Shown here piece by piece: positions 1 through 64,000 of a stretch of DNA of 64,000 nt. A program made the translations under genes and the position numbers. The DNA is from Folioceros fuciformis (lineage: Eukaryota), in contig JBNGIO010006317.1 in assembly GCA_049999805.1 (NCBI GenBank), positions 779,144-843,143 on the forward strand, in the 5' to 3' direction. The notes under the pieces are model-generated. The model did not search any database, was not told where the DNA came from, and saw only the letters and a list, made by a program, of their open reading frames with translations. Position 1 is the stretch's first letter. Each line of letters begins with the position of its first letter.

Positions 1-594
1 CCCGAGCTGAAGAAAAGTGCCGAGCTGACTCCAAGAGGACTTGGAAACATGGCAATGCGCCAAGTTTCAAGCATTCGTGTGAGAAAGTGTTCTCTACTTC
101 GTTCCCTCTCAGATTCCACAGCTGCCAAGCTCGGGATGAACTGCTCAGGGGTGCACCTCACCTCATTTACATCTCAGATTGTTGGACAGAAAATCGATGA
201 CTTCGGAGGTTTTCATAAGTTGATACCAACCCACGACGACATGACCTACCCCCTCTTTCAAGCTTGTTGTTCAAGACAGCTCCGGCCCGCCAATTCAAGC
301 CCCATTCGAAGATGAGCCGTGGCATCCCGTGCAATCCACAGGCCGACACATTCACGACGCGTTCGGAACAAGTGGATTCGGACTAGTGGCTGCTGGCTAC
401 ACTCTCTTGAGGAGCTGCACGTGATCACAGATTGGGAGGCTAAGCCAGCCTATTTCACCAGGGACGCCCCACTAGGCAATGGGGCCCATGTCTAATGGTT
501 TCGTGGAAGGTTGGCAAAATGATCACAGAGCGGACTGAGTCAAGCAAGCACACTGACACTACACACTTGGGCACTGGGTATGGCCTCGGTATTA

Positions 595-3282
595 TCACGG
601 TCGACCCTTGCAACTGCAAAAACCAGCTGCGAATCGATGCACACGGTACCCATCCCTTACAACGATGTCTCTCTGTTCAAGTCTGGACAAGATCTCTGTG
701 GAGCTGTGGCAGTCGCTGCACATGCGTAGATTCTTCGTTACGACCAGAGGTGTTCCACTCTGAGTGTTCAAGAGACCAAACGCCAGAGCTAGCTTCTCAG
801 CATGCCCACAGAGCATATCATCTGTTTCCTTCTCACACAGTGGCTTCAGCACCAACTTCCTGTGAGGTACGTGGCCTCCTTCCTGCTTCAGACGTGCATT
901 CGTGCTCTCTACCTTGAGGGCAATATCCTCCCTCCCTTCTCCTACCAGAAATCGATGTACCTCCTTATTTACCTCAATGGTTGCCACGGCGGGTTCCTTG
1001 TTAGCTCCTGCTACCCTTCTCTGCGTTTCAATCCTGTCTACATCCGTCCACCTACCTGCATCTGCGTAGGCATTGGCCATGAGCACGTATGCAGATGCCT
1101 CCAGGGGCTCCAGCCTAACAATGCTTTCAAAACACCGCATCGCCCTCTCGACATCCCCATGACTTTTGCAGGCGTTCAACAAGGACCTCAAGCCCACAAC
1201 ATCACGCTGGCCCTCACACGACAAAAGCATCTGCTCGGCCTCGTCCAAATAGCCGGCACGCCCAAGAAGATCGACCATGCAATTGTGATGCTCAACTGTA
1301 GGTTCGAGGCCATGCTGTCCAGCCATGGAATCAAAGAGCTTGCGACCCTCGTGGACCAAACCCTCATGACTGCAGGCTACTAGAAGGCAAGTAAAAGTAG
1401 CACCATCAGGCTGAATACCGGCAACTAACATCTCCTCAAAACACGCTAGTGCTCTGTGACCATCGTCGCAAGTACCATACCCGGATATCAGCGCCGTCCA
1501 TACAACCACGTCCTTCATCGCCATGCCGTCAAACACCTGGCGTGCATGTTCCAGATCGCCACACTTTGCATACATGTCCACCAGGCAGGTGGCCACCATT
1601 AAGTCACCCAGCAGTCCTCTTTCAACAATCTGTTTGTGCAGCTGCTTTCCCTTCTGTAAGGCACCAGTGCTTCTACAGGCCTTCAGGAGACTAGCAAAAG
1701 TAACACGGTCGGCCAGAATGAGGCCGTCCTGCTCCATCTGGCCATACAGACGAAGTGCCTCATGTCCAAGCCCTTGCTGGGCATATTCAGCAATCAAGGC
1801 ATTCCACATAACCACGTCTTTGGTGTTCATGCTGTCAAAAAGACGGCGTGCCTCTTCCAGTTCACCACATTTTGCATACCCAGCAATCACAGAATTCCAT
1901 GTAACCACATCCTTCGAGTTCATACTGTCAAAAACCTGACGTGCATCTTTCAGTTCACCACATTTGGCATACATGTCCACCAGGCAGTTGCCCACCACTA
2001 TGTCGTCCAGCAGCTCCCTTTCCACAATCTGCGAGTGAAGCTGCCTGCCCTTCTGTAACGCACCAGTGCTTCCACAGGCCTTCAAAAGGCAGGCAAAAGT
2101 AAAATGGTCAGCCGAAATGAGGCCCGACTGCTCCATCTGTCCATACAGCGCCAGCGCCTCACGTCCCAGCCCTTGCTGGGCATACCCAGCAATCAAGGCA
2201 TTCCATGTGACCACATCCTTTCTGCTCATGCTGTTAAATACCTGGCGTGCATCTTTCAGTTCGCCACATTTCGCATACATGTCCACCAGGCAATTGTTAA
2301 CAAACAAGTTAGCAGGAATACCACTGCGCAACACGTCACAGTGCACTTTCCTGCCAGATTCCAAGTCGGCAGCAAATGCACAAGCTTGAAGGGCAGCCAC
2401 AAAGACCTGACCATTCGCCTTCAGCCCTGACCTACGCATCTTAAGGTAGAGTTGTACGGCCTCTTTAGGTTTCCCATGCTTGGCATGTGCGTTGATTATA
2501 GAAGACCACATGAAGGCATCTGGTTTGCCCACCCTGGTGAACACATCCGTGGCCTCCTGCAGCCTTCCCCCACTGGCATACATCCGCAGTACATGGTTTC
2601 CCAGATAAGTATTCGACTCGTACCCAAGTTTGACAATAAGATCATGAACTCGTCGCCCCACAGCCACATCCCTCTTAAAGGCACACAGTTTCAGCACGGT
2701 ATACAACAAAGACAGAGAAACAGAAGAGCCTGTCCGTGCCAAAACCTCCAGGGCTCCAGCGGCCTCAGCAAGCTTCCCCTGCTCACAAAAAGTGGTCACA
2801 GAAACAGCTGTCACGAGCCCGATTCCCGATCCTCCCCGCACGCCAGGGCCAGGCTTATTCAGACAGATGCCCTCGGCCGGAGAGGCGCCATGACTCATCT
2901 GCACAACGACCTGCTCATCACCCCAAGCTGGCTCGAAATCGTTCAACCACATCGCCTTGCCTGACCCCTCACGCCGTATGTCCGGCGCAGGGCAGCTGTT
3001 CTCATCTTGTCTGTCGTCCCACCACATGGTAGGGCCCGGAGAAAAGTGTTGCCACAATTGCTCCTGCTCCTGGCGAGGACCATGGCTGGATACCCCGTCC
3101 CTACACACAAAATCACTCGCAAGTGGAAATGCTTCCCTCCTCGCACTGCCACTACTGCTCCTGAACGCCTGCTTGCCTGCCGGAGCTCGAATCCCTGATG
3201 ATGCCAAATGACCGGGATCTCCTCGTAGAATCCCTGTACACACAAAAATTCGTCGGGTCCACGAAAATCCCCGCCGCCGCAT
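595..3282 (-). CDS. PLS-class PPR protein with E1-E2 and DYW:KP (GRP-ending) deaminase domain; degenerate N-terminal PDF-like motif
   Basis: Intronless ORF; first ATG at 3282 (the ORF track starts at GTG 3312). P/L/S repeats (VVTWNALIAGY, TFACLLKAC, LVDMYAKCG), then KEPAVATIEV...CGHAEKLALAFGL...KNLRMCSDCH...CSCKGRP. Confidence 0.93.
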   Translation of the reverse strand: MRRRGFSWTRRIFVCTGILRGDPGHLASSGIRAPAGKQAFRSSSGSARREAFPLASDFVCRDGVSSHGPRQEQEQLWQHFSPGPTMWWDDRQDENSCPAPDIRREGSGKAMWLNDFEPAWGDEQVVVQMSHGASPAEGICLNKPGPGVRGGSGIGLVTAVSVTTFCEQGKLAEAAGALEVLARTGSSVSLSLLYTVLKLCAFKRDVAVGRRVHDLIVKLGYESNTYLGNHVLRMYASGGRLQEATDVFTRVGKPDAFMWSSIINAHAKHGKPKEAVQLYLKMRRSGLKANGQVFVAALQACAFAADLESGRKVHCDVLRSGIPANLFVNNCLVDMYAKCGELKDARQVFNSMSRKDVVTWNALIAGYAQQGLGREALALYGQMEQSGLISADHFTFACLLKACGSTGALQKGRQLHSQIVERELLDDIVVGNCLVDMYAKCGELKDARQVFDSMNSKDVVTWNSVIAGYAKCGELEEARRLFDSMNTKDVVMWNALIAEYAQQGLGHEALRLYGQMEQDGLILADRVTFASLLKACRSTGALQKGKQLHKQIVERGLLGDLMVATCLVDMYAKCGDLEHARQVFDGMAMKDVVVWTALISGYGTCDDGHRALACFEEMLVAGIQPDGATFTCLLVACSHEGLVHEGRKLFDSMAGQHGLEPTVEHHNCMVDLLGRAGYLDEAEQMLLSCEGQRDVVGLRSLLNACKSHGDVERAMRCFESIVRLEPLEASAYVLMANAYADAGRWTDVDRIETQRRVAGANKEPAVATIEVNKEVHRFLVGEGREDIALKVESTNARLKQEGGHVPHRKLVLKPLCEKETDDMLCGHAEKLALAFGLLNTQSGTPLVVTKNLRMCSDCHSSTEILSRLEQRDIVVRDGYRVHRFAAGFCSCKGRP

Positions 3283-4183
3283 CGCCTTGGGGTGCAGCCA
3301 GAACCCGAACACCGTCCTGCAATCGCAGGCTTCAACTGCGGAATGTCCCCCGTAGGCTGTGAGAGGGGTGGACGACGCTGTGGAGGATTTGTTTTGTTCT
3401 TTTCTTCATAAACGAACCATTTATTTTGATGTATACAGAACAGAGTCAAGTCCTTCCACGCTCTTTTGGTGCAGACAGAGCGAGCATCTTTGCTGCTGGT
3501 AGATGTTCCTTCACACTCTTTTGGTTCAGAGGACACATGTTCTCCCTCGCACCCTCTTCAAACGAAGACATAGCCATGGAGTCACCCTCCAAAATCCAAG
3601 CCAGATAGAACTAAGTGAGATCCAAAATCTACACACTAAGCAAGATTGAGGGTGAATATTAAAGTAATTTCTAGTACAATATTCGTGGGGAAATCATTTC
3701 GAAGCCTTACAGGAGAGTCGGTGAGGTGACGACGTCTTGAAAAGATTTTGTGGACGATTTCAAGGTGCATCTCCTGGGAAGACGCAGAGATGTGCAGTGG
3801 TCCCGAGCAAAGCACATAGAGAGGAGCGAGGACGGGGCCCACTGGCGGGTAATACCTACCTGAAGCGAGCGAGGTAGTCCCTCGCATGTGGCACCATTCC
3901 CATTCCAGCACCCGAGATGCAGAGAAGTCATCATCATGTGTCCGCACAGCGTCACGAGCAACCTCTGCCCGTGTCTCTCGATCTGCTCTTGGTGTTTACT
4001 GCGCACTCCGGAATGGCAGAGGCTGACAGTGTGTGTTGCAAGGCAGCAGCTCCACCTTCAGCTGGCCCAGAGGCGAAGGCTGAAGCTGAAGCTGAAGAAG
4101 AAGAAGAAGAAGCTGTGCGAGCCCTTTCGTCTCCAGGACCTCCGTCTTGCTGCACCCCGCTGCTGCGATTTGCGCGTCGGGCC

Positions 4184-6750
4184 ATGAAGCCGTTGATGTG
4201 GGCCGGCCTGGCCTTGTTCCTCGTGCTGTGCTGTACTCAGGGGACGCGCGTGGCGTGCGTACCCTGGTCTTCAAGAAAGGCGCCTGCCCAAGACGGGGTG
4301 GTGGTGGAGGAGGTGGAATTTGTGGTGCAGGGGGAGGACGTGGTTGCCACCATCGACGACGACTTCCTCTGCGCGACTCTCGACTGGTGGCCCCCCCAGA
4401 AGTGCGATTATGGTACCTGTAGTTGGGGGAACGCTTCCTTGCTTAATGTGGTATGTGGTGGGAGGTTCCGGTGCTGAGCTCTTTAAGGTTCCAGGAGGCT
4501 CCGGTACAGGATACGTGGTGGCACGGGCTTGATTAAGAGTGTTGCTCAAAGTGATCGGTGTTGGTGGGATTGTTGTTTGCAGGACCTGGCGAATCCGTTG
4601 CTGGAGCTCGCTCTTGCCGGTACAGGTGGCTTCTTCATGCAATTAGAGGTCAAGCATTTTGGAAAGTCACGTTCTTGGGCATGCATGCGTGTGGCATGAT
4701 GCCTTGTGTGTGTGAGTGTGGCAGCTCTGGCCCCGTTCAAGGTCCGGTTAGGAGGCTCTCTGCAAGACCAGATCGTGTACCAGGTCGGACTTTCGAATGC
4801 CAGTATGTGCGCACCACTGGTGCCCGACAGGTCGACCATGTTCGGTTTCTCGGGAGGTTGTTTTCCATTGTCTCGTTGGGACTCCTTGTCCAAGCTGTTC
4901 GCTAAAACCAGGTAAGCAAGCAAAGATGCCGAAACGGGCATGGCCGAGACCCAGGACAAGGATGGATTACGGTTCTCTTGTTCGTTCTGATCACTTGGTG
5001 TGACCTGCATGCCGCTCGATTTACTCGCTCTCGGTGCGCAGATCCACGGTAGCCTTCGGCCTGAATGCATTGTATGGGAGAATCCCCTCTCCGGGGGGAG
5101 GCTACAGCGGGCCATGGGACTCCTCCAATGCGGAAGCCTTCATCCGGTACACAGTGGAAAGAGGTTACGCAGTCCAGGCCTGGGAGTTCGGTACGTACGG
5201 TATAACCCTGGCAGCTGGCCAGGCAGCTGGAGCAGACAAGCGTCTTCCCCCACCCCTGTCACGGCCCAGGCTCAAGTGCTGATGCTGCAGAGAGCTTTTG
5301 CCTTAAGCCCCAGGTGGACTTGTGGGTGATACAGGTAACGAATTGGGAGGCCAGGGAGTCGGCACAACCATCTCTGCATCCCAGTTCGCGGAGGACGTGA
5401 AGAAGCTCAAGGGCAGCATAGCCGCAGCGTACGCGGGGCTCAAACCGCCTATCCTGGTGGCCCCCGACAGCTTCTTCGACCCGACGTGGTACGCGGAGAT
5501 GTTCCAGGACAGCGGTTACGGAGTGGTGGACGTTGCTAGCAGACACATTTACAACCTGGGCCCCGGTACGCGCACTAGCACTCCTGACCCATCCACTCTA
5601 CTCTGCCCTGCACTGCGCACACGATGCGATGCAATGCGATGCAAGGCAAGGCAAGGCAAGGCAAGCAGAGAATAACGTCACGCTAGCCTGACCGTGCAGG
5701 AAGCGACCCTGGGCTGATAAACAAGATCCTGGACCCGGACTACCTCGGCGGGGAAGCCCGCAATTACCAGGCGGTACAGACGGTGCTGCAGGAGCACGCA
5801 CCGTGGTGCGATGCCTGGATCGGGGAGGCTGGAGGCGCGTACAACAGCGGGAAGCACCTCGTCACGGACGCCTTTGTCTCAGGCTTCTGGTAACCAAGGC
5901 TCCAGCGTAATTGATAATGTTGCCATGTCCGTCAATGCTGTACTCACTCACCCTGAGGCACCCTCCTCCTCCTCCTTGTCCAGGTACGTGCACCAGCTGG
6001 GCATGGCTGCCTCGTTCAAAAACAAGGCATTCTGCCGGCAATCCCTCATCGGAGGCAACTACGGCCTGCTCAACACCACCACCTTTCACCCTAACCCCGA
6101 CTTCTACAGGTGAGCTTCCAAGAAGTCAAGATTGAATTTCCAGCATCGTCTGCTGTGGCTTTGGCTGGGGCAGCGGCCCGATGCTCCCGTCTCGTGTTGC
6201 CAGCGCCCTGCTGTGGAAGCGGCTAGTGGGGAAGAAGGTGCTTCGACCCGTCATAACGCTCAAGAGTCAAGCTCCTAAAAGCTTTCTTCGAGGCTACGTC
6301 CATTGCCACAAGGAGGACAAGGTATGGTATCATGCATCCCCCTATCTATTTTCCCATCCTCCCCGCTGCTAACAGTCGACAGCACAATATCAGGCATAAC
6401 GGCTCTTCCCTTATATTGGAATGTAGGGAAGCATCACCGTTATCCTACTCAACTTCAGCCGTAACACGACTCACTCGGTGAATATAGTCTCTGGGCTGGA
6501 ACCGGCTCGACAATCCTACAGAAGCGAACTCCTTTCCACAGGCTCACGGCTCGAGTACCATCTGTCCGCGCAGTCGCCCGACAGCCAGGAGGTCTGGCTC
6601 AATGCAAGGCCCTTGACCATCTCTGACCGCGGCCATCTTCCGATACTTGCTCCAACAGAGGCACCCATGTACTCTCCCGTTCAAGTACAGCCTCTCTCCA
6701 TCGTATTCGTGGTGGTGCCCCAGGTCGATCTACCAGCTTGCTTCAAGTAG
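4184..6750 (+). CDS. Heparanase-like glycoside hydrolase family 79 (beta-glucuronidase), 9 exons
   Basis: Signal-peptide-like start MKPLMWAGLALFLVLCC. Motifs DDDFLCATLDWWPPQKCDYGTC, RLGGSLQD, WEFGNE, WIGEAGGAYNSG, RQSLIGGNYGLL. Approximate GT-AG exons: 4184-4450, 4583-4619, 4726-4911, 5042-5190, 5335-5565, 5700-5889, 5984-6109, 6204-6321, 6428-6750. Confidence 0.92.
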
Positions 6751-7104
6751 ATTGCATAACCTCAACTACTAACCGTATTCATTAGGATGAACACCCGCTT
6801 GAGCAGACAGCTCAAGAACTGTATTATCGATAAAAGGCATTACAAGACTAAGAATTGAGGGGCGGGCAGAAGAGGGACTTTTGAGAGTGAACCTAGGCCA
6901 CGTTCCATGAGCTGTGTGAAGACCAGGCGGCGGTAACCCAGAAATAACTGTCCGCTATGTCTATTAGCAGTACAAACCACTGAACTGTCGTACCCCCACC
7001 TCAACAACTATTACGGATTGCCAAGACCAATGCTAAGCATCTCCATAACCAAAAAAAGTCTTATCACCGGGGCGGTCAGACGTGAGAAACCTGATACTAC
7101 ACAT

Positions 7105-8560
7105 CTAGAAGCACTTCCTGTGGACAATCGGAGGGCCCGACTCATCGTACTCGCTCTTCGCAATCCACATCTGCACAAAGGCAATGCATATGCCAGGAGG
7201 GTCAAATACCCGTTTTGACCACGTTGCGCAACACAGAAGGACACGACACTACAGAGAATAATACATACCTGCTGGAAGGTGCTCAGAGATGCCAATATGG
7301 ATCCTCCGATCCATACACTGTACTTCCTTTCCGGAGGAGCCACCACCTTGATCTTCATGCTGCTCGGGGCCAGAGCCGTGATCTCTTTGCTCATTCGGTC
7401 AGCAATACCCGGGAACATAGTTGTTCCTCCACTGAGCACGATGTTGCCATACAGATCCTTACGGATATCCACATCACACTTCATGATGGAGTTATAAGTG
7501 GTCTCGTGGATACCAGCAGCCTCCATACCGATGAGCGATGGCTGGAACAAGACCTCAGGGCACCTGAACCGTTCCGAGCCGATAGTAATCACCTGTCCAT
7601 CAGGAAGCTCGAAGCTTTTCTCCAGCGTGGAGCTGGCACGCGCGGTATCCAGTTCCTGCTCGAAGTCAATGGCAACATAGGCCAGCTTCTCCTTCATGTC
7701 CCGGACAATTTCCCGCTCTGCTGTGGTGGTAAAGGAGTAGCCGCGCTCAGTGAGAATCTTCATGAGACAATCAGTCAGATCCCGCCCGGCAAGATCCAGA
7801 CGCAGGATGGCATGGGGAAGGGCGTAACCCTCATAGATGGGCACTGTGTGAGTTACTCCATCACCAGAATCAAGCACAATACCTGGATGGCCAGCCAGTA
7901 CAAACGTCAGCGACCAGGGCACCCAAACCAGGTCTATCACTTAACAGACGCAGGCAGGCCTTAAACTGAACACTCACCGGTAGTACGTCCACTGGCATAC
8001 AACGACAGCACTGCCTGGATTGCCACGTACATGGCCGGGGCATTGAAGGTCTCAAACATAATCTGAGTCATCTTCTCCCGGTTAGCTTTGGGGTTCAGGG
8101 GAGCCTCAGTAAGCAACACCGGGTGCTCCTCGGGGGCAACCCGCAGCTCGTTGTAGAAAGTATGATGCCAGATCTTCTCCATGTCATCCCAGTTGGTAAC
8201 GATACCATGCTCGATCGGGTACTTCAGGGTCAGGATACCACGCTTAGACTGTGCCTCATCACCAACGTAAGCATCCTTCTGACCCATGCCGACCATCACA
8301 CCTGTGTGCCGCGGACGTCCCACGATGCTCGGGAACACAGCTCGAGGAGCATCATCTCCTGCAAAACCAGCCTGCACAACCCGCCAAACCAATTCATCGG
8401 AACCAGACCCTAGAACCGACTTCCATCCACATAAGCGGAACAACCACACCGTCCACATCCAGATAAGGCGGCTCCTAACCTTGACCATTCCGGAACCATT
8501 GTCACAGACGAGTGGCTGGATGTCCTCGGGATCGCCACCGCTAGCCAATCTTTCGGCCAT
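7105..8560 (-). CDS. ACT: Actin
   Basis: Exons 8560-8480, 8371-7978 (394 nt), 7882-7269 (614 nt), 7170-7105 (66 nt), matching canonical plant actin intron positions. Motifs [26 protein letters not shown] and a C-terminal HRKCF. Confidence 0.98.
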
Positions 8561-9341
8561 TTCTCAAAGCCCTGCAGATCAGCGCACACAAGTCAGCAGC
8601 CGGGAACTCGAGATTGCACACCAAGATCAGCCGATGTGCAGGAAGAAAGCTCCTCCTAGCAGATCGAGCCAGCAACAAGCCAGATCGGGGGCTGCACATC
8701 AGTCCGCCGCCACACGATAACTCAAGGTAGCTACGCAGCTCCGTCACAAGCCAGATCCGGCAACCCTGGACCCCTCACCCGCTACACCCGACCGATCGGC
8801 CCCGCGCCGCTCGCAAGCCACCGCCTGGCCCTCGCCTGTGCTACCTCCCGCACCGGCCGGCTCCGCGCGGTGCACTACACGGCTATACTCTGCTCTGCTC
8901 TGCTCTGCTCCCGACTACTGCTGGATGCCGCTCAACACTGGCAAAGTAGCCCGCCCTCACGGGCAATAAAGCGGAAGAAAGCGAGCCGAGCCGCGGTGGT
9001 GCAGGAACGCAGAGGTGAGCGGGAGAGGAGCGCGAGAAAGCGGGCAGGCAACGGAGAAAGAGAGGAGCCAGGGATGTCGAGTTGCGGGGGAGGAGAGAGA
9101 GAGAGAGCACGGCCTCTGCGGGGGAGAACGCGCGGGCGAAACCTGACCCCGGATTTGAAAACCTGGGCGAAAACAGGGTGATATTTTTCGAAAAAGAATC
9201 GTGCAGCCAATAAATGTGCGGCAATGTTAAGCACCAGCCGAGCACGAAACGCGTGTGGGGGGCCAAAAATGAGGCTCTGGTGCGAAAAACGACGACCTTC
9301 GTGTTGCCGGGCCGCGGGCTGCGAGTGGCGCTGTCATTAGG

Positions 9342-9441
9342 NNNNNNNNNNNNNNNNNNNNNNNNNNNNNNNNNNNNNNNNNNNNNNNNNNNNNNNNNNN
9401 NNNNNNNNNNNNNNNNNNNNNNNNNNNNNNNNNNNNNNNNN
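9342..9441. other. Assembly gap (100 N)
   Basis: Run of N; GTCATTAGG occurs on both sides. Confidence 0.99.
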
Positions 9442-10939
9442 GTCATTAGGTTAGGGCAGGTTTCGCCGAGAGGAATTCGCCTGAACGCGCGGGGCCGTAC
9501 GCGCAGCGGGCGGGAGAGGCATCGTGGCCGTCAGGAGGGAACATCGGGGCAATCGCGGCCGTCCCACTGCTTGAGCACAAGCCCTAACCCCAATTCCTCC
9601 TTCACCCTAGCGTAAACCTTTGGTCAGAGAATGACAAAATGGCAATGACTCACGTTCCACTTCACGTAGGAGGCAGCACTGAGAGCAAAACAGGCTGTCA
9701 TGTCCAGCCCACTCGCACCTCGCTCGTGGGCCCCCGTCCAGAGTCCGCGGCATTGCCTCTTGTCCACGGCCTAAAGAAAGCAACCGGCTAGCGGGGGTGA
9801 GGCGAGATTCGGACACATGCGTGCGCGGGTGCCCCCGGTTACCTCCACCGGGACGCGGGCAAATACTTTGACAACGCGGTTAGGACTGAACGGGATCGGA
9901 AATATCTCGTTTCGGTTTTCCACTGCGGAACCGGTTCCGCACTGTGAGGGCAAGCGGCTGGTTTGTCAGGATGCCGGGCCAGCGGTAGGTGCGAAGGGAA
10001 GTGTCCGGCCGGGTGGTTTGAGCTTGAGTTGTTGATGCGGCGGGTTTACGCTTTAGCATGAATTCTTGGAGGCGGAACGGTTTAAGGTAAACTCAGATTG
10101 GATTCCCTCCTGAAGGCAGGTGTTTGAGGAAGCTATCGGTGTTCATCCTGTTCAATTTGGTTGTAGGATCCTTTATGTGTTTGCGGTTTTTCGAGCTCCT
10201 TCACCTGGCACCAGCTAATGAAATGTCAAGGGACTAGAGCGCTGTTTGCAACTGGCGCTAGGTTCCAGCTACTTGTTTTCCACAAATGCTTCACTGTGTG
10301 AGACAGTTGACGATGAGAGACCTAAAATGGTTGGTCTGTGACTTCCAGGAAGGCCCCCCCAGGCAGTGACCCTGTTTTCCGTGGAGCTTTGGTGTCACTG
10401 TCGATGTCTTCGGTTGGCAGCACCCTGTTTAGAATGACCAGTCCACAGTCCGATCGTCACGCGCTTGACCAAGGAACAGACGTGTTTCGACCACTATCGA
10501 GCTGGAGTTTCATGGAAGTGCATGCCCGAGCTGAGGTCGTCCCTGCGGACCGATGCAAGGATGGAACTGGTGTTTCAAAAGGTCCCAGGTGAGACGATTG
10601 TGGTTCACACTAAACGTGTGTGTTTGACGATTCCAACCTCCGATACGCACGAGGGAACTGTTTTCTAATCGCATACTCATAGCAGCTTGGGAAACGGGGT
10701 TCGCATTTAGGGTTCAGGGCCACATGTTTCACTCCCCCAGGATAACCAAGACGGCACATGGACACACTTCAGGATTAATGGGAACCTCGTGCATCTGTGG
10801 AATTTTCACTTTTGCTTTCATTCTGGGGCCTGCTTCCCGGATCACGCTACGTCGTAAGAGAAGGGCTGGCCAGGCCCTCCTCCACCTGTTTGCTTCTAGC
10901 GACTTAGAGAGACCGGCGTGAGGAGGCAGAGGATGTGCA

Positions 10940-11545
10940 ATGGCAACTGCTCCAACTGCGTCGGTGAAGCCTCGCATTTTTGTGACAGGGCCTCCGGGGG
11001 TGGGGAAGAGCAGCTTGATCATGAGGGTTTTGAGGAATCTGAAGCAAGCGCACCCGAGTGTGAGTATCCACGGTTTTTTTACTCAGGAAATGAGAGATGC
11101 TGCGGGCCAGCGGGTTGGCTTTGAAGTTATCACAATGGACGGGCGCAGGGCGCGGCTGGCCACTGCTACGTCCCCATCCTCTCCTTCTACAGTACCTCAG
11201 GTGGGCAGATACACTGTGGATTTGCCCGCGTTTGAGGCTCTGGTTCTGCCAGAGCTGGCGGTCAGTAAACCAGATGCTGGCCTGTTTGTTCTGGATGAAG
11301 TTGGCAAAATGGAGCTGTGCAGCAATCCGTTTTACCCGGCAGTGTGGCAGATCCTCGAGGCTAAGAATGTCCCTGCAGTGATAGGGACCATTCCAATCAC
11401 TAGGTACGGGCGGGGCATTCCAGAGGTGGAGAGGATCAAGGGACGCCCTGATGTTGAGGTTTACACACTTTCCAAGAGCAACAGAGATGCCATGACACAA
11501 GTAGTCTTCAATCACCTCCTTTCAGTTCTCACAACACAGCGATAA
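10940..11545 (+). CDS. THEP1/NTPCR-family nucleoside triphosphatase
   Basis: Walker A IFVTGPPGVGKS, GFFTQEMR, RVGFEV, VGRYTVD, Walker B VLDEVGKMEL; single coding exon. Confidence 0.92.
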   Translation: MATAPTASVKPRIFVTGPPGVGKSSLIMRVLRNLKQAHPSVSIHGFFTQEMRDAAGQRVGFEVITMDGRRARLATATSPSSPSTVPQVGRYTVDLPAFEALVLPELAVSKPDAGLFVLDEVGKMELCSNPFYPAVWQILEAKNVPAVIGTIPITRYGRGIPEVERIKGRPDVEVYTLSKSNRDAMTQVVFNHLLSVLTTQR

Positions 11546-11720
11546 TTGAGCTTGGAGTGAGATGTTCTTCCTCTCCTACAGCATTTGGGGGCGGTCAGGT
11601 GTTAAAGGCACGGCGAAGACGGCCCGAATGGTCAGGTATCAGGAGATGATTAAGTTTGGGCCGAGATCACCGGGTAGGTCTTCTACGACTTTTGATTGTT
11701 TTTTTTGCATCCAATCTATC

Positions 11721-11773
11721 TTGTTGTGTTACCTGCATGCGTGACAACATCACGCATGCAGGTAATACAACAA
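11721..11773. repeat. Near-perfect inverted repeat (24-bp stem, 5-nt loop)
   Basis: TTGTTGTGTTACCTGCATGCGTGA-caaca-TCACGCATGCAGGTAATACAACAA, with one G:T pair. Confidence 0.9.
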
Positions 11774-12526
11774 AAAGCGCAGGCTTGGGCGGTCAGTGAT
11801 TCCTGCATACGCTTTTTCTACAGGTAATTGATGTCCAAATTTGAACGGAGTGTACTTCTTCAGGCAGGGATTATGCAGCTGTGGTTTCGGCTTCTCCGGT
11901 ACATCAATATCAGACCGTCTCTCCGGGTGGCTCGGCGTTGAGTCCAAATCCGTCTACTGCATTCCGAGGACAGTTTCTCGGTTCAATTTTGAATATCTTC
12001 TTTGAAATTTTAAGTCTAGGTAGCCATCCACTAGAATTTGCACCTTCAGGCACCCAAGCAGTGGTCCATCCTATGCCCCGTGTAGAATTTCTCAAAGTAT
12101 GCTCCTGCACGCAGAAGCCCCCATAACTCTGCGTTCATCAGAAGTAGTGGCCCAGAGGACGAGGCACCCAAGTCGTGGTCCTTTTTAAAAGTGGCTATAC
12201 CACAACCAGATTGAGAGGCCTTGAAGCTGACTTGCGTTCTGGCAGAGGCCTCCTCTAATTCGGGGGCCTCGAAAATATGTACTTCCGGTCTGATTGCGAT
12301 GTTTGTTACAGCAAAAGACCGTCGTGATGTATTTGGTGGTGGAACTCGACAGCCCAAACCTCCCGAGCTCTAGCGTTTAGAAAGACACCTTGGCTCCTTC
12401 CTCCTGGTGAAATGACGTTGTCATAGACCTGATGCCCAAGAGGTTCATGGCAGCCTATCGCAGTCCTTCGGCGGTACCATTTCCAATGTCCGCAATGACA
12501 AGCCGCGCCCGTGGCTGAGTGCCATC

Positions 12527-15500
12527 ATGCTATCTCCCGGACCAACCAGCAGTTTTCACAGCCATGTCGCCGAGGATACATTCCTGGTCACCAGACCATG
12601 GATTTTCTTGAGAAGAGCGGTTGCCAGTAGCAGCAGCGTTGAGCAACAAGCCCAAGACGTTGTAGTTGCAGACCCCGCACAGGACGTACAGAGGTTGTGG
12701 CAGAAATACTTCTCGAATCCTACGGAATGGTGGGACAACAGACTCGGGAAGGTACGACTGGCTCTTTCTGATAAGATTTTTCATCCGAATTATTTCGTGC
12801 CAGAAGGGTTGAGTTATGATCTGGGCACAGAGTGGTCCCCGAAGTCCAGATTTTGCGCATAAGAAGACGAAGGAGGCTCTGTGGATGGACAGCAGATACA
12901 AGCCTCCGTGGGTTGAATCTCAGCTAGCTAATGTCGACACACTTAGAACCATGGGAAATCCCCGTGTCTGGTATGTCAGGAGGACTGATGTAACGTTAGT
13001 GGATGGAAATGTTTGAACATGTTTACCCGTTGCCAACCCAGCCGTGTGCTGTGCTGTCCAGGGCAAACAGTGAATCTCAAAATCGTCGTGGTTTGGGTAA
13101 ATCTTGCAAGGAAGAACAGCTGGAAATGGCACTGGATGTCATGGATCAGCCGAGCATGGTGCCTGCAGTGGGCACTTATTTCCATCTGTTGAAGGCATGT
13201 ATCAAGAAGAAGTCCCTTGCCGAGGCCAAGCGAGTGTACGACGACATGGTCAAGCACGGATACGAGTCCCACAGCTTTTTGGGTGAATCTGTTGTGAATA
13301 CGCTGGTGAAGTGTGGGAGCCTCGAAGATGCTCTCCAAGTTTTTCACAGGTTGTCAAAACGGACTGCTTTCTCTTGGACAGCTGTCATTTCAGGCTATGT
13401 TAGCCATGGACGACCTCATGAGGCTCTGGATATGTTTCAGAAAATGCAGGAGGAGGGTGTGCGGCCGGACTCATTCACTTTCGTCAGCGTACTGAAGGCC
13501 TGTAGCAGTGTGGGAGATTTGGAACAAGGGAAGAAGGTGCATGCCGAAGTAATAAAATACAACTGCGATGCAGATTTGCATGTGGTCAACACTCTTGTCC
13601 ACATGTATGCACAGTGCGGGAGCATGGTAGATGCTCGGCATCTGTTCGATACGTTGCCTGAAAAGAACGTGGTGTCATGGAATGCCATGCTTGCAGGTTT
13701 CGCCAAGCAGGAACATGCAGACAAGGCTTTGCAACTTTTCTACCAAATGCAAAAGGAGGACGTTGTGCCAAATGCTCGTACGTTTGTAAGTGTTATCAAG
13801 GCTTGTGCATGTATCGGAGAGAGGGAGGAGAGCACTATTGTACAAGGTGAGGCGCTCAAGCTGGGGGCACTTAAAGAGGGGAAGTTCATACATCAACAAG
13901 CAGTCGCTAAGGGTTACGGATCGGACCTCTTTGTTGGGAACACTCTGGCCCACATGTACGCAACCTGTGGGAGCTTACTGGATGCACAGCATGTGTTTGA
14001 CACCTTGCCCCAAAAGGATGTGGTGTCATGGAACTCGATACTTGCAGGATATGCTGAACAGAAACGAGTAGAACAGGCCTGGCAACTTTATACGCGGATG
14101 GAGGACGAAGGTGTTCAGCCAAATGATCGAACCTTTGTGGGTGTTCTTCACGCATCTGCCACATTTGCTGACATGGAGGACAGCGTATGTGTGGATGGGC
14201 GGTTCATCAAAATGACCAGCCTTTGGAGGGGGAAAGCAGTGCACAATAAAGCTATTAGTACGGGTTATGTATCTGACCAATTTGTCGGAAACGTCCTGGT
14301 GCACATGTATGCAAGATGTGGGAGCCTAGTGGATGCACAGCTTGTATTTGACACTCTTCCTCGGCGTGATGTTGTGTCATGGAACGCGATGATCTCAGGA
14401 TATGTGCAGCAACAGCAAGGAGATAGGGCCTTAGACCTTTATGCCCAAATGTGCAAAAGTGGAACCAGACCAGACGTTTGGACTTTTACTTGTGTGCTGA
14501 AAGCATGTGCTAGCCTGGCAGAAACAGAAGAACGTACGGCTGTAGACGGTCAATCTGTGAAGAGAGTGTTGTTGCAGAAGGGCAAGGATATCTATGCTGA
14601 GGCTGTCCGACGGGGTTATGGGTCAAACCTGTTTATCGGAAACACTCTTGTCCATGTATATGCGAAGTGTGGAGCCATGCTGGATGCTTGGCAGGTATTT
14701 GTCACCTTGCCAGAGCGAAATGTGATCTCATGGAATGCAATGATTGCAGGATATTCTCAGCAGCAACAAGGTGAAAAAGCCCTGCAACTCTATACCCAAA
14801 TGCTTGAAGAAGGAGTGAGTCCAGACGTCTGGACATTTTCCACCGTGCTCACAGCATGTGCTAGCCTCGCGGATGTTGAAGAGAGCACTTTCTATAATGG
14901 ACAGCCCATCAAAGCAAAGTCGCTGCAAGAGGGGAGGGCAATCCATGCAGAAGTAATGCGCAAGGGCTATGCATCAGACGTATTTGTTGGCAGCACACTC
15001 GTTGTCATGTATGCAAAATGTGGGAGTGTGATTGATGCACAACACGTGTTCGAAACATTACCGAACCGGGATGTGGTAACCTGGAATGCAATCCTCGGTT
15101 GCTATGTAGAGCAGGAACAAGGGGAAAAGGCGTTGCAGTTGTACACGATCATGCAGAAGGAAGGTGTCCAACCAGATGCAGCCTCATTTTTGTGGATCCT
15201 GAAGGCATGCAGCCACACAGGTGCCCTGGATGTTTGCACGCAGATTCATAAGCATATCAAGGGAAGTAAACACAGTGGGAGCGTTACTGTGTCAACTGCT
15301 CTCGTTCACGCATACGGCAAATGTGGAAGCATGGTGGATGCGCAGCAAGTGTTTGATGCCTTGCCCGAACGAGATGTGGTAGCATGGACAGCTCTAATGG
15401 CTGGATATGCCCGACAAGGAGACTCTAAGAAGTGCATAGAGTGTTTCGAGAAGATGACCCGATCAGGCGTAAAACCAACTGGCGTCACATTCCTTTCCCT

Positions 15501-16035
15501 TCTGTCTGCATGCAGCCATGCCGGAATGGTGGAAGAAGGCCAGCAGTACTTTGTCTCTATGGAGACGGACTATGGCATCACGGCTACAAGTGACCATTAT
15601 TCTAGCATGATTGACCTCTTCGGCAGGGCCGGACTCTTCAGCAAAGCAGAAGCGCTTCTCCTGGACATGCCGATTCAGCCCGACTCTGCCGTCTGGTCGA
15701 CACTGCTCGGGGTCTGCCGGAATCATGGAAATGTGAGTCTGGGAAGACATGCCTTTGACTGCCTGGTACGCTTGCAGCCACTAGAAGCTTCACCATACAT
15801 GCTCATGTCCCAGATCTATGCCAATGCTGGCCTATGGGATTCCGCAACAGCGATCGACGAACTGAGACATCGAGCGGGCGTCTGGAAAACCCCTGGTCAG
15901 AGCTGGATTGAGTATGACCAAGAAGTGGTCACTTTTATCGCAGGTGACCGCAGACATGAACAAACTGACAAGGTTTATGCGATGCTGGAACACGTTTCCT
16001 CGGGGCTCAAAGGAGCAGGGCTGAGCGTTTGCTGA
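12527..16035 (+). CDS. PLS-class PPR protein, E+ type (truncated DYW), with N-terminal OSB-type PDF motif and four LL-type repeats
   Basis: Exons 12527-12751, 12831-12970 and 13062-16035 join in frame through GT-AG introns. Ends KTPGQSWIEY...GDRRH...GLSVC* with no HxE or CxxC. The true start may lie further upstream. Confidence 0.88.
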
Positions 16036-16710
16036 CACTGAAGAAGCAAGATCAAGCTGTCGAGTTCAAATTGAGTCCCGCTGTAATAGAATATTGTCCT
16101 TGTGCACCACGGCAACATCCCAACTCACAACTCGACTTACTGGAAGAGAGCACTTTCACCAGACACTGAGCTGGTGAAGACCAGACTTCAGGGCGTCCCC
16201 GTTGTAACTGAGTTCTGTCTCCATCTGGCTCCAGTTATTCTAGATTTTGCTTATCAGATCTACCTCGGTGGCCAAGGCATGAAGAGGCCATTTCCACAAG
16301 AAAACAGGAACGAAAATTTGCTTAGGGGTTCAAACCCTGGTTGATTGCCCAGGAGAATACCTTCACATTCGAACGAGGAGACTCATGAAAAGACGGATAT
16401 GGGAAAGCATCTCCTCTCCGGCATAGAGAATAGATGTATCGTGACCAAGCCCAGTGCACGAGCAGCCTCTCAAAGAGCGAAAGGCATCGATCCTGACCAG
16501 CAGATAAAGCTAACTAAAGAGAACATGAGGTCCAGTCACAAACATTGAGCTGAAGAACCCAGAAAAGTGGACAAGTTCGTGACGTACGACGAGCATAGGA
16601 CACAGTGATACAGGTCAGTCACGTTCGAGCCGCGACAGCTGATTTAATTGCTCACCCAACTCCCACAAGCAACGTTTCACCCCCTGAGCAATGCTGAGCC
16701 TCTTCATTTC

Positions 16711-19700
16711 TCAGGGTCGACCCTTACAGCTGCAAGAACCACCAGCAAATCGATGCACACGGTACCCATCCCTTACAACGATGTCTCTCCTTTCAATCCT
16801 TGACATGATTTCAGTGGAACTGTGGCAGTCACTGCACATGCGTAGATTCTTCGTTACAAACAGAGGTGTCCCACTAGGAGTGTTCAGCAGACCGTACGCA
16901 AGAGCTAGTTTTTCCGCATGCCCGCAGAGCACATCTTCCTTTTCCTTCTCAGTCAGTGGCTTCAGTACCAACTTTGTTTGAGGCTGGTGGCCACCTACCT
17001 GCTTCAGACGTGCATTCATGCTCTCTACCTCGACTCCAATATCATCTCTGTTATCTCCCACCACAAATGTATGAACCTGCTTCTTCACCTCAATGCCTGC
17101 TACTGCAGGTTTTTTATTCGCTCCTGCCACCATTCTCTGAGTTTCAATCCTCTCTACATCAGTACATCTGCCTGCATCCGCATAGACATTAGCCATGAGC
17201 ACATATGAGGACGCCCGCTGAGGGTCCAGTCTAACAAGAGTTTCAAAACACCGAGATGCCCTCTCTATATCCCCGTGACTTTTGCAGGCATTCAACAAAG
17301 ATGTCAACCCCACAACATCCCTTTGGCTCTCACAAGATAGCATGTTCTCCGCCTCATCCAAATGGCCTGCACGTCCAAGAAGATCTACCATGCACGTGTA
17401 ATGCTCAGTAGTGGGTTTGACGCCATGCTGTTCAAACATGTAACCGAAGTGCTTGCGACCTTCATCCACCAGTCCTCCGTGGCTGAAGGCTGTTAAAAGG
17501 CAAGTGAATGTAACAGAATCGGGCTGAATACCAGCAACTAGCATCTCCTCAAAACAAGCTAGTGCTTTGTGGCCTTCATCACAAGCACCACACCCAGCTA
17601 TCAGGGCATTCCATGTCACTACATCTTTTGTGGCCAAGCTGTCAAAAACCCCTTGTGCATATTCCAGTTCGCCACATTTTACATACATGTCCACCAAGCC
17701 GTTGCCCACCAGTAAGTCATCTAGCAGGCCTCTTTCCACAATCTGAGAGTGCAGCTGCCTGCCCTTCTGCAAGGCACCAGCGCTTGCACAGGCCTTCAGA
17801 AGGCAAGCAAAAGTAATATTGTCAGCCACAACCAGGCCTTCTTGCTCCATTTGTCCATACAAGACAAGCGCCTCTTGACCAAGCCCAATATTTGCATACC
17901 CAACAATCAGGGCCGTCCATGTCACCACATCCTTTGTTGCTAAGCTATCGAAAACCCCACGTGCATCTTCCAATTCGCCAAATTTTGCATACATGTCCAC
18001 CAAGGAGGTGCCCACCACGGCATCATCCAGCAGTCCTCTTTCCACAATCTGTGAATGCAGCTCCCTGCCCTTTTGCAAGGCACCAGCGCTTCGACAGCCC
18101 TTCAAGAGGCAAGCAAAAGTAAACTGGTCGGCAACAGTCAGGCCCTCGTGCTCCATGCGTTCGTAAAGAACAAGCGCCTCTTCACCGAATCCATGAGTCG
18201 CATACCCCGCAATCAAGGTATTCCATGTTACCACACTTTTTGTGGTCATTCTTTCAAAGACCCCGCACGCTTCTTCCAGTTCACCACATTTGACGTACAT
18301 GTCCACCAGGCAGTTGCCTACCAAAATGTCATCTAGCAAGCCCCTTTCCACGATCTGTGAGTGCAGGTCCCTGCCTTTCTGCAAAGCACCGGTACTTGCA
18401 CAGGCCTTAAGAAGGCAAGCGAAAGTAACATGGTCGGCCACAGTCAGTCCCTCCTGCTCCATTTGTCCATACAGAGCAAGCGCTTCTTGGCCAAACCCAT
18501 TATTTGCATATCCTGCAATCAAGACCGTCCATGTCACGACATTCTTTGTTGCCAAGCTTTCAAAAACACCACGAGCATCTTCCAGTTCACCACATTTTGC
18601 ATACATATCAACCAGGCACGTGCCCACCAGAATGTCATGTAGCTGCCCTCTCCTTACAATCTCTAAGTGCAACTGCCTGCCCTTCTGTAGGGCACCAGCG
18701 ATGCCACAGGCCTTCAGAAGACAAGCAAAAGTAACATGGTCAGCCAAAATCAGGCCCTTTTCCTCCATCTGTCCATACAGAGCAAGCGCTTCTTGGCCGA
18801 ACCCATGATTTGCATACCCAGCGATCAGGGCATTCCATGTCACCACATTTCTTGTGCCTAAGCCGTCAAAAATTCGCCGTGCCTCTGCCAGTTCGCCACA
18901 CTTTGCATACATATCCACCAAGCCAGTGCTGACAAACAAATCCGGATAAATGCCACTTCGCAACAAATCAGAGTGGACTTCTCTGCCAGATTGCAAATCC
19001 ACTGCTAAAGCACAAGCTTGAAGGGCAGCCACAAAGACGTGAGCATCCGCCCTCACACCTGAGCTGCGAACCGTAAGGTACAGTTGGACGGCCTCTTGAG
19101 CTTTCCCATGTTTAATATGTGCATTGACCATCGAAGACCACATGTAGGCATCTGGTTTGCCGACCCTGGCGAACACATCCATGGCCTCCTGTAGCCTCCC
19201 TCCACTTGCATACATGCGCAAGATATGGTTTCCTAGGTACGTATTTGACTCGTATCCAAGCTTGACACTAAGATCATGAACTCGTCGCCCCACCACAAGA
19301 TCCTTCTTAGCTGCACATAGCCTTAGTAGTGTGCACAATAAGGACAGAGAAATAGAACAGCCAGTGTGTGCCAGAAATTCCAGGGCTCCAGCGGCCTCAA
19401 TTAGCTTCCCCTGCTGACAAAGCGTGGTCACAGATGCAGCCGTTACCACGCCCATGGCCGATCCTGCACGCCTGCTAGGCACAAAGCTATCCGGAGGCCT
19501 CAAATTGGAAGGAAAGGCACCATGACCCATCTGCATATCCAAAGAAACCAGTTGCTCATCGACCCAGGCTGGCTTCCACATGCTGTTTAACCAGAGGACC
19601 TCGTTGGACCCCTTACGCCGGAAGTCGGGCAAATGGGAGCTCTTCTTCAGTCGCCTGTCATCCCACCACAAGGTTGGGTCCAGAAAAAAATGTCGCCACA

Positions 19701-19902
19701 AGAGCTCCTGCTCTTGCTGACGACCGTCGCCATCACCAGCTACACATTTGCTCGGAAGTGCTGGGATCCTTAGACTGCTGCACCTGGAGGCCCGATTGTT
19801 GGCCAGCGGTTGACACCCAAAAGTGATTTCAGCTGGAGCTCCTCGTAGACACGCTGTACATCCTTGGGTCCACAGTGAATCCGGTGGCCATACTGTAGCC
19901 AT
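16711..19902 (-). CDS. PLS-class PPR protein with N-terminal PDF motif, E1-E2 and DYW:KP (GRP-ending) deaminase domain
   Basis: Intronless 1063-aa ORF with a transit-peptide-like N-terminus and about 20 P/L/S repeats. C-terminus KKPAVAGIEV...LKPLTEKEKEDVLCGHAEKLALAYGL...CSDCH...CSCKGRP. Confidence 0.95.
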   Translation of the reverse strand: MATVWPPDSLWTQGCTACLRGAPAEITFGCQPLANNRASRCSSLRIPALPSKCVAGDGDGRQQEQELLWRHFFLDPTLWWDDRRLKKSSHLPDFRRKGSNEVLWLNSMWKPAWVDEQLVSLDMQMGHGAFPSNLRPPDSFVPSRRAGSAMGVVTAASVTTLCQQGKLIEAAGALEFLAHTGCSISLSLLCTLLRLCAAKKDLVVGRRVHDLSVKLGYESNTYLGNHILRMYASGGRLQEAMDVFARVGKPDAYMWSSMVNAHIKHGKAQEAVQLYLTVRSSGVRADAHVFVAALQACALAVDLQSGREVHSDLLRSGIYPDLFVSTGLVDMYAKCGELAEARRIFDGLGTRNVVTWNALIAGYANHGFGQEALALYGQMEEKGLILADHVTFACLLKACGIAGALQKGRQLHLEIVRRGQLHDILVGTCLVDMYAKCGELEDARGVFESLATKNVVTWTVLIAGYANNGFGQEALALYGQMEQEGLTVADHVTFACLLKACASTGALQKGRDLHSQIVERGLLDDILVGNCLVDMYVKCGELEEACGVFERMTTKSVVTWNTLIAGYATHGFGEEALVLYERMEHEGLTVADQFTFACLLKGCRSAGALQKGRELHSQIVERGLLDDAVVGTSLVDMYAKFGELEDARGVFDSLATKDVVTWTALIVGYANIGLGQEALVLYGQMEQEGLVVADNITFACLLKACASAGALQKGRQLHSQIVERGLLDDLLVGNGLVDMYVKCGELEYAQGVFDSLATKDVVTWNALIAGCGACDEGHKALACFEEMLVAGIQPDSVTFTCLLTAFSHGGLVDEGRKHFGYMFEQHGVKPTTEHYTCMVDLLGRAGHLDEAENMLSCESQRDVVGLTSLLNACKSHGDIERASRCFETLVRLDPQRASSYVLMANVYADAGRCTDVERIETQRMVAGANKKPAVAGIEVKKQVHTFVVGDNRDDIGVEVESMNARLKQVGGHQPQTKLVLKPLTEKEKEDVLCGHAEKLALAYGLLNTPSGTPLFVTKNLRMCSDCHSSTEIMSRIERRDIVVRDGYRVHRFAGGSCSCKGRP

Positions 19903-20866
19903 CAGTTTTGTGGGGGAAGAACTTCAGATCCACAGACGCGGGGGCGACTGGCACGCTTCAAAGTGATCGCAGGGTCTGCCAGTATTCTTTAATGGAGACG
20001 ACAGGGCCCCGAAGACGCAACCGCGATGCCTCGTCGTGATCACACTACTGGGTAGCGTCCAGTGTAGAATCAACCACGCCGAGTGTGGAGATACGGACCG
20101 ATTGCAACTTGCAGATGGTACCAAACCGCCGCTACAAAATTTTCCCCCTTCACCCCAAGTAAGCGTTCCCAGACCACACCTACGAAGTGGTACCAGCCCG
20201 CCCCTACAAAGTACTGTTGGCCCACCTCTTCGAAGTATTCACTATCCATCTGCGACGCACTTCACGGATGTTCCCAACTCCAACACCCTTCACGAATGTT
20301 TAAGCGGTGAGAAATGTCGGGGTAAGCTCAGCACCTCAGAAACGTGTGTTCACGAAACATTTATGTGCTTTGAAGGTGCTTTGAAGGACAGTGGGTGGGG
20401 GTGAAGGCCAGAATGTTCCTACCACGCCAGAGGTGCTCCTTTTAGTGCGTGCCTCAAGGAGGTTCATAGTGAGTGTGCAAGCAGCAAGCCCATGCAAAAT
20501 AAGGAGCACAAGGCAGACACTTCTTTCATTTGAGGAGCACCAACACGTATAGCTGCAGCAGTCCACGCAGCAGGATATGTGGCGTGGTTCTGTGTTTGAA
20601 TACTGGCAATACTCCATGCACTACTTTCGGGGCTTTCACAAAACTTGACTCTGTGATTTGGTCTCCTGAAAACCTCACAAGAAGCTATTGTCAGTTGAAA
20701 AGGGTGGAAGGTTTTGCAAAGCTCCTCTCCTCTCACGATGAGTAGAAAGTGAGCAGGGAGGATCAGATTTTGCAAAAAAAAGAGCCGGTCACCCACGACA
20801 TACCTGCTTCAAACACGGTACTGAAATCGAGAGGGTCCGAGAGTCACTGCATCCCTCAAAAGTCTT

Positions 20867-21190
20867 TCAAAAATCACTGCAACGTCCTCCCTTTTCCCAG
20901 TCTCCATAACGCGTAGGTTCAGGCCCTCTAGGACCTCCTACTTCGCCTGTCTCGGAGTTTCGAAAATCCCCGTCTCCTTCACCTTCCTCCTCATCCGTCA
21001 CCTTTCCCTCCCGCTCATCCGCACTGGACCGCGACACAACCTCCTCGGATCTTGTGGCCTCCTTTTGCAAAACATTCTCCGTATCCACAGCCGAAGCAAA
21101 CCCCCTCTTCACCCCTGAAAACACTGCAGAAGCACTACGAACTACAGCAGCGTAACCGGACGCGATTCCCTTTCCACGAGCGTGCAACAT
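20867..21190 (-). CDS. SDHAF4: Succinate dehydrogenase assembly factor 4 (DUF1674)
   Basis: C-terminal signature [28 protein letters not shown]; presequence-like start [12 protein letters not shown] at ATG 21190. Confidence 0.9.
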
Positions 21191-21540
21191 TCTGATCTGC
21201 TTCAGCCGTCCCCCACAGCTTTCGAGAATGATTAGGGCTTGTATAGTAGGTGCACTTCTGGACTCTCCTGGCTGTACGGAGGCTTTCGGTCTCAAAAAAA
21301 TGGAGAAACTCGTATCAACGAAATGTATTATGTTGAAAACAAATATATGTAATGGGAAGGAGGCCATTCGAACCGACATAGCCAGAAAAGGAACCCGAGA
21401 ATCAAGATGGAAGGGAGCATCTGAACTTCTTGTCCTTGATCTAGTGCCCTTGAAACATCACAACGAGGAAGAACATAGGGCATACAAACCAGAGGAGGAA
21501 GAACATAATGCATACAAACCAGTTGGGCCAAAGACCATAC

Positions 21541-21860
21541 GACCTTGCAGTTCGGCAAAAGAATTCAAGTTCTGCATGGGAAGGCCAGTCAAGCTCGCGA
21601 TCTTGCTCTATAAGCCGATGAGGAGAAGGACCTTGCAATTCGGTCAAAGAATTCAAGCTTTGCATGGGAAGGCCTGTGAAGCTAGCTTGGTCTGAAAGCA
21701 GAGGTGGAGAAGGACCTTGCAATTCGGACAATGCATTCAAGCTTTGCACGGAAAGGCCTGTCAAGTTCCCTAGTAGACCCTGCGGCCGTAGCTGCTTAAG
21801 CACCAGCTTGTGCGCGTTATCCAATTCTTCCCGATCCCTCTCCTGCTGATGCTGGTTCAT
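21541..21860. repeat. Degenerate ~85-bp tandem repeat (3 units), possibly coding on the minus strand
   Basis: Units GACCTTGCA(A/G)TTCGG...ATTCAAG...GAAGGCC at about 21541, 21629 and 21713. A related segment lies at about 22620-22725. Confidence 0.7.
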
Positions 21861-23153
21861 GACATTGTGTTCTTCTAGAGCTTGCGATTTATCGAAACTT
21901 CGAGAACAGAACTAGCACGCATAGGGCTTAGCCGGTGTTTCGACAGCGTCGGACATTTGCGTCTACCTGTCTGCGGAGGAAACCCGACAGGCGTTCATCA
22001 GTGATGAGAAAGCCGTAGTATGATCGCTCGGTTATCATTCCCATCGACGTTTTCTGATGCTATCACCACTGTTTGTGATCCACTTCCTCATCAATCAGCT
22101 CATCTTCCTGAATGTAATGTGCCTGTAAACTCTGTCCTGTCCAAGACAAGTGCATCGAGCTTGAAAAGAGTGGAAGACTGTGATTCAGTTTAGTACCTCC
22201 AATCTAAATCTCATCGCATGGCCCATGTACAAGGCGCTAGTATACCGAACCGGAGAGTCTTGGGGTTCCATCCCAGTCGGATCGGTCGTTATCTCTGTGA
22301 TCGCTTCCGCATCTCTTTTTATGGCATCAATGTTTGCGCAGCTATAATCACACACCATGCAACCGGACAACCTGGTCCAGTTTGCGATCAACCACCAGCT
22401 GATGTTCCTGACATGAAATGCACGTCTGTCCTCCATTGAGCGGCATGTGGGTGGATTTCACATTCAAGTGAACAAAATAGGATTCACTAGTCTACCTGTC
22501 TTGATTGCATGTCCCGATGGACAAGGCGCTGTTCTACGGAATCATAACTTCTGGTTACGATCTCTAGAGTATGATCGTTCGTTTCCCTTACCAGCTTGGA
22601 CAGGGAATTTTAGTCTCCCACGGAAGGCCTGTCGAGCCCCCTAGTAAACCCTGTGGCCCTTGATGCTCAAGCACTAGCTTCTGCGGATGCGAATTATCCA
22701 ACTGTTCCCTCTCCCTCCCTTGCCGAGGGTTTAGGGTTCTGTTCTCAAAGTTTCGATGAGACGAAAGCTCAGCAGGAACACATGAACCGGCACGCAAATG
22801 GCTTTCGGTGTTTCGGTGGAGTTGTACCCCACGCCTGAAGGAACAAGCCCTCATTGTCGATAGGTACTATTTTAAAATTTTCCCGCACCGTGAACGAGCG
22901 TTTAAATTACACCAGCCCTACGCAGCGCCAGCTTTTGTTGCACTTCATGAGCGGCTCAGTCACGCTCTTCCCAAGGCCATCACTCGAAAGATGCAGGGCT
23001 GCCCTGGGTGTTGTGTTGGTTCAAAGATTTAGGTCTTGGATATGGAAGTGGTCTACAGCTCTTAGCAGTCGGAGTTGCTTGCTCGTTGGGAGGCCGAGTG
23101 CCTGCTTCCCAGCTTGTAATCTGGTGGCTGGGGGCAGGCAGAGTAACCGTGGG

Positions 23154-24235
23154 ATGGAGAAGCTCGTTGTGTTTGACTTCGATCACACTTTGATCGACTG
23201 CAACAGTGATACCTGGCTTGTGAAAAAGCTTGGTGCTTGGGAGCTCATGAAATCTCTGAGAGAACTTCTTCCCTGGATTGCATTGATGGTATGCAAGCGG
23301 GTTTGTTAGGTGAAGACTGTACGTTTTGGATGCTTCGTTGTACACTGAATACCCTCTGCTGGAGCGTGTAGGATAGAATGATGACTGAGCTGCACAACTC
23401 TGGAAGAAGTCTTACGGACTTTGAGGAGTGTTTAAAGACTTGTCCACTGCAGCCAGCAATGTTGGAAGCAGTCCAATTCGCAGCGGCCTCGGGGTGAAAA
23501 TTGCTGCTGGCATGCAAGACTTGGTGGTTTACATTGCCTGATGTGGTTTGCCGGGCATGGCTAAACCGTGTTGACTCTCATTTGCGGGGACAGTGCCTGA
23601 TCCAGGTGTGAGCTACAGATTGTAAGCGATGCGAATTCGTGGTTTATCGACACCATTCTCCTGGCCCATGGTATCAGACATCTGTTTTCCCAGATACATA
23701 CCAACCCTGCCCATGTGGATGCAAGTGGGGTTTTGCGGATACTTCCGTTTCATCCCGGTAGCGACCTGCCTCACAATTGTCCGCTGTGTCCACCAAATAT
23801 GTGCAAGGTAACTGATCTCAACTCAAGCAAGCGATTGAGGAGTGTGTCCACTGCACTGTATCTGTAGCTAACTAAGTGTACTCCGCCGGTCAGGGTTCGA
23901 TTGTGGATAAAATCCTGGAAGATGGTCGCCAAGTCAGAAAGCAGGTGGTGTATCTGGGAGATGGCAGAGGAGATTTCTGCCCTGCATTGCGACTGAAAGA
24001 AAACGATTATGTCCTCCCAAGATCAGGGTACATCACTTTTTCCAACTTCTTCTTCGAGCTACAACTTGAGGTGGCATCGGCGTTCTAACTTTTGCCCCGC
24101 AGGTTCCCCCTTTCGAAGCTCCTGGATGCAAGTGACGGTATCAAATGTCATGTTCAACCGTGGAATTCCGCTGGAGACGTTGCAGTTCTGCTCAGGCATT
24201 TGTTGTCAAGTCACAGCACTGAGAAAGGTCTGTGA
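23154..24235 (+). CDS. HAD-family PHOSPHO1/PS2-like phosphatase, 5 exons
   Basis: VVFDFDHTLIDCNSD (DxD motif), IVSDANSWFI, CPLCPPNMCK|GSIV, YLGDGRGDFCP; GT-AG introns. Confidence 0.92.
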
Positions 24236-24876
24236 GGAGTGTACAACCACCACCAGGCGTCCACGGACGGATTTGAGAAAATTCGCGGGTGTATTGGCCG
24301 TATAGTCACCAACATTGCATTCCTTTGACAGAACTCAAGGCTCTGTCACGCCGATCTTGCAGATGCTGAGTCTTCCTCCGTTGCCTCCGTTGTCCATATC
24401 GAAGACGGGTTAAGTGGACCGCAGCTACATTAATCATCGTCGCCAAAAAACAAATTGGGAAAGTGAAAATTAACTTTATTGAAAAGAGATGGAGATCAAT
24501 AAAAGTGAGGAGGAACTCTCCACTCTGGGAGACGGGATTAGCCTCCTCTTGTATTTCTTCAAAATTGTGGTATCCACTCAGCCACATATACGATATGCAG
24601 GATACGGTGATATGTGATTGAGCTTCATAATTGATTTAATAAACACCCTTTAAAAAGCCTAAAGAAAGTTTGGGATTTTAGCCATACTTGTTATTTTCCT
24701 TGACAAGCCCTTTCTACTTAGATGGTATTAAAACCTAAAGTCATTATGGAGAAGTAATATCTTTTAGGGATATAAAGAGAGGATGTAGCTAAGCTACTTG
24801 TCTAGCATAGAAATAGGTTCTTCCTCTTTCCTTAGTGGTGGTGTGTATGGCATGTATACATTGCTTTGCAAAGAGC

Positions 24877-25020
24877 ATTGGGCACTACATTCTTTAGAAC
24901 AACAACAAGTGCAAGTCAAGCGACTTCTTCAGCACCAATAATAGGTAGGCATTTTGGGCACTGCATTCTTTAGAACAACAACAATTGCAAGTCAAGCAAC
25001 TTCTTCAGCACCAATAGTAG
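24877..25020. repeat. Two tandem copies of a ~75-bp unit in decayed AT-rich DNA
   Basis: GGGCACT(A/G)CATTCTTTAGAACAACAACAA..CTTCTTCAGCACCAATA occurs twice. A further diverged direct repeat links about 24712 and 25195. Confidence 0.75.
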
Positions 25021-26813
25021 ATAGGCCTTTTGTTATTCAGCATCATCTGAGGTTGTTCTTCATTTATCTTTGGAGTCGATGAGACTTTCCATCTCATTTT
25101 TAATAGTAGAAAATAAATTCATTTCTTAACCCTTATGGAGAACAATAGCTTCACATTTTGTAGACACTATCTGGCTCTCACCCTTCGTTTTCTTTCTACC
25201 TAGACATGTTAAAACCCAAAGTTGTTGTGGAGTAGCAATATCCTTGAGGGACATTGAAGAAAGGATGTAGCACATACGAGGACTAGACATTGCATATCAC
25301 TATCAAGACCTTGGGGGGCAAAAGAGTTGTATGGAGAAGTCAAAAGCTTTCTAAATCTCATCACCCAATGCTAATGTCAATGAAGAAAAACATTGTTAAA
25401 TCGAAGTTGTCATGATTGATTAGTGTGGATTGAAGCAAAAAACTCTCATAAGATAGAAGTGTCTTGGAAGCAGAAATGGGCACCACCATGAGAGCTAGGT
25501 CCTTTGAATGATCTAGGTCCTTTGAAGTGCGATGGAGTGAAAAGGGCACTCTTATAAGAGCTCTCTATGTATCTAGTGCTCAATATTAAGTGCTAGTGAA
25601 AAGTTCTTATCTAAAGGATAGAATATGATATGCATGGGATGCTAGGTAGACAAAAAAATAAAACATAATATACAGCAGATGCTAAGAAAAGAAAAAAAAC
25701 TATGTTGTAGTATAGGTATATATTCATGTTAAGGCAATAATAATATGCATGTTCTTGATAATTCATAGGTTGTCACGCAATGTGCATTGGGTACGGGGAA
25801 ACACACACGCTGGTGCACTCAAGGTACAAATAATAACAGGGTTAGGCCCGTTTCACAAGCCTAGTATAAATCCTGACATGCCTCATATGATTGGAAAGTC
25901 GATTTGTACCCATTTCATAAGGACTAAATAACCCACACCCTTGCTCTTACGTGGATGCAACGGCAAGGTGTTAGAAAACATTGGCCAAGTCAGTTGGTGT
26001 TTTGTGATATTATTATGTACCCTGCATCGACAAATGGCATAGCAAGTCAATTCTTATTTTTACAAGTCTTTTCTTGTAATGTTATCCACCTTGTATGAAA
26101 GACCGCTTACAGAACTAGCCCGAACACGCCCAAGGTGTGTGAAGGCCACTATGGAGACACCGAACAAGAGGAGAGTACCTGCCATAGAGCCACGGAGGAG
26201 AGTGCCTGCCGTAGAGCCGCAGAGGAGAGTGCCCGCCCGCCGTAGAGCAGCAGAGGAGAGTGCTCGCCATAGAGCCGCATCCTCGGCTTCGTATGTAGGG
26301 TTCTGCCATTGTCGCCACGGCAAGGTGTCCTTGACATGAGGTAATTATGAGGTATTGAGTGGCAATCAAGTTTTTGGATGACCTAACAAGGCTCTCTAAA
26401 GTTTCTGGTTGACATGATGAGAGCAAAGTTTCGCTTGGCGGGTTTGCACTTAGCAGGTTTGTGCGAGGATGAATGGCCTAAGGCAATTACGAGGTACTGA
26501 GTGGCAATCAGCTTTCTAGATGAACTCAACGGCTCTCAAAAGTTTTTGCTTCACATAACAAGCTCTCTAACTCAACAAGTTTGGCAAGTTTCTAGGTTTT
26601 TTTGGCTAGACTATGGCTAGGCAACAAGGTCATGGTGGTGAGTCTTCACCGTAAAGACGGCCTTCCCAAACTTTTTCAAGTTATCTATTTGGCTTAGGAG
26701 GGGAGTCGATAGTTCAAAGCTACAACTTTGAATAGTCCTCTCAGACGTGGAGCCAACCTCCAAGTCAACAAATATCACAAGGATGCTCCCTTCCTAAGCA
26801 ACAAGCATTCTCA

Positions 26814-27564
26814 ATGCCTTTGCTTGGAAGTGCCATGCCAGGTTCTGGTTTCAAACAACCTGCACCAGGCAATGTCATTTACTTAGAAACTGGTCAAGAG
26901 GTTCCAAATTCACAGGACACTAGCACAGGGTCAAAGAAGCGTAGGGGGGAAAGTAGAAAACACTTGGAACTAGAAGGGGAGGATCAGGTTCAAAGGACAA
27001 GTGGTAGAAGGGGTCCACAATGGATTGAACACCATACCATCTACTTGATCCACCTTAGAGGTTCTATGAAGGAAGATTTCAACAAAGCACCCAAGCAAGG
27101 TATCGACATGTGGAACAAGCTCTACACGAGATTGTGTGTGGTCTGCCCGGATTTCGACAAGGATTCTAAGGCATGCCGTCAGAAGCACAAGAGCCTCAAG
27201 AAGGATTACAAGAAGGACAAAGCAGAGAATGAGACAAGTGGGCATGGAAGGTCTCATAAATGTAAGTTTTTTTTACCTCATGGATGAATACCATGGTAAA
27301 CGTTCTGTGGTCAATTGCCATGCACATGCTAGCTCCCTTCCTAGGACATTTGCTACGCCCGGGGGAGGCTCTATGGACTCTATGATGAGCTCTACTTTTT
27401 TGGATGTCATAGATAGTCTGGAGAGTGAACCTAAGCCACCACCAGATTGTAAGCCCATATACCAGGAATCAGATGGCCGCATTGGCATGTGGCCAAAAAG
27501 AGAAAAAGGTAGGAAAGAGAGACCCAGGACTAGCAAGTATGGAATAGATGGCCAAGCGCAATAG
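26814..27564 (+). pseudogene. Harbinger Myb/SANT-like DNA-binding protein (frameshifted)
   Basis: QWIEHHTIYLI...MWNKL...CRQKHKSLKKDYKK...CKFF, continuing as YLMDEY in another frame across a poly-T run. Confidence 0.75.
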
Positions 27565-27925
27565 ATGGCCAAGAATTTTTATTATATACAAGAGTACAAG
27601 GCAGTTAAAGCGCAAAAGTTGACTTTACTCCAATCCATGAACGACATACTTGGCAACTTGGCAACATACTTGATGCACAGATAGAACACATGAGCTAGTT
27701 TTGGTAGAATTTGCTTTTTCTAGTTTCTATTGTTTACCTTCGGTGTCCGTCTCCATTTACCTAAGATCCAAAACCTTGTTTGCCTGTCTTTTCAAGCGAA
27801 ATTCATATAGGCTTTTGGCTTAAGCCCTCTGATGTGCCACACCTTGTCTGTAACCAGCCCTTGCATATGGGTTTTGGTCTCCACCATCGGCATGGTATTC
27901 CACATTCACCATATTTCGTCTTTGC

Positions 27926-28950
27926 CTATGCCTCTATAGCTAGCCTTAAAGCTTCTTGTTGCAGTGGAGTCCACCACTGATGATTGCTAGAAGTGGATCT
28001 TTGAAGTTCAAGAGTAGCTTGATTGAACCATTCATCCTCAAAGCCATCATTATGCTCCATGCACATGTTATGCAATACTAGGCATGCACTAACAATACAA
28101 AACACAAGGTACATTTTTCAACTTCATGTCATTTCTTTTTAGCAAAATACGAAACTACTTTTCAGTATGTCGTATGTCCTTTCCACCACCATTCGAGTAC
28201 TACATTGAATAAAATTCCAGTGGGCTTCCTCCCTTATAAATCTATCTTTATACCCACGTAATGGGGTTAATAGATGTACTTAAGGCCAATAACTTGCATC
28301 TCCCACTAAGGCAAACTCATCTAGCATGCCTGCTGCACATCTTTTCCCAATTTCCGACCGCTCCCACAACTTCCAATCATTCATGCTACTTGCCCAATCG
28401 AAATCCTAATCCCAAACCATTCCTTTTGCATTCACTACTTACTAATTGGAGCAAGCAACTATGAAACCCCTTCTTGCAATAATAGTCAGCATGGTACTCT
28501 TTTTGTGCTATAATGGGAATATGGCTACCATCTACTACTCCTAAACATAAGGAATTCCTCTCAAGGCCTCAAACTCAGCTGCATACATCTCCATCTTACT
28601 TCTGGATGACCATTAGATGTACACATCATGCAAGACAGCCCTAAGAGCATTGCAAAATTCTAATACGATACCTTGAACAATAGATATACCATACTCATAC
28701 AGGTCAACAATAGTGGACAACCTATCCCCACTAGCCAAGCACATTAAACTAATGGATACTTTGAGCATCACTGGGACTACATCTCTAGTAATTCTGTCTT
28801 GTTTTTGAAGCATAGGTGCGAACTTCATACAAATGAAGTCAAAGGTAGGTCTACTTACACACATCCTGTTCTTGAACAACTTTGCAGTGTATGGCCCCAT
28901 AAGGCTCTTGTGGAAGAATGTTTGAGAACGTTGAATGACCCAATGACGCC
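27926..28950 (-). pseudogene. Harbinger DDE transposase (HARBI1-like) remnants
   Basis: FKNRMCVSRPTFDFIC, GVVDGSHIPI...YYCKKGFHSCLLQ, STRMVVERTYDILK, ACLVLHNMC; interrupted by stops and frameshifts. Confidence 0.85.
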
Positions 28951-29997
28951 GGCTATGCCTATGTGCATGTGAACCCCTGCTTAGTGCCTACCTCATTGTA
29001 TTGCAACCTCATTGTATTGCAACATATGATCGGTAGTAGAAATACTAGCTTGTAAATTCAAAAGCAAAGAATGTGATTTGCCTTCTAACGTCATCTACAA
29101 CATGATGCACATCAAAAAAACACACCACACGTTCTGTTCATGGAGATCCATGATAAACTCTAAGTGAAACCGTCTACTCAAATCCAAGCTCCAACCTCCA
29201 GGGTGCACACTTATGAGAAAGAGAAGCAAATGAAACGCCTTTTGCTTTAAGCTAGAGCCTTATATACACCTCTATGGGTAACATAATGGGTCCATGTGAA
29301 AAAGCGTGGACCAGATGTGGAAAAATATACCGATCTCCTCAAATGGGGAACGAGGAAAACCCCACCGTAGCTATGCCAGGGGTGGTATACATTGCCCACC
29401 GTGGCGCTGACACGCGCCACATGTCACTGACATGCCCTAAAATGTACCGGGCTTGTGAAAGCGGCCTTAAGATGTGGCTGGGGCAGATGCCGGCACACAG
29501 GTCGCGCTTTCTGGCCTACAAAGCCTGCCAATGTATAGGAAACCGGAGGACGTGGCCCCATACCCGTACTCCTAGGCTTCAAAAGCTCAGTTTACCTTTC
29601 AGACAGTTTCATTTTGGTTGCAGCTGTGCAGCCTACATGCTGCCAACACCTACATGGGCAATGGCTGCACGGTTGACGTACAGTATATCATCTACTGCCT
29701 TCTTATCGTCGAGAGCCGAACCAGCACCATTACAGTGTTGCGGGCTATTTCCGTACAGTTTTTTATGTCCTCCACTAGTTCAGATCCTTGATCCTCAACG
29801 CATTCGATTTTCCTGCCAGATTGATCCATTTGTCACTCAACCTGCTCTTGTCTTAACAAAATAAAGACTCATAAGCGAATGAAGCTGGGATGACAGAACA
29901 CAAGAATCACTTGAACAAGAGATACCTAAGGCTTCCAAGATGGCAGGGTTCTGTACCACCAGCAGCTTGCGAGCCAGAAAATGGGCGAGGGTACATC

Positions 29998-32900
29998 TCA
30001 CAACTTTGGGCTATTTTCCAATGTCACTTCATATTGAACATCCAGACCCAAGTAACAGTCTGACACTAAAAGCAATGTCAGGCCCTGCATCCGCCACGAA
30101 GTCCAAGATACCTGTTCAGCACGTTAAGGGGTCAACGGCTTCTAGCCGACAGCAAGGCTCATGATCCGAAACTGACCTGAACTTGTAGATGATCAGGGAT
30201 TACAAAACTGGTACGAAGTACATTTCCAAAGCTAGTGCGTTTCAAAGCATGAAGTTCCCAAGTGTTCACATTTCCCAAAACAAGCCACCAGCCTTCATCC
30301 TTCACCTGGAATATGGAATACATGGACACACAAGCTTCACAGATTTGATCTCGACTTGGACAGTACATTCTGTCCGCCATGTGATAACCATTATTACAGG
30401 ATAGCAGATGTCCAACTGCGAGACAATAACTCACTGCAGACTTAGAGAAATATAATTGAAAACGTATTGATCTTCACCTTTGGAAATCGTGGCACATAGG
30501 CCCGCGAGTTGGTGCCACGGGCATTTGTCCTCCGAAGGGTGATGTCCATCAAAGAATCACTACTGGATTCTCCATTTCCAGGTTTCTTTTCAAACGCCCA
30601 CCTCGTTTCAATGCGAGGGAACACAGTCCATGCCTACGCTCAACCGTGTTCAGGCAAAACAATCACACAGCTGTTAAAATCATCTAATCCTAATAAGCCT
30701 TCCACGTTAACAAGATCCGTTTTCCATTTTTTTAATACGGATTAACAAGAACAACTTTAACTGCCAACCTGCAGAACTTCAGATACCGCAGATGCCTGCA
30801 GCAAAGGTTGGAGAGTTTTCCGTAGGCGATCTGCATTTGTCTTCAACAGTTCTGGCATTGTCGTTATGTTTATCTCCATTAATGCATCTAACACCATACT
30901 GTCCATGTGTGGCATCATTTGCAAGGGAGAATCATCCCACCAAAGGCCCTGAGCAAATTTCAAGAAAACTCTGTGATTCAAGTATATTTGATTCCATGCG
31001 CTAACATCGGAAGGAAGGAAGCCTACAAACCGAAGACAAAAAGAACAAAACAGTCCACACCATGTCGAACCTGCAAGACCATTTGCATAAGATGCATTGT
31101 ATCAAGAGCAGTTTTCAACCATCCACCATTAGCAGCAATATCCACCATGGCTTGCAAAACTCGTATACTCTGATCCAGCACTGACTTCGTGTCGGTGACA
31201 TAGTCACTCATGGGAAGCTCCAGGCTGGAAAAATGTGCCTGCAGTCGCACATACGATTTGCATCGCTGTAAGGATTGCAGTACATTTACCCAATAGCACA
31301 ACGCTTAGAGGAACTGCACTTGGTTCACCAACTTTGTTATCAAGAAAAACATACCTGCAGCAATAGGTTGGTTTTGACGTGGGGATCATCCAGGATTCGC
31401 TCATCAACTGGCAAACGAACCTCCTTCGCAAGGGCTTCATTCAACTTGTCCTGCAGTAACCCAAATCAGCTGATCCGTACATCTATTTAGGTCAAAGCGT
31501 CAGCGCTCTAATGCAGATTATGGCTAGACATAAACCACAGCTATGGTTTGACCTCATTATGGCGAACTGGTAACTCATCATACTCCGCAGCACCACAGAG
31601 TGTAAGCAACAAAGCCTGCAGTCAGTCTGAAGCTGTCAGCGCATTGGTATACAAAACCTGAACTCCACAAAGGTCACACTCTGTCACAGGCTACGGCCAC
31701 ACTGAGCCAGGGGTAACCAAACATACTTCGATAGAGATGTCTGCACGAATGTTGGCACTGAACAGTGCTACAGTGGTGTAATTCAGGTAATATTGAGAAG
31801 CGATTGTGCCCGCCATAAGGGGTTCAATTGTCTCATCATCATTAATGCGTAAGCACCCTGAATCCTCCAAGTCTTGCAATGCATCTGTCACTAAACTGCA
31901 GACACAGGGTACAACTTTGAGCTTAAAACAAGTACCCAGAAGTTTTAACCATGTGACCAGCACAAATAACTGAGTTCCTGCTCTGAAACATGCAGATCCA
32001 CTGAGAATTCGAATATTAAACTCAATCCTTGCCTGGATAGGTGAGAATTGATGGCTGCACTGGTATTGTCCTCAACGCCGTAGTAGCTTGGGTTCTTCAG
32101 CTGTTTGCCGCAAAATGCACCCGTCATTGACCAAATAAGTCATGAGGTCCAAGCATAGGTTTCTCCACGATGTCTACAGCTGGAATAAAAACCAACATAG
32201 GACTGACACAAGAGCACTCTAACTACAGAAATGCTGACTATTTAAAGAGAGAAAACAAAGTTGATGGCATGGGCAGACCAGCCGCCGAAACAAGTAGGTC
32301 CACGTAAGATAGTCAATTGCATCTGACTTGCTGGTGATTGTGCCTGATGCCACTTCTGCATTGAGGTGGTCATGCAGGTGGGAAGCAAGACTGCTCTCGA
32401 CAGGAAATGGTTCATACAAAAACTGAAAACAATCCTGAGTGTCAGTCAGTAAACTCTTGAGCAGCACGAGAACGTCAACAAAACCAACACACTGTCACCT
32501 TTTTGTAGAAACTCTTTTTTGGCTCGTGCACAAGAATCACAGCTTTGCCATACTGATCAAACTGCGGACGACCAGCTCTTCCCATCATCTGGAGAACATC
32601 AGTAATAGGGTAGTCGATGTACCGTTTTTCTTTCCCTTCGTAATATTCAGTACCCTGGAAGCACATACCAAAATGACGTTAGTAATGCGCTTATGAGGTG
32701 AAAGGCATATACAGAAGAAACTGAATTATATCGCCTGCCTTGATTATCACGAGATGAGCTGGAAGATTGACACCCCAAGCTAGAGTACTTGTGCAAACTA
32801 AAACCTGTACAACAAATCAAAGATTTCAACAAGAAAACAGGATCATCAATAGGTAACACGACTTTTCTGAAAGATGATTGCCACAGCACACTGAGCGTTT

Positions 32901-35900
32901 TTCCTAATGTGCATAGTCTGAAAGTCAGTTCTGATCACAAAATACCTGAATCTTGTTGTTCAAGAAAAGTTCCTCTGAAAAAGCTCGATCCCGCTCAGTG
33001 AGGCCTGCATGGTGTAATCCAATACCAAACTGCAGAGTGTGCTTCAAATTGCTGTCAGACACCTGATCCACAATCATCATAATTTCATCTTCTGACAGCT
33101 TCAGAAACTGGCGCGGTCGCTCATCCGCAGACGCATACTGCATCAAGGAGAACAAATTGCTATCGTAAACGTTGGCAGATCTTGTTGAAGCTGTCTATGA
33201 TAGTGTGCATGAAACAGAGGGAGTGACATGGCACCTGTATCAAGTCAAGTGCAGTAAGCCGAGTCTGGCGGCGGGAGGAGACAAAGATCAACACAGGTTT
33301 TAGAGGTGAGTGAGTATTGATAGCAGCATATGCAGGTTTGTTCATGCTGTTCATCCGTGGGCAGTAGAATTTTCCTGGAAATCCCTGATGCCAATCATAC
33401 ACGAGTCAGTATGTTCGAGGTCCACCCTCAACACCTTTCAAGATTAAATTCACATGGGTGAGCCATACTTGTATGTGCACTTCCAGGGGCACCGGTCGTA
33501 CGCTTGGTTTGAAGTTGAAAAGCCCAGTTTCTTCAATTCCAAGCCAATCTCCTAAGTCTCTGTGAGTGAAAATTCCTTGGAATCAGGATGTAGGCTGCTG
33601 GAGCTAGAGAATACATACTAGCAGACTAACTGAAACGGACAGCATGTGCGACTTATACCGAGCGTTTGCCAAGGCAGTTGACAATCCTACGAAACGAACT
33701 GGTCGATCTGTCTGAGAAGATATATATCGCATACGTGACACAATCACCTGCATGGAGTATCAGATTACAAGACATGAGACATACAATTGAGTTGTCTTGT
33801 TTGCCGCAACATCAAGCACTGGCGGGTCAAGTTGCAAGAACCTCTAGCACTGGCCCACGGTCAGCTCCAAGGAGGTGGATCTCATCAATCACAATTAGTC
33901 CCACCTACAAACAATTTCAGATGGAAGCGACCTTCTTCAAAAGCCCAAAAGAGGCATAAAACACATGCAAACATTGTGGCAAGGTCTGCCTAGAGTGCAT
34001 GCCTACGATAGAGAGAGCAGCGTGATACCTTTGTGACGTACTTTCGATTCTGCCAGTTTCGGCTAATACCATCCCATTTCTCAGGAGTACAGAGTATAAC
34101 ATCTGCCGAGAGAAGTGCTAAAAGATCTGGTGTCAAGTCTCCAGTAAGCTCGACCTGGAAAATCCGGTAAGATGGTTGGTCTGTGTCATCTGGCTCAAGA
34201 ATCAAGACATGAAACAAGAGTGGCACCTCTTGAATGCAACCAGCTACTCATGCACATCTTGTACTAGCAAAATGATTCCAAAGTCAGTGATGATGAGCAA
34301 ACTGCACCATTCGTTTCCCAAGAGCAGGCATGAGGCCCTTTTGCCAATTTTCCCGCCGCTCCCGAACCAAAGCCTTTAGGGGAGCTATATAAATAACCTG
34401 TAAATTCCAATTGACAAATATCAACAGTGCGTCATGAGAGTGAAGGAAACTCAATGAAATTCATAAATGTTGAAAAGTGTTCAACCTTCGTGTCTGGCTG
34501 CGTGTTGAAAAGATGCATCATAGCTAGCTCAGCTGATATTGTCTTGCCACTGCCTGTTGGTGCACCTAGAAGTACGTTCGTGCTTGTGTGATAAAGAGTA
34601 TGAAATGCCTGCACTTAAAGCCGATGAACACATTCAAGATCACTAACTGAACATCTTGCCAGTCGATGAACTGCCGTGTCCACGAAGATGGTGACGGGCA
34701 TCACCTGTGTCTGGATCGGGTTAAAATGAGAGAACTTGTAAATGCTCTCAAACGCCTTGTTTCCTACTGCCGAAACTGGAAGTGGTCTCAAATCAAGCAA
34801 CTCTGTGTGTGGAGGATGGAGCTGCAAAGAAGAGAACAAGCATCCTGTGTCTGAACAAACAGAGAGCAGAAAATGTGACCAAATAATCCAAACTTAGTTT
34901 GAAGTCAGTCATGACCTACCTCTGGCAGGATGAGATGCTGAAATGACACAGTGTGCACAGTCATCGCTTGCAACCACGAATCTGAGATGGCTCGGACATA
35001 ATATTGTGAAGGCAATGGCTCAAAGATGGGAATTGTGAAACAGATAGAATGGCCTCCTTCTAGCACCATTTTCTTTGACAGCATGAACAGCTCGGAATGG
35101 TATATGTGCTCGTTCTCAGAGTCCTGGGAATCAGATAATAAAAAATAACAGTTTTCTCTCTCTGCGCTTCTGCTAGCAGACGGACTTAAAATCCCTCCAC
35201 CCCGTATAATTTACACAAAAGGTGCGACGAGACAACGAGGGGACAAATCTGAGAAACACACCTCCACCCATATCCACCATCTTTCGGTTGCACCATGGAC
35301 ACGATCCTTCCATGTAAAGTCAGGAGAGATTGTGAGAGAGACCTGTTGTGAACAGGAAGCCACAAACATGCCGTGTTGACATCAGTAATGTCACAGTCAG
35401 AAACTCAGAAATGCCACGAGATTTGAAAGTGCCACTTCAATTACAACTTGCAAAGAATTGAAATAAGAAAGTTGACCCATAACGTACTTGGAGGACTGTG
35501 CGAGTAATGGGGCTTATTCTTGTCAGTAACTCAACTCGAGGAAATTGTTGCACACATTGCATCACCATCTGTGAGAGGCAGTTCCATGTCCATTCTCAAG
35601 TGTGCAGACTGAAAACTAAGCGATTGCAGCATGATTCAAAAGACTGAAGGACGTGGAGGAAAAATATACTGTACCTTTCCTGCATGTGGATGGTTGATAA
35701 TGGCTCCCATCTCCTTCTCGTCCATGTCGTACAGCCGGTCCATGTCAGCCCCTCTATTCTCCAGCTTCGAGAGAATCTGGCAAACAGCCAGAACTTCGAA
35801 TTATCACACTCTGCAAATTACTGTACAGCTCAAAAAAATCAAAACGGCGTTGTAAGCAAGGAACCTCGGGGGAAAGAACGGCATCAAACTGCCGTAGAGG

Positions 35901-38900
35901 ATGTTGATGAGGCCAGAGCCTGCGATCCACAGCCTTGCAATACTCGAGAAGCAAGGCAGCCATAGAGCACCATCCGCGTTGGAGACAGATCTCAAAAAGG
36001 GCCCTCATAATTCGACCTAAACTGGCGCTTATGTAGGCACTGTCTGCTACCAAAGAGAAGCCTGCAATAAACGCTCTAGAAATGTATATCTGCAATATCC
36101 AGCTCCTACATTAGTTGGACACTTGACATAACTAGAGAGAGCAACATTTTCAATCTTCAACGTCTACTCTCCGTTGCCATTTTGCAGCTCCACAAGCAAT
36201 CTGAGATGGGGATAACAATGTACTATTCAATACCACCATTTCTGTATGCAGCAGACATTTCACCTGTATCAGTATGTTTATCTTCCCGAATTTGTCCTCA
36301 GGTCCACCACGAACCTCCATAGGACAGAGATTGTGCAATAGACTGGCAAGCTCTTGTTGTTCTTCTTCTCTCACCACTATGTTCTCAAACTCTGAGGAAT
36401 GAGCAACGAGATGAAGGATCTACAAGGCAAACCGTCACAGTTAAGTCTTCACTTCCATCTTTCATGAGCTTCCAACCATATTCTCAAGTATGACAAGAGA
36501 CTTCAGCAGATTCACGAGGGACAACCTCACTCTCATTCATATGCTGCTTAAGCATCTCGTTGTAAGTCTCCACACTTCTATACTGCACGTAGAAGTGGCT
36601 AGCTACGCGTCCAAGATCCGTGAAGTACATGTTCCCACTCTTCTCATCAAACCGCATCATCTTTGCCTTGTCTAGAGCCCGAGCAGCTTCTGTTATCAGC
36701 GCCTTCCGTTTGACAGTTAACTCTGTATCCATCAAGACCTACATTCGACACTACATGACTCAGATGACAACCCATCTCCAGGTCTGACTTGAGTCCCTAT
36801 CCTCCAAGTATTTTGCTCACTGTAACAGTTGTTCAAATCAAGCACAACGCACAAGGCCTTGTTTCTTGCACTTCCATCACAGGACATGCTGACAAAAATA
36901 GTGTGTAGAGTGTGATACCTCCTCCCAAGTCATTCCATACACAAGAGGATTCGACGACATTCTCACAAAGAGGTATGTGTAGCCCAACCATGCAGTGGCC
37001 TCACGAACATTTGACACAGTGCCCAAGACAACCTCAGCATTCAGGTTATCCTTCAGCGAGCTGACAAACTGTTTCAGAGAAACAACCAGAATACAATGGC
37101 CTGAGAAACAACCCCCAATCTCTCACCCTCCCAATGCAGAACTGTCGAAAGCTTATAACTGAAATCCTGGTGGATAGAAGACAAACTTGGCTTTCAATGG
37201 GCATTTGGTGTGTCATCAGTGACAAGTAGCGTGCCAACTGGTTGTGTGTCGTAATGATAATGCCTTCTCCACTTGTATCAAATTGTGGACGGCCAGCGCG
37301 TCCAAAGATCTGAATCAACAATGTCTGCTCTCAATTTGATGCTGCCAGGAACTAACTCAATTACAAATTCAAGCACATAAAACTCCACCTGCAAAACATC
37401 CAGCATGCCAAGCTCTCGAAAACCTCCAGCTTTTGGATCATACAGTTGGGTGCCCTGCAATCACAGCATGTATGAACATGAAACTCATCTGCACGTACAC
37501 CCAGTTCCAGCGCGCTGATAAATCTGTTGTGAGGAAAGGTTGGGGCACCTTGATGATAACCATATGTGCTGGCAAGTTCACACCCCAAGCTAGGGTAGCT
37601 GTGCAAACGAGCACCTGAGCATTGTTCCACAGTAGTGAGTTTTTGCACTTTCTGGATAATCCAGGCCTCCACTATAGCATGTTCACAAACAAAGTGTTTG
37701 AATCAAACAAATTACCTTCAGAAATCCTTCAGAGAACAGGCGCTCTGCCAAATTACGATCCGACCGCAACATACCAGCATGATGCACACCGAACCCGGAC
37801 TGTATTAGCTCAGCAAGTTCTCTGTTTCTAGACTTCGACACGTCCTTCTGTGTGAGAAAATTGTGCTAACACCCATCAGCCCTCCTCTCGCTTTGAAAAA
37901 AACAGGTGACCTGAGCAGGAGACCAAATGAAAGAAACACAACGTGCCTTGATAATGCCATACTGAGGGTGATCCTCATTTACAAACAGGTCAATTTCACC
38001 ACCCCTTTGTGCAAACTCAACCTGAGAGAGGAGTAAACAATAAGTGAGAACTTGAGAGAAGATCCAAGGGAAAGACAGAAATTCAGAAAGAATGGGATAT
38101 GCTGAAGAGAACTACCAGGATGCGAGCTGTTTTAACAGTATCCTTCCGTGAATGAACAAAGACCATAGATTGATGTCCGTGCTTGACAGAATCAATAATC
38201 TGCAGCCACACCATAAATCAGTGTTACTTTCAGCCTTGCCCACAGTTCTCCCCAGTACAGCATCCAGGCAAGAGGACAGATTTCATCACCTTATTGTAGC
38301 ATATTTCGTTCATCAGATTGTTCCTGTTGACAATATTAGGCTCACTCACGCCAATGTACTGTTGGGCAAGAGGTACAGGACGGTAACTTGCATCAAAGTA
38401 AAAGAGGCCTGTGTCTTGGTTTACCCTCAGAAAGCGGGCTACCTGAACAAAACAATGTAATGCACTTTGTTTGGAGCACATCTCTTGAGACAGCTCTACA
38501 GCAATAGAGTATTTTGCTTCACTTCCTTCTCACGTTACCAAGCTACACTTGCGCATCTCAACCAGCAAGCAAGATTACCTCCAAGTAATTTGGTAGAGTA
38601 GCAGACAGGCCTACGATCCGAATCATATTCTGAGTAGTTTCCACCTACAACAAAGTGTTCACAGTATGTCCATGATCAATTGCAGTTGAGAACAACCACC
38701 AGCTCCTTTCACATTCCAACATTAGGAAAAACGACCCATAGGGCCTAGCATTAACATCAGAGTTCTACCTGTCGAAGTGTACGAGCCACTATAGTCTCGA
38801 TTACGGGTCCTCTATCATCATTGAGTAGATGAACTTCGTCGATAATCAGCAGCTTTACGAGAGCTGCCACTGCAATATCACTACTTTTCCGAGTTATGAC

Positions 38901-41900
38901 ATCCCATTTCTCAGGAGTTGTTACAATCATCTGCAAAGGCCTGCGGTTAGTTAAAGCTCCTCTGACAAACCACAAACAAATGGTGCCATTGATATTGAAG
39001 ACCGCTTAGTAGAAAACATTACAAACAAAGGTGACGAGTTGCGGTGCAACATACAACCTGTGTCTCTTCAATCTCTCGCTTACTCAACTGCATATCCCCT
39101 GTCAATTCTTTAACAACAATACCTAAAGGGGCAAGCCTTCTACTGAAAGCTGATGTCACTTCTGCAGCCAGTGCCTGCAATCAAATGAACGCATATATTC
39201 GTCACATTTTCTGCAGACGGCTTTCAGCTGTTACCGCTTGAAGGCTGTTTGAAAGCTAATGCTTGGATTAACCAACAACATAAAAAAACTCAAAACTTCT
39301 CCAACCAACCTTCATTGGGGCCACATATACAATCTTGAATTTGTTCTTCTGCAAAACTCCGGATAACATGTTCTGCCCAATCTGCCAATCAAGATCCATG
39401 ATTAACATAAACAAGCAGGCCAATGAAACACAAGGGTAAGAAGCTGAATGACACGGGTCCCTTTACTAGCCTCATGTAGAATTGCGGTCATAGCAATATT
39501 TGTCTTCCCGGCTCCAGTAGGAGCACAAACCTGGTGAACCCAACCCGTGAGCCAAAAAATTTCCATGGACGGAATCAATGAACCCAACGCAAAAATGAGA
39601 AACCACGTGGGGAACAAGTCGATAACAGTACCATTGACCACACCTGCCTGTGCTTTCCAGAAATGTGAAGTTATAGCAAAGGAAGGGCTACTCACCAGGA
39701 TATTTTCGTTCGTGTGGTAAGCAATATGAAAGACACGACTTTGTGTTCTATTAAGTGTCTTGTATCCTTCAAAAGCAGCCTGTGCAAACTCATCGAGGTC
39801 TGAGATGCTAACCTGCCAGCAAAAGATATGTCAAGCAAAGCTGGGCGGAGAAAGGTGGTTGGACATAAGAGAAATAGATCCAGCACTCAACATTGCCATA
39901 CTTCGTGACCTGCTCGTGCCATACCAGTTTTTCATTAGGATTGAGAGAAGCTGTTGGTGTTGCTGGAACCCTGATCTCCTCATATCCCTTGTACACCTTA
40001 CGTGCCGATCCTTGAGGGAGAGCGGTTCCACCAAAGTTGATAACTCCTGAATTACCTTTACCGATCAGAGAATCAATTCCAGGAGTAGGTTCCCTGTCAG
40101 AAGCCTCTATGAGAATCGAAAAGGAATCAATGCTGGCTAAGCCCTCAGAGTCGGAGGCTCCATTGACATGATGCAGACGACGTGCAATTCGCTTCTCTTC
40201 CTTCCGACGAAGCTTGCCCATAATTTTGTCAGAACTTGTTTGGACACTGACCTATAAAATCAACCGACAGATCTCATAATCCCCGTGTGTATAGGAAGAG
40301 TTCGCTCGTCTTTCAGCAACCTGCAAATCACGTCACAACTTCTGCAGGGGAAAATAAACCTACCTGAGTGCCGTAGCTGGGCATTCGGGATTCAGAACTT
40401 GAGACCATCTTCTCATTCTTCAAAATGGAGAGTGCTTTGTGCAGAAGATCAGTTAGCTCCTTTCGGTTCTAGAAATGTCCAAGCAGGAGCCGGCTTCACT
40501 TAGAAGACATTCATCAAGAGAAGAGCCATGGGTACTATGAGCAAAATCATGTTGTAAAAGACAAGAACATGCCTGCAAAAGCTCTTGGATGAGCTCAAAG
40601 CCTCCATCTCCAATCAGGTCAAATAGCTCACCTGCAATCTGATGACAACAAGACCGCACAAAAAAAGAAGAGGCAAGTAGGCAAGATGAAAATTCAGTGT
40701 GATATCCTAACCCCAGAAAGCATACTTCAGCAGTACCACACTTCAGCATGTTGCACTCAACGAATTCAAGGCATACCTCGTCACCTGAACGCTCAGAGTC
40801 CAATACCCTAGCCAGGGCCAACGCTAGCTCGTCACCAGACAAATGCGCTCCGCCCTGTGACTGCACCACTTGGTCACACAGTTGCTCGAAGTACCTCAAG
40901 CTGATGCCCCCCTCCGGTTTCTCTACGACACCGTTCTCATTTGCTACTCCTTTAACTTGTCTGCTAGTACTGACAGCAGTCTGCAGTCCAGCAACATCAG
41001 AGTTGCTGACAGTATCTGTGTACAACGTCTGCCATCCCCCATCCAGACCATCTTCCTCCAAGAGCTGCTTCCATTCCTGGGTGCCGTCAGATGGCATTCT
41101 GAAAGATACCTCGGCACCCCACTCAGGCTGCTGTTCCGGCACAGAAGCACTCGACTCACCCTCCCTCTCGATTTCTGAGAACCTGTCCGGGTTCTCTGCT
41201 TTCCATTTATAAAGCTTCTTGGCAAGCTCAGCAGTTTTGAGGAAGCAGATGTCGGAGGAGACATGTCCAAAGAGCGCCAACAGTTCTTTCCTACATGGGT
41301 TACATCCTTCAGTAAGAAGGATAATAAAATACGTTGCCAAGGTAATGGCGCATTCAAAGCCACAGCATTCTTCTTCCCTCCACGCAACGCAAAACGAGTA
41401 CGAAACACTGGGTCTGCCAGATGAGAGTCAACGACAGAAGCACTAACTTCTTCTCACTCGCCGAATGCACTGTATAAACATCATTGAAATCGGAAGAAAG
41501 CATATCAAAAATAATACTGGCTGACTGCTGGAGCTCCTCAGATGAAATATCTCCATCTATCAACTCTGCTGTAGCTTTCAGATAGTCCTCATAGGCCTGT
41601 CGAACCTTCGCAGGTGCTGATACACGACAGCGTCCTAAGTCCCCCAACCTCGGTACTCAAACACATAACATTTCAAACAAGCGGGTCACAAAGGTCCAAA
41701 CCTGTCTCCCAAGCTCCAACGAGTTTCCTCGCAAGTTCGGAATGTCCTACCACTTCCACCACAGTCCTACGCGCACGCTCAGTGACCAATATTAGCCATA
41801 CTAACATGCTCAAATTCCCTTCAGCAGCGGGTCGGAAACACGCTAGACACTCCGAAAAGCTACCATTGACCAACTAACCTCTGCCGCTTCTTCTTCAGCA

Positions 41901-42112
41901 ACAGAGCCTTCCTGGCAAGATACTCCTGATCGATATCCAACAGGGTGTCGTTCCCTGTGAAGGCCTTCAAGGTGGTGGTAAATCTAGGCCTCTGCACCAG
42001 GAACACCCGCATGAGCAGCGCATCACCCCGCTCCGGCCAGCCCAAGACCGGATTGCCACCTTACACCCACCTGCAATGACGGCAGCACCCCGGACACGCC
42101 TGCTACCTCCAT
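29998..42112 (-). CDS. ASCC3: ASCC3/DExH14 (Slh1-like) tandem Ski2-type helicase with Sec63 domains, about 40+ exons
   Basis: Two helicase cassettes: [29 protein letters not shown] and [28 protein letters not shown]-terminal PRFTTTL...DIDQEYL; C-terminal [11 protein letters not shown] at 42112, stop at 29998. Confidence 0.92.
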
Positions 42113-42743
42113 CCTGCCGATCCTAAGCTCGAGCTCGAGACCGCTCGAGAAAATCCTCTTCTGGTCTCCACAAGCATCCGACAGCAGGCGCCAGAGGAGC
42201 AAAGACGAATTCGCGCAGCTGGATTGGCCGGGAATGTTGGAGCAGGTAGAATGTCAGCTGGCCGGCCTCCAGGCTCTGCTTTTCACTTGCAATTACGTAC
42301 TTTTCACTCCGCACGGTTCCAGCCACCCCGAGTCCCGACACAACAAGCACAACCTTAAAAGAATAGAAAACAAAAATAAAATATTATTTCCTCCCCTCTC
42401 TATAAAATTAAACCAAACAATACATAACAGGTACGTGAAGCTCGCTCGCCTGTCGTCGTGACATGCGCTGCCTTTCAAGGCGTCCAGTTGTGGCGACGAG
42501 TTGGCAGCTGCTGGAGCCGCCACTTTGCATGGGAGCTCCAGGTCCCTAGCCATTGTAGCGAGCATTTGTCATGGGACGAGTTCATCGTCTCCTGGTTGTA
42601 GCCAGCCGGGAATTCTCCCCTTCCTGTAAGCCTCGCTCCCCGAACCTGAAGCGGAGCGTGAAGAATCCATTCGCCGGCAGTTCAGAATCGGCAGGCTCTC
42701 AGTGGCTGCAATTTGCGAGTGCAGCTGAATCGTCAAGAAAGGC

Positions 42744-44039
42744 ATGGAGAAGGCAATCACAGGGAGGGTGGAGGCGAGGAAGAAGCCGATTGTGGCCATC
42801 CAGCCGAAGGTGGACGCGTCTCGGCAAATGCGAGCCGTGGAGTGGCACGGCAAGAAGAGCGTGAAGGTGAACTCGAATCGGCCTCGGCCGCTGGTGACGG
42901 ATCCGAGGGATGTCATCCTCAAGGTGACGAGTACGGCCATCTGCGGCTCCGACCTGCATCTGTACGCGGGAGCCATGCCGGGGATGGAAGCCGGGGATGT
43001 GATGGGGCACGAGTTCATGGGAATCGTGGAGGAGGTCGGTGCGGGGGTCCGAAACTTCAAGCAGGGAGACCGGGTGGTGGCCTGCTTCGACATCGCCTGC
43101 GGGGAGTGTTTCTTCTGCGAGCACCAGCTCTTCTCCTGCTGCGACAACACAAATGACAGCCAGGACGAGGCGGCGCTCTACGGGGATCGCACCGCGGGCT
43201 TTTTCGGGTACTCGCACATGACGGGAGGGTGGCAGGGAGGGCAGGCGGAGTTCGTGCGCGTGCCGATCGCGGACGTGAACCTCCTCAAGGTCCCGGACGG
43301 ACTCACCGACGAGAAGGCCATCTTTCTGTCGGACATCCTTCCCACGGCGTGGCACGCGAACGAGATGGGGGAGGTCGGAGAGGGCGACAGCGTTGCCATC
43401 TGGGGGTGCGGACCTGTGGGGATTCTTGCGGCGCACTGTGCGAAGGTGAGGGGAGCCAGGGTTGTGTTCGTCATCGACGAGGTGGAATACCGGCTGGCTC
43501 ACGCCAAGAAGAAGTTGCCGTTTGTGAGGACAGTGAATTTTCAGAAGCAGAAAGTGTACGACGAGGTGCGGCGGGAGTGTCCCCGGGGAGTGGACGTCGG
43601 GATCGAGGCTGTCGGTATGCACTACATGCACACGGTGAAGCATAAGGCGGAGGTGGCGACCGGGCTGGAGACGGACCCTTCCGAGACGCTGAACGAGATC
43701 ATCTCTACCGTGCGGAAGGGCGGGCGGGTGTCTGTGATCGGGGCTTATGCCGGCTTCACCAATCACTTCAACATCGGTGCCTTCATGGAGAAGAGCGAGA
43801 CCGCGCGCGGGGGACAGACCCCGGTGCAGAAGTACTGGCACAAGCTTCTCGGCATGGTGGAGAAGGGGGAGCTGGACCCTAGTATGGTCATCAGCCACCA
43901 GCCAGACCTGGACCAGGCGCCGGAGATGTACAAGATCTTTAACGACAAAGCGGATGGCTGCATCAAGGTCGTGATGCACCCGCACGGCCTGACTTCGGGT
44001 GACTCCAGGTCCTTGCCTGAGTGGGGAATCGTGAAATAG
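42744..44039 (+). CDS. Zn-dependent medium-chain dehydrogenase of the YbdR/AdhB (formaldehyde dehydrogenase-like) type, intronless
   Basis: TAICGSDLH, GHEFMG, CGECFFC..C, GYSHMTGG..GGQAEFVRVP, LSDILPT, WGCGPVG; strongly GC3-rich. Confidence 0.9.
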   Translation: MEKAITGRVEARKKPIVAIQPKVDASRQMRAVEWHGKKSVKVNSNRPRPLVTDPRDVILKVTSTAICGSDLHLYAGAMPGMEAGDVMGHEFMGIVEEVGAGVRNFKQGDRVVACFDIACGECFFCEHQLFSCCDNTNDSQDEAALYGDRTAGFFGYSHMTGGWQGGQAEFVRVPIADVNLLKVPDGLTDEKAIFLSDILPTAWHANEMGEVGEGDSVAIWGCGPVGILAAHCAKVRGARVVFVIDEVEYRLAHAKKKLPFVRTVNFQKQKVYDEVRRECPRGVDVGIEAVGMHYMHTVKHKAEVATGLETDPSETLNEIISTVRKGGRVSVIGAYAGFTNHFNIGAFMEKSETARGGQTPVQKYWHKLLGMVEKGELDPSMVISHQPDLDQAPEMYKIFNDKADGCIKVVMHPHGLTSGDSRSLPEWGIVK

Positions 44040-44400
44040 GACTAGAGTCAGTGACTGTGTGTTGATGGATATGCGACTTTCATGTGTACACTTTGGATAC
44101 TGTGTACATATTGTATACCTAATGTATAATATTGTGTTTAATATTTTGGTGTTGTGAAAGCGGCCACTTCGAAAACTCGTCAAGTTATTAATGCAAGCAA
44201 GTGTGCAGTGGTGGACCCTGCAAGCAAGTGTGCAGTCGTACACGGTAGCCGGTGGAGTCGTGGGGTCCACCACTCTGACACCGGTAGCCGGTGGAGCCAG
44301 CGTGCCCTCGGTGGATGGAGTCTGGCATGCACATAGTCATTACCTCGCTGGAGTCTGGCATGCACATAGTCATTACGTCATACATGCACAGCCAACTCAC

Positions 44401-44668
44401 AACTCACATACGCCCATGTATGCCGGGCTCGAAATAACTCACATACGTCCATGTATATCGGGGTCGAAACAACTCACATACGCCCCGTGTATGCCGGGGT
44501 CGAAACAACTCACATACGCCCGTGTATGCCGGGGTCGAAACAATTCACATACGCTCGTGTATGCCGGGGTCGAAACAACTCACATACGCCCGTGTATGCC
44601 GGGGTCGAAANNNNNNNNNNCCGGGGTCGAAACAACTCACATACGCCCGTGTATGCCGGGGTCGAAAT
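44401..44668. repeat. 35-bp tandem repeat (at least 7 units) inside the MULE, spanning a 10-N gap
   Basis: Unit AACTCACATACGCCCGTGTATGCCGGGGTCGAAAC. Confidence 0.95.
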
Positions 44669-47568
44669 TCATGGACGTCGTTGCCACAGTTTGCGATGGC
44701 AAACACTTCAAATCCCGTTTTCAAGTAAGGATGTTTTCCTTCAGTACTAAAGGGAAGTACAGAGGGCTCATTCAGAAGCTCATGTGAAGAGCTCTCTTGT
44801 GAATCAAGAATGGTAAACATGGAGACAGAAAATTACATTCAAAGAACGATTTGGTTGCTATCTTTTTTGACATATAGCAAGACATATAGTGGACCATATG
44901 AAGACTGAGATAGCTTTTTGTGAAGCCTACAATAAGAGCATTTTTTTCTAATCCATTCTTATATCACTGTATAGACACTGGAATAGAATCAATATAGACA
45001 CTCGAATAGACATTCAAAGAACTCATAACAAAAACTGAGTTGGTTTTCTTCTTTCACACATAACTCAAGATATCTTCAACAAAAATAGGGTACATATGAC
45101 TCATTTTGAAGCTTGAATTGAGAGCGTTTTCTTGAATCAAGCCATGGAGTTTGTGGGAAAGTATGGAGACTACGAAAACCATTCAAAGATATGATGATGG
45201 AAGCTTGATTCTCATCTCATAGGAGGACTGTGGACATCTTCTCCTTCCTCACCTTCTTCGTATGCTTCCAACTATTTGCAAGCTCAACAATGCTCTTTTA
45301 ACTATCGACAAGACTATTGTCCATTTTGTTGAGCTAAATAGAATTCAAGGTTTGTGCTCCACATAATCGGGCTTCTACTTGTCGTAGCTGACATAACAGA
45401 ATGTCGGCTCCAACATATGCATGCTGAAGCAAAGAAGGATTTGCAGATTGTACAAGATCCTGGAGTGCTTGAATTGCATACCCCCAATCTTTGTATGAGC
45501 ATTTTTGTAATATAGCTTAAGGGTTGTTGGAAGCTTGAACCCCTCCGACACATGATGTGTTCTCTCCTACATGACAAGGTTTAGTGTTTGTTGAAGTATT
45601 GTTACGTACAAGTGTGAGAAGGAGGTCCCAAGTTGAATGCAATTGCCCTTTCATTTGTAATACCTTTGCTTGGTGTTTGCACAAAAGCCTTGCATTCCTC
45701 TTGGACAATTGCAGCATGCCCAGTCCCCTAAAGGATTGTAAATTGTGTATATCAGCCTTTTATCTGTGCAGCTTTGCAAAAGAGCTGGTTCTTGATCGTG
45801 AGTAGGAAGTGTAACATAGTCCTCAGGCATAGAAAGAGAGCCCCTCACTACATTTTTGATAATCACCTCTTGCTTTCCATTGTGCTTGAAGCCATGTTGT
45901 TTTGTAAAGTGCTTGTGCCAATACACTTTGCATACTGAATCCGTTAGTGTATGGAGCAACCAATCCATACGCCGACCTCGCAGACGCATAAACTCATGGC
46001 TCAACATGGACTTTAAGAAGCCATGCCAAGCTTCAATTGATGAATTGTAGTCCTGGCCAACATGTGGCATGGTCCTGGAATACTTTAGCCACATAGGTAT
46101 CACCCCCTCCCACTAATTCTTGAAGTACTGAATGAACTCTAGAGCTTCTCTTTCATAGTCCACATATAATTGTTGTAGCATCTTCCTAGCCTCAGCTTCT
46201 GTGTGCCAATGATGAGAAACATACATGATGTCACCAAGGCGACAAAAGATTGCCACTCTTGTCCTCCACTGCCTAACCTTAAGCAAAAGGTGTTGTAGCC
46301 AACATTTTCTAACATGCTATAAACATAGCAAGATTCACATAGCCTCCCCCCATATGGCTCGTAGAGCACCTATTTCAACAACACCATCATCCACAAGGAA
46401 AGCACTGGGTTGCCATAGTGGACTGTGATGCTGCATATGCATTTAAAATGCATACAACCACGCTTGGATATCCTCTAGTTTACCACTGTTCGTGATAATA
46501 CAAGCAACAAGGACTCCACTATAGTAATTATCAAAGACCAACAAGGTGTACAAGTGGAACTTGTACTTATTGGTGCCAAAAGTGGCATCAAGGGAGATCA
46601 CACTATTATTTCCAAATTGAAGCATCATAGACCTCTGAAACGTTGTTTGCACCCCTAGTGTAAAGGGCCTAAATTGGAATGGTATCATACAATGTTATTG
46701 TGAGCTTCTATCCACATCTGGACACTTACCTCATCGTTCGGATGATACTAGTAAAAGCCTGTGGTAACAGTTGATGCAATGTTATCAATGTCATGAGGTT
46801 GAAGGAACTCATCACGACAGGGTTCATAACCACATGCTTGTGCTTTCAGATCCACTCTTTGAACGTGCTCTAAATAGATCTGTCTTTTAGTGGCTCCTGC
46901 AAAAAGTCTGTTGGACCCATGTTCGTTTTCCACTACTCAAATGAGCAGCAAACCTTGCTTGTGGGTTTGCATTGTACTAAGAGCCATGACAAATTTCACC
47001 GGAGTTGTTAATGTGTTGGTTATAGACAATAAACACCGCTACAAGATGAGGCCAACAAAAGCTGCTTAACATCAAAGTGGTATTGACAACCATGCTTCAC
47101 ACTAGAGAGTCTTAATATCTTGCCTTTGCGTTTCCCTGTGCTTTGAGATGCCTGTATAGCTAGCTCGTTGGTACGAAAATCTATTCCTCCAAAGGCACAC
47201 CAATACTTAGTGTGCCTAAGCCAAGACCACATGTTTTGTCTATGTACAACGTTAGTTTCCCTTGCTTTTTTGTCAGTTTCTTTCCAGAACGAGGTAGGAA
47301 ATGAGCGGTCCATACTATCTCCGTGGAGCAAGTCCTCCACTCTATCCCACCGAATGATGGCGACATTAGACAACAACGAAGTACATTTTCTTTCAGGCAA
47401 CACTTGTCTGCTGATAACAACAGAAGATAATGTCAAATCAAGAACTCTGAAAGGACCTTGTGGTGGTTCTTGTACCCCCCACCCAATCGGCCGATCAAGA
47501 CCAACTATTGCTTTTACACTCATGACTTGAAATGTTGGACACTTGATAGATTGACATTCAGAGTGAGT

Positions 47569-47679
47569 GGTGAAGGCACTCGCGAGTTTGAGCGGTTGGT
47601 GAAGGCACTCACGAGTTTCAGCGGTTGGTGAAGGCACTCACGAGTTTCAGCGGTTGGTGAAGGCACTTGCGAGATTGAG
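47569..47679. repeat. 29-bp tandem repeat (about 4 units) near the other MULE end
   Basis: Unit GGTGAAGGCACTCACGAGTTTCAGCGGTT. Confidence 0.9.
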
Positions 47680-48011
47680 TGCATAATGTAAGTGGAATAT
47701 AGAGCCTAATAGTGTTCATGGCGTAGTGATCCATTCGTACAAAAAATTATGACGCCCATAGGCTTAACTACATACAATGCTTGGATGGATGCATGGTCGT
47801 AAGGCCACCACAAGCATGCATCCCATATGCCGGTGCATCCCATAGTAACAGGGAACCGGAATATGAGTGGCGGGGCCTACGTATGAAGACACACTTGCAT
47901 TAATAACTTGACGAGTTTTAGGAATCGGGTGTAGAAGCCCAAGTCATGCAAATGGCGGCATGGCATGCATCTGAACTAGGCAACTGGTGTACATGGTGGG
48001 TGTGGTGTCTA

Positions 48012-50457
48012 TAGTCAAACCCTCTCTAAATGGGAACCCCCTTTAAATGGGATGCCCAGGCTTACTCCCTTGAATGTGCTACATGCTAAATGGGAAACCC
48101 TCTAATTTGTAAATCGGAACATGTCTCCCAAACATTCAATGCAAGTACACCTCTATAAAAGGGAAAATACATATTTAAAAAAATAAAAAAAATTGAGGAA
48201 ATCATCTTATCAAGATTAAATCATGAGTTATTGAGATTATGTCAAGTTAAAGGCTATCGAGATTATATCATGAAACATAGATAGTCATCGAGATTGGGCC
48301 TATATATGTAGTAGTTTTGTACACTATGCTTTCTGATCAGAAGCATTGTTCCTAGTACATAAGTTGTTTCATTATACAAGTTGTCTTATGGTGTTGTAAG
48401 TTGTTGTCTTGCTGTGAGATATTTTGTTTGTGTTCCTTACCCATTCTCTTTGACTTCTAGAAATAATGCCGCCCAAGCTGCTATGCAAGCATGCTACCCT
48501 AACAAAGCAACAAAAGAAAGAGGTTTGCGAATATTATGTCCAACACTCTTGCATACTTAAGGAGTTGACTAGATGGACAATAGAGAAGTTTTCAATAGCA
48601 GCTTTTAAAAGTGCATTGTCTATGATTGTGAATGACAAAGACAAATGGTTGGACCCTACCATTGGTCCAACAACTAATATGGCAGGAATGAGGGATAGAC
48701 CAGTCGTATGCCCACAGGTTGACTACGCAGTACACATTTGGGCTCTTGCAATCCAAGCTCAAGGTGCCACAATTTCAGATGACTTGCTTCGTGAGATGGC
48801 TTCTAAATTCCACGAGAGGATTCCTGTAGATGAGAGACTAAAAATGACATACCATAGAGGTTGGGTTGCTCGCTGGAAGAAAAGGTATAATTTTAAAGCA
48901 GTTGTCAGACATGGAGAGGTAGGGAGTGTTGACAATATAGAAGCAGTGAAGGCAGCTATTAGAGAGTTGCAACTTCAAGTTCTTGATTATGGAGCTGCAA
49001 ATGTTTTTAATATGGATGAGACTGATATTTTCTTCAGAGCACTGCCGAACAGGACACTTGCAACAATGCCTGTTGCAGGACGGAAGCAGTTTGAGGACCG
49101 GTTGACAATTGGATTGACAACAAATGTTGATGGATCTTGCAAGTTGCTACCTTTTGTGATTAACAGATTACTTAGGCCTCGTGCTTTTTTCCTTTATGAA
49201 TGTTCAAAATCCCGAGAATTTGAATATTATGTGGTCTGCAAACCAAAAGGCATGATGACAATAGAGCTGTTTGAGAAGTTTTTTACTAGATTTTGACCAA
49301 AGGATGGTTGCATTAGGGCGGACTAGAGTGTTACTTATAGTGGATAATTGTCCTGGGCATCGATTTGGTGATGAAGCTCAATTGCAAGTTACAAAGGTGG
49401 TTTTCTTTCCACCCAATGTGACAAGCGTATATCAGCCTTTGGACTAGGGGATCATCCGTTCTTTCAAGGCTCAGTATCGCAAGTTGATGATTTCGTACCA
49501 ATGCAAGCAGATCATAGACAATGTGGCTACAACTATCGATGTATATCAAGCATTGGTTATGCTAGTAAAAGGTTGGACTTCATTTGTGAGTCCTTATACC
49601 ACACACAATTGTTGGGAGGCATAGCACTTTAGATGCGAAATTGCGTGCACAAGATGCTCGGTTCCGTGAATCTTTGGATCTAAAAAGCGTACCATATGAT
49701 CCAGAGGATCCATTGTCGGATCCTCAAAATCACTCTAATTCGTTGGAAACACAGGTAGAAGAGCTACAATAGTCCGTGCGAAGCTTAGCATTATTAACAT
49801 CTGAGGATATAACAGGAATTGCTGATGTTGGATATCCAATGATGACAATTGAAGAGTATCTGAACTTTGAGGAGGATGAAGGATTGGAGACTACATATAT
49901 TCCTACAGAGAACGAAATATGGCAAGCGTTAATCCCTCCGCCTGTTAATGAGGAGGGTGGGGAGAATGATATAGCGTCAATGGAGACCATAGCGCCAACA
50001 CCGCGTACGACAAAGGATGCTGTAGATAATGCTATGAGGATAGCGAAGATGTTTTTGGAAGAGATGCTACATAATACTCTTGATGCTTTAAAGTTGTTTT
50101 CTCAGTTGGAAAACATATTGCTAGTAATTGGATGAAAGCAATTCAACATCAATCCTTTGATTGATGATTATTTTAACCCGGCAAACTAGAATTAGGTTGG
50201 CAGCTATGTAGTATGAGAAAGCATTTTGGATTTTTTGGAAGATTTTCAGCTCATTCGAATTTTTGATTTAAAGGGTTTTTTTTAAATTTATTATTTTCCA
50301 AAAAGAAGATGAAAATGCCTAAGCGAGAACCCCTCTTTTCTACTTTAGATGCTCTTAATGCTCTTAAATTCTCTTAATTTCATCTTCTCTTCTTTTCTCT
50401 TTTTTAGAAATGTAATTTTTCTACTCCCAATTGTTCCCAATTAGAGGAATCTGACTG
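48012..50457 (+). mobile_element. pogo/Tigger-like (Tc1/mariner) DNA transposon with disrupted CENP-B HTH + DDE transposase
   Basis: TA|TAGTCAAACCCTCTCTAAATGGGAAC at the left end and GTTCCCAATTAGAGGAATCTGACTG|TA at the right. ORF at 48466 has GWVARWKKRY, RHGE, VFNMDET, followed by stop-interrupted LLIVDNC and PPNVTSVYQPLD. Confidence 0.9.
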
Positions 50458-51378
50458 TACTTGAAATGTGGATGCTTGGTGTGTAATTGCAATCTCATTA
50501 TACAAAACTGCAGTGCAATCCCAATATGCAAAAGATTCTCTTTCATTACCGAAAAAAACCCAATCAAGGAAAATTGAAGATGAGGACACCCAGGTTACCG
50601 AGTTGCACAAAAAAGGTCTTTCTGAACAGAAACAGAACGGTTGTCGTCTTCGTCATGGCGGCCGAGCTATCCGTCCTTAGTCAGCGCCTGCGGCGTTGCA
50701 CTTGTCTGCGTAGTAGTGCCAAGGATACCATAACTTTTAGCTGCATGCACCTGAAAAAGCCACACAAATAACATGCAACTTGGATCGCTCGCGACAACAT
50801 GACTTCCTCACAGCCATAGGCATTTACAGCACTATCGTGATATGCACGTCAGGAGAATTAGGGTTGCCTGCAGCCGGGTCTCAATGCACCTGGGAGGAGG
50901 CAGATGGGCATTTTGGTTGCTGACAAATGAATTCTTGATTGGATGACTCGTCCATTTCAGATTCTGCAGCCTGATCTGCCACTCACTCCATATTCTCGTC
51001 AAAATCGCTCTTGATCCTTGAAGTGAAGTCATCTGCGAAAGAAGGTTCTGTCCAGCGTTGTGGTCCCGGTGAGGGAGAAGAGCCTCGGAGTGGAAGCGCG
51101 TGTTGGCGTCCATGGCTGACGCCTAAAGTTAGGAACCGACAGAATAGCCAGGAGAGCCTTGCGCCTCGTCTTGCAACTTGCGTAAACTCCTCTCAGGTGC
51201 TGAGGTGAAGTAAAGCTGAAATTAGCCGCAGCTGCCCGCCGCCCTATTTCAGTTCCGCGCCATAACGTTTTTGGCGGGGATGGTTAAGGTAGCTGCGAGC
51301 CACTGAAACCGTCTGCGATTTGGACAGTGAAGGCAAGGGAGGAAGAATAGGCTTCTGTAGGATTGGTGTGAAGGAGCC

Positions 51379-51945
51379 ATGAGTTCTGTCCAAGGAATAG
51401 TTGGTAGCGGTTCGGCCAAGACACCCGCGGATTTTCTCAAATCCATCCGTGGACGGCCGGTGGTTGTGAAGCTCAACTCCGGAGTCGACTATCGAGGTAC
51501 ATGCTTTACCTGATCCTTCCAGCAGACTTCCCACTGCATGCCCTGACGGAAGAAGGCAATTTCAACATCGCGATGGCCGTTTGGCAGGAATTCTCGCCTG
51601 CCTTGATGGCTACATGAACATTGCGATGGAGCAGACGGAGGAGTACGTGAACGGTCAGCTCAAGAACAAGTACGGGGATGCCTTCATCCGAGGCAACAAC
51701 GGTGAGCTTCTGCTTTCGGTTAGATGTCTAGGGTTCTGAGGGAGCAGCAGGAGCCGTGCTCACGTATTCTCTGATATTGTTCAGGCATGTGGCTGTTTCC
51801 TGTGGCTGTTCAGGCATGTGGCTGTGTTGTGCGTGGCCTTGATGCGTACTGATGCTTGTCTTGAGAGCCATTTGTACTGACTATCTCCCCATTTCCTCTT
51901 GCAGTCCTGTACATCAGCACATCAAAACGGACGATGCAGGACTAG
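51379..51945 (+). CDS. LSM6: Sm-like protein LSM6, 3 exons
   Basis: KTPADFLKSIRGRPVVVKLNSGVDYR|GILACLDGYMNIAMEQTEEYVNGQLKNKYGDAFIRGNN|VLYIS. Confidence 0.96.
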
Positions 51946-52496
51946 GAGTGTCTGCCTTTTCTGCACTTCACGGCTGCTCACTGATGTGAAGTGACCACAA
52001 CTCTCATATTTGGTGGGAACAGCAGATTTGTTTGAGGAACTCAGTTTTGAATTAGGAAACAATTAGGCGGCCGCAATTGCAGAGTATGTATGGGCGTGAA
52101 TTTGTGATAGTATGAGACCGACACGTGGATGCTGGGTTTGGAGTCCATATGCACTGATTGTGTAAGTGCAAGCTTTGATATCCTCATCAATGCTTTCCTC
52201 TGACGCTGGGACCTAAACTTCTCTCTTTGTAATAGAGAAACGTATAACAGAAATGTACGTTATTGCTCCTGAAAACAGTCGAGCTCTCTTTTTTTTCATT
52301 GATTTTGGTCAAACACCGAGCTTCACCAAAAAGCAAGTATCTACACAGAATGTTGCTCCAAAGCTCAACACCTGTACATCATAGGCTATCCTACCAGGCC
52401 ACGCCTCCTGCAAATTCCTTGAGACATTTCCCAGCTCCCCAATCTACTCTGCCAAACAGAAGTGAAAAACATGTGTGATGACCTACAAACTCGTCT

Positions 52497-53261
52497 TCAG
52501 AAAAGTATGTCTCCAAGCAAGAGACCACCAAGGATGCCGGTGGCAATGGCCCAGAAATTGTCCCTGTTGTGCGGCATCCTCTGTGGTTGCACAGGTACTG
52601 GATACTGGTAAGCTCCAGGAGCAGCAGCATAGTAGGGCTTCGCCTCGCCAAAAGGTCCGGGAGGGAAGGCGTAGACAGGAGCCTGACCCGAAGCCGAAGC
52701 GCCATAAGGAGCAGGGTATGGTCCCGTCGGATACCCCACGACGGGAATACCGTCAGCTGGCGCATCACCTTCTTTAGCTTGTGGCACAGATGTTGACGGA
52801 CTGGGATCATCCGGCCTGGGAAACTTGACTCCCTGAAGCCTGACCGAAAACCTGATGACGCCTTTCATCCTCCCGGAAGGCCGCTGCAGACCAAGCTCGA
52901 TGATGTTGTCGTTCTGATTCCAGCTGGACGCCTGACTCATCCTCAGAACTTCGAAAAGAGGGAAATAGGCAGTGCCGACGATGGAGTCGGAGAGGAGATC
53001 CTTGCTGCGCACCTGCAGGACAAGATACGCGTAGGGATCGTAGAGCACGGAGTCGTGCACAGGCAGCGAGATGCGGTCGTTCCACACAGGATTCGTCCCC
53101 GCCTTCTTCAGCACCCGAGTGCATCGGTTTGACGTCGCATCAACCCGAGCCACAACGTAGGTGCTCATCTTGCGCAAGAAGCTCACATCTTTCAGATCCT
53201 CCGCAGCCATGACAGACAACTCGATTGTAGCCGGCTGCAAGCCTCTGCTCGGAGCCGCCAT
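52497..53261 (-). CDS. SRC2-like C2-domain protein with Pro/Tyr-rich region and hydrophobic C-terminus
   Basis: IELSVMAAEDLKDV..MSTYVV..GTNPVWND..VGTAYFPL..RPSGRMKGVI; tail GILGGLLLGDILF. Confidence 0.88.
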   Translation of the reverse strand: MAAPSRGLQPATIELSVMAAEDLKDVSFLRKMSTYVVARVDATSNRCTRVLKKAGTNPVWNDRISLPVHDSVLYDPYAYLVLQVRSKDLLSDSIVGTAYFPLFEVLRMSQASSWNQNDNIIELGLQRPSGRMKGVIRFSVRLQGVKFPRPDDPSPSTSVPQAKEGDAPADGIPVVGYPTGPYPAPYGASASGQAPVYAFPPGPFGEAKPYYAAAPGAYQYPVPVQPQRMPHNRDNFWAIATGILGGLLLGDILF

Positions 53262-53601
53262 CTCGGGTCGCGCTGGCGCTCAGAGGGATAGGAACCACCA
53301 CGGAAACTGAGGGCCACAGAGCACTCCTCAACCTGATGCCAAGCCGCCGAAATGCAACCAAAGCCAAGCACAGGACCAAGCAGATCGTCTCCCCACGAAA
53401 GAATGCTGCAACCTGACGTAAGTTATGTTCCTTGGCCACGCAGGCGTCCGCGTACCTGGAACCAGCTTCTCTGCTCCGGGCGCACCACAGGACACAGGAA
53501 AGACAGCAAAGCGGGTAATTAGTAGTGACCAAAATAAACAATGCACCAGATGTAAAATTTTTGCACGACAAATTACAATTCACAACTTCATCTCTCTACA
53601 C

Positions 53602-53656
<55 letters not shown>

Positions 53657-53657
53657 T
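53602..53657. repeat. (TTTA)n microsatellite, likely the LINE 3' tail
   Basis: About 14 TTTA units, ~140 bp beyond the LINE ORF stop. Confidence 0.9.
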
Positions 53658-56600
53658 CATTAGGGGTATGCAGCCGTGAAGCTATGACACCGGAACGTGA
53701 ATCAAAAACATGATTTAATGGACACTTGGGAAAGCGCAAAAGAAAGAGGATTAGAGCAAACAAAATAACAAATCTAGATAGCTATGTCAATAAACCTAAG
53801 TTAAGTAATCACCAATCGCCTTGAAGTAAGAGAGAAGTTTTTCCCTACGTTTGGGAACACTAAGAAGTTGGCGGATATCGTAGTAAGAGCCTTGAAACAT
53901 CTGGATGCAAGTGTTGCGAGTGGCCATACACTGGCCAAGGATGTGGTGACGAGTTTCTTTTGAAGACCTGCATTTCCGACAAAATGGATCCTCTGCAATG
54001 TTGAATCTCCTAAAGTAAGCCCCAATAGCCATATGCCCAGTCCGAAGCTGGGTGAGAAATGATGAGAGATTACGGTCATGGAGACCAAGGCATTGTAGCA
54101 CCGAGGCCGAAGGGCCACCAAGCACCACCCCTCTTAAGCGCAGAAGCCTTAGTTGAGAAAACCCACCGTAAACACCACTCCTGTAGACTTGCAGCATGAA
54201 TTTGCTGGCAAGCTTTGGATACTGATAGGATCCGGTCTTCGCGGGAAATAGAAAGAAGAGTGGCAGCCTTGGCGGTTACATCTGCATGCTCATTACCAAC
54301 TATATTATGATGGCCCGGAATCCAGTGGAGATTGAGGGAAACCTCCGGATGAGCTACTCAGAAGGCATGGAGAGATGTCCTAGCTTGGAAAGATAAGGCT
54401 TGGGTTGGGCGAGCCGAAGTGTCCGTTAAAGACATGATAGCTACTTGATTATCAAGGAAAATTGTAATTGACGAAATCCTGGGGATGGAAGCAAAGAGGG
54501 TGGGCAAGCATGAAATTGCTTTGACCACAGAGAGAAGCTCTGCCTCATAAACCCCGTAGTATGTTTCTAAACCAAAACATAATTGATGGACAATATCCCC
54601 ATTGAAGTAGAAAACAACCGCGCCCTCAGCATGACCATCCAGAAGAGAACCATCAGTGTAAATGGCAAGGGCATTAGGAGTCAAAAGATGTAGGGAATGT
54701 GAGGCAATAGCAGAAGTGGGAGATTGTAAAATTACGATGGTTGTGGGTAAAGAAAGAGGAGAGGCCCAGGGAGGCACGAGTCGAGGAAAAATAGTCTCAA
54801 TGGCAGTGGAGGTGGGCAGTCCTAAAGCGGAGTACAGAGTACTAGGGAAAAGGAGTGTGAGGCGACTGCAGATAGCATTGTGGTAGCTTTTTTTGTAGTT
54901 AGTCGTAGGAAGAAAGACTTGATGGATGGGGTGAGAGGGAGGGTAGGAAACGTTGCGGAGGAGAGAACGGAGAGAATGGCGTTGGAGGCGCAACTCCGTG
55001 GGCAGAAGAAAAGCTTCAAATTCCAGGGCATTAGTGGAGGTAGTTCGAAACGCACCAGTAATGGCCCTACAGGCTAGACGTTGGACCCGTTGGAGGTGTT
55101 GAATGTGTGTACGACCTCCGTTGAACCAGACATTGCAGCCGTAATCGAGCTTGGGCAGGACTTCACTGATGTATAATTGTTGAAAAAGCTTGGCATTGAG
55201 GCCCCAAACTGAATTCCCAAGAGAGATTATAGCTGACAAAGTACGCATTGCGGAAGCCAAAACCTGATGAACATGCGTGTTCCAAGTTAACAACTATCGG
55301 GTAACGAAAGAGTACATTCCTTTGTTGATTCCTTATGCTTCAGGGAAAAATGAATAAGTTCAAACTTGCTAGAATCGAACTCCACGAGGTGCGTGGAGGC
55401 CTCCGATGCCACACGAAGCATAGCCTGAAGTTTTTTTTTGTAGACTTTTTGCATGAAGGAGCAATGATATATGCCCCCGTGTCATCAATCTAGCCAGTGC
55501 CACCACCCATGGTTTGAAGTTGAGTGATGAGATCAGAAGTGAAGAATGGGAAAAGAATAGGCGAGATTGGCGAACCCTTGGGTAACCTAGAGCTGATGGG
55601 AGCAAGAGTGTCATGTTGACCATCTAGGCAAAGTGACGTTGCCCGCTGAGATAGAAAGTGGAAGACCCCATGGATCAGCGGAGTTGGAAGGCCTTTCCTG
55701 CACAGGACAGATAAGAGAATCTGATGGTTAACTGAGTCATATGCACCTTTGATATCCATGAGGAGCAGGGAGAGAACATGTCGTTGACCCCAAGCCCTAC
55801 GGATATCCTGAACAAGGAGAGCTGCTGCATCGCTTGTACTCCGACCCGGTCAACCCCTCAAATGACCGGAGGGAAGGAGACCATGATTGTTCTCAACTAA
55901 GAAGAAGAGACGTGAAGCCATAAAACCCTCCAGGGCCTTGCCTAAGCAATTATGAAGAGCAATAGGGCGATATGAGCGGGGTAACGAATAATTAGCCCGA
56001 TTGAGTTTGTGGAGAATGATGGTGAGCGAGTGACGCCACGTCAAAGGACGATAACCCAAAGTGGAGCAGGCCTGGAAGATAAGGATGATAACCCAAAGTG
56101 GAGCAGGCCTGGAAGATATATAAGTAAAATTGTTTGAGGAGGTCCCAACCCCTGTGAAGAAACCTACAGCAATAGTGTCCGGGCCTGTCGCTGTCTAGGC
56201 CTTCGCACCAAAGAGCAAAAAGAGCCTGCTGCACCTCGTGCAAAGCAGGGGTGGGCCATGGGAAATAGGAAGTAGCGGACAGGGGAAGAGGAGGGGTGTT
56301 TGAAGAAGAGGGGATCAAAGCAGAACGGAGGACTAAGCATGAGAGTAAGCAAGTGACCCGTCTCCAGAGAGTAAAGGAGGAGAGAAAGACGAGGAAACGG
56401 GTTTAGTGGAGCGATAAATCTTCCAAATATCCGAGTCGCTAGCCTCCATCAGAAATTTCTTCCAATGGTCCAACTTTCACACTCCGAAAGTACTCATTTC
56501 TAACAGACCGAAAAGCTACTATATCCCCTGGAGTATTAGTAATGCGCATGACCCGACGAGCCCAAGCAAGCCCCTTGCGAAGAGACGAGAGGGTAGGAGA

Positions 56601-57216
56601 CCACCAAGGTTTAGCATGGAGGTGAGGGCGTACTACAGGGGTAGATGCGGAGATAGCCTTCTGTAGAGATATTGTGACTTGAGCCACAAGATGATCAATT
56701 TGAGCAATAGTCCCACCAAGTTAGTCGAAACCTCAGAAGCTAAAGTGGAAGAAAATTTGTCCCAGTCAGTAGCTTTGACATTAAGGTGGGAAGGAAGAGG
56801 AGGCGGAGGAGGGGAATTTGAACAGGAAGGAATAGTAAGGAACAAACCAATAGCTTGGTGGTCAGACCCCGCATCTAGATCGGGGAGAATATCACAGAAA
56901 TCAACCAAGTCGCGAACATCCGTAGAAGAAAGCGTGAGATTCAAAGTGAAAGTGTTATTTGTAGAAGACACGAAGGTGGGGCAATCCAAGGGGGTGAGAA
57001 GAAAGAGAGGAGTAGTATTAATGAAGAGGGCAAACTCATCGGCCAACAAGAAAATCACTTCATTAGATGCAGTAGATTTCCACAAGGAGTGATGAAGATT
57101 GAAATCTCCGAGAGTAAAACAGCATTGAGAGAGGAAGTGGGCATGTGGAGTGAGAATGCGGATGGTGCTATCGGACCCAGGCGGATTGTAAAGGTTAACA
57201 AAGTTAATGACTTGGC
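53602..57216 (-). mobile_element. Non-LTR retrotransposon (LINE) with APE, RT, RNase H and C-terminal Cys/His knuckle; decayed, 5'-truncated
   Basis: GDFNLHH, GSDHQAI, AKPWWS, SYRPIALHNCLGKALE, DIKGAYDSV, GSPISPILF, IYTDGS, VYEAEL, WIPGH..GNEHAD, QLRTGH..CRKC..ETRHHILGQC; (TAAA)n tail at 53602-53657. Confidence 0.9.
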
Positions 57217-57597
57217 CTAGACAAGAGACATGGACACATTGGATATCAGGATGGTTAAAAAGATTCCAGCGGGGAGAAATACTACTAGAGCAAAGGCTTT
57301 TGTTAACGTAGGTGAGTCTCTACATCTATCCTCAAAGTTAAGTAGCTTTTCAACCAAACCACTTGAATTATTGAAGTTATGTTTCAGATAATACCTTCTG
57401 CTCATCTTTTTTAATTATCTTAATATTTTTGCATTTTATTAATCTCAACTAAGAAGACAGCTTATCATAGTTAACTTATAAAATAGTTTCAATAAATTAG
57501 TCTGAAAATTGTCACTACCATGTCTCTTGAGGAAGAATGTTGTTAGAAGGAAATGAATAGTGTTAGAAGCCAGGTTGCAAAGAAGTTAGAGGGGACT

Positions 57598-57752
57598 CTT
57601 GAAGAGCAGCTATGGAAGAGAAGCTATGGAAGGGGATGCTTGAAGAGGAGCTATGGAAGGAGGTGTTGAAGAGCCTCTATGGAAGGAGATGCTTGAATAG
57701 CAGCTATGGAAGGAGATGCTTGAAGAGCAGGTATGGAAGGAGATGCTGAGGA
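57598..57752. repeat. Degenerate ~27-bp tandem repeat
   Basis: Unit GCTTGAAGAGCAGCTATGGAAGGAGAT, about 5 copies. Confidence 0.8.
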
Positions 57753-59052
57753 GCACTAGACTTGGATGGTGAACATGTGAGACATTTCAAATGTAACAAT
57801 TGACAAATGTTGCAATAATCTGCCCATCATTGCAGTTGGAAGATGCCAAGTTGGGCAATAATTTAGTCATGCATGCAATCCACAGATGATAGATGAAATG
57901 CTACTTGTAGGCGCTTGATTGCTCCATGCATGAAAAGGTATGTCCAGAGTTCAGAGCTCAGCCACGGCTTTGGAGCTCCCACACACACACACAACTGACA
58001 AGGAGACTGTGCGTGTATGCTGGCTTACATTTTGCTGGAAAAGTATAGAAATGCTACTTTACACGTAGCCTCAGAAGTGATTGACAGATGTTGATAAGAA
58101 CATTGGGGTTCGTACCACAACGCGGATGCATAATGTAATTGTTCCACGAATGCTAACAACACATCAGAGTTCCTACTCGATGGGGGTCTTGAATACACTC
58201 TGAACCGAATAAGATTGCTCCACATGCCTGCCCATGTCTTGGGCAGAATAATGGGAGGCCTCGACAAAGCACGTGTTGGATGTGGCCAGGTCTAGGCTTG
58301 GATCGAGGCTCGAGTGGAGGGAGCCTAGTCTCCCAGTCTGCCGTCTGTGTGCTTATGGAATGCTTGAAAGCCATGCAGAAGGCTGGCGGCAGTCCTAGAT
58401 GTGGCTTGCATGCTCTTCTCGGCACCAGTGTTCGATTTGTTTAAGGCAGTGGCCAAGCCGACGTATAGGCCACAATCGCAGCGGAGGGTGCGAAAAGTCC
58501 GAGCCAAGGTGTATCTGTAGATCTTGTTTGGGACGTGCATCCGTTACAATCCCTCGCATGTTTTGCCGCGGGAGGGAGAGCTCGGAGGCGACGTAGATCA
58601 GAGACCTTTGGTACGCTGCCATCCGCGTTGTGCTGAGAGCCGAGTTCATTTGTTGATCCAGGGTTGGTCACGCAATTTAGCTTCATCCGACATGAGAATC
58701 TCGCTGCGGTGCGGTTGACAGCTGCAGGGGTCGTGGCTAATTTTGTATGTGGTAGAAGTGTTTGAATTCGGGGCCACGCACTGGTCAGTGAGTGAAGTCT
58801 GTGGAACGAAAAAGTATATATATTATTGTCAGGCGTAGGAAACAATGGGTAAGAACTAAGCCGGTTGATGCAACTCCTCGTAGGAAAGGAAAGCCGCACG
58901 AAGAGTTGTGATCTCGGTTGGTTTTGTCACATGATTTAGCTTCAGCTGACACGGGAATCTCGTTGTTGGTGCTGGTGAGCGTAACAGGGACGGCGCCTAA
59001 CTATATATCATGGTACTAAGGAGGGGATGATACGACGATTATCTGTAGCACG

Positions 59053-62000
59053 ATGGCGCCTGGTGGTGTCCGATACTATGCCTCGCTTCTGCAGCTTCAT
59101 ATCCATATTCTGGACTCCTGTAAGCGCAGGCTGGTGAGTTCAAGTGTGACTGGGCCAGCTGTGACTGCTGCACCTCTGTGTGCACAGAATGGGACGGAAA
59201 GTGCATCAGCTGGATTCCGGCAACTCCTTTCAGGCAGTCTTTTGGCAATTGCTAGCGTTGCGTATGCCTCGAATCGGGAATCAGTCTTGTTGGAAAGCCA
59301 AACGACATCCAGGTGCGGTGCTCTTGCTGGGGGGAATTTCGGGCTTGTTGGGAAGTGGAGAGATTGATTGTTTCACGATTTGGGTGCTCACAGGCTGGAG
59401 ATGGCGGACCGTAAGACAATTCCAAAGCGTCTTCTTTATGAGCTCCACAAGATTTGCGGGGTACTGTACCTAGATACTGAGGCTGTTGGTGGATTCGTTC
59501 AGCTTGGCCTTTGTTCGGATTGGTTTGGTTATTGTGGCCTTGCTGCTGCGCAGGAGGAGAGGGTGGTTCTGGACCATGAGACCAGGTACAATCACGGGAA
59601 GCCGTGGAACACGTACCATGTTATTGAAAGAATACCAGACGCAGTTGTATATCCCAGGTATGTGGGTTGATATGTCGGGAGTGGCTGCATACCATAGTTT
59701 GCATCTGACGGATCAGGTTCTGAGGCACTGCCTCCTTCACTTTTGATTGGCTGCAGGACAGAGGAGGAAGTCGTTGGTATCGTGAAAGCTTGCGCGAAGT
59801 ATAAGGTACGTGACCGTGTTCCTTGCTTCTTGCTTTCGCGTGTGTTGCAGCCCACTGTTCGAACACGAGATGCTGACTGTTGTTGCCGTATGTAGGTTCC
59901 TATCACGGCATATGGAGGAGCTACCTCGCTAGAGGGCCACACAATGACACCGGATGGCGGAGTTAGCATAAACATGACTGAGATGAAGGTTGATAAAAGA
60001 TCAAGTCCCAGGCGCATGTCATTTCGGGTTGGACGAAAATTCAGGAGTTGACTATGCCCTTGGCTGTGCTAGGCAGAAAATTAAACAGCTGCATATTGAG
60101 GACATGGATGTCGTAGTTGAACCAGGAATTGGATGGATAGAGCTGAATGAGTATTTGAAACCGTATGGTCTCTTTTTCCCTCTTGACCCTGGTAAGCTCT
60201 TTAGTGATGGAGGTGGTGCTCTTCCCTGATGCCGTAGCTCGTTTCCTTGTTTCAATTCACCATAAATGATGCCCTCTTCACGGTCTTTCTACTCGATGTT
60301 GTCTGCTGCTTTCAGGTCCAGGTGCAACTATTGGAGGAATGTGTGCTACTCGGTGTTCCGGGTCCTTGGCAGTGCGGTGAGCATCTGTAGAATGCGAAGG
60401 TTTCCCCGTCGTATCAAGACGCTGACTTGAATTTGATCACTGACATTGCAGATATGGGACAATGCGTGACAATGTGATCTCCTTGAAGGTTTGCTTTTTC
60501 TCCCTTATCTAGCCTTTCATCATCCGAAAAAACCTGTGAAAATAACAGACGAAGGTGGGGCTTGGCAGGCAGTCTTGTCGAACGGCGATGTTGTCAAAAC
60601 AGCCGCTCGTGCTCGGAAAAGTGCGGCTGGGTATGTATATTTGCATGAAATGACAGTTACGAAGATATTAACAAACTTTTCGTCAAACCGCTAGCTGCTG
60701 TGGCTCTTACGTGATCGTGGCCTTGTCAGATATGACCTGACAAGGTTGTTTATTGGAAGTGAAGGCACACTGGGTGTCATTACAGAAGTTACGTTGCGCT
60801 TGCAGAAGATTCCTGAGTCGTCTGTGGTAGGTTGCTGCTTGAGGATCCTTGAGTTTGTGTTAGCAATAGACTGAAGACTTCTCAACAACTTGTGTTTGTA
60901 CGATCCTAGGTGGCGATATGTAGTTTCCCTTCGGTGCGAGATGCTGCTGACGTTGCTATAGCCACAATGCATTCAGGCATTCAGGTATGTACTACTCTGT
61001 TGATAGAAATGTGACACCATGCGTTCCTTTAACCTTTTGCAATCCTTTGTTTAGCTCCGAATGTCCATTTCCCTGAGCCCTGTTTGTAAATTCAGTGCAG
61101 GTGTCAAGGGTGGAGCTTCTAGATGAAGTGATGATGAAGGGCATTAATTTAGCAAATGACAAAACATATCCTGAGGCACCCACCCTTCTATTTGAATTTA
61201 TTGGGACAGGTAAAAGTGTAAAGCTTCGCAATCCGTGTGTCAAACGTTTTGTGATTTAGAAGTACTGACGTCTAATCTGTCCGTCTAACCAACCTCCCAT
61301 GTACTCCTTACGGGTATAGAAGCATATGCTTTGGAACAAACCAACCGTGTAAAGAAAATTGTCGAAGAACATTCTGGATCTGACTTCCAGTATGCTGACA
61401 CAGCTGAGGAAAAGGTTAGGCTGTGGAAGGTGAGCACGGAAGTCCCTAAGACATTTTTTTATGTCTCTTCGTTTCTCGTAGGGTGAGCACTTTTCTAGCA
61501 TCTTTATCGTTGATATTTTGAGCCCTTGAAGCTTAGGTTCATGTGTGCAGATGAGAAAAGAAGCCTTCTGGGCATGCTCAACTCTTAGACCTGGCGCTGA
61601 GATTATGGTTACGGTACGAACAGCTCGTACGGTTTCGAGTCTGCTTATCTCTGTAGCGGATGCTTGTTATAAGGTCAACATGGAATTTTTGGATATCACC
61701 TTAACGTGCTTCTTGCAGGACGTCTGTGTCCCTCTGTCAAGGCTTGCAGAATGTATAGCCGAAGCTAAAGAGCAGCTAGATGCGTCTCCACTGATCTGGT
61801 AGCTGTATACCCTGCATGATATGTCTTTGTTCTCAAAGTATCGGTCGCTGAAGTGGTACTAATATGCATCCACCCCAGCCCCATCATATCTCATGCAGGA
61901 GACGGGAACTTTCATGTTGCCATTCTTTTCGACCCTGCAAGCAGAGAGGAAGTTGAGGAGGCAGAAAGGCTGGCAAACAGCATGGTGCGAACAGCCCTTT

Positions 62001-62362
62001 CTATGGAAGGTGGGTGCTAAGTTGTTCCAGCAGTTGTGGCAGTTTCTGATTGAAAGTCTCTTGCAGTCCCGTGTAATGATTTCTCGCTTTTTTTTAATTA
62101 AGGTACCTGCACTGGAGAGCATGGAGTTGGAATGGGCAAGACGAAGGTAATCACGATTCAACTCGGTTGATGCCCCAGCCAGCTCTTTGGTTTCTTCTGA
62201 ATGAAGGGTGGAAACTGATTCTGTGTACTCCTGAGCGTGCAGTATTTGGTGGAGGAGCTTGGTGAAGAGGCTTTAAATGCTATGGGAAACATAAAGCATG
62301 CACTGGACCCTGACAGTCTTATGAATCCTGGCAAGGTGGTGCCACCGCAATTTTGTTACTAG
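59053..62362 (+). CDS. Mitochondrial D-lactate dehydrogenase (FAD-linked oxidase), about 18 exons
   Basis: [108 protein letters not shown]. Confidence 0.94.
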
Positions 62363-63310
62363 TTGATTTGTTTATTTCAAGCACGAACGTTCTTGTACTC
62401 GGTATAGGGGTACCGCAAAGCTGAAAGTTCTCGAATAGGTACGGAAACTGAGCAGCTGCACGCTTCAGTCTCCCGCTTTGCCCGTTTAGCGTATATTCGG
62501 TCTGCAGTTCTTATAGTTTGCATGCACTGTACTCCTCTGTTCCAGAGAGGAGACTATCTAAATATGTAAATATGTAGATCACAGTCTGGACTGTATGAAA
62601 TATTGATACGGATACCATCATATATTATACGATCCCGTTTTTTCAAGCCAAGGCTGTGCAGGTAGTGGGCGGCTTCGGGGCGTCCCGATCCGGCCAAGAC
62701 AAGTTTTTTTTTCTCCCACCCACCGGAACACATCAATGCTTCCTCCTTAAGGGTTTCAGTGTTCCATACCCTGAAGGGGAACCCAACTAAAGGCAGCATG
62801 CTCCCAGCTGAAGATAGCATGCTCTCTGTCTCCTCCGTCACCCGAACCCAAGTCATTCTGTATTCAGCGGCAAATCGCCAGCCATGGCTCGTGGCATGTG
62901 GGTAGCCATTAGAATGTGAATATAATTGTCAATGCAAGCAACTGCATGCCCTTCTAACAAACATAGGAGGTAAAATAGTAAACCCTCATAGAAGGGCAGT
63001 TGCCCTTTTAGCAAACATAAGAGGTCAACTAATGAACCCTAACAGTGCATTATGGTGTGGGTTGCAGACCAGCACAAAGGTTCAGCGCTATTGAGGTTGA
63101 TGACAAGAATTGAAAGGGAGGAGGTTGAGTGTGGGCAGAGTGAACGAGTGGTTTGGCATACTCAGTACACTTGCAGCAACCTGTGGAATCACGATGCGCA
63201 TGAGATAATACATTCATTGCAATGGTGGAAGGCAAGCACGTTGTGTGCCTACTTGTCCATGGTGCAAAACCCTAAAATCCTTAGACATGGGTGAGCCATT
63301 GCAGACGAAG

Positions 63311-63620
63311 TCTGGAACAAGTGCGGACCAGTCTGGAACAAGTGCGGACCAATCCTTGTTCCTTCGCTGAGCAAGTGTAGACCAATACATGTTCCTCACC
63401 GAGCAAGTGCAAACCAATAGCTGAGCTGAGCAAGTGTAGACCAATACATGTTCCTCCGCCGAGCAAGTGCAAACCAATAGCTAAGCTGAGCAAGTGCAAA
63501 CGAATACTTGGTCCTGTAATGAGCAAGGCGAGGAAGGGGAATCCATAAACCAATACTCGTTCCTCCACTAAGCAAGCAAATGAATACTTGGTCCTCTAAT
63601 GAGCAAGGGGAATTCATAAA
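63311..63620. repeat. Degenerate short tandem repeats (GAGCAAGTG core), probably TE-derived
   Basis: GTCTGGAACAAGTGCGGACCA x2, followed by ~59-bp units GAGCAAGTGTAGACCAATACATGTTCCTC..GAGCAAGTGCAAACCAATAGCT. Confidence 0.75.
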
Positions 63621-64000
63621 CCCATATGCATACGCTGAAAGATTGGCGATCAGTTCGTCCATTGAGCATGGAAGAATGGTGGTCAAATCGGTCGCTGAAT
63701 GACGGTCGATTTGAAGGGGCAGAAAAAGCATAGGAAGAGGCTTCTGCATGTCGAAACATTGTCAATGGCCCAGAAAGAAAGAAGGTGTCAAAAGAAGATT
63801 CTTTTAGTTTCTTGATTGGTCCATTGAAGTAGAAAAGAAAAAACATTTTATCGTATGGCAACTAGGGATGCGACGTGAAGCCCTAAATTTTGTATGTACA
63901 TAAGATTCTGAGAAATATTCTGAGGACATATGTCAAAAATATAAAGATCACTTTGGGTGCAACGGATACGTGCGGGCTATCGGACACGATGGAAGGATAT

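Follow-up and report, generated by a model that had tools for sequence, protein, structure and literature searches.

The 64,000-nucleotide stretch of Folioceros fuciformis DNA analysed here (the window) contains three PPR genes, g1, g2 and g3, all of which encode a PDF motif (Table 1). The g1 open reading frame and the motif at 19549-19701 are present as the original prediction described them; the 51 residues of that motif correspond to residues 68-118 of the protein and lie inside the PDF domain. The PDF- and PPR-coding parts of g1 form one uninterrupted frame, and positions 19515-20134 were reproduced without differences by DNA contigs from three public runs, which are possibly the assembly's own data.

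Table 1. Coordinates of the PPR genes of the window and of their parts.
Feature	Position	Strand	Description and basis
g1	16711..19902	-	Single-exon intact CDS, 1063 aa plus stop; PDF-PLS-E-DYW:KP protein (P0001)
g1 residues 1-64, presumed organelle presequence	19711..19902	-	AlphaFold pLDDT <50 for residues 1-48 and 50-56; dN/dS
g1 residues 65-122, PDF domain	19537..19710	-	HMM bits, pLDDT, dN/dS
g1 residues 123-150, flexible linker	19453..19536	-	pLDDT <50 at residues 128-147
g1 residues 151-870, PLS-type PPR array	17293..19452	-	Pfam PPR, PPR_1, PPR_2, PPR_3
g1 residues 871-930, E1/E2 region	17113..17292	-	Pfam E_motif 876-938, E 6.6e-13
g1 residues 931-1063, DYW:KP domain, GRP type	16714..17112	-	Pfam DYW_deaminase 971-1061, E 1.7e-33
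g2	595..3282	-	g1 paralogue (P0350, 895 aa), PDF-PLS-E-DYW:KP (GRP); 70% amino-acid identity to g1
g2 residues 72-125, degenerate PDF	2908..3069	-	42.5 bits all-PDF HMM, 37.5 bits OSB-only HMM
g3 inferred exon 1	12527..12751	+	Start codon, presequence and first PDF part (PDF from 12689); HMM, predicted
g3 inferred intron	12752-12830	+	79 nt, GT..AG
g3 inferred exon 2	12831..12970	+	Second PDF part (to 12938); HMM, predicted
g3 inferred intron	12971-13061	+	91 nt, GTATGT..CAG
g3 exon 3	13062..16035	+	PLS PPR array, E motif and PG box, without DYW deaminase; ORF 13003-16035, Pfam

Pfam recognized 17 PPR stretches in the g1 protein, the array being classed as PLS as a whole, and these are followed by an E1/E2 region, the arrangement typical of PLS-class editing factors. 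The C-terminal deaminase domain is, as predicted, of the DYW:KP class: its 133 residues begin with K1-P2 rather than a PG box, contain HAE rather than HSE at position 65, Lys88 and CSDCH at position 93, and end in GRP, the features of the GRP subgroup, whose domains are 132-133 residues long (PMC9478123, PMC11845758). Residues 1-56 are disordered in the AlphaFold model and fast-evolving, which is compatible with a putative organelle presequence. Judged by its sequence, g1 is best explained as a nuclear gene whose product is a presumed organelle-directed RNA-editing factor, a PPR protein of the PLS class and of the DYW:KP (GRP) subtype with presumed editing activity.

The segment preceding the PPR array had been proposed to be a homologue of the PDF motif of the OSB proteins. 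When residues 60-125 of g1 were compared with 1.84 billion proteins by phmmer, 453 matches passed a threshold of E≤1e-3 and 81 passed E≤1e-10, and E-values of 1e-11 to 1e-50 were reached. The best 150 of the 453 matches comprise 61 proteins that combine an SSB domain with PDF, 18 that combine PDF with PPR, 36 short fragments and 35 other proteins of at least 250 residues. The SSB domain scored above the Pfam cut-off in five of ten matches tested, a match from Populus nigra (P0037) is named ‘protein OSB1, mitochondrial-like', and identity to fern proteins reached 50-60%. An HMM of the kind suggested by the original prediction, built exclusively from the 144 PDF copies of the 61 SSB-domain (OSB-type) proteins, scored 55.2 bits for g1, 76.4 for g3 and 37.5 for g2, and matched none of 2460 shuffled controls; an HMM of all PDFs gave 68-69 bits for g1. 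The g1 motif keeps the Pro-Asp-Phe signature and all positions that are at least 80% conserved except two, a Ser-to-Thr change after the conserved Pro and a His-to-Arg change after PDF. Many of the conserved residues are Trp, Phe, Arg or Lys, and PPR-linked and OSB-linked motifs have these positions in common, their consensus being nearly the same. These profile data identify residues 65-122 of g1 as a true PDF motif, homologous to those of OSB proteins. A word-based search with residues 55-130 gave no match, and strict regular expressions located one PDF site in the window, compared with three for the HMM. Pfam returned nothing for residues 1-140 at E≤10, indicating that it contains no PDF model.

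AlphaFold predicts that the PDF of g1 is a compact helix-strand-helix domain, with a pLDDT of 93 for the isolated segment and 90-96 in the full-length protein. In this context the PDF and the PPRs are confidently modelled, the helical hairpins of the array starting at residue 155 (pLDDT 93-98), while residues 1-56 and 128-147 are disordered. The domain matched no known fold, which is no proof of a new one: the best E-value against PDB sequences was 0.69, Foldseek found no PDB match at E≤0.001, the highest Z from VIA-align wide was 3.8, and the best ESM Atlas score, 0.83 to phage gp49-like clusters, is at chance level. As no solved structure was matched, the fold provides no hint of function.

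The two paralogues differ in the state of their PDF motif. The dN/dS for g1 vs g2 is 0.27 overall, with values of 0.38 for the PDF, 0.81 for the presequence and 1.73 for the linker. In g2 three residues of the motif have been replaced, namely F in the P-D-F signature, the conserved K, and V in WV, and the net charge is −8; the loss of these conserved residues shows that the module can decay. With a net charge of −1 and a pI of 6.1, the PDF of g1 is not basic. For PPR-linked PDFs the median net charge is only +2 and the median pI 9.2, compared with 6.9 for OSB-linked copies, and 35 of 43 PPR-linked PDFs fall in one set with 96% support. In g3, joining the two predicted first exons regained a full PDF of 82 bits, and the predicted three-exon model encodes 1112 residues free of stops.

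PPR editors are usually drawn as a targeting peptide, a PPR array, an E region and a DYW domain, and the original prediction likewise held that a targeting peptide is normally all that precedes the repeats of PLS-DYW proteins and implied that the fusion in g1 was singular. Contrary to this view, 101 fetched proteins combine PDF with PPR, each with one to four PDF copies (two to four in many genes), all 68 matches in one search were PPR proteins of Diphasiastrum complanatum with a PDF, and the motif occurs in all three PPR genes of the window; thus the targeting-peptide-only rule fails for non-seed plants. Among the best 120 full-length PPR relatives, 23 matched the OSB-only HMM and 24 the all-PDF HMM. 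The named sources are one liverwort (Calypogeia), two mosses (Ceratodon and Sphagnum), two lycophytes (Diphasiastrum and Selaginella) and three ferns (Adiantum, Ceratopteris and Pteridium); hornwort-like proteins have the combination as well. No seed-plant PDF-PPR protein was found among the named matches, a small sample that includes nine gymnosperm proteins and the best 150 of the 453 phmmer matches. The PDF is always N-terminal to the PPR array, with a median linker of 23.5 residues (interquartile range 15-32, n=98), and a local SSB HMM matched no PPR-containing protein. The supposed tie to the KP (U-to-C) class did not hold either. The 101 proteins end in E-type, DYW:PG or DYW:KP C-termini, classes assigned by crude patterns that miscounted at least three DYW-ending proteins as lacking DYW, and a PDF is present in only four of the 14 HAE-type (KP-like) proteins that were fetched, those of the window included. 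Of the ten HAE-type proteins without PDF, six have N-terminal regions of at least 48 residues. The PDF-PPR fusion is neither a one-off nor specific to the KP class, and the PDF-first layout is an old module, widespread among the PLS PPR proteins of non-seed land plants. The motif was also seen repeated in tandem, with as many as 11-13 copies, and in otherwise unrelated settings, a kinesin among them. The range of the motif thus now extends beyond OSB proteins.

With OSB proteins g1 shares the ∼55-residue PDF motif (positions LW, F, P, W-D-R, K, PDF-K, LW and P-W). In OSB proteins, however, an SSB-like OB fold is followed by one to three C-terminal PDFs, whereas in g1 Pfam found no SSB domain and the PDF lies N-terminal to PPR-E-DYW; g1 does not, therefore, belong to the OSB family. 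The GRP-type DYW:KP proteins of hornworts and the designer proteins KP2 and KP3 (PMC9478123, PMC11845758) resemble g1 in their 133-residue domain, KP box, HAE, Lys88, CxDCH and terminal GRP. The designer proteins differ in having a synthetic PLS array, a thioredoxin tag and no PDF (PMC9478123), and a native N-terminal domain of DYW:KP proteins is not mentioned in the available text of either source. Moss DYW:PG factors such as PPR56 (PMC10482289) share the PLS-E-DYW layout, and proteins from the mosses Sphagnum and Ceratodon also have an N-terminal PDF, but these DYW:PG factors, unlike g1, belong to the C-to-U class (PG box, HSE and DYW end). The trans-acting helpers MORF/RIP, ORRM and OZ, and the reported PPR fusions (PMC13386178), share with g1 the idea that a further module, binding nucleic acid or protein, is attached to the PPR editor or works alongside it; their folds are unrelated to PDF. 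The main text of this 2026 domain-fusion survey mentions neither PDF nor OSB, and our literature search, in agreement with the original prediction, found no description of a PDF-PPR fusion.

The PDF of mature g1 is predicted to bind single-stranded nucleic acid without sequence specificity, a reading to which we assign a probability of roughly 0.55. Since a PPR array lies on its RNA with the N-terminal end facing 5′, a flexibly tethered PDF would sit directly 5′ of the PPR footprint. Its role there is a more tentative matter; most likely it adds unspecific affinity or keeps the upstream RNA single-stranded. The PDF would be an accessory, outside catalysis; the original prediction had raised a built-in helper as one option. 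According to reviews, the PDF motif of AtOSB1, the only one for which ssDNA binding is on record, suffices for this activity, and OSB1 and OSB2 favour ssDNA over dsDNA or RNA (PMC6963530, PMC4166229). DYW:KP is the class shown to perform U-to-C editing, and designer DYW:KP proteins without a PDF do so in bacteria and human cells (PMC9478123). PPR56 edits in Escherichia coli when no more than 14 residues precede its first PPR (PMC10482289). The PDF is thus not required for editing. The near-neutral charge of the g1 PDF and the modest median charge of PPR-linked PDFs speak against a nucleic-acid binder, as do the decayed PDF of g2 and the lack of the motif in ten of the 14 HAE-type proteins.

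It is also possible, although less likely than a role on the upstream RNA, that the PDF has kept the ssDNA preference of OSB proteins and anchors the editor at nucleoids, transcription bubbles or R-loops, leading to co-transcriptional editing, as the original prediction proposed. The OSB preference for ssDNA over RNA suits such a DNA tether better than it suits RNA binding. The ssDNA-binding sufficiency of the OSB1 motif, the near identity of the PPR-linked and OSB-linked consensus motifs and the suitably flexible linker after the g1 PDF are all consistent with tethering. PPR-linked PDFs, however, largely form their own group and are more basic, and their specificity may therefore have shifted; in addition, heterologous cells support editing by proteins that contain no PDF (PMC9478123, PMC10482289). 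Rather unlikely is a function of the PDF in protein-protein contact, through self-association or docking to OSB, editosome or nucleoid proteins, in place of nucleic acid. AtOSB2 is described as a tetramer (PMC6963530), and both the tandem repetition of the motif (up to 11-13 copies) and its presence in unrelated contexts are features that adaptor modules often show. Against this, no PDF-mediated protein contact was found in the available text of the reviews (PMC6963530, PMC4166229), and the Trp/Phe/Arg/Lys-rich conserved positions are those expected for the binding of single-stranded nucleic acids.

Improbable, by comparison, is the view that the g1 PDF is a remnant, inherited from an ancestral PDF-PPR gene and now dispensable, which adds little in this lineage. 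While the degenerate PDF of g2, the many KP-type relatives devoid of the motif and the PDF-independent editing in heterologous systems (PMC9478123, PMC10482289) would fit such a remnant, g1 has kept its highly conserved positions apart from the two substitutions described above, the dN/dS of its PDF contrasts with near-neutral flanks, and the motif has been kept in liverwort, moss, lycophyte, fern and hornwort-like proteins, with two to four copies in many genes. A chance resemblance or a mis-joined gene model is very improbable and, on sequence evidence, is ruled out by the E-values (1e-11 to 1e-50), the 0/2460 shuffles, the single ORF and the same order of parts in 101 proteins.

Binding of single-stranded nucleic acid by the PDF, were it true of the family, would give many bryophyte, lycophyte and fern factors a folded nucleic-acid-binding domain, an overlooked part of the early land-plant editosome with possible effects on affinity, on target range or on how editing is coupled to transcription. 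Native editors are commonly expressed in N-terminally trimmed form, as is routine for PPR56 (PMC10482289), and designer editors are built without the N-terminus; the PDF is a ready candidate for better designer C-to-U and U-to-C editors. A broader and speculative scenario, less likely than the tether to nucleoid DNA taken by itself, is that the PDF was ancestrally a built-in accessory of the RNA-editing factors of land plants, a single-stranded nucleic-acid clamp that may have been fused early to PLS PPR proteins, multiplied in lycophytes and lost in seed plants, where trans-acting MORF and ORRM proteins took over, or else one that physically couples editing to nucleoid ssDNA. The PDF-PPR fusion raises a directly testable question, namely how editing worked before MORF proteins.

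The reverse-strand ORF g1 encodes an editing-factor-type PPR protein in which the segment ahead of the repeats (residues 68-118, window positions 19549-19701) had been assigned by the original prediction to the PDF motif, the ∼50-aa module of the OSB organellar ssDNA-binding proteins. Database comparison bore out this assignment. A phmmer search of 1.84 billion representative proteins with residues 60-125 matched 453 proteins at E<=1e-3, of which 81 passed E<=1e-10 and 10 passed E<=1e-30; 'protein OSB1, mitochondrial-like' from Populus nigra was among the matches (E 3.5e-18). [quoted passage not shown] The Pfam SSB model scored above its cut-off in five of ten matches and below it in four, the remaining protein being a kinesin. 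An HMM derived solely from OSB-type proteins (144 PDF copies from 61 proteins) gave 55.2 bits against g1 and no reported match to any of 2,460 shuffled PPR proteins. The conserved positions common to the PPR-linked and OSB-linked consensus motifs are nearly all retained in g1. These sequence data support the view that the g1 segment is homologous to the PDF motif. Residues 1-140 of g1 have no Pfam match even at E<=10, indicating that Pfam lacks a model for the PDF segment. As g1, in contrast to OSB proteins, contains no OB fold, it is not itself an OSB protein.

Downstream of the PDF, Pfam detects 17 PPR stretches, followed by E and deaminase domains (see table). The 133-residue C-terminal domain starts with K-P and closes with GRP; between them lie HAE (position 65), Lys88 and CSDCH (position 93). 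These are described as features of the DYW:KP domain, whose proteins perform U-to-C editing, for which Lys88 is essential; GRP is one of two hornwort subgroups of the class (PMC9478123, PMC11845758). On this basis, a hornwort is the probable source of the window.

Coordinates of g1 and its predicted segments, and of other genes in the window
Feature	Position	Strand	Detail
g1 ORF	16711-19902	-	1063 residues encoded
g1 presequence	residues 1-56		pLDDT mostly <50
g1 PDF	residues about 59-124		pLDDT 90-96
g1 linker	residues 128-147		pLDDT <50
g1 PPR hairpins	from residue 155		pLDDT 93-98
g1 E motif	residues 876-938		Pfam, E 6.6e-13
g1 DYW_deaminase	residues 971-1061		Pfam, E 1.7e-33
g2	595-3282	-	895 aa
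g3	12527-16035	+	
g3 inferred exons	12527-12751, 12831-12970, 13062-16035	+	GT..AG borders
Actin (partial) ORF	7011-7763	-	domain match
Zinc alcohol dehydrogenase ORF	42744-44039	+	domain match
Tc5/DDE transposase ORF	48466-49296	+	domain match
C2-domain ORF	52497-53261	-	domain match

AlphaFold2, supplied with a 25-row alignment, modelled g1 residues 60-125 as two short strands with a helix on either side (mean pLDDT 93, pTM 0.76). In a model of residues 1-330 in context (30-row alignment), the confidence profile points to a PDF that folds on its own, is attached by a flexible tether and does not belong to the disordered presequence. Comparison with solved structures revealed no match to the PDF by sequence (E 0.69), Foldseek or VIA-align (best Z 3.8). 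The arrangement is constant: in all 98 proteins where a full-length PDF precedes the array, the motif is N-terminal of the repeats. The first copy begins at residue 70.5 (median), and a median of 23.5 aa (interquartile range 15-32) separates PDF and first PPR match. Constraint between g1 and its paralogue g2 is sharply region-dependent, with dN/dS values of 0.21 for the PPR array and 0.19 for E-DYW. The value of 0.38 for the PDF, compared with 0.81 for the presequence and 1.73 for the linker, indicates that purifying selection has acted on the motif, in contrast to the near-neutral segments on either side, despite the decay of the g2 copy.

The original prediction implied that the fusion is singular, a view that does not survive a six-frame search of the window, in which the PDF HMM detected three loci. 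The second, g2, is 70% identical to g1, and both have a GRP-type DYW:KP end. Its PDF (residues 72-125; 42.5 bits; net charge -8) has degenerated, with substitutions of the P-D-F Phe, the W-V Val and the conserved Lys. The PDF of the third, g3, is divided between two reading frames upstream of an ORF at 13003-16035 (+). A three-exon model, with putative introns of 79 and 91 nt, would yield a 1,112-aa protein without stops, and joining inferred exons 1 and 2 gives a PDF that scores 82 bits; the C-terminus comprises an E motif and PG box without a deaminase. The first inferred intron (12752-12830) lies inside the motif, directly after the conserved Lys, and the g3 PDF is nearest (64%) to an OSB-type copy, not to the main PPR-linked group. 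All three genes fall inside 20 kb. The tail-to-tail pair g3/g1 is separated by 675 bp, and the g1/g2 pair has a dS of ∼0.7.

The combination is also far commoner beyond the window than had been supposed. The PDF HMM (E<=1e-3) matched 24 of the 120 best full-length g1 relatives, four of them partially and at the extreme N-terminus; the OSB-only HMM matched 23. PDF and PPR were combined in 101 fetched proteins, a count that includes g1 and, for a few genes, more than one isoform, with one to four PDF copies each. Those with a named source come from the liverwort Calypogeia fissa, the mosses Ceratodon purpureus and Sphagnum compactum, the lycophytes Diphasiastrum and Selaginella, and the ferns Adiantum, Ceratopteris and Pteridium. 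None of the named proteins is from a seed plant and none of nine gymnosperm proteins examined has a PDF, small samples that do not imply absence. By rough C-terminal patterns, which wrongly filed at least three proteins ending in DYW as lacking a deaminase, 76 of the 101 have no recognisable deaminase, 18 are DYW:PG and 3 DYW:KP; the other 4 are unclear and include a protein with HAE that ends in DRH. Conversely, the PDF occurs in only 4 of 14 fetched HAE proteins (g1 counted); of the ten without it, four begin <=22 residues from the first PPR and may be truncated, and six have N-terminal regions of at least 48 aa. Thus, the fusion is neither unique nor tied to the KP class.

When the motif of one Diphasiastrum protein was searched against targets of 639-2036 aa, all 68 matches were PPR proteins of Diphasiastrum complanatum, with motif identities of 63-88%; this set is a large lineage-specific expansion. 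The species has at least 68 PDF-PPR protein clusters, many with two or three PDF copies. One protein, P0296, has a second PDF within the PPR region (residues 680-735), and is probably two adjacent PDF-PPR genes merged in the gene model.

In a quick maximum-likelihood tree built from 187 PDF copies, whose 59 columns leave many forks unresolved, 4 changes suffice to explain the PPR/OSB label, compared with a mean of 39 after shuffling. A set with 96% SH-aLRT support unites 35 of the 43 PPR-linked copies with 3 OSB-labelled copies; outside it are the g3 PDF, three fern copies, the three copies of P0005, and P0258. This topology fits one main old PDF-PPR fusion followed by expansion, with further captures possible.

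The original prediction knew of no description of the fusion, and none came to light here: no paper in the full-text literature was found to tie PDF or OSB to PPR editing factors, although an earlier mention may exist elsewhere. 'PDF motif' and 'pentatricopeptide' were found together in only one paper, which reviews mitochondrial DNA replication, and a kingdom-wide 2026 survey of the domains fused to editing factors names neither PDF nor OSB in its main text (PMC13386178). Two known modules occur here in what appears to be an undescribed combination. Public databases already contain the proteins, labelled 'hypothetical' or 'pentatricopeptide repeat-containing'.

The N-terminus of a PPR array lies at the 5' side of the bound RNA, which would place a tethered PDF just 5' of the footprint. 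The reading favoured here is that it binds single-stranded nucleic acid unspecifically at this place, and would thereby raise affinity or hold the upstream RNA open. The main rival, advanced in the original prediction, is that the PDF tethers the editor to nucleoid ssDNA; the AtOSB1 PDF is reported to be enough to bind ssDNA, and both OSB1 and OSB2 to prefer ssDNA over dsDNA or RNA (reviews PMC6963530, PMC4166229). The median pI is 9.2 for PPR-linked copies versus 6.9 for OSB-linked ones. An essential role of the PDF is argued against by the reported activity, without a PDF, of designer KP editors (PMC9478123) and N-terminally trimmed PPR56 (PMC10482289), by the decay of the g2 motif, by the absence of the motif from many KP-type relatives, and by the net charge of the g1 PDF, which at -1 is not basic.

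The PDF was also observed in other contexts. In the dinoflagellate Effrenium voratum, proteins have tandem arrays of 8-10 motifs and neither SSB nor PPR (P0007 and cluster members; also P0006, P0008 and P0012). P0004 (Kingdonia uniflora, 1,160 aa) is an OSB-like array of unusual length: it has 11-13 copies, and SSB matches weakly close to the C-terminus. In P0086 (Coptis chinensis, 1,526 aa) three motifs (191-389) precede a kinesin motor domain, which may reflect a genuine fusion or the merging of gene models. The window, which contains 110 N, has four other ORFs with domain matches (see table), all ordinary nuclear genes. At 16742-16743, a contig of run X1 and one of run X2 show C>T at both adjacent sites ∼30 bases from the contig ends, probably a paralogue or assembly-end effect.
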